Source: Bacteroidota bacterium (GTDB lineage Bacteria; Bacteroidota; Bacteroidia; Chitinophagales; Chitinophagaceae). Taken from it: DNA of 32,950 bases. The notes below the pieces were generated by a model that saw only the letters and a list, made by a program, of their open reading frames with translations, did not search any database and was not told where the DNA came from. Each line of letters begins with the position of its first letter. The stretch's first letter is position 1. The stretch is taken from positions 1-32,950 of the forward strand of contig CANGUS010000001.1 of the NCBI GenBank assembly GCA_947457085.1, read 5' to 3'. Positions 1-32,950 of this stretch are shown one piece after another. The position numbers and the translations under genes were made by a program.

Positions 1-144
1 AGCGAATTACAAATTGAATTATTTAGAGTAACCAATGAATGTGAAATGGCATTGTATTCGCCTGATAGCGGCACATTAAAAATGCACCAAACATACAGTG
101 ATGCATTCAAATTAATAGGTAAATTAGAAAACGAATTATCCTAA
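1..144 (+). CDS. 3' end of an upstream CDS (partial; product not identifiable from 47 residues; by context possibly BatD-like)
   Basis: Frame 1 is open from the window edge to TAA at 142-144 (...ELQIELFRVTNECEMALYSPDSGTLKMHQTYSDAFKLIGKLENELS*). The stop overlaps the next ATG as TAATG (142-146), suggesting translational coupling with the TPR/SH3 gene. Confidence 0.4.
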   Translation, partial: SELQIELFRVTNECEMALYSPDSGTLKMHQTYSDAFKLIGKLENELS

Positions 145-878
145 TGAATAAGATTATTTATATAACTTTTTTCTTTTTCTTATTTGCTATTGAAAGCAAA
201 GCAGAAAGCAATATGATGTTCGAAAAAGCAAATCAATTGTATCATAATAAAATGTACGACAGCGCTTCTGTTTTATATTCTCAATTAATCAATGATAGCT
301 ATTTAAGTCCTAATTTATTTTACAATGCAGGCAATTCATTTTATAGAACTGGGAAAATTGGCTTGGCAATTTGGTGCTATAAAAAAGCATTGCAATTAGA
401 GCATAATATTAATATACAAGACAATTTAACTTTAGCTCAAAATAAAATTAAAGAACCAATTTATGCTCATAAAGACATCTTTTTCATTCGCTGGTGGAAA
501 GCAGGGTATAATTTATTCTCAGTAAATGTTTGGGCACTCATTGCACTCTTTTCGTTTTTAATAGCCATGTTTATTTTATTTTTCAAAATAATAAAATCTG
601 GATTATTGATTTCAAAAAAAGTAACGATAAGTTTGTTTGTCATATCTATCGTTTCAATATTTTTTATGTTGGTAAAATATATCAATGAAACATATCATTA
701 TCATGGTATCATTATTCATCAAACCAATTTCTTTAAAAAATATACAGACAAAAATCCTGTGATTTTATCAGAAGGAGTGGAAGTTGAGTATAACGGAGTT
801 GATAAATTTGGAATACGCATTATTCTTCCAAATGGGGAGGAGGGAATGATCAACATGAGTGATTTTAAGAAGTTGTAA
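144..878 (+). CDS. batE: TPR + SH3-like membrane protein, BatE-like (Bacteroides aerotolerance operon family)
   Basis: 244-aa ORF. N-terminal hydrophobic signal/anchor, TPR-like helices (LFYNAGNSFYRTGKIGLAIWCYKKALQL), two central hydrophobic helices and a C-terminal SH3-like tail (GVEVEYNGVDKFGIRIILPNGEEGMINMSDF). The architecture matches BatE. Confidence 0.65.
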   Translation: MNKIIYITFFFFLFAIESKAESNMMFEKANQLYHNKMYDSASVLYSQLINDSYLSPNLFYNAGNSFYRTGKIGLAIWCYKKALQLEHNINIQDNLTLAQNKIKEPIYAHKDIFFIRWWKAGYNLFSVNVWALIALFSFLIAMFILFFKIIKSGLLISKKVTISLFVISIVSIFFMLVKYINETYHYHGIIIHQTNFFKKYTDKNPVILSEGVEVEYNGVDKFGIRIILPNGEEGMINMSDFKKL

Positions 879-1281
879 TTTCTCTTTCTGATTCACTCAC
901 TATATTGATAAAAACCCGAATACAATTTGTAGGCAGTAATTCTAGGGCTATTTCAGGCCATTCTATAAATATATAATCTTGTTTATTCTGCATTACATCT
1001 TGCACACCTGCTTCTATGGCATCTTCTGTGTTTTTTAGTCGATACCAATCCATGTGAATGATTTTATTGTTCGCTTTCGGAATTTCGTATTCATTGATAA
1101 TTGAAAACGTGGGGCTAGAAATGTTGTCGGTCACCTGCAATGCTTTGCACAATGCATGTACAAATGTTGTTTTGCCGCTGCCCATTTCAGCAAAAAATGC
1201 AAAGCAGCGGTTGTGTTTAAAATCATCTAAAAACTGTTTTGCTACCGTATTTATATCCTCAATATGATACCGAATATTCAT
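865..1281 (-). CDS. tsaE: tRNA threonylcarbamoyladenosine (t6A) biosynthesis ATPase TsaE
   Basis: 138 aa with P-loop AEMGSGKTTF, SPTFSIINEY and HMDWYRL motifs typical of TsaE/YjeE. The 3' end overlaps batE convergently by 14 nt. Confidence 0.9.
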   Translation of the reverse strand: MNIRYHIEDINTVAKQFLDDFKHNRCFAFFAEMGSGKTTFVHALCKALQVTDNISSPTFSIINEYEIPKANNKIIHMDWYRLKNTEDAIEAGVQDVMQNKQDYIFIEWPEIALELLPTNCIRVFINIVSESEREITTS

Positions 1282-1285
1282 TTAG

Positions 1286-1293
1286 CAAATGTA
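1286..1293 (-). promoter_or_regulatory. Bacteroidota -7 promoter box (TACATTTG) for tsaE
   Basis: The minus strand reads TACATTTG-ctaa-ATG. This matches the TAnnTTTG consensus and lies exactly 4 nt before the tsaE start codon (1281-1279). Confidence 0.5.
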
Positions 1294-1335
1294 ATCAATG
1301 AAACGAAAGTAACACAAAGACTATTTGTATTTTCG

Positions 1336-1343
1336 TAGCTTTG
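1336..1343 (+). promoter_or_regulatory. Bacteroidota -7 promoter box (TAGCTTTG) for the P-type ATPase gene
   Basis: TAGCTTTG-tgca-ATG. Matches TAnnTTTG, 4 nt before the ATG at 1348. Confidence 0.5.
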
Positions 1344-1347
1344 TGCA

Positions 1348-3456
1348 ATGAGTAAATCAGTACAATGTAAAGTTGATGGAATGACTTGCGGCAACTGTGC
1401 ATTGACAATCACTACGTATTTAACGAAACATGGAGCAAGCAATGCGGTGGCCAATGCCTCAACAGGGGACCTTAGTTTTGATATTGATGATGAAAACATA
1501 GAATCTAAATTATTAGAAGGCATTCATGATTTGGGTTTTAAAGTACAAGAAGAAACTAAAGAGGGCGAACTAGCAAAAAGTCATTCTAAAGTGAAGAGAT
1601 ATTTATTGATTTCATTTTTATTTTGGGTGCCATTGATGTTGCATATGTTTATCGATTGGACGCCACTCCACAATCCTTATCTACAATTTATATTCACCTT
1701 GCCTGTGTATATTATTGGACTTATTTTTTTTGGCAAAAGTGCTTTTCGTTCTTTAAAAAACTGTATCCCTAATATGGATGTATTGGTTTTTATTGGAGCA
1801 AGTGCTGCATTTTTTTATAGCATCATTGGTTGGATATTATTTCCAACTCAAGTGCATAATTATTTATTTTTTGAAACTACTGCATCTATCATCACGCTGG
1901 TATTGGCTGGAAATTATTTAGAAGAATACTCTGTAAAAAGTACTGCTGTTTCTATTCAAGAGCTAATGAAATATCAAAAATCAAAAGCAAAAATAATTTT
2001 TACAGACAGTATTGGAAAAGAAACCATTGTAGAAACAGAGAATGAATTTGTAAAAAAGGACGATGTGGTTTTAGTTAATACAGGAGACAAAATTCCTGTA
2101 GATGGTATTATTATTAAAGGGCAAGCTGCCATTGATGAAAGCATGATGACTGGCGAAAGTTTGCCAGAACTAAAAGTAGAAAATGATTTTGTGATTGGAG
2201 GAACCATTGTTACAGATGGTTCGATACGAGTAAAAGCAACCGCTGTTGGCAACAAAAGTGTCATAGCCAATATTATCCATTTGGTGAATCAAGCACAAGC
2301 AGCCAAACCACCTATGCAAAAATTGGCTGATAAAATAAGTGCTGTTTTTGTGCCTGTGGTTGTGGGTGTAGCGATGCTAACTTTTGTTTTAAATCACTTT
2401 GTATTTGATGAAAGTATACAAAGTAGTTTGATGAGAATGATTGCAGTAATGGTGATTGCTTGTCCATGTGCCATGGGTTTGGCGACGCCTGCAGCTATCA
2501 TGGTAGGATTAGGAAGAGCCGCACGCAATGGAATTTTAATAAAAGGCGGTGATACTTTAGAAAGATTTAAAGATATTCAACAGATTGTTTTTGACAAAAC
2601 AGGAACGCTTACAACAGGAAAGCTCATCATCAATCAATTTGAATCAACTATATTAGAATCTGAGTTCAAAGAGATGGTATCAGCTTTGGAACAACATTCA
2701 TCCCATCCAATTGCACAGAGCATTGTAAAAGAATGGTCTTTTAACAATTACTCTTTAAACGCTATTCAAGAAATAAAAGGGATTGGCATATCAGCTGAAG
2801 ATGAGCAGGGTAATTTATGGCAAATAGGTTCTTATCGATTATTGCCCAATAATACAGAGGAAATACGGCATGATTTATATGTTTTTAAAAATAAGGTGCA
2901 AGTAGGATGGATCGATATGAAAGATGAGTTGAGAGAAGATACTCAATTAGTTATCCAATCGCTTCACCTAAAAGGATTTAAAACGATTATGTTGAGCGGT
3001 GATAGAAAGGAAAAATGCGATCGACTAGCTAAAGAACTTCACATAGATGAAGTATACAGTGAACAGCTCCCTCAACAAAAAATGAAAATATTAGATACTA
3101 TCATGCAACGAGGATATACAGCGATGGTAGGCGATGGCATTAATGATGCGCCTTCATTAGCAAAAGCACATATTGGCATCTCATTAAGTGATGCTTCTCA
3201 AATTGCCATGCAAAGTGCTCAAGTTTTATTGCTGAAAAATAAATTATCCAATTTGCCTACAGCCATTGAGTTAGGTAAACAAACCTATTTGACAATTAAA
3301 CAAAATTTGTTTTGGGCATTTTTTTACAATGTTGTAGCTATACCTTTTGCAGCAACCGGTTATTTGACGCCTACTTGGGGAGCCGCAATCATGGGATTCA
3401 GTGATATTATATTAATAATAAACAGCTTACGATTGAGGTATAAAAAATTGAATTAA
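1348..3456 (+). CDS. heavy-metal translocating P1B-type ATPase (probably Cu+ exporting, CopA-like)
   Basis: 702 aa. N-terminal HMA domain with GMTCGNCA, TGES, transmembrane CPC (ACPCAMGLATP), DKTGTLT phosphorylation site, SSHPIA (HP motif), GDGINDAP and YN in the helix after the hinge. The last helix reads MGFSD rather than the CopA-typical MxxSS, so metal specificity is left open. Confidence 0.9.
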   Translation: MSKSVQCKVDGMTCGNCALTITTYLTKHGASNAVANASTGDLSFDIDDENIESKLLEGIHDLGFKVQEETKEGELAKSHSKVKRYLLISFLFWVPLMLHMFIDWTPLHNPYLQFIFTLPVYIIGLIFFGKSAFRSLKNCIPNMDVLVFIGASAAFFYSIIGWILFPTQVHNYLFFETTASIITLVLAGNYLEEYSVKSTAVSIQELMKYQKSKAKIIFTDSIGKETIVETENEFVKKDDVVLVNTGDKIPVDGIIIKGQAAIDESMMTGESLPELKVENDFVIGGTIVTDGSIRVKATAVGNKSVIANIIHLVNQAQAAKPPMQKLADKISAVFVPVVVGVAMLTFVLNHFVFDESIQSSLMRMIAVMVIACPCAMGLATPAAIMVGLGRAARNGILIKGGDTLERFKDIQQIVFDKTGTLTTGKLIINQFESTILESEFKEMVSALEQHSSHPIAQSIVKEWSFNNYSLNAIQEIKGIGISAEDEQGNLWQIGSYRLLPNNTEEIRHDLYVFKNKVQVGWIDMKDELREDTQLVIQSLHLKGFKTIMLSGDRKEKCDRLAKELHIDEVYSEQLPQQKMKILDTIMQRGYTAMVGDGINDAPSLAKAHIGISLSDASQIAMQSAQVLLLKNKLSNLPTAIELGKQTYLTIKQNLFWAFFYNVVAIPFAATGYLTPTWGAAIMGFSDIILIINSLRLRYKKLN

Positions 3457-4598
3457 TAATCAATAATTTGCTCTTCTATCATGTTGGGCAATTCTCTGAA
3501 TTCATATTTTTGTGTACGAAGTTGAGGCTCAAATCCTGCATCCTTAATAGCATCTTGGATAGATTTATAGGTGAAACGATGAGGTGCACCAGCCGCACTC
3601 ACTACATTTTCTTCCAACATAATACTTCCAAAATCATTTGCGCCAGCATATAAACAAGCTTGTGCAACCTCTTTACCAACCGTTAGCCAAGAAGCTTGAA
3701 TGTTTTTAACATTAGGCAACATGATTCTGCTCATAGCAATCATTCGAATATATTCTTCCGAAGTGGTATCGTTTTTCGCTCTTCTTATTTTAGCTAATAG
3801 TGTATCAACATCTTGAAAAGTCCATGGGATGAATGCCAAGAAGCCATTTGCATGTTCGGGCTTTTCGCTTTGTACTTGGCGAATATCAACTAAATGTTCA
3901 AAGCGTTCTTGTATTGTTTCAACGTGGCCAAACATCATGGTTCCTGATGTAGTAATATCTAATTGATGGCAAGCTCTCATAATATCTAACCACTCTTGTG
4001 CACCACATTTTCCTTTCGATATTAATCGGCGTACGCGGTCGTTTAATATTTCTGCACCTGCACCTGGCAAGCTGTCCATTCCTGCTTCTTTCAATGCTTT
4101 TAATACATCGGTATGGGTGGTTGCTTGGCCATTAGGCAAGCTTTTTTCTAGCTTCGTAATATGCGCAATTTCAGGTGGTCCAAGCGTGTGTAACTTAATA
4201 CTTGGATATAAGGATTTAAGCTCTTTAAATAAATCGACATAAAATTGAAGGCCTAATTCTGGATGATGGCCACCTTGTAATAACAATTGGTCTCCTCCCC
4301 ATTTAATGGTTTCTTCAATTTTCTTTTTGTATGTTTCAATATCGGTAATGTAGGCTTCAGGATGACCTGGGATTCTATAGAAATTGCAAAATTTACAATT
4401 TGCAATACACACATTGGTCGTATTTACATTTCTATCTATTTGCCAAGTAATTTTGCCATGTGGCACTTGAATTTTGCGAAGCTCATTCGCAATGTGCATT
4501 AACTCGGCTAAAGGGGCATTCTCAAAAAGATAAATTCCTTCTTCAACAGTTAAAAATTCAAAGTTTTGTGCTTTTTTGTATAAATCTGAAAGTTGCAT
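3453..4598 (-). CDS. radical SAM enzyme of the futalosine menaquinone pathway (MqnC/MqnE family; cannot distinguish by eye)
   Basis: 381 aa. CIANCKFCNF radical-SAM cluster motif preceded by DRNVNTTNV, with the overall CofH/MqnC/MqnE layout. The stop overlaps the ATPase stop by 4 nt (convergent). Confidence 0.8.
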   Translation of the reverse strand: MQLSDLYKKAQNFEFLTVEEGIYLFENAPLAELMHIANELRKIQVPHGKITWQIDRNVNTTNVCIANCKFCNFYRIPGHPEAYITDIETYKKKIEETIKWGGDQLLLQGGHHPELGLQFYVDLFKELKSLYPSIKLHTLGPPEIAHITKLEKSLPNGQATTHTDVLKALKEAGMDSLPGAGAEILNDRVRRLISKGKCGAQEWLDIMRACHQLDITTSGTMMFGHVETIQERFEHLVDIRQVQSEKPEHANGFLAFIPWTFQDVDTLLAKIRRAKNDTTSEEYIRMIAMSRIMLPNVKNIQASWLTVGKEVAQACLYAGANDFGSIMLEENVVSAAGAPHRFTYKSIQDAIKDAGFEPQLRTQKYEFRELPNMIEEQIIDY

Positions 4599-4673
4599 GT
4601 ATTGAAATTATGTTAGTTTGATTTATTATTAAACAGCTCATTCTGAGAGGCATAATAATGAGTTGCGAAAGTA

Positions 4674-5216
4674 TTACTTTTTGATTGCATTTAAAATTTC
4701 TTCACTCATTGGATCGGTATTGGGTGAAAAAACAGCCACCAATTTCCCTTGCTCGTTAATTAAGTATTTTTGAAAATTCCATTTAACTGAGTTATCGCTG
4801 AAACCGTTGTATTTTTTTTGAGTTAAGTAAACATATAAAGGATGCATGTCTTTTCCTTTTACTGAAATTTTTGCAGCCATAGGGAAGGTAACTCCATAAT
4901 TTCGTTGGCAAAAAGTTTGAATGTCAGCATTTTTGCCGGGCTCTTGAAATAAGAAGTTGTTGGCAGGAAAACCAATAATTACTAGCTTGCCTTTGTTTTT
5001 TTCATAAAGCTCTTCCAGTCCTTTATATTGTGGGGTAAAGCCACATTTGGAAGCGGTATTGACTATCAATATTTTTTTTCCTTTATATTTAGCTAAATCA
5101 ATTGTGGTTCCATCTAAAGATTCTACTTTGAAGTCATAAACCGATTTAAATTGCGCATCTAATTCTTTAGAAGCAAACAAGAATGATAGTATTCCCATGA
5201 TAATATATTTATTCAT
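4674..5216 (-). CDS. glutathione peroxidase family protein (Cys type) with N-terminal signal peptide
   Basis: VNTASKCGFTPQY, FPANNF and WNFQKYLI are the three GPx signature blocks. The N-terminus MNKYIIMGILSFLFASKELDAQ looks like a signal peptide. The start is moved from the track's TTG (5234) to ATG 5216 because the TTG lies inside the predicted -7 box. Confidence 0.85.
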   Translation of the reverse strand: MNKYIIMGILSFLFASKELDAQFKSVYDFKVESLDGTTIDLAKYKGKKILIVNTASKCGFTPQYKGLEELYEKNKGKLVIIGFPANNFLFQEPGKNADIQTFCQRNYGVTFPMAAKISVKGKDMHPLYVYLTQKKYNGFSDNSVKWNFQKYLINEQGKLVAVFSPNTDPMSEEILNAIKK

Positions 5217-5231
5217 TTTATAAATTTTTAT

Positions 5232-5239
5232 CAAAGGTA
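5232..5239 (-). promoter_or_regulatory. Bacteroidota -7 promoter box (TACCTTTG) for the glutathione peroxidase gene
   Basis: The minus strand reads TACCTTTG, 15 nt upstream of ATG 5216. Confidence 0.4.
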
Positions 5240-5343
5240 AAGGTATTGTCTCAGCGCATCTATTATAAATAGTAGATTCTTGCTATATGCAATAAGTATT
5301 ATTTTATACTCAGTAACTATTCGAGATATTACTTTCAAGTACT

Positions 5344-5351
5344 TACATTTG
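5344..5351 (+). promoter_or_regulatory. Bacteroidota -7 promoter box (TACATTTG)
   Basis: TACATTTG-tacc-ATG, 4 nt before the ATG at 5356. Confidence 0.5.
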
Positions 5352-5355
5352 TACC

Positions 5356-6351
5356 ATGAAAAAAAATCTTCTGTATTTATCAATACTAGTCTTGCTTACT
5401 GTTCTGACTTATTTTTTTGTTTTCACAGATCGTGGAAATGAATTTTCTCGCAAAGAAGCGAATTTTCATATAAAAGATACAGCCAATATTACAACCATAT
5501 TTTTATCTAGTATGAAAGATGAAAATATCAAATTAGATCGAACAGAAAATGCTTGGAAACTAAATGATACGCTGATTCCTAGAATGGACGCGGTGAATTT
5601 ATTACTAACCACTATGTATGAACAAAAAGTTTCTAATCCAGTTAGTTTAAATGTTCATGACGAAGCCATAAAAGAGCTTAGTACGAACAGTACAAAAGTA
5701 GAAATTTATACCAAGGAAAAGAAAACGCATGTATTTTATGTTGCTAAAAATCAGGCAGCTAACAACTTAACCTATATGCTTATGGAAGGTGCCAAACGAC
5801 CATTTATTATCAAGCTCCCACTTCAAAATACCTTTGTAGGGATTCGATATATGACTGGTATATCTCAATGGAGAACTAATCAGTTGTTTTTTTCGCCGAA
5901 TCCTGTTGAAAAAATAGATGTAGTTTATAAAGATTCTACGCAATATAATTTTACGGTGTATAATAAAGATTCTATCCTGTTAGAAAGTGCTTTTCAAACA
6001 ACTCATCCATTAAACAGAAAACGGTTAAATACCTATGTAGGTTTTTATGAAAAATTATATTGCTATGGTTTTGAAACGAGCTATATTTTCAAAGACTCTG
6101 TTATTAAAAATGGCCGACAATTAGGTACAGTTACTTTGAAACGAAAAAATGGAAAAACAGAAACGTTGAGAATTTATTTTAAACCCAAAAGTCAAGACAC
6201 TAAAAGTATTATCACAATTGATAATGTAACATATGATTTCAATATTTTTTATGGGCTGTTAAATCAACAAGATTTCTTGTCAATAGATAAAGAATCGGTA
6301 GAAAAAATGTTTAGGACCAATAAAGAATTTTATGAAATGGATGCAAAATAA
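5356..6351 (+). CDS. hypothetical membrane-anchored protein (possibly DUF4340-like)
   Basis: 331-aa ORF with an N-terminal TM anchor (LLYLSILVLLTVLTYFFVF) and coding-like composition. No catalytic motif recognised, and the family assignment is a guess. Confidence 0.6.
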   Translation: MKKNLLYLSILVLLTVLTYFFVFTDRGNEFSRKEANFHIKDTANITTIFLSSMKDENIKLDRTENAWKLNDTLIPRMDAVNLLLTTMYEQKVSNPVSLNVHDEAIKELSTNSTKVEIYTKEKKTHVFYVAKNQAANNLTYMLMEGAKRPFIIKLPLQNTFVGIRYMTGISQWRTNQLFFSPNPVEKIDVVYKDSTQYNFTVYNKDSILLESAFQTTHPLNRKRLNTYVGFYEKLYCYGFETSYIFKDSVIKNGRQLGTVTLKRKNGKTETLRIYFKPKSQDTKSIITIDNVTYDFNIFYGLLNQQDFLSIDKESVEKMFRTNKEFYEMDAK

Positions 6352-6353
6352 GA

Positions 6354-8306
6354 TTATAGCTTCTCGAGTATAATTACGATTTTATTGAAATCGGCTGCAG
6401 CATTAATTACTTTTTTATAATCTTCATATACAATTTTTGATACATAGCTATCGTTGTATGTTTCAAATACATTTACGGCTAATTTTGAATCTTTGAGGGT
6501 GTATTTTGAAACAAATTTGCAGGTTTCTTTTCCTTGATAATTTGCAACTACATTCATATTTAATTTATCCAAATTATTTACTTTGTAGCCAGCAGGAATA
6601 TCTATTTCTATATTTCTAGTATATTGATGAGGATTGGGAATTTCGATATCAAATTGTCTTTCGTTTTCTTGATACATTTCCGCTTGTCGTCCTATTAATT
6701 CACCAATTTTAAATAAATATTTGTTGCCCGCTTTTTCAATTTGATTGGTAGCATAGATTGTGGCACTTATTTTTAGCGGTTTGTCTTCCATCGTTAAATA
6801 TTTGAAATCATTATTTTCATATTTGAAATCACTTATTTTCTCCTCTTTATCACTTATTCGAATCATCTCTTTTGCAATTTCATCTCTTTTTTCATTGTCA
6901 AATAAAACAAAGCCAGGTAATATTTCTACCATATTTTGTCCTTGAAAAGTATTTTTCATTTGAATAATAGCAGTATCTAAATCGGCATTAAAAAGTACAT
7001 GTACATCATGATTGGTGTAATTTAATTTAGCATCAGTTTGTGGAATTGTTCTTTTTTCTGCACGAATAAGTTGCAAAGAATCTTTAGTAAACAAACAATT
7101 ATTTTCATGCCAAGTGGAAGGGGTGTATGGCACTCTGTAAAATGGTTCGTTAGGCGCTAGGTATTGTTTTATATCAGGAAAATAAAAAACACAAGAGGTT
7201 AAATTGTCTGGATTGATAAAGTCGGTATCCAATGATTTGACAAATCGATTGGTAGTGAAGCCAATTTGGAAATTAACTCGACTGATAGTAAAAAGTAATG
7301 AAAATAGTTTTTTTATCCCTTTCTCATTGGTTAGTTTGTTTTTTATTATAAAAGAAATTTCGTCTGCATCTTTCGATTGTACTACCTCTTGTTGCTGAAA
7401 TGAAGTTTTTATAAAATTCTCTATCCAGTTAATTTTTTCAATTATGAGTTTGCAACTTCGGAAGTCTTGATTGTCTATTAATTTGATTCCTGCTTTTATA
7501 TCCTTGTCTGAAAAATTTGTATTTTCTCTGTAAACTAAGCTAAAATAATCATCCCAATCAAATAAGCGATCCCCTCTCTTTTTTTCTTCTAAATTATTGG
7601 CTAATGAATATTCCACTCTGGCAAAATGAGAAACGTACGAAGCATATTTTTCTTCTTTTAATCCGGCTTTATTTTTTATGTACGCTAAAAAACTATTTTT
7701 ATTATTTACAACTGTATCTTTTTCTATTATGACATCATTGTATCCTTTGATGTCAAAAATTAAATTTGCATCACTGACAATCTCAAACCAATTTTCCATA
7801 ACCGGCATTTCATCCTGCAAATACTCTGTGCCAAATGGCATAAATGGCCGTCTTTCATATACAATAAATTCTATTTCAGAACCCTTTTCAACACCCTCGA
7901 GCGCAAATATTTTACTGAAGTTTCCATTCTCTTCTTTTACATCTTTAAATGCATTTGCAGCCAACTCGATTACTTTACCACTCGGTGAAATGGTTCGAGC
8001 TTTTATTAAAATAATTGGATTGGCTTCATTGTATCCAATTTTTATTTTATTAAACATTTCAATTCCTTTCTCATCATTGGTTCTGATAATTCTATGAAAT
8101 CTATGCGTGAAAACTAATTGATTTCTTAAATCTTTGCTGACTTCATATTGATTCACTTCTTTGATAATGATGGCACTTTCTTTCAAAAAAAGTTCATTTT
8201 TAATTTGGTGTATCGTTGGATTAGACTCCCAATTTATATTTAATCGTTGTGCATTGATTCCCACTGAAAGCAGATATAGGAATAGGAAGAGTCCTGTTTT
8301 TTTCAT
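6354..8306 (-). CDS. exported DUF3857/DUF3858-like protein, paralog of the upstream transglutaminase-like gene but lacking the catalytic triad
   Basis: 650 aa with a signal peptide (LFLFLYLLSVGINAQ). Same size and layout as the 8310-10214 product. At the position of the GDCKD...H...D core it reads NEKGIKKLF...LTSCVFYF...APNEP. It lies 3 nt downstream of its paralog, so probably in the same operon. Confidence 0.75.
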   Translation of the reverse strand: MKKTGLFLFLYLLSVGINAQRLNINWESNPTIHQIKNELFLKESAIIIKEVNQYEVSKDLRNQLVFTHRFHRIIRTNDEKGIEMFNKIKIGYNEANPIILIKARTISPSGKVIELAANAFKDVKEENGNFSKIFALEGVEKGSEIEFIVYERRPFMPFGTEYLQDEMPVMENWFEIVSDANLIFDIKGYNDVIIEKDTVVNNKNSFLAYIKNKAGLKEEKYASYVSHFARVEYSLANNLEEKKRGDRLFDWDDYFSLVYRENTNFSDKDIKAGIKLIDNQDFRSCKLIIEKINWIENFIKTSFQQQEVVQSKDADEISFIIKNKLTNEKGIKKLFSLLFTISRVNFQIGFTTNRFVKSLDTDFINPDNLTSCVFYFPDIKQYLAPNEPFYRVPYTPSTWHENNCLFTKDSLQLIRAEKRTIPQTDAKLNYTNHDVHVLFNADLDTAIIQMKNTFQGQNMVEILPGFVLFDNEKRDEIAKEMIRISDKEEKISDFKYENNDFKYLTMEDKPLKISATIYATNQIEKAGNKYLFKIGELIGRQAEMYQENERQFDIEIPNPHQYTRNIEIDIPAGYKVNNLDKLNMNVVANYQGKETCKFVSKYTLKDSKLAVNVFETYNDSYVSKIVYEDYKKVINAAADFNKIVIILEKL

Positions 8307-8309
8307 TAT

Positions 8310-10214
8310 TTATTTTATTTTCTTTTCTAATATAACCGATTCCTTATATGCTTTATTTAGCATTTTGATAAAACCATTCCAAGCATTAAATTGTTCAGGC
8401 GGCATTAATAAATTGGGGAAATTTACATACAGTGTTTGATTGCAAATCAGTTGATTTTTTTCTAATTGGTAGTTGATTTCGAAACCAAAATTTTCATTTT
8501 TAAAAGAAGTGTTTTCTGGTTTGAAAGTTACTTTGTAATTTTCTGGAATCTCTAAAATATACGTTTTTGGGTTGTTTATATTTAAACTAAACGAGTAAGG
8601 AACTGTTCTATTTTCTTCAGTAATATGATTATTCATAAATACTTTTTCTAACAGTAGATTGATATATTTTTCATTGCCTACCTCTTTTACATAATCTTTA
8701 ATTGTGAAATCAAAGGTTGTTTTGGGTGTTTTATTTTCTTCTTTGGAAGTAAATGAATAGTTATTCAAAATCGCATTGTTGCTTATCGACTTTACAATAC
8801 CCTTTGCATTTTCTTCTTTTTCTTTTTCGGTTAAATAATGAATTTGATTGGCAAAATTACCTGCAAATGAACCACCCAATACTGACACCATATGAATTGC
8901 CACATCATTATTGTTTATATTTAAATGGCTTACTTCATTTATGGTATTTATTTTTGCCGTTACTACAGGAACCATTGCAAGCTCATAGGTGCTGTCTGTT
9001 AATCCTATCATAGCTTGTTTACCTTGAATTTCGTCTGTGGGCAAACCAAATAATCCGTTGGGATCAGTAGCATCTAAAAAAATCCATTCATTCCCATTTT
9101 TATAGGCTGCTATCATGTGGTTGTCGGTATTTTTTAAGGGCACTTCGCTGTAGGTATAGGGTATGCTTCTTGTGCCTATCCAGGTTAAATGGGCAGGAAT
9201 GTTGGAGGCTCTTAATAAAGCAAATTGTATACTGCTCATATCTTTGCAATCGCCATAACGCTTTGTGTAAATTGCTTCGGCTTCTCTCGGCACCAATCCT
9301 TCCATTCCATTTTCAAAGGCTACATATCGAATATTTGATTTTACCCAATTATAAATTTTTTCTACTTTTTGTATTTCCGATACACAACCTTTGGTGATTG
9401 AGTCGGCAAGGATTTTAATTTTTTCAGAGGCATTTTTATTAACGTCTTTGATGTTGTTTGCATACCATTGAAATAAATCATCGCTTGAGTTGGATATGTT
9501 TTTTTTAATACCATCGATGGTATAGTCATTTACTTTATATAAAATATGAGGCGTGTAGTAAAACAATGCAGGCGCATTTTCGTATGATTTTTCTGGTTCA
9601 ACCTGGTTTGCACTCCATTGGTGAATGGTGGTATTCTTTTTTTCTTGTTTGGTGTATGTGACAAAATTCGGTGGCATGTTCTTCTCGATAAAAGAAACAC
9701 TGACATTCGTAGGAATCGTCAATTTGTATTGCAAGGTTTCAATGGGTAAATAATATCGAAAGGTCATGGGATCTGTAAAGTGCAATTCATCGGTGGTCAT
9801 GGTGTATGAAATATAGGCTTCGGAGCCAACCGTTAAACCTAAAAAATCGATATCAACTTTTATTTGATCGCTGTAAAAAATAGAACCTCTACTGGCATTG
9901 CTTTTTTTGAAATCTTTCATTTCAATTTTATTAAACTTTCCATTCGATGTAGGGTTTTTGGTGTATACAGTTAGGTTTTCTAGTTTATCGAAATAAGAAT
10001 AATAGATTGGGTAACTGCGGTATAATTTCAATGAATTTTCATCATTGAATTTGAAGTTTATTTTATATTCTGTCTTACAAATGGGATGGTCATTTTTTAG
10101 TTCGATGCTTGTTTCTTGAGCATACAACATAATATATGCGCTGCTTTTATCCAATGCAGCTAATTGACTACAGCTTAACAACAACAAAATCAAAAAGATA
10201 TTTCCCATTTTCAT
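8310..10214 (-). CDS. DUF3857 + transglutaminase-like cysteine-protease-fold protein, probable lipoprotein
   Basis: 634 aa. Lipobox-like LLLLSC at the N-terminus. Transglutaminase-like core: YGDCKDMSS (Cys323, codon 9246-9248), DNHMIAAY (His366, 9117-9119), FLDATD (Asp381, 9072-9074). Confidence 0.85.
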   Translation of the reverse strand: MKMGNIFLILLLLSCSQLAALDKSSAYIMLYAQETSIELKNDHPICKTEYKINFKFNDENSLKLYRSYPIYYSYFDKLENLTVYTKNPTSNGKFNKIEMKDFKKSNASRGSIFYSDQIKVDIDFLGLTVGSEAYISYTMTTDELHFTDPMTFRYYLPIETLQYKLTIPTNVSVSFIEKNMPPNFVTYTKQEKKNTTIHQWSANQVEPEKSYENAPALFYYTPHILYKVNDYTIDGIKKNISNSSDDLFQWYANNIKDVNKNASEKIKILADSITKGCVSEIQKVEKIYNWVKSNIRYVAFENGMEGLVPREAEAIYTKRYGDCKDMSSIQFALLRASNIPAHLTWIGTRSIPYTYSEVPLKNTDNHMIAAYKNGNEWIFLDATDPNGLFGLPTDEIQGKQAMIGLTDSTYELAMVPVVTAKINTINEVSHLNINNNDVAIHMVSVLGGSFAGNFANQIHYLTEKEKEENAKGIVKSISNNAILNNYSFTSKEENKTPKTTFDFTIKDYVKEVGNEKYINLLLEKVFMNNHITEENRTVPYSFSLNINNPKTYILEIPENYKVTFKPENTSFKNENFGFEINYQLEKNQLICNQTLYVNFPNLLMPPEQFNAWNGFIKMLNKAYKESVILEKKIK

Positions 10215-10375
10215 AGCTACAAATTTGCATTAACTTTTTCTTGTTAGTCTAAGTGCATTTGCCAATATTATGTTATAATTTAAATATAGATCGCAGAAAG
10301 ACTATTTATTATTTATTTGAAGAAAAGCCATATGAATGCTTAAATTTACATGCTCAATCGCTTTTTACAAAACTT

Positions 10376-11260
10376 ATGTATCTTATTTTATATGCAATAT
10401 TCTATTTGTTTTCTTTACTGCCATTAAGAATACTCTATTGCTTGTCTGATATATTGTATTTTTTATTATACACGGTTTTTAAATACAGGGTTCGTGTGGT
10501 TCAATCTAATTTAAGCCATTCCTTTCCTGAGAAAACAGCAGAGGAGCGCTTACGAATTGAAAAGAAATACTATCATAATTTATGTGACAGCATTTTTGAA
10601 ACTATAAAAATGTTTTCTATTTCAAAAAAAGCACTCGATAAAAGAATAACATGTAACTGGGATGTATTTGATACAATGACTACTCAAAACCGAAATGGGC
10701 AGGCATTCATGTCTCATCAATTCAATTGGGAGTGGAGTACACTCATTTGCAATTGGCATGCACCCCGCCGATTTACAGGAATTTATTTACCCCTGACGAA
10801 CAAGGCTTTTGATCAAATATTTTATAAGATAAGAAGCAGGGCTGGCATGAAATTAATACCTGTTCAGCAAATGCAAAACGAAGTTGCAAAAGTTCAAAAT
10901 GAAGCAGTTTTATGGGGTTTTATAGCCGATCAAAATCCGAGCGATTCTAAACGCGTATCTTGGAACGATTTTTTTCATCGCAAAACCGCCTTTTTCAAAG
11001 GTCCTGAGTTTGTTGCACGGCGTTACAACAATTTGGTATATTTTGGAGAAATCGTAAAAATAAAAAGAGGCTATTATGAAATAAAAATGAAGTTGGCATT
11101 TGAGCATCCGAATCAAACAAAAGAAGGAGAAATCACAGAAGCCTATGTTCGTTATTTAGAGGAAAGTATTCAACGTCAACCTGAGAATTGGCTTTGGTCG
11201 CATCGAAGGTGGAAACATGTGTATCCCAACCAATCAAGCATCGAAAACATTCAAAAATAA
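10376..11260 (+). CDS. lipid A biosynthesis (Kdo)2-lipid IVA acyltransferase family protein (LpxL/HtrB-like)
   Basis: N-terminal membrane anchor (MYLILYAIFYLFSLLPLRILY) and the HQFNWE acyltransferase H(X)4E motif. The track ORF starts at GTG 10253, but the family normally begins at the anchor helix, so ATG 10376 is preferred. Confidence 0.75.
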   Translation: MYLILYAIFYLFSLLPLRILYCLSDILYFLLYTVFKYRVRVVQSNLSHSFPEKTAEERLRIEKKYYHNLCDSIFETIKMFSISKKALDKRITCNWDVFDTMTTQNRNGQAFMSHQFNWEWSTLICNWHAPRRFTGIYLPLTNKAFDQIFYKIRSRAGMKLIPVQQMQNEVAKVQNEAVLWGFIADQNPSDSKRVSWNDFFHRKTAFFKGPEFVARRYNNLVYFGEIVKIKRGYYEIKMKLAFEHPNQTKEGEITEAYVRYLEESIQRQPENWLWSHRRWKHVYPNQSSIENIQK

Positions 11261-11283
11261 AAAAAGGGTAATCGTACATAAAT

Positions 11284-11856
11284 ATGAAAATAGGCTTATA
11301 CTTCGGAAGTTTCAATCCAATTCATTTAGGACATTGCATCATTGCCAATCATGTATTGCATCATTGCGATGTTGAACGTATTTGGTTTGTGGTATCGCCC
11401 CAGAATCCTTTAAAAGAGAGCAGTGCGCTTTTAAATGAAAACCATCGTTTACACCTCGTGCAGTTGGCCATCGAAAACGAAACCAAGTTTAAAGCCAGCA
11501 ATATAGAATTTTCATTGCCTCGTCCGTCTTATACCATTGACACGCTTTCATATTTAGCCGATAAATATCCTCAACACGAATTTTCAATTATCATGGGAGG
11601 AGATAGTTTCCAGAATATTACGAAGTGGAAAAACTACGAGACCTTGCTTAAAAACCACAAAATTATTGTGTATAACCGACACGGTTTTACAATTGATTTG
11701 TCGCTCAGCAAAAACATTGAAGTGGTAAATGCTCCTTTGTTAGACATTTCATCGACCTATATTCGCAAACTCATTAAAGAAAAAAAATCGATTCGCTATC
11801 TTGTAAGCGATGAAGTAAGAAACGACATAAAAGCCAATGGTTTTTATAAAAAATAA
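11284..11856 (+). CDS. nadD: nicotinate-nucleotide adenylyltransferase
   Basis: 190 aa with GSFNPIHLGH (HxGH nucleotidyltransferase motif) and the C-terminal ISSTYIR motif. Confidence 0.9.
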   Translation: MKIGLYFGSFNPIHLGHCIIANHVLHHCDVERIWFVVSPQNPLKESSALLNENHRLHLVQLAIENETKFKASNIEFSLPRPSYTIDTLSYLADKYPQHEFSIIMGGDSFQNITKWKNYETLLKNHKIIVYNRHGFTIDLSLSKNIEVVNAPLLDISSTYIRKLIKEKKSIRYLVSDEVRNDIKANGFYKK

Positions 11857-11910
11857 ACACTGAATTTGATGAATTTCAGATCTAGGTTTTGAAAATCAAT
11901 AACGATTTTA

Positions 11911-12162
11911 AGTTGTGCAAGCAATGAAATAAGCCGTGCAAGCTATGCAACAGGCTGTGCAGACAATGAAAAGGACTTTGCAAACTATTTAATAGGCAGT
12001 GCAGGAAGTGAAAATGCCTATGCAGAAAGTACAAATGGCTGTGTAAGGTTTTTAAATAGCCATGCAGATTGCATTATTTGCTATGCAGAAAGATGTAGTT
12101 ACGGTGTAGCACTTGAAAATCATCATGCAGAAGATGGAAATCCTCATGCAAGGTTTGATTGG
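11911..12162. repeat. 12 x 21-bp strictly phased degenerate tandem repeat with invariant TG(C/T)A core
   Basis: The T of the core falls at 11916, 11937, 11958, 11979, 12000, 12021, 12042, 12063, 12084, 12105, 12126 and 12147, each exactly +21. There is no indel in any unit. Approximate consensus: rgcyrTGCArrannTgaaat. Confidence 0.85.
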
Positions 12163-12254
12163 GAGAGAACAAGCCGACCTGGAGGGATAGTACCAAACTA
12201 TTTTCCTTACAGAATATATGTCGCTTTCAAAACGTAAATAATGGCTTAAAGTCT

Positions 12255-12262
12255 TATATTTG
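12255..12262 (+). promoter_or_regulatory. Bacteroidota -7 promoter box (TATATTTG) for secA
   Basis: TATATTTG matches TAnnTTTG. It lies 110 nt upstream of the secA ATG, which would give a long 5' leader. Confidence 0.4.
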
Positions 12263-12372
12263 CGAACCTTTGTGCCAGCTTGTCATTAAAATGATATTAG
12301 CACACAATTTGAAATAAAAAACTAATTAAAATAACAATCGAAAACGATTCACAATATACTTAAACAAGAACT

Positions 12373-15300
12373 ATGTTAAATTTCATTAATAAATTATTTG
12401 GAGGCAGTAAGTCAGAAAAAGATGTAAAGAAGTTAGCTCCAGTTATCGACCAAATTAATCAACATTTTAATTCGTATCAATCGATTAGCAATGATGAGTT
12501 GAGGGGCAAAACGACTGATTTCAGAAACCGAATCAAGGAATATACCAAAGAGATTGCAGACAAAATTGCGGCTAAAAAAGAAGAAGCAGAAAATACTGTT
12601 GACATACATGTAAAAAATGATATTTTCAAAGAGATAGACCGTTTAATTAAAGACAAAGACAAGCAATTAGAAGAAGTTTTGTTGCAAATTTTACCTGAAG
12701 CATTTGCTACTGTAAAAGAAGCCTCTCGTCGTTTTTCAATCAATGACACATTGGTAAGTAAAGCAACCGATTTAGATCGAAACTTGGCGGTAAAAAAAGA
12801 CTATATTTCTGTTGAAGGCGATGAATGTACTTTCCAAACGACCTGGATGGCTGCAGGAGCGCCTGTTACATGGAACATGGTTCACTATGATGTGCAGTTG
12901 ATTGGAGGATATAATTTACATGAAGGAAAAATTTCTGAAATGGCAACAGGGGAAGGTAAAACCTTGGTTTCTACCTTGCCCTCATACTTAAACGGATTAG
13001 CTGGCGAAGGAGTGCATGTGGTAACGGTAAATGACTATTTGGCTCGACGAGATAGTGAGTGGAACGGAACTTTGTTTGAGTGGTTGGGCTTAACAGTAGA
13101 TTGCATCGACAAACATCAACCAAACTCAGAAGAGCGTAGAAATGCCTATTTGGCTGATATTACCTATGGTACCAACAATGAATTTGGTTTCGATTATTTA
13201 CGGGATAATATGGTGCATACCCCTGCAGAAATGGTACAACGTAAGTTGCATTTTGCCATGGTGGATGAGGTAGATAGTGTATTAATTGATGATGCACGTA
13301 CGCCCTTAATTATTTCGGGCCCGGTGCCTAAAGGCGATGATCAAGAGTTTCAAGTATTGAAACCAAGTATCGAAATTATAGTAGAAGCACAACGAAAAGT
13401 AGTAAACACCTTTTTGATTGAAGCTAAAAAATTAATTGCTGCAGGTAACGATGATAAAGAAGGCGGTGGTATGGCCTTGTTGAGAGCATACAGAGGATTG
13501 CCTAAAAACTCATCTACTATTAAGTTTTTGAGTGAAGTGGGGATTAAACAAATTTTACAAAAAACAGAAAATTACTATTTGGCTGATCAACAAAAAAACA
13601 TGCCGAAAGTAGATGCTGAATTGTATTTTACGATAGATGAAAAACAAAATCAAGTAGATTTAACAGAAAAGGGTATTCAATTGATGACGAGCACGGTGCA
13701 AGATGCTAATTTCTTTGTGATGCCAGATATTTCTACCGGTTTAGCTGCGATTGAAAATGCAACAGTTTCGACAGAAGAAAAATTAAAAATGAAAGATGCT
13801 TTCTTGCAAGAATACTCTTTGAAAGCAGATCGAATTCATACCATTCAACAATTATTGAAAGCCTACACTTTATTTGATAAAGACCAAGAATATGTGGTGA
13901 TGGATGGCAAAGTAAAAATTGTAGATGAGCAAACAGGTCGTATTTTAGATGGTCGTCGCTACAGCGATGGATTGCATCAGGCCTTGGAAGCAAAAGAAAA
14001 TGTAGATGTGGAAGCTTCTACACAAACCTTTGCTACGGTTACTTTACAGAACTTTTTTAGAATGTACCACAAGTTAGCGGGTATGACAGGAACGGCCGAA
14101 ACAGAAGCAGGAGAGTTTTGGCAAATTTATAAATTAGACGTAACAACGATTCCTACTAATCGTCCTATTACTCGTAAAGATGAAGACGATTTAGTATACA
14201 AAACCAAGCGTGAAAAATACCGAGCAGTTATTGAGGAAGTGAAAAAAATGCGTGAGCAAGGTCGTGCGGTTTTGGTGGGTACAACATCGGTTGAGGTGTC
14301 AGAATTATTGAGTAAAATGTTGACGTTTGATAAAGTACCACATAATGTATTGAATGCGAAACAACACTCTCGTGAGGCACAAGTAGTTGCTGAAGCAGGG
14401 ATGCAAGGAGCGGTAACGATAGCTACCAATATGGCTGGTCGTGGTACGGATATTAAATTAGCAGACTCGGTAAAAGCAGCAGGCGGATTGGCCATTATAG
14501 GTACAGAGCGTCATGAAAGTCGTCGGGTAGATAGACAACTTCGTGGACGTGCAGGTCGTCAGGGAGATCCAGGAAGTTCGGTGTTTTATGTTTCTTTGGA
14601 AGACGATTTAATGCGTTTATTTGGTAGTGAAAAACTATCAGGTTGGATGGATAAATTGGGTCATAAAGATGGGGATGTTATTCAACACGGTATGATTTCA
14701 AAATCCATTGAGCGTGCACAAAAGAAAGTAGAGGAAAATAACTTTGGTATACGTAAACGTTTATTAGAGTATGATGATGTAATGAACTCTCAGCGTGAAG
14801 TTATTTATTCTCGTCGTCGCAATGCCTTATTTGGAGAGCGTTTGGCGGTAGATTTAGACAATGCATTTTATGATAGTTGTAATTTAATAGCTTCTCAATT
14901 TGATACGAATAGAAACTACGAAGAATTTAAAATTGAAGTTTTAAGAGATTTTGCATTTGAGCCGAGTATTTCAGAACAAGATTTTTTAAAAATTCCTGCG
15001 CTTCAATTAACGGAAAAGTTATATCAAGAATTGCTTGATTTCTACGATCGTAAAAAAGCATTCATATGTGAAAATACGGTGCCGGTATTGAAAAATATTT
15101 ATCAGCAAAATGGCCAACGAATTGACAATATTGCTGTGCCGTTTACTGATGGTCACAGAGGGTTGCAAATAGTTGCTCCATTGAAAAAAAGTATAGACTC
15201 AGAAGGAAGAGATTTAATTCATTCATTAGAAAGACAAATTACTTTAAGTTTAATTGATGACGCATGGAAAACCCATTTACGTCAAATGGATGAGATGAAA

Positions 15301-15690
15301 CAAAGTGTGCAATTGGCTAGTTATGAGCAAAAAGATCCCTTATTGATTTATAAATTTGAGGCCTTCAATTTGTTTAAAGAAATGATTGCGATAACAAATA
15401 AACAAATCGTTTCATTCTTGATGCGCAGTGGAATACCAATGCAAGAAGAGCAAGATATTCAACAAGCAGAAGTAGCAAAAACAGATATGAGTCGCATGAT
15501 TTCTAATAAAGAAGAAATTGATGAAGCTGGGGATAGTTATGGAGCGAATAGCAGCGATTATTTTAGCAATTCAACATCCACTGCAGATGTTAAGGCAGAG
15601 CCAGTGCGTCGTTTAGAGCCTAAAATTGGTCGCAATGATTCATGTCCTTGTGGAAGCGGTAAAAAATTCAAAGCTTGTCATGGCAAATAA
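12373..15690 (+). CDS. secA: preprotein translocase ATPase SecA
   Basis: 1105 aa. Walker [15 protein letters not shown]-like [20 protein letters not shown], and the C-terminal zinc-binding tail [15 protein letters not shown]. Confidence 0.97.
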
Positions 15691-15712
15691 TGCTTTCAAC
15701 TAATACAATGTA

Positions 15713-15750
15713 AATGCTTAATGACTTATGCTCATTAAGCATTTTTTTTT
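15713..15750 (+). terminator. rho-independent terminator after secA
   Basis: Perfect 12-bp stem AATGCTTAATGA (15713-15724) / TCATTAAGCATT (15732-15743) with a 7-nt loop, followed by a T-run to 15750. Confidence 0.85.
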
Positions 15751-15842
15751 GGGAGAAGAATGAATATGAATCGCAGAAATAGACAGTTATTAAACATAGG
15801 GTTCAATAATAAAAATTGATAGTAAATAACATAAAATAAACA

Positions 15843-15874
15843 ATGGAAACTTTTAGTGTATTAAAAGTTTCCAT
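15843..15874. promoter_or_regulatory. perfect 12+12 bp palindrome, candidate TetR operator
   Basis: ATGGAAACTTTT (15843-15854), 8-nt spacer, AAAAGTTTCCAT (15863-15874). The right arm abuts and overlaps the first base of the tetR -7 box. Confidence 0.55.
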
Positions 15875-15881
15875 AGTTTTG
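15874..15881 (+). promoter_or_regulatory. Bacteroidota -7 promoter box (TAGTTTTG) for the tetR-efflux operon
   Basis: TAGTTTTG-cctc-GTG, 4 nt before the GTG start at 15886. Confidence 0.5.
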
Positions 15882-15885
15882 CCTC

Positions 15886-16536
15886 GTGATTGAACAAAAA
15901 CAACATATTATTAAAGCGTCCTATAATCAGTTTAGGCAGTTAGGCTTTAAAAATGTGACCATGGACGACTTGGCTCGTCAGATAGGCATTTCTAAAAAGA
16001 CACTGTATGAGCAGTTTGAAAATAAAGATGCGTTGGTGTTAGAATCTGTCAAATACATGTTAGAAACCAATCGATCGGAAACAGACGCTGCACTCAAATC
16101 ATCAAAAAATGCGATTGAGCAGCTAATCAATGTAATCACGATTATGGAAAAAATGTTGCGCGGTTTAAACATGGTTAGCTACATGGATTTGCAACGATAC
16201 TATCCAGCGGCTTATCAATATTTAGAAACGTTTAAGCGAGAACATATGCTGACTGATATTATAGAAAATTTAAAACAGGGTATTGCAGAAGGATTGTATA
16301 GAAGTGATGTAAATGTAGAAGTGGTTTCTCGTTTTAGATTAGAGTCTGGGATGATTGTGTTTCACAATAATGTGTATCCTCAAGATAAATTTAATATCAT
16401 AGAAGTTAATAATGAATTATTTGTGCATTATATGTATGGCATAGCCACGATTAAAGGGCATAAAATGATCAATAAATATTTGAATAAAGAAACTGAAAAA
16501 TGTTATATCCCTAATTTGTTTAAAGTTAAATATTAA
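15886..16536 (+). CDS. TetR/AcrR family transcriptional regulator
   Basis: 216 aa with the N-terminal HTH region FRQLGFKNVTMDDLARQIGISKKTLYEQFENKDALV. GTG start; the next in-frame ATG would truncate the HTH. Confidence 0.9.
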   Translation: MIEQKQHIIKASYNQFRQLGFKNVTMDDLARQIGISKKTLYEQFENKDALVLESVKYMLETNRSETDAALKSSKNAIEQLINVITIMEKMLRGLNMVSYMDLQRYYPAAYQYLETFKREHMLTDIIENLKQGIAEGLYRSDVNVEVVSRFRLESGMIVFHNNVYPQDKFNIIEVNNELFVHYMYGIATIKGHKMINKYLNKETEKCYIPNLFKVKY

Positions 16537-16538
16537 GT

Positions 16539-17924
16539 ATGAAGAATAAAATAGTATTATTTTTATTGTTAGCCACTGCCATTGTAAAAGTAGAAGGCCA
16601 ATCGAAAATGTTGTTGAAAGATTGCATTGAATATGCAATAAAAAATCAACCAAAAATGAAAAATGCATTGTTAGATGAGCAAATGCAAATAGAAAAAAAT
16701 AATGAAATCGTGGGGATTGCTCGACCACAAGTAAAGGCAACGGGACAATTTCAATATTTATTTGTGGTGCCAAAATCTCGATTAGATGCCAATGCGTTTA
16801 ATTTTGGTTCGTCGTTTAGCTTTTTTAAAATAGACACGCCTGCTTTTGTAGCCTATCAAAATAGACCAAGAGATAAATACAGCGAAGCTAAATTTGGATT
16901 GCCGTTGAATATGTCTATGGGAGTGCAAGCATCACAAATTTTATTTGATGCAGGTGTTTTGGTAGCATTAAAAGCAAGACAAAGTTTAGTAGATTTATCA
17001 AAATTAAACACGCAACGAACCGAGGAAGAAATTAGGGTGAATGTTTCCAAAGCATACTATAATTGTGTGATAGCAGAAAAAAGAATGGCTTTGTTAAATG
17101 AGAATATCAAGCTAATTACTTCTGTTGAAGACATGACTCGAAAATTGTTTCAAGAAGGTTTTGCAGAAAAAATAGATGCAGATCGTTTGTTGGTACAACG
17201 CAATAATTTAGAAACGGAGAAAGACAAAATAAATAATTTAATAGAGTTGAGCTATGCTTTACTTAAATTTCAAATGGGCATGTCGATGAATGAAAATATT
17301 ACATTAAATCAGGAATTAAGCATAGATGAAGTGAAGAATGGCTTAGAACTTGACAAAGTGGTTGATTATAACAATCGAATAGAAATGAATCTATTAAATA
17401 CAGCCAAAAAATTAAATCAATATGATTTAGAAAGACATCAAAAAAGTTATTTGCCTACGGTAGTGGCTGCTTTAAGTGGAAGTTATGCCTCTCAAACCAT
17501 TGCATTCAAAGAGTTGTTTACACTGCCTTATTTTCCAACAGGAGCTTTTGTGTTAAGTGCCAGTGTTCCATTGTATGATGGAAATTCTAGAAAAGCAAAA
17601 GTAAGACAAGCCAAATTGAGTCTGTTGAAAAATGAAAATGACATTGATGCATTTAAACAAGCAGTTGACTTAGAAAGTAATAATGCAAAAACTCAATTGA
17701 AAAATAGTTTGATGTCATTAGAAAATCAAGAAAACAATATTGAATTAGCTCAAAAAGTGTATGACATTGCACAAAAGAAATACAAAGAAGGCTTAGGAAC
17801 AAATATTGAAATTATTCAAGCCGAGACATCTTTAAAAGAAGCCAAAACAAATTATTACAACTCGTTGTATGATGCCATTATTTCAAAAATTGATTTCCAA
17901 AAATCACTCGGCTTGTTAAAATAA
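16539..17924 (+). CDS. TolC-family outer membrane efflux protein
   Basis: 461 aa with a signal peptide (LFLLLATAIVKVEGQ) and a two-repeat coiled-coil/barrel organisation typical of outer membrane factor proteins. It starts 2 nt after the tetR stop. Confidence 0.85.
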   Translation: MKNKIVLFLLLATAIVKVEGQSKMLLKDCIEYAIKNQPKMKNALLDEQMQIEKNNEIVGIARPQVKATGQFQYLFVVPKSRLDANAFNFGSSFSFFKIDTPAFVAYQNRPRDKYSEAKFGLPLNMSMGVQASQILFDAGVLVALKARQSLVDLSKLNTQRTEEEIRVNVSKAYYNCVIAEKRMALLNENIKLITSVEDMTRKLFQEGFAEKIDADRLLVQRNNLETEKDKINNLIELSYALLKFQMGMSMNENITLNQELSIDEVKNGLELDKVVDYNNRIEMNLLNTAKKLNQYDLERHQKSYLPTVVAALSGSYASQTIAFKELFTLPYFPTGAFVLSASVPLYDGNSRKAKVRQAKLSLLKNENDIDAFKQAVDLESNNAKTQLKNSLMSLENQENNIELAQKVYDIAQKKYKEGLGTNIEIIQAETSLKEAKTNYYNSLYDAIISKIDFQKSLGLLK

Positions 17925-18027
17925 ATAAGGGCGATACCTTATCAAAACATTTTTAATAGTCAGTAAGTAAAATAATAATTCAAAAAAAATACGCACACAT
18001 TGCGATAAAAAAATAAAATACATACAA

Positions 18028-19161
18028 ATGAAAAATAAAATGATTAAAATTACATCAACCGCTTTTTTAGCAATCACATTACTTGCATCCTGCGGCGGAA
18101 AACAAAATAAAGATTCAAAAGCAGCACTTGCAGAATTGAAGAAGCAACAAAAAGAAATACAAGATAAAATAGCTTCTTTAGAGTTAGAAAATATGAGTAA
18201 AGACAGTAATTCTATTCGTAAGGTTGCTGTAGAGATAACGCCAATGGCACCATCTGTTTTTAATAATTACATAGATGTTCAGGGGAAAATTGATTTAGAT
18301 GAAGTTGTAAATGCGATTCCAGAAACGCCTGGTATTATCAGTGCGATATTAGTTCATCAAGGACAATATGTGCGTAAAGGACAAGTAGTTGCTACTTTAC
18401 GAGCAGAGCAAGTTGACAGAGGAATTTCAGAATTAGATCAACAAATATCATTTGCAAAATTATTGTACGATAAACAAAAAAGATTGTGGGATCAAGAAAT
18501 TGGAACAGAGATACAATTGTTACAAGCAAAAAATAATTATGATGGTTTGTTGAAAAAGAAACAAACTGTATTGACTCAAAAAAGTACATTTAATGTAACC
18601 TCTCCAATCAATGGGGTTGTTGATGCAATTGATGCAACGGTAGGACAAAGCTATTCAAATCCGATGGCAGCGCCTGTGATCAAAATTATTAATACGGCTA
18701 AATTAAAAGTACAAGCGAATATTCCTGAGAATTACTCTTCTGTAGTAAAAACGGGAAGCAATTGCATGGTGGTTTTTACGGACATTAATGATTCTTTAGT
18801 TACTCGAATAAATTATGTTGAAAAAACTATTAATCCAGTAACAAGAACTTATTCAGCATACATTCCATTGGCTACCAATTCGAAATATCAACCGAATATG
18901 ACGGCACAAGTAAAGATTGCAACGTATCAAAATGCGAGAGCATTTGTATTGCCATATTCATTGATTCAAAAAACAGACAATGGGAATTATGTGTATGTGG
19001 CGGATGCAGGAAATAAAGCGAAATTGATTCCTGTTCAACTTGGTAATTCATATCAAAACAAAGTAGAAATAGTGAGCGGTTTGGTATTGGGAGACAAGGT
19101 GATCACTTCAGGATATGAAGAATTAAATGAAGGGGATCTATTGCAATTTGATAATAACTAA
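18028..19161 (+). CDS. efflux RND periplasmic adaptor (membrane fusion protein), lipoprotein
   Basis: 377 aa with lipobox LLASCGG, a coiled-coil hairpin and lipoyl/beta-barrel segments (VKKGQVVATL..., PINGVVDAI...). Located between the OMF and RND genes. Confidence 0.9.
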   Translation: MKNKMIKITSTAFLAITLLASCGGKQNKDSKAALAELKKQQKEIQDKIASLELENMSKDSNSIRKVAVEITPMAPSVFNNYIDVQGKIDLDEVVNAIPETPGIISAILVHQGQYVRKGQVVATLRAEQVDRGISELDQQISFAKLLYDKQKRLWDQEIGTEIQLLQAKNNYDGLLKKKQTVLTQKSTFNVTSPINGVVDAIDATVGQSYSNPMAAPVIKIINTAKLKVQANIPENYSSVVKTGSNCMVVFTDINDSLVTRINYVEKTINPVTRTYSAYIPLATNSKYQPNMTAQVKIATYQNARAFVLPYSLIQKTDNGNYVYVADAGNKAKLIPVQLGNSYQNKVEIVSGLVLGDKVITSGYEELNEGDLLQFDNN

Positions 19162-19251
19162 TAGTGTAAAAAAAGAATAATAGAGATTCGAAAATTTGAA
19201 ATTTAGGTTAGCAATAATCATCAAATGTTCAATCATCAAATTTAAAAAATA

Positions 19252-22200
19252 ATGAAATTTAATCCATCACGTTGGCCCATCAATAATAGAACCAGTATCT
19301 ATGTATTGACAATCATTATCACAGCCATTGGCTTGATAAGTTATTTAAATCTTCCTAAGGAGCAATTTCCTGAAGTGAAGTTTCCACAAATTATTGTACA
19401 GACCGTTTATCCAGGAACCTCACCAGAAAACATGGAAAATTTGGTTTCTAAACCGATTGAAAAACAATTAAAAAACATTGCCGGAATAAAGAAAGTTACG
19501 AGTAATTCTTTCCAAGATTTTTCGGTTGTGATTGCAGAATTTAATACCGATGTAAAAGTTCCAAAAGCAAAACAAGATGTAAAAGATGCCGTAGATAAAG
19601 CAAAATCGGATGCGAATGGATTGCCAAAAAATTTACCAAACGATCCTGAAATAAAAGACATAGATGTATCAGAATTTCCGATTCGCAATGTAAATATTTA
19701 TGGTAATTATGATGTGAAGCGTTTAGAAGAATATGCAGATAAAATAAAAGATAGAATTGAAAATTTAAAAGAAATCAAACGCATTGATAAAGTAGGAGGT
19801 TTAGACAGAGAAATTCAGATCAATGTAGATTTGTTTAAAATGCAAGCGTCTCAATTATCATTCAGAGATATTCAAGGTGCCATTGCCTATGAGAATGTAG
19901 AAGCAACACCAGGGATTGTAAAAGTAGATGGTGAGCAACGGATTATCAGTTTGAAAAAAGTATTTAAATCGGCAGACGAAATCAAAAATACGATTGTGAA
20001 AAATCCTATGGGTGCATCTGTTTATTTGAAAGATATTGCGGAAGTAAAAGATACTTATAAAGAGCAAGAAAGTTTTGCTCGATTGAATAGTAAAAATGTA
20101 ATCACCCTCAATGTAATTAAAGCAAGTGGTCAAAATTTAATTGATGCATCTGATAAAATAGATAATATAATAGCAGAAATGAAAAAGACTGAATTGCCCA
20201 AAGAATTGAATGTGGTAGTTACCGGAGATCAGTCTGACCAAACGAGAACAACCCTACATGATTTAATAAATACCATCATCATTGGATTTATATTAGTTAC
20301 GTTTATTTTGATGTTTTTTATGGGAACTACCAATGCCATTTTTGTGGCAATGTCGGTTCCATTATCATGTGCCATTGCATTCATGGTTTTACCAAGCATT
20401 GGCTTCACACTCAACATGATCGTGTTGTTTGCCTTTTTGTTAGCATTGGGAATTGTGGTAGATGATGCCATTGTCGTCGTCGAAAACTCACATCGGATTA
20501 TGCATGATGAGAAAGTGTCGGCAAAAGAAGCTGTTGAAAAAGCAGCGGGCGAAGTTTTCTTACCAGTATTAACAGGAACGATTACCACCTTGTTGCCATT
20601 TATTCCATTGGCTTTTTGGAAAGGTGTGATTGGTAGTTTTATGTTTTACTTGCCGATTACATTAATCATTACTTTATTGGCTTCTTTATTAGTTGCTTAC
20701 ATTATCAACCCAGTATTTGCGGTAGATTTTATGAAGGAAAATGAATATGATGGCAAAACAAAAATAAAATGGAGCAAGGGAACGTCTATTACAGCCATTG
20801 TATTTTTTGTTGTAGCTATTTTAGCTTATTTATTTGGCAATATTGGTTTTGGAAATTTCACTGTCGTCATGTTTTTATTGTTTTTATTAAACAAATTTAT
20901 TTTGGTAAAATGGATACGAACTTTCCAAACAAAAATTTGGCCTAAAGTACAAAGAGGATACATTAAAGTATTGAGTTGGGCTTTAGATAATAGAGGAAAG
21001 TCAATGGCAGGAATTGTAGGATTGTTGGTTTTATCAATCATCTTAATTGCTGTTCGATCCCCTAAAGTTGTTTTCTTTCCTACCGCTGAACCCAATTTTG
21101 CTTATGTATATTTAACGATGCCAGAAGGAACCGATCAAACCAAAACCAATGAAGTACTTAAACAGTTAGAAACAAAAGTATACAAAGCATTGGATATTGA
21201 TTTAGCCACAGGGAAAACAAATCCTATTGTTACCTCTGTAATTTCCAATGTAAAAGTAGGCGCTACAGATCAAAACAGTGGAGAGATTGGGGAGTATCCT
21301 AACAGAGGAAAAATTACGGTTTCGTTTATTAAATTTGAAGAACGTCATGGCAAAAGCACTACAGAATTATTGAGTAAAGTGAGAGAGGCAGTAAGAAATA
21401 TTCCCGGTGCAAAAATTACAGTTAGCCAAGAAAGCAATGGACCGCCAACTGCTAAACCTATTTTAATTGAAATTACTGGAGAAAATTTAGATAGCATCAT
21501 CGCAACTTCAAAACGAATGAAAAGTTATTTGGATCAAAAACAAATTGCTGGGGTTGAAGAATTAAAAAGTGATTTCCAAGCGAATAAACCAGAGATTATT
21601 TTTAATCTAGATAGAAGTAGAATGAATTCAGAGGGAATTAGTACAGGAATGATTGCACAAGATTTAAGAACAGCTATGTTCGGCATGGAAATCTCTCGTT
21701 TTAAAGATGCCAATGATGATTATCCAATTACGTTGCGTTTAAATAAAGAACAACAAAATAATATTGACATCATTAAAAATATCAATATGACGTATAGAGA
21801 TATGAGCATGGGTGGACAGGTTCGTCAGGTGCCAATAGGTAGTTTCGTGGATTTAAAATATGGAAATACCTATGGAGGAATTAAACGGAAAGATGAAAAA
21901 AGAATCATCACCCTTTCATCCAATGTACTGAGTGGTTTTAATGCCAATGAGGTGGTTGCGGAAATTCAATCGGAATTGAATAATTTTAAAGGGACTCCGG
22001 GCGTTGATTTTAGAATGGGTGGAGAGCAAGAAGAGCAGGCTGAAACAGGTAGATTTTTAGGAGGTGCGATGGGATTGTCAATGCTATTGATATTTTTAAT
22101 ATTAATGATCCAATTCAATTCATTTAGTAGAACCATAATTATTATGAGTGAAATTATTTTAAGTGTGATTGGTGTATTTTTAGGAACAGGTATTTTTAAT

Positions 22201-22617
22201 ATGGATTTTGTAATTGTAATGACTGGAATAGGCATTGTAGCCTTAGCAGGTATAGTAGTAAGAAATGGGATATTATTAATTGAGTTTGCAGATATAAAAT
22301 TGCATGAAGGAATGTCGCCAAGAGAAGCCATGATAGAGGCAGGTAAAACTAGAATGACACCAGTAGTGCTTACCGCTACAGCTACCATGCTAGGATTAGT
22401 TCCGTTGGCTGTTGGTTTAAACATGGATTTTGCTTCATTATTTCAAACAGGGAATCCGCATATTTTCTTTGGAGGTGACAGTGTAGCGTTTTGGGGTCCG
22501 TTGAGTTGGACGATGATTTACGGATTGGGTTTCGCAACCATTATTACTTTAATAATTGTTCCTGTAATGATGGTAATGGCTTTAAACTTAAAAGCTAGAT
22601 TGAAAAAATCTAAATAA
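19252..22617 (+). CDS. RND efflux permease (AcrB/AcrD/AcrF family)
   Basis: 1121 aa. N-terminal TM1 followed by a large periplasmic loop, the conserved LALGIVVDDAIVVVEN block, a duplicated half with GIVVRNGILLIEF, and multiple TM helices. Confidence 0.95.
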   Translation: MKFNPSRWPINNRTSIYVLTIIITAIGLISYLNLPKEQFPEVKFPQIIVQTVYPGTSPENMENLVSKPIEKQLKNIAGIKKVTSNSFQDFSVVIAEFNTDVKVPKAKQDVKDAVDKAKSDANGLPKNLPNDPEIKDIDVSEFPIRNVNIYGNYDVKRLEEYADKIKDRIENLKEIKRIDKVGGLDREIQINVDLFKMQASQLSFRDIQGAIAYENVEATPGIVKVDGEQRIISLKKVFKSADEIKNTIVKNPMGASVYLKDIAEVKDTYKEQESFARLNSKNVITLNVIKASGQNLIDASDKIDNIIAEMKKTELPKELNVVVTGDQSDQTRTTLHDLINTIIIGFILVTFILMFFMGTTNAIFVAMSVPLSCAIAFMVLPSIGFTLNMIVLFAFLLALGIVVDDAIVVVENSHRIMHDEKVSAKEAVEKAAGEVFLPVLTGTITTLLPFIPLAFWKGVIGSFMFYLPITLIITLLASLLVAYIINPVFAVDFMKENEYDGKTKIKWSKGTSITAIVFFVVAILAYLFGNIGFGNFTVVMFLLFLLNKFILVKWIRTFQTKIWPKVQRGYIKVLSWALDNRGKSMAGIVGLLVLSIILIAVRSPKVVFFPTAEPNFAYVYLTMPEGTDQTKTNEVLKQLETKVYKALDIDLATGKTNPIVTSVISNVKVGATDQNSGEIGEYPNRGKITVSFIKFEERHGKSTTELLSKVREAVRNIPGAKITVSQESNGPPTAKPILIEITGENLDSIIATSKRMKSYLDQKQIAGVEELKSDFQANKPEIIFNLDRSRMNSEGISTGMIAQDLRTAMFGMEISRFKDANDDYPITLRLNKEQQNNIDIIKNINMTYRDMSMGGQVRQVPIGSFVDLKYGNTYGGIKRKDEKRIITLSSNVLSGFNANEVVAEIQSELNNFKGTPGVDFRMGGEQEEQAETGRFLGGAMGLSMLLIFLILMIQFNSFSRTIIIMSEIILSVIGVFLGTGIFNMDFVIVMTGIGIVALAGIVVRNGILLIEFADIKLHEGMSPREAMIEAGKTRMTPVVLTATATMLGLVPLAVGLNMDFASLFQTGNPHIFFGGDSVAFWGPLSWTMIYGLGFATIITLIIVPVMMVMALNLKARLKKSK

Positions 22618-22637
22618 ATATTTGTAAACAAAAAATG

Positions 22638-22669
22638 AAAAGCGAAGAGTAAAATCTTCGCTTTTTTTT
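22638..22669. terminator. bidirectional rho-independent terminator shared by the RND gene (+) and the polyprenyl synthase gene (-)
   Basis: 11-bp stem AAAAGCGAAGA (22638-22648) / TCTTCGCTTTT (22655-22665) with a 6-nt loop. A T-run follows on the plus strand and an A-run precedes it (a T-run on the minus strand). Confidence 0.8.
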
Positions 22670-22679
22670 AATTTTTAAA

Positions 22680-23642
22680 TTAATATTTTCTATTGATAGA
22701 ATATTTAACCAAATTCGTTAAATGCATTTTCGCTTCAGAATCTTCAAACGCATTTAAAATTTCAAAAGCTTCCTCAACATATTGATTCATTTTTTGAGTC
22801 GCATATTCAATTCCTTTGTGTTCATTTACCGCTTCTAAAATAAATTTAATTTCTGTTTTCTTTTTTTCAGAATGTTTAAAAATAGAAATGATTTTATTTT
22901 TAGTTGCTTTGTCGCAATGATTGAGTGTATGTATTAAAGGCAAGGTCATTTTTTTTTCTTTAATATCATTGCCCGTAGGTTTGCCAATATCTTCATTTCC
23001 ATAATCAAATAAATCATCTTTTATTTGAAATGCTATTCCCACTTTTTCTCCAAAAGCACTAAATAAATTGGCTTGATCTTCATTTTCATTACTAGAAAAA
23101 GCACCGGCAGCACATGCAGAAGAAATTAAGGATGCTGTTTTACAACGAATAATATTAAAATATATTTCTTCTGTAATATCTAGCTTACGAGCCTTTTCAG
23201 CTTGCAATAATTCACCTTCGCTCATGTCTTTAACAGCAGTAGCTAAAATTTCGAGCATTCTAAAATCTTTATTATTTAAGGAAAGCAACAATCCTTTTGA
23301 TAGCAAATAATCACCCACCAATACGGCTATTTTATTTTTCCAAAGTGCATTAATTGAAAAGAAACCTCTTCTTTTATTAGAGTCATCAACCACGTCATCA
23401 TGTACTAGAGTAGCCGTGTGAAGAAGTTCAATTAAAGAGGCAGCTCTGTATGTTTTATCATTGATGTCTCCACAAACCTTAGCAGAAAGTAAAACAAACA
23501 TGGGTCTCATTTGTTTACCTTTCGACTGCACAATATATTTCATTATTTTGTCGAGCAATGATACATTGCTTTTAACTGCTTGATCAAAGACTTTTTCAAA
23601 AGCAATTAAATCTTCAAAAATAAAATTTTTTATATCTTTCAT
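22680..23642 (-). CDS. ispB: long-chain polyprenyl diphosphate synthase (octaprenyl-diphosphate synthase-like)
   Basis: 320 aa with the first Asp-rich motif LVHDDVVDD and the second QIKDDLFDY. Size and layout match IspB-type trans-prenyltransferases. Chain length cannot be read from the sequence. Confidence 0.85.
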   Translation of the reverse strand: MKDIKNFIFEDLIAFEKVFDQAVKSNVSLLDKIMKYIVQSKGKQMRPMFVLLSAKVCGDINDKTYRAASLIELLHTATLVHDDVVDDSNKRRGFFSINALWKNKIAVLVGDYLLSKGLLLSLNNKDFRMLEILATAVKDMSEGELLQAEKARKLDITEEIYFNIIRCKTASLISSACAAGAFSSNENEDQANLFSAFGEKVGIAFQIKDDLFDYGNEDIGKPTGNDIKEKKMTLPLIHTLNHCDKATKNKIISIFKHSEKKKTEIKFILEAVNEHKGIEYATQKMNQYVEEAFEILNAFEDSEAKMHLTNLVKYSINRKY

Positions 23643-23716
23643 TGAATATTGTGCAATGTTAATTAAAGTAATATTAAATACATTAAAAAAAATAAAAATT
23701 AATCTGTAAAATGTAA

Positions 23717-23724
23717 TATATTTG
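23717..23724 (+). promoter_or_regulatory. Bacteroidota -7 promoter box (TATATTTG) for OmpA paralog 1
   Basis: TATATTTG, 25 nt upstream of the ATG at 23750. Confidence 0.4.
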
Positions 23725-23749
23725 TAATATTAACCAAACAAACTAATCT

Positions 23750-25513
23750 ATGATAATCAAAAATTACCTACTATCAACCATTATGGGTTGCGCTGCATTT
23801 TTGTCAAATTCAGCAAATGCACAAAACGAAAATGCTGGAAAAATTATTTACAAAAGCGCCGGTTATGATGTTACTGATACATCTTTAATTCCTGCTAGAC
23901 GAATGGAGCAACAACGGGATTTTATGAAATCTCAATATGACTTTCCTTCAAAACCACGTAATCAGTGGGAAATAGGAGTTAATGTTGGCGCATTTAATGT
24001 TTCAGGAGATGTTCGGTCGAAGCATTTATTTACTGCAAAAAATCCAATACAAACATTGGGTTTTGGTGCTCATTTACGCAAAGCATGGGGATATGTTATT
24101 TCAACAAGATTACAATTCATACATGGAACAGCTTCAGGGTATAATTGGCAGCCAGCAACAGGATATTGGGCGCACAACAATCCTTGGAATAAAGTAAGGG
24201 TAAATGGTGTTGGGTATGCCACAGGTAGAGTATACTCCCCAACCTATTCGGCAATTCCAGTTTACTATAATTATAAAACAAATATAGATGAATTGTCTTT
24301 TCAGATGGTTGCAACTTTAAATAATATTAAATTCCATAAAGCACGAAATAAAGCAAGTTTATATGCATTAGTTGGAATGGGCGGAATGCTCTATGACACT
24401 TGGATAGATGCTATCAATGGAAGTGGAGCCAATGCTACATTATATGATTTTCAAAGCATAACAAGTAAAAACTATAACAATACACTCACAAACACAAATT
24501 GGCCCAATGGTTACAGAACTAGAAAAGCAAAAAATGCTGATTTGATGACAATGTTTGATGGAAAATATGAATCAGCAGCTGAAAAACACGACAATAGACT
24601 TTGGTTGGGCAGAGAAAGAACTTTTAGAACAATTTTTACAGCTGGATTAGGTGTTCAATTTAAATTAGGAAATAAGATTTCATTGTCTATAGAAGACAAA
24701 TTGTCTTATCCTGGAGATGATTTGATAGACGGACAAAGATGGCAAGAATGGCCTCAACCAGGTTTTGGTGGTTCAGCTATGACTCGTGACAATGATACAT
24801 ACAACTATTTATCACTCGGTTTGAATATACATATAGGAGGAAAATCAATTGAACCATTGTGGTGGATGAACCCATTAGATTATAGCTATACAAAAATCAA
24901 TAAACCCAATAGCGGCGGGGCTTGTGATATAGATAAAGATGGGGATGGTGTTTCTGATTGTTTTGATCGATGCAATGATACTCCTCTAGGAATTGCAGTT
25001 GATACTCATGGATGTGCAATTGATACAGATGGCGATGGGGTGCCAGATTTTAAAGATAAGCAATTAATTACTCCTACCGATTGTCAGCCATCGGATGCAG
25101 ACGGTATAGGTAACTGCCCTGATCCAGAATGTTGCTCCGGGAAAGCAATTTCACCAGGATGTGGAGGAATTACCGAGGGGGCCATTGAATTTCTATCGGA
25201 TAGATCTAAATTAGATGCTCGTTCAATGGCTGCATTGTCCAGTTTATCTTCAGCTATGAGAGCAAACCCTACTTGTCAGGTAGTAATTATAGGTAATGGA
25301 AATGGTAGCAAAATTGATCAACAAAGATCTTGGGATAGAGTGAATGCTGTTATTAATTATTTGGTAGATAATCAAGGGATTGACAGGGATCGATTTATTT
25401 TCCAATATGGCCAAAATGGTAACAACAACGCTGTAATTTATCGTTCTGCTGGCGAGGGTGATGAAGGCCCATCAAATCTTCCTCCACCTTTCCCCAATTT
25501 AAGAAGAGATTGA
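23750..25513 (+). CDS. OmpA-family outer membrane protein with thrombospondin type-3 repeats (paralog 1)
   Basis: 587 aa. Signal peptide (AAFLSNSANAQ), N-terminal beta-barrel-like domain, Cys-rich Ca-binding TSP3 repeats (DKDGDGVSDCFDRC..., DTDGDGVPDFKDKQ) and a C-terminal OmpA-like domain (WDRVNAVINYLVDNQGIDRDRF). Ends with TGA TAA TAG. Confidence 0.9.
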   Translation: MIIKNYLLSTIMGCAAFLSNSANAQNENAGKIIYKSAGYDVTDTSLIPARRMEQQRDFMKSQYDFPSKPRNQWEIGVNVGAFNVSGDVRSKHLFTAKNPIQTLGFGAHLRKAWGYVISTRLQFIHGTASGYNWQPATGYWAHNNPWNKVRVNGVGYATGRVYSPTYSAIPVYYNYKTNIDELSFQMVATLNNIKFHKARNKASLYALVGMGGMLYDTWIDAINGSGANATLYDFQSITSKNYNNTLTNTNWPNGYRTRKAKNADLMTMFDGKYESAAEKHDNRLWLGRERTFRTIFTAGLGVQFKLGNKISLSIEDKLSYPGDDLIDGQRWQEWPQPGFGGSAMTRDNDTYNYLSLGLNIHIGGKSIEPLWWMNPLDYSYTKINKPNSGGACDIDKDGDGVSDCFDRCNDTPLGIAVDTHGCAIDTDGDGVPDFKDKQLITPTDCQPSDADGIGNCPDPECCSGKAISPGCGGITEGAIEFLSDRSKLDARSMAALSSLSSAMRANPTCQVVIIGNGNGSKIDQQRSWDRVNAVINYLVDNQGIDRDRFIFQYGQNGNNNAVIYRSAGEGDEGPSNLPPPFPNLRRD

Positions 25514-25602
25514 TAATAGAATCAATCATAAAAGACTTAAAAGACTAGTGTTATTTTTTGTTAATTTTGGTATTTTATTTTTTTTTTGTAAAAAAAAACT
25601 AC

Positions 25603-25610
25603 TAAGTTTG
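25603..25610 (+). promoter_or_regulatory. Bacteroidota -7 promoter box (TAAGTTTG) for OmpA paralog 2
   Basis: TAAGTTTG, 45 nt upstream of the ATG at 25656. A TTTG at 25585-25588 could act as a -33 element, but at 14 nt the spacing is shorter than the usual ~19 nt. Confidence 0.4.
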
Positions 25611-25655
25611 TAAAATATAACTATCGCGTAATAATCATTATTAAAAATTAAATTT

Positions 25656-27362
25656 ATGGCAAGCAAAAAGTATCTATTAATGGCAGGATTTATAACCTTG
25701 CTTTCAGCCTTTCAAAGTAAGGCCCAGGAAAACTTAGGAATGTACAAAGGAGCAGGATATGATATCACAGATTCTACTTTAATTCCTGTTAAAAGACAAC
25801 CACAACAAACAGATTTTAAAAATGGACAATATGATTTTCCAGCAATGCCTCGTAATCAATGGGAAATTGGAATTTCAGGAGGTATGTTAAATGTTTCAGG
25901 AGATGTTCGTTCTAAAACAATATTCAATCGTGCTAAAAAACCGATGAACACGTTAGGATGGGGATTGTCTGTAAGAAAAGCATGGGGATATGTTATTTCA
26001 ACAAGATTGCAGTTCATGCATGGTAGTGCTTCTGGATATAACTGGCAAGCATCACAAGCATATTGGGGACATGGTGGAAATCCAATATATGAAGGATACG
26101 GAAGTCCAACTACAGTTATCCCAGCTGTATACAATAATTACACAACTACAATTAATCAATTGTCTTTAGATGTTATGGCATCATTAAATAATATCAGATA
26201 TCATAAAGCTAAAAATAAAACAAGCTTTTACGCTTTATTGGGAGCTGGTTTAATGACATATAACACCAGAGTAGATATCAAAAAAGCAAATGGCGTAATG
26301 TATTCTGCAGCTGATTATGCAACAGCAACTGCAGGTATCACAAATCCTGGTTATTCTGATAGAAAGGAAATTAATAAAAACTTAAATAGCTTGTTTGATG
26401 GTGATTATGAAACGCAAGCTGAAAGTCATAAAAACAGAATAAGCGTTTTAAATGGAACTTTACGTCCTGTTCTTTCAACTGGGTTCGGTGTTCAATTTAA
26501 ATTAAGCAAAATGATAACACTACAAATCGAAGATAGATTGACTCTTACGATGGATGATTTAATAGACGGTCAACGTTGGCAAGAATTGCCTTCTAGTACA
26601 GTTGGATTAGTATCTTCTTCTATGACTAGAGACTATGATAACTTAAACTTTTTCTCAGTAGGTTTAAATGTAAATTTAGGTGCTCATGCTGTTGAACCAT
26701 TGTGGTGGCACAACCCGAATGACTACTCTTACAATGCACTTAAAAATTCAAAAGCTCCTCAAGACAGCAAATGTGATAAAGATGCTGATGGAGATGGTAT
26801 TTCTGATTGTTTCGATCGTTGTCCAAACACACCAGGCGGTGTTTCTGTAGATTCTCATGGTTGTCCATTTGACACAGATGGTGATGGTGTTGCTGATTAC
26901 AAAGACAAACAATTAATTACTCCTACTGAGTGTCAACCAGTAGATGCTGATGGTGTAGGAAAATGTCCAGAACCTGCATGTTGTACTGGAATCGTTAATA
27001 CTACAGGATGTAGTGCTATTGCAGCTGGTTCAGTTGAATTTAGCTCTGGTTCTGCAAAATTAAGCTCAAGTTCAATGGCTCAATTAAATACTTTAGCAGG
27101 CTCTATGCGTTCAAATCCAAATTGCAAAACAGTAGTAATTGGAAATGGTTCTGGTAGCAAAATTGAACAACAACGTTCTTGGGATAGAGTTAACTCTGTA
27201 ATTAATTACATGGTTGACAAGCAAGGAATTGATAGAGAAAGATTTATTTTCCAATATGGTAACAATGGAAATGCTAATTCTGTTGATTATCGTTCAGCAG
27301 GAAATGGTGAAGAAGGTCCTTCAAACACACCTCCTCCATTCCCTAACTTGAGAAAAAACTAA
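25656..27362 (+). CDS. OmpA-family outer membrane protein with thrombospondin type-3 repeats (paralog 2, likely the highly expressed copy)
   Basis: 568 aa, colinear with paralog 1: same Cys positions, TSP3 repeats DKDADGDGISDCFDRC and DTDGDGVADYKDKQ, the same C-terminal tail EGPSNTPPPFPNLRKN. Arg codons are restricted to CGT/AGA, and a strong terminator follows. Confidence 0.92.
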   Translation: MASKKYLLMAGFITLLSAFQSKAQENLGMYKGAGYDITDSTLIPVKRQPQQTDFKNGQYDFPAMPRNQWEIGISGGMLNVSGDVRSKTIFNRAKKPMNTLGWGLSVRKAWGYVISTRLQFMHGSASGYNWQASQAYWGHGGNPIYEGYGSPTTVIPAVYNNYTTTINQLSLDVMASLNNIRYHKAKNKTSFYALLGAGLMTYNTRVDIKKANGVMYSAADYATATAGITNPGYSDRKEINKNLNSLFDGDYETQAESHKNRISVLNGTLRPVLSTGFGVQFKLSKMITLQIEDRLTLTMDDLIDGQRWQELPSSTVGLVSSSMTRDYDNLNFFSVGLNVNLGAHAVEPLWWHNPNDYSYNALKNSKAPQDSKCDKDADGDGISDCFDRCPNTPGGVSVDSHGCPFDTDGDGVADYKDKQLITPTECQPVDADGVGKCPEPACCTGIVNTTGCSAIAAGSVEFSSGSAKLSSSSMAQLNTLAGSMRSNPNCKTVVIGNGSGSKIEQQRSWDRVNSVINYMVDKQGIDRERFIFQYGNNGNANSVDYRSAGNGEEGPSNTPPPFPNLRKN

Positions 27363-27383
27363 TACTTTTTGCAAAATAAAAAT

Positions 27384-27415
27384 AAAAAAAGTCCCGAGAA
27401 ATCGGGACTTTTTTT
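27384..27415 (+). terminator. rho-independent terminator after OmpA paralog 2
   Basis: Stem AGTCCCGA (27390-27397) / TCGGGACT (27402-27409) with a GAAA loop. Flanked by an A-run upstream and a T-run downstream. Confidence 0.85.
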
Positions 27416-27618
27416 ATGTAAATAATCAATGTCAAAATACTACCTTTACAATTAAAATTTCATAAAATTACAGCTTTAAAGTAGACCTATTTAGAGAGAG
27501 CATACAATGGTTTCATAATATATGGGTTGAATGAAAAAATATAGATCATGTTGTAAAAAACAAAAGAAGTTTATAAATAATAGTATAATATTTAATATCA
27601 AAAAATCAGGAATATACA

Positions 27619-28782
27619 GTGAACATAGGAATAATAGGAAGCGGAACAATGGGAGCAGGAATAGCTCAAGTTGCAGCACAAAATGGCAATCAAGTTATCG
27701 TGATTGATACTAATTTAGAGGCATTAGAAAAAGCTAAAAAAGGGATCGAGTCAACACTGCAAAAATTAGTTGACAAACAAAAAATAACGACTGAAAAAAG
27801 TGTTGAAATTTCAAATGCAATCACTTGGGATAATCATTTTGAGGTGCTTAAAAACTGTGATTTAATTATCGAAGCTATTGTTGAAAATTTGACAATAAAA
27901 CAAAATCTTTTTGCAGCGTTAGAAGCCATCGTTTCGGATGAATGTATTCTTGCAACCAATACATCTTCACTTTCTATTACGTCGATTGCGGCTATTTGCA
28001 AAAAGCCTGAGAGAGTGATTGGGATTCATTTCTTTAATCCAGCACCTGTAATGGAATTGGTTGAAATTGTACCTGCATTACAAACAAGTGTTGAAGTAAC
28101 CAGTAAAGCAATTTCTATCATTGATAGCTGGAACAAAAAAACGGTGACTGCTAAAGATACACCGGGTTTTATTGTTAATCGAATCGCTCGTCCTTTTTAC
28201 AGTGAAGCCATTCGAATTTATGAAGAAGGCATGGCAAGTATAGAAACGATTGATTATGCAATGAAAACGATTGGAGGATTTAAAATGGGCCCGTTTGAGT
28301 TAATGGATTTAATAGGTCATGATGTGAATTATATGGTTACAGAAACTGTTTGGACTTCTTTTTATTTTGATCCAAGATATACGCCATCTTTTACACAAAA
28401 AAGATTAGTAGAAGCGAAGTGGTTTGGTAAAAAATCGGGTAGGGGTTTTTATAATTATGCTGAAGGAGCTGTAAAAAATAATCCTGAATCCAGTGATGCA
28501 GTTTTATTAGAGAATATATTTATTAGAATTTTAGTGATGTTACTAAACGAGGCAGCCAACGCCCTCTATTTGAACATAGCGAACAAAGAAGATATTGATT
28601 TAGCCATGACCAAAGGTGTAAATTATCCTAAAGGTTTATTGAAATGGGCAGATGAAATAGGAATTAGTAATTGTATGGATATATTAGATACTTTGTATGA
28701 CGAATACCGTGAAGACCGTTATCGCTGTAGTCCAATATTGCGCCGAATGGCAAATTTTGAAGAAGTATTTTATACAAATTAA
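27619..28782 (+). CDS. 3-hydroxyacyl-CoA / 3-hydroxybutyryl-CoA dehydrogenase (PaaH-like, with extended C-terminal domain)
   Basis: 387 aa. GTG start immediately before the Rossmann motif IGIIGSGTMGAGIAQ. Also NTSSLSIT, HFFNPAPVMELVE and PGFIVNRI blocks, plus an extra C-terminal dimerisation-type domain. Confidence 0.9.
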   Translation: MNIGIIGSGTMGAGIAQVAAQNGNQVIVIDTNLEALEKAKKGIESTLQKLVDKQKITTEKSVEISNAITWDNHFEVLKNCDLIIEAIVENLTIKQNLFAALEAIVSDECILATNTSSLSITSIAAICKKPERVIGIHFFNPAPVMELVEIVPALQTSVEVTSKAISIIDSWNKKTVTAKDTPGFIVNRIARPFYSEAIRIYEEGMASIETIDYAMKTIGGFKMGPFELMDLIGHDVNYMVTETVWTSFYFDPRYTPSFTQKRLVEAKWFGKKSGRGFYNYAEGAVKNNPESSDAVLLENIFIRILVMLLNEAANALYLNIANKEDIDLAMTKGVNYPKGLLKWADEIGISNCMDILDTLYDEYREDRYRCSPILRRMANFEEVFYTN

Positions 28783-28787
28783 TTGAC

Positions 28788-29381
28788 ATGTTTTACGAAT
28801 ATAAAGGGATAAAACCGATTGTACATGAAAGTGCATATGTACATCCACAAGCTGTAGTTACTGGAAATGTTATCATTGGAAAAAATGTATATATTGGTCC
28901 ATGTGCTACGATTCGAGGCGATTTCGGAAAAATTATTATAGAAGATGGTTGCAATGTTCAAGAAAATTGCAATATTCATATGTTTCCAGGAGTAACGGTT
29001 TTATTGAAAGAAAATGCACACATTGGTCATGGTGCCATCATACATGGAGCTACTATTGGTAAAAATTGTTTAGTAGGAATGAATGCTGTTATTATGGACG
29101 ATGTGATATTGGGAGATGAGTGCATTGTGGGTGCACTTAGTTTTGTCAAAGCGAAAGAAAACATCCCTGCTCGTAGTCTATTGGCAGGAAACCCTGCTAA
29201 AATAATCAAACAAGTGAGTGATGAAATGATTGGCTGGAAATCTGACGGAACAAGAATTTACCAACAGTTAGCTGTAGAATGTCATCATGTACTGAAAGCT
29301 TGTGAACCGCTTCGTGAGATGCCTAAAGACAGAAAAGAGTTAGAGACAACATATAAAACCTGGAATGATACAAAAAAATAA
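28788..29381 (+). CDS. paaY: phenylacetic acid degradation protein PaaY (hexapeptide-repeat / gamma-carbonic-anhydrase-like family)
   Basis: 197 aa, colinear by eye with E. coli PaaY: VHPQAVVTGNVIIGKNVYIGPCATIRGDFG..., HIGHGAIIHG, VGMNAVIMD, and the C-terminal EPLRE. It lies 5 nt downstream of the dehydrogenase gene. Confidence 0.85.
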   Translation: MFYEYKGIKPIVHESAYVHPQAVVTGNVIIGKNVYIGPCATIRGDFGKIIIEDGCNVQENCNIHMFPGVTVLLKENAHIGHGAIIHGATIGKNCLVGMNAVIMDDVILGDECIVGALSFVKAKENIPARSLLAGNPAKIIKQVSDEMIGWKSDGTRIYQQLAVECHHVLKACEPLREMPKDRKELETTYKTWNDTKK

Positions 29382-29392
29382 AAGAGCAGCAA

Positions 29393-30622
29393 TTATTTCA
29401 ACACTTCTAAACTCTTTGATATAATATTTACACATTCATCTAGTTCTGTTTGTGTAATTACTAATGGTGGTGCTAAACGGATTTTATCTCCATGAGTAGG
29501 TTTTGCTAATAAGCCATTTTGCATCATATTTACACATAAATCCCAAGCGGCATCTTTATTTTCATGTTTGATAACGATCGCATTTAATAGACCTTTTCCT
29601 CTTACTAAAGATATAAATGGACTATTTAAATTGCGAATTTGTGTTCTGAAATATTCACCTAATTTCTCTGCATTTTCACTCATGTTTTCATCTTTTAATA
29701 CCTGCAAAGCAGCGATGGCCACTTTACAAGCCAAAGGGTTTCCGCCATAAGTTGAGCCATGCTCTCCTGGTTTTATGTTCAACATGATTTCGTCATTACA
29801 AAGTACAGCACTAATTGGCAATACACCACCACTTAGCGCTTTTCCTAATATTAAAATGTCAGCCTTAATGTTTTCATGGTCAATAGCAAGCATTTTTCCT
29901 GTTCTAGCTAAACCAGTTTGAATTTCATCTGCAATAAAAAGTACATTAGCCGCTTTACACATTTCAAAGCAAGTTGCCAAGTAGCCTTCATCAGGAACTA
30001 CCACTCCTGCTTCACCTTGAATTGGTTCTACTAAAAATCCACAAACATTTTTATCTTTTAATGCAGTTGCTAAAGCTTGTACATTATTATATTCAATTGT
30101 TTCATAACCGGAAATGAATGGGCCAAAGCCAGTTTTTGAACTTTCATCCGTACTAAATGATATTACATTCACCGTGCGGCCATGAAAATTTTCTGAGCAA
30201 ACAATAATTTTTGCTTCATTAGCAGGAATGCCTTTTTTGTCATAACCCCATCTACGGGCTAATTTGATAGCAGTTTCAACAGCCTCAACACCAGAGTTCA
30301 TTGGCAATACTTTGTCATATCCAAAAAATTGAGTAATAAATTCAGCGTATTCACCTAGTAAATTACTATGAAAAGCTCTTGAAGTTAATGTTAAAATACT
30401 GGCTTGCTCAACTAAAGCATCAATAATTTTTGGATGGCAATGCCCTTGGTTAATTGCAGAATATCCACTTAAAAAATCGAAGTATTTTTTACCTTCAACA
30501 TCCCAAACATAAACACCTTTCCCTTTTGTAAGCATTACTGGTAAAGGGTGATAATTATGCGCATTGTATTTTTCTTCTCTCTCAATTAATTGTTGTGTTA
30601 ATGACATATTTATCGTTTGCAT
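29393..30622 (-). CDS. rocD: ornithine--oxo-acid aminotransferase
   Basis: [44 protein letters not shown] is the typical OAT N-terminal block of this class-III aminotransferase. Start set at Met8 of the track ORF (30622) because a TACCTTTG box lies 4 nt upstream. ATG 30607 is the alternative, and ATG 30643 lies upstream of the box. Confidence 0.9.
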
Positions 30623-30626
30623 GTGG

Positions 30627-30634
30627 CAAAGGTA
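30627..30634 (-). promoter_or_regulatory. Bacteroidota -7 promoter box (TACCTTTG) for rocD
   Basis: The minus strand reads TACCTTTG-ccac-ATG (ATG at 30622-30620). Confidence 0.45.
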
Positions 30635-30818
30635 TTCAATCAATTACGAATTTCAAATTACCAATTAGGAAATCAATAAATCAAATTATAATTTCCTATA
30701 ACTTTCAATTATAGTAAAGGGTATTAAGTAAGATGTTAGATTTTATATTGTGAAAAATTGAAATAGAATATTGCCGTTAATATTTCGCAATTCATAATCC
30801 ATAATTCATATTTACATA

Positions 30819-30826
30819 TATATTTG
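30819..30826 (+). promoter_or_regulatory. Bacteroidota -7 promoter box (TATATTTG) for kup
   Basis: TATATTTG overlaps the track's TTG start (30824-30826), arguing that the real start is the in-frame GTG at 30848. Confidence 0.4.
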
Positions 30827-30847
30827 CTGATTCAAAATAAAAAAGTC

Positions 30848-32833
30848 GTGAGTTCACATTCCAAACTTAACAAAGTTTCAGCTGCCGGTATATTAATTGC
30901 TTTGGGCATTATTTATGGTGATATTGGCACTTCTCCTTTATATGTATTCAATGAGATTTTAAAAGGTAAAGTTGTCAGTGAATTATTAATCATTGGAGGA
31001 TTGTCTTGTATTATTTGGACACTTACTTTACAAACCACAATCAAATATGTTTTGTTCACACTCAAAGCAGACAATAAAGGAGAAGGAGGTATTTTTTCTT
31101 TATATGCTTTAGTAAGGCGACAAAAAAAATGGTTAGTAGTACCAGCATTGATTGGAGGTGCAGCTTTATTAGCTGATGGCATGATTACACCGCCAATTTC
31201 AGTTTCGTCAGCCATTGAAGGTTTAAGACAATTGCCTGCTTTTCATTCTGTACCTGAAAACACGATAGTTTGGATCGTTATTCTAATTATTTCATTGTTG
31301 TTTTTTGTGCAACAATTTGGTACAGCATCTATCGGTAAATTATTTGGTCCGATTATGTTACTTTGGTTTGCAATGTTGGCCGTATTAGGTTTATTACACA
31401 TTGGAGATGATATTCAAATTTTCAAAGCATTAAATCCTTATTATGCAATTAAAATTTTAACGGTTTATCCAAAAGGATTTTGGATTTTAGGCGCTGTTTT
31501 TTTATGTACAACAGGGGCAGAAGCTTTGTATTCGGATTTAGGACATTGTGGGAAAGGGAATATTCGATATAGTTGGGTATTTGTCAAATTTGCTTTAATC
31601 TTACAATACTTAGGGCAAGGAGCATGGTTGTTAGCCAATCACAAAGGCCACTTAATTACTGAAGAATTAATAAGCAATGGGTTTAATCCTTTTTATGGCG
31701 TGATGCCACAGCAATTTAAACTTGTCGGCTTGATAATTGCTACTTTAGCTGCTATTATTGCATCTCAAGCATTGATAAGTGGCTCGTTTACATTGATTAG
31801 TGAAAGTATGCGATTGAATCTTTGGCCTAAAATGAAAATTAATTATCCTACAGAAGCTAAGGGTCAATTGTATATTCCATCTATTAATTTGCTTTTGTAT
31901 GTTGGCTGTGTAGGCATTACACTATACTTTCGATCATCTTCAAATATGGCTGCAGCTTATGGATTGGCCATCACCTTGTGTATGTTGGCCACCTCCATTT
32001 TATTTGCCAATTTTTTAGTTTCACGAAGAGCAAAACCAGTTTTTGTTTACACCTATTTATTTGTTTATATAACGATTGAAATTAGTTTTTTAATTGCCAA
32101 TTTAGAAAAATTTCCTTTAGGGGGTTATGTAACTTTAATAGTAGGAGGGGTATTGTTTTGTGTAATGTATGTTTGGTTTCGCTCCCGAAAAATTAAAAAT
32201 CGCTATGTGGAATTTGTAAAAATTGAAGATCATATACATCAATTACAAGACTTAAGTAATGACAACAGCATCCCTAAATATGCTACCCACTTAGTTTATT
32301 TAACGAGTGCTAATAATCCTAAAGAAATTGAACACAAGATTATTTATTCTATATTAAATAAGAAGCCAAAACGAGCCGATTTATATTGGTTTATTCATGT
32401 AGATGTTGTAGACGAACCATACAAAACAGAATATGTTGTGGATACAATTATTCCAAATGAAATCATTCGAATTGAATTTAGATTAGGGTTTAGAGAAGAG
32501 CAAAGAATCAATTTAATGTTTAGAAAAGTAGTAGAGGATATGGTGAAAAACAAAGAAGTGAATATTACCAGTCGATATACCTCTTTGCAAAAAAATAAAG
32601 TGGCAGGGGATTGGCAATTTATTGTGATGGAGAAATTCTTATCGCACGATAATGATTTACCATTAATAGAACGACTGGTGATGAAATTCTATTTCATGAT
32701 TAAGAAATTCGGATTAAGTGAAGAAAAAGGATTTGGATTGGATAGTTCATATGTAACTGTTGAGAAGTATCCATTGGTAGTTTCTCCAGTTTCTAATTTA
32801 AATTTGAAACGTATCGAAAAAGATTCGATCTAA
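30848..32833 (+). CDS. kup: KUP/HAK/KT family potassium uptake transporter
   Basis: The GIIYGDIGTSPLYV signature sits near the N-terminus, followed by about 12 TM helices and a C-terminal cytoplasmic domain. A GTG 30848 start gives an N-terminal length typical of the family. The track ORF begins at TTG 30824. Confidence 0.9.
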   Translation: MSSHSKLNKVSAAGILIALGIIYGDIGTSPLYVFNEILKGKVVSELLIIGGLSCIIWTLTLQTTIKYVLFTLKADNKGEGGIFSLYALVRRQKKWLVVPALIGGAALLADGMITPPISVSSAIEGLRQLPAFHSVPENTIVWIVILIISLLFFVQQFGTASIGKLFGPIMLLWFAMLAVLGLLHIGDDIQIFKALNPYYAIKILTVYPKGFWILGAVFLCTTGAEALYSDLGHCGKGNIRYSWVFVKFALILQYLGQGAWLLANHKGHLITEELISNGFNPFYGVMPQQFKLVGLIIATLAAIIASQALISGSFTLISESMRLNLWPKMKINYPTEAKGQLYIPSINLLLYVGCVGITLYFRSSSNMAAAYGLAITLCMLATSILFANFLVSRRAKPVFVYTYLFVYITIEISFLIANLEKFPLGGYVTLIVGGVLFCVMYVWFRSRKIKNRYVEFVKIEDHIHQLQDLSNDNSIPKYATHLVYLTSANNPKEIEHKIIYSILNKKPKRADLYWFIHVDVVDEPYKTEYVVDTIIPNEIIRIEFRLGFREEQRINLMFRKVVEDMVKNKEVNITSRYTSLQKNKVAGDWQFIVMEKFLSHDNDLPLIERLVMKFYFMIKKFGLSEEKGFGLDSSYVTVEKYPLVVSPVSNLNLKRIEKDSI

Positions 32834-32839
32834 TTTCGA

Positions 32840-32950
32840 TTATAATTTTAAATAAAATTGTTTGAATAAGGTGTTTGTTCGATCTGTATAAGCACCTTTT
32901 TCTTTAATGGTTAAATTGTCTATAAAAAGCGCAGTTTTTTGAAATGAAAG
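32840..32950 (-). CDS. possible 3' end of a minus-strand CDS running off the window (product unknown)
   Basis: The minus-strand frame is open from the window edge for 36 codons (...LSFQKTALFIDNLTIKEKGAYTDRTNTLFKQFYLKL*) with its stop at 32842-32840, 6 nt from the kup stop. Too short to identify. Confidence 0.3.
   Translation of the reverse strand, partial: LSFQKTALFIDNLTIKEKGAYTDRTNTLFKQFYLKL

Follow-up and report, generated by a model that had tools for sequence, protein, structure and literature searches.

A phase-locked 21-bp tandem repeat beside nadD in uncultured Chitinophagaceae is a candidate intergenic minisatellite

The MIRU-VNTR loci of Mycobacterium tuberculosis (Supply et al. 1997, Mol Microbiol 26:991) are reportedly bacterial minisatellites of intergenic location. 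Arrays of direct repeats are also known from plasmids, in the form of Rep iterons of 17-22 bp and of centromere-like arrays such as F sopC, with its 12 units of 43 bp, and parC. The REP/BIME elements of enterobacteria are imperfect palindromes in alternating orientation, dispersed genome-wide, and in CRISPR arrays conserved repeats of ~24-48 bp alternate with unique spacers that are about as long. Also of relevance to the locus described here is the Flavo-1 RNA motif, catalogued as RF01705 (Weinberg et al. 2010, PMC2864571); matches to it have been seen in either orientation with respect to coinciding transcribed regions, and often outside them, in transcriptome work (PMC9723704).

Here, we describe an array of 21-bp repeats in a window of 32,950 nucleotides (the whole stretch of DNA analyzed) from an uncultured member of the Chitinophagaceae, whose nearest species representative shares 72% NadD identity. 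Twelve head-to-tail units of exactly 21 bp each occupy positions 11911-12162 with zero indels; T6, G7 and A9 of the unit are identical in all of them, and at position 8 there are 10 units with C and two with T. An earlier reading made from the letters of this DNA, hereafter the sequence-only reading, had described 12 phase-locked 21-bp repeats with a TG(C/T)A core, and our recount agrees with it on all points, down to the residues encoded by the plus-frame codon that precedes the core (C, R, C, F, S, Y, C, H, Y, G, H, H). Its placement of the array between nadD and secA is likewise borne out by the domains of the flanking ORFs. On the left lies nadD (11284..11856, plus strand), which encodes nicotinate-nucleotide adenylyltransferase in an ORF of 190 aa with PF01467 (NadD), and on the right secA (12373..15690, plus strand), an ORF of 1105 aa with SecA domains; further neighbors include a lipid A acyltransferase, TetR, OEP, HlyD and others. 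The 21-bp units are contiguous and have no spacers between them, confirming that this is not a CRISPR array.

The mean pairwise identity of the units is 51%, or 41% outside the core, with 27% for random sequence, and because of this low identity Tandem Repeats Finder calls just 2.7 copies in the array. The DNA that flanks nadD at 160 other loci of Chitinophagaceae, ~1.2 Mb in sum, had no chain of TG(C/T)A cores at 21-bp spacing longer than 2. We also ran neutral simulations of duplication plus mutation, under uniform or AT-biased HKY models matched to the observed 50% unit identity, and three invariant columns within a 4-nt window appeared in 0.03-0.9% of the runs. The 21-bp pattern is far beyond chance. 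No second copy of the unit was detected elsewhere in the 33-kb window, and none in Chitinophagaceae relatives at the 160 other nadD loci.

Along the array, three stretches can be told apart. Units 1-6 (11911..12036) form its younger, more homogeneous part and are of an a-type (..TGCAGGAAGTGAAAAT) and a b-type (..TGCAAACTATTTAATA), the two subtypes having in common the 5' half of the unit, GGCTGTGCAR; the units are direct and non-palindromic except for TGCA. Units 7-10 (12037..12120), delimited from the unit identity matrix and the unit maps of the haplotypes, begin with a unit 7 that is still recognizable as b-type and continue with units 8-10, which are diverged (9-14 of 21 positions identical to other units), the TG(C/T)A core staying in phase throughout. 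Units 11-12 (12121..12162) are chimeric and are described below together with the Flavo-1 element.

Database and literature searches were consistent with the sequence-only reading, which had recognized no described element here. Rfam gave no match on the array, Pfam, NCBIfam and PHROGs returned nothing meaningful on the translations of both strands, and no description of this 21-bp repeat was found in the literature. A scan for tRNA and tmRNA genes found none, and comparison with phage and plasmid DNA gave a single chance match, to a Dickeya phage. In viral contigs, the unit pattern had two chance matches and formed no arrays. When these contigs were scanned for five TGCA cores at 21-bp spacing, ~120 stretches were retrieved, all but 1-2 of them in ORFs of at least ~100 codons; these ORFs mostly carry 7- or 14-residue repeats, so that the five-core scan is unspecific. 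An origin of replication was considered as well and rejected, as the window holds 6 near-matches to the DnaA box where 12 are expected, none of them in the spacer, and its GC skew follows the gene strand.

The nadD|secA junction is common to three sister lineages, namely A, to which the window belongs, B and C. In all, 20 spacer haplotypes were recovered, 13 of which represent lineage A, the same species-level lineage as the window; two of these, compared in detail, lie at a dS of 0.03-0.05 from it. The dS between the window and lineage B is ~0.8-1.0, and at the four-fold sites of nadD and secA the three lineages show 50-59% identity. In lineage A, the spacers of the 13 haplotypes measure 516, 537, 558 or 579 bp, corresponding to 12, 13, 14 or 15 units. 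These length differences consist of whole units only and always fall in the left, nadD-side half, all within the region of units 1-6, and the copy number of units 7-10 is stable in 13/13 haplotypes. In lineage C, 2-8 units directly follow nadD across strains with identical NadD, and they belong to the two subtypes seen in lineage A, which alternate here to form a higher-order repeat of 42 bp (a-type unit, GGCTGTGCAAGAAGTGAAATA; b-type unit, GGCTGTGCAAACT(A/T)TTTAA(T/A)A). The best matches of the window's units to those of lineage C reach 15-20 of 21 positions for units 1-5 and 13 of 21 for unit 6. The sequence-only reading had dismissed a young minisatellite, adding that free copy-number and phase variation among close strains, with no binding or transcript signal, would make the array a neutral one; copy-number variation, in whole units, is what we found in close strains and in a sister lineage, and the dismissal is not supported.

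Downstream of its array, lineage C carries either a PDDEXK_3 gene or a ParE-like pair, then a Flavo-1 RNA and then the secA promoter. The PDDEXK_3 cassette has a tandem repeat of its own, of ~84 bp, and the cassette junctions fall at differing positions within the 21-bp unit. Lineage B has a spacer of 400 bp with no array, and local alignment for an array relic in this spacer scored no better than shuffles. The distance from the nadD stop to the array is 4-54 bp in lineages A and C: the AT-rich leader of 54 bp in the window (11857..11910, GC 26%) is specific to lineage A, and lineage C has only 4 bp there. In turn, the distance from the array to the secA promoter ranges from 93 bp in the window to ~800-900 bp in lineage C, because the cassettes and the Flavo-1 RNA intervene in the latter.

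These data bear on the link to secA that the sequence-only reading had drawn. It had placed the end of the array 93 bp upstream of a secA -7 box, and this distance was confirmed, the Bacteroidota-type box being TATATTTG at 12255-12262. The conserved segment to which the box belongs, the secA promoter and 5' leader (12211..12372, plus strand), excludes the array, and these 162 bp proximal to secA are 95% identical between the window and lineage B despite the lack of an array in the latter; a short flank between them and the array side (12184..12210) is common to lineages A and C and not to B. In lineage C, the array lies far from the promoter and yet still adjoins nadD. As the array is kept at nadD, is absent in lineage B and lies outside 12211-12372, it is therefore not part of secA control, and the proposed link is not upheld. 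By comparison of these loci, the array is tied to the nadD end and not to secA, and it is dispensable, given a sister lineage that lacks it and a copy number of 2-15 in the others.

The adjacency of nadD and secA is itself restricted, as it was missing from the 160 other nadD loci, which include relatives of up to 76% NadD identity. Nor was it present in two relatives whose NadD is 81-83% identical; there, an aminotransferase directly follows nadD, and in the window that gene sits near 29.4-30.6 kb. The junction is therefore a rearrangement breakpoint. Descent of the array from the gene found after nadD in more distant relatives was considered as well and rejected, since none of the genes at that place (AraC-type regulator, TPR-like protein or aminotransferase) is related to the array.

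Toward secA, the array runs into DNA of another kind. The stretch 12121..12183 (plus strand) aligns to the Flavo-1 of lineage C as a decayed Flavo-1-like element, with deletions of 6 nt and 9 nt and a broken hairpin, and within it units 11-12 are homologous to the 5' arm and the hairpin of that element, with TGCA in phase; the last ~1.5 units of the window's array are chimeric with it in this way. Homology to Flavo-1 is confined to this 3' end of the array, the units as such being distinct from it. The copies of lineage C score 50-62 bits with the Rfam model (gathering score 42), the window gave no match to this model even at E <= 10, and in the 143 kb scanned Flavo-1 was found at the nadD-secA locus only. 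The core region of unit 12 (TGCAAGGTTT) is closer to that of array unit 7 (TGTAAGGTTT) than to Flavo-1. The presence of an in-phase TGCA inside Flavo-1-derived units suggests short-patch conversion or selection, and their Flavo-1 origin argues against an ancient coding origin of the "heptads" that they spell.

We then compared substitutions in the array with those expected under neutrality. In its right part, two close strains (dS 0.03 and 0.05) show 4 and 7 differences per 216 bp, vs 6.5 and 11 expected, the between-strain rate in the array being ~0.6 x dS (not significant), and in the adjacent 162 bp of promoter and leader there are 0-1 differences among close strains vs 5-8 expected. A spanning network of 55 distinct unit variants yielded 34 single-step changes, 23 of which are transitions. 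Positions 6, 8, 9 and 10 together changed once (1/34), and the G/C-rich positions 1-5 changed 19 times (P ~6e-5), an excess that could be compatible with GC-to-AT mutation bias or with selection. At G7, three natural unit variants have a mutation to A, giving TACA or TATA, and one of these variants occurs in five contigs. The GC content of the array is 40%, vs 15-31% in the window's other 12 intergenic regions and 26-31% predicted by the simulations. Between lineages A and C, the units show 71-95% identity (best pairs, 18-20/21), vs ~50% at four-fold sites, and the two lineages share AATA/AAAA and GGC/GAC unit variants. With this A-C identity, the raised GC and the invariant core, pure neutrality fits poorly. 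The residual signal may correspond to weak sequence constraint, to biased homogenization or to gene flow between lineages A and C, at least some of whose contigs come from the same metagenome.

A period of 21 bp with phase-locked cores also resembles heptad-repeat (coiled-coil) coding DNA, and both strands were evaluated in this respect. The minus strand of the array reads as a x-L-H-x-x-x-[F/L/Y] heptad 12 times, the invariant Leu being written by four synonymous codons (TTG, CTG, CTA and TTA) and the His by CAT, CAC and one CAA (Gln), and the variable plus-strand positions 5, 8 and 10 are synonymous in this frame. This heptad was missed in the sequence-only reading, which treated the plus frame only. 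The array might thus encode, or have encoded until recently, a His/Leu-rich heptad peptide (coiled-coil or amphipathic) of variable repeat number, for which further points are the a/d hydrophobic pattern, a single stop in each of the 13 lineage A haplotypes with none in lineage C, and a pN/pS among units of 0.49, the lowest of the six frames, with 0.15-0.2% of column shuffles lower. We nevertheless regard it as improbable, as this ratio rises to 0.70 (P 0.15) once positions 5-10 are masked and recent changes look neutral (10/34 synonymous, 29% vs 31% expected). The stop is the same TAA (12074..12076, minus strand) in 13/13 lineage A haplotypes, the frame has no ATG, and its starts and both termini differ between lineages A/C and between cassette types. 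Its codon usage is unlike that of the host, with CTG at 2% of host Leu codons vs 6/12 in the array and a codon score of -0.42 (host genes, 0.30 +/- 0.10), and its N-terminal heptads come from Flavo-1-derived DNA. The minus translation found no homologue in a word-indexed search or among viral loci, and an exhaustive phmmer search of 1.84 billion representatives returned low-complexity repeats only. A minus-strand pseudogene had been our early favorite and was downgraded, because the signal hangs on the 6-nt core, the recent changes are neutral and the supposed N-terminal heptads are Flavo-1-derived. As for the plus strand, public databases annotate a 95-aa hypothetical protein (cluster P0011-P0016), with ORFs called in relatives; in the window this frame stays open over 116 codons and has a host-like codon score (+0.215), which would be expected for the antisense of NTN/NAN-rich codons, and in lineage C ORFs through the array can overlap the nadD stop. 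That this is a genuine small protein is scarcely credible, and the comparisons effectively refute it: the window has no start codon for it, the ATG of close strains arising from an ATA-to-ATG change; 9 of the 13 lineage A haplotypes have 1-2 stops in the frame; and its C-terminus extends into the conserved promoter DNA, with a stop that is not kept in lineage B. In this frame, pN/pS among units is 1.64 and 4/34 recent changes are synonymous (12% vs 26% expected; P 0.04), in line with the view of the sequence-only reading that conservation here is not at the level of a plus-strand protein, and the translation matches only the same locus in close strains. On neither strand does the array form a stable gene, and the 95-aa cluster very probably stems from a spurious ORF that runs through the repeat.

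Leaving translation aside, the units may instead act as DNA or RNA. GGCTGTGCAR could be a putative recognition site, repeated every two helical turns, for a DNA-binding, architectural or recombination protein, in which case the array may mark the nadD-side edge of a cassette insertion hotspot and the specificity of the protein would keep the units alike. The core invariance beyond neutral simulations, subtypes conserved between lineages far above four-fold-site identity, the raised GC, the exact 21-bp phase, the variable cassettes inserted directly beside the array in lineage C and the in-phase cores that arose in Flavo-1-derived DNA all point this way, and about a dozen direct repeats, helically phased and each with variable flanks around a conserved core, recall plasmid iterons and centromere-like arrays. 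Unlike these, the array stands in a chromosomal housekeeping context with no replicon and is not retained wherever the locus is retained, as shown by lineage B, from which it was lost or in which it never existed. No candidate gene for a binding protein, Rep, Par or recombinase is present in the window or the related loci, where the cassettes encode PDDEXK_3 or ParE-like products only; the copy number is free (2-15), G7 is mutated in natural variants, the cassette junctions fall at differing unit positions, and the 33-kb window has no other copy. A binding array is thus possible, if unlikely, in our estimation, and its fuller form, a new type of chromosomal array, iteron- or att-like, in which phased recognition sites would bound the nadD side of the cassette hotspot, is doubtful as judged from these sequences. 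An enzyme that propagates the repeat could also keep the units alike, as in a mobile or selfish system that is REP/BIME-like or cassette-associated, possibly together with Flavo-1, and in this regard the array adjoins a Flavo-1 element, its unit subtypes and variants are common to lineages, and the spacer, a hotspot, holds exchangeable PDDEXK_3 and ParE-like cassettes besides another tandem repeat, of ~84 bp. Like REP/BIME, the array is an intergenic cluster of short repeats with two alternating subtypes; unlike them, its units are direct, are non-palindromic apart from TGCA and occupy one locus only. Such a system is distinctly improbable, seeing that a second unit copy was found neither in the window nor at the 160 other nadD loci nor in the viral, phage or plasmid collections, that Flavo-1 is at this locus only in 143 kb and that no transposase lies nearby. 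Very improbable, finally, is a repetitive RNA element, whether it acted as the nadD 3' UTR, as a small RNA or by sponging an RNA-binding protein. The array does lie directly downstream of nadD on the same strand, a scan found no plus-strand terminator-like site, the UGCA motif is repeated, and the minus-strand RNA of lineage C arrays, which is C-rich over G, is unusually unstructured (fold z +3.8). However, the fold z-scores of the window's array vs shuffles are -0.46 and -0.02 for the two strands and those of the lineage C arrays on the plus strand -0.5 and -1.3, so that neither strand is significantly structured, and Rfam is silent; the structured or sponge RNA offered by the sequence-only reading finds no backing here. 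The dispensability of the array and its variable length also speak against an RNA role.

We therefore return to a minisatellite. Our preferred explanation, held with moderate confidence, takes the array for a minisatellite (VNTR) that is intergenic and non-coding, occurs in a few closely related uncultured Chitinophagaceae lineages and has no sequence-specific role for secA. What was found at the locus is what characterizes a VNTR, namely tandem units placed head to tail, whole-unit polymorphism in close strains and dispensability independent of the flanking conserved elements. The resemblance to MIRU-VNTR extends to units of tens of bp, arranged head to tail between co-oriented housekeeping genes, with a unit length that is a multiple of 3, whole-unit polymorphism and ORFs running through the array. 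Unlike MIRU-VNTR, it is so far a single locus, it belongs to Bacteroidota, its units are only about half identical, and it has a strictly kept 4-nt core and a two-subtype higher order of 42 bp.

The minisatellite would have originated in an ancestor common to these Chitinophagaceae lineages, inside the nadD|secA junction that a rearrangement had produced and that seems to double as a cassette hotspot. Whole 21-bp units, or 42-bp double units of a plus b, are gained and lost at the homogeneous, nadD-proximal end, presumably by replication slippage or unequal recombination. With changes limited to whole units and point substitutions, the exact 21-bp phase would be maintained. The units toward secA, which are fixed in copy number and run into the decayed Flavo-1, may be too diverged to slip. 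Finally, the extra likeness of the GGCTGTGCAR half could be attributed to homogenization or gene flow, with at most a weak and non-essential constraint.

In conclusion, the result removes one candidate secA regulatory element and exposes a 95-aa hypothetical protein cluster of the public databases as very probably a spurious ORF. It also illustrates that a phase-locked 21-bp array can mimic both a heptad-repeat gene and an iteron array. For the uncultured Chitinophagaceae population in question, which has been sampled in many metagenomes, the array is a VNTR for strain typing. If the residual constraint is true, the locus would be a tractable example in Bacteroidota in which a sequence-specific repeat and a cassette hotspot are linked, a kind of system of which, to our knowledge, few have been described in this phylum.

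Directly after nadD, the related loci L296 and L299-L301 (81-83% NadD identity) carry an aminotransferase gene on the minus strand and a hexapeptide-repeat gene on the plus strand. The window counterparts of these two genes lie at 28788-30643, ~17 kb downstream and in a changed order, which indicates that the nadD|secA junction is a lineage-specific rearrangement breakpoint. In the lineage C loci L302-L309, a sister group sharing this junction, the nadD-secA spacer is a cassette hotspot, extending for example over 3074-4160 in L308 and 3074-4064 in L303. Strains with identical NadD differ there in cassette content: some have a PDDEXK_3 gene bordered by an ~84-bp repeat (CTGAATCACGGATGATGAGGATTACACGGATTGCACAGATGAG...) in 1-3 copies, others a 70-aa + 99-aa pair, of which the second protein resembles ParE at a score below the Pfam cutoff.

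The public cluster P0011-P0016, a 95-aa "hypothetical protein", corresponds to a plus-frame ORF running through the 21-bp repeat in L202-L212 (for example L203 2566-2853, equivalent to ~11990-12243 of the window). Its start codon arose by an ATA-to-ATG change, and the cluster very likely reflects a falsely predicted gene. Analogous ORF calls of 88-116 aa, overlapping the nadD stop, were found in lineage C. In lineage C, minus-strand RNA from the array (L308 3070-3245) is far less structured than shuffled sequences (z +3.8), and it is C-rich and G-poor, a composition resembling that of Rho-utilisation sites; its relevance is doubtful because no minus-strand gene lies upstream. Tandem Repeats Finder also reported a further 21-bp repeat at 6798-6840 of the window (2 copies, 95% identical, ATATTTGAAATCACTTATTTTC), within a minus-strand DUF3857 ORF (6354-8306) and unrelated in sequence to the 11911-12162 array.

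Immediately upstream of the secA promoter, lineage C carries a bona fide Flavo-1 RNA (RF01705), scoring 50-62 bits with the Rfam model against a gathering score of 42 bits (L308 3897-3975, L302 3811-3889, L303 3801-3879 and L304 3859-3937). The window holds a decayed copy at 12121-12183, which bears 6-nt and 9-nt deletions and retains no score with the RF01705 model. An Rfam search of the adjoining secA promoter and ~100-nt leader (12211-12372) returned nothing but a sub-threshold S15-Flavobacteria match. This segment, which includes a perfect -7 box (TATATTTG, 12255-12262), is 95% identical between lineages that share only ~50% identity at 4-fold sites, and shows 0-1 differences among close strains. 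This secA 5' region is under strong constraint, and the leader is a possible cis-regulatory element of secA.
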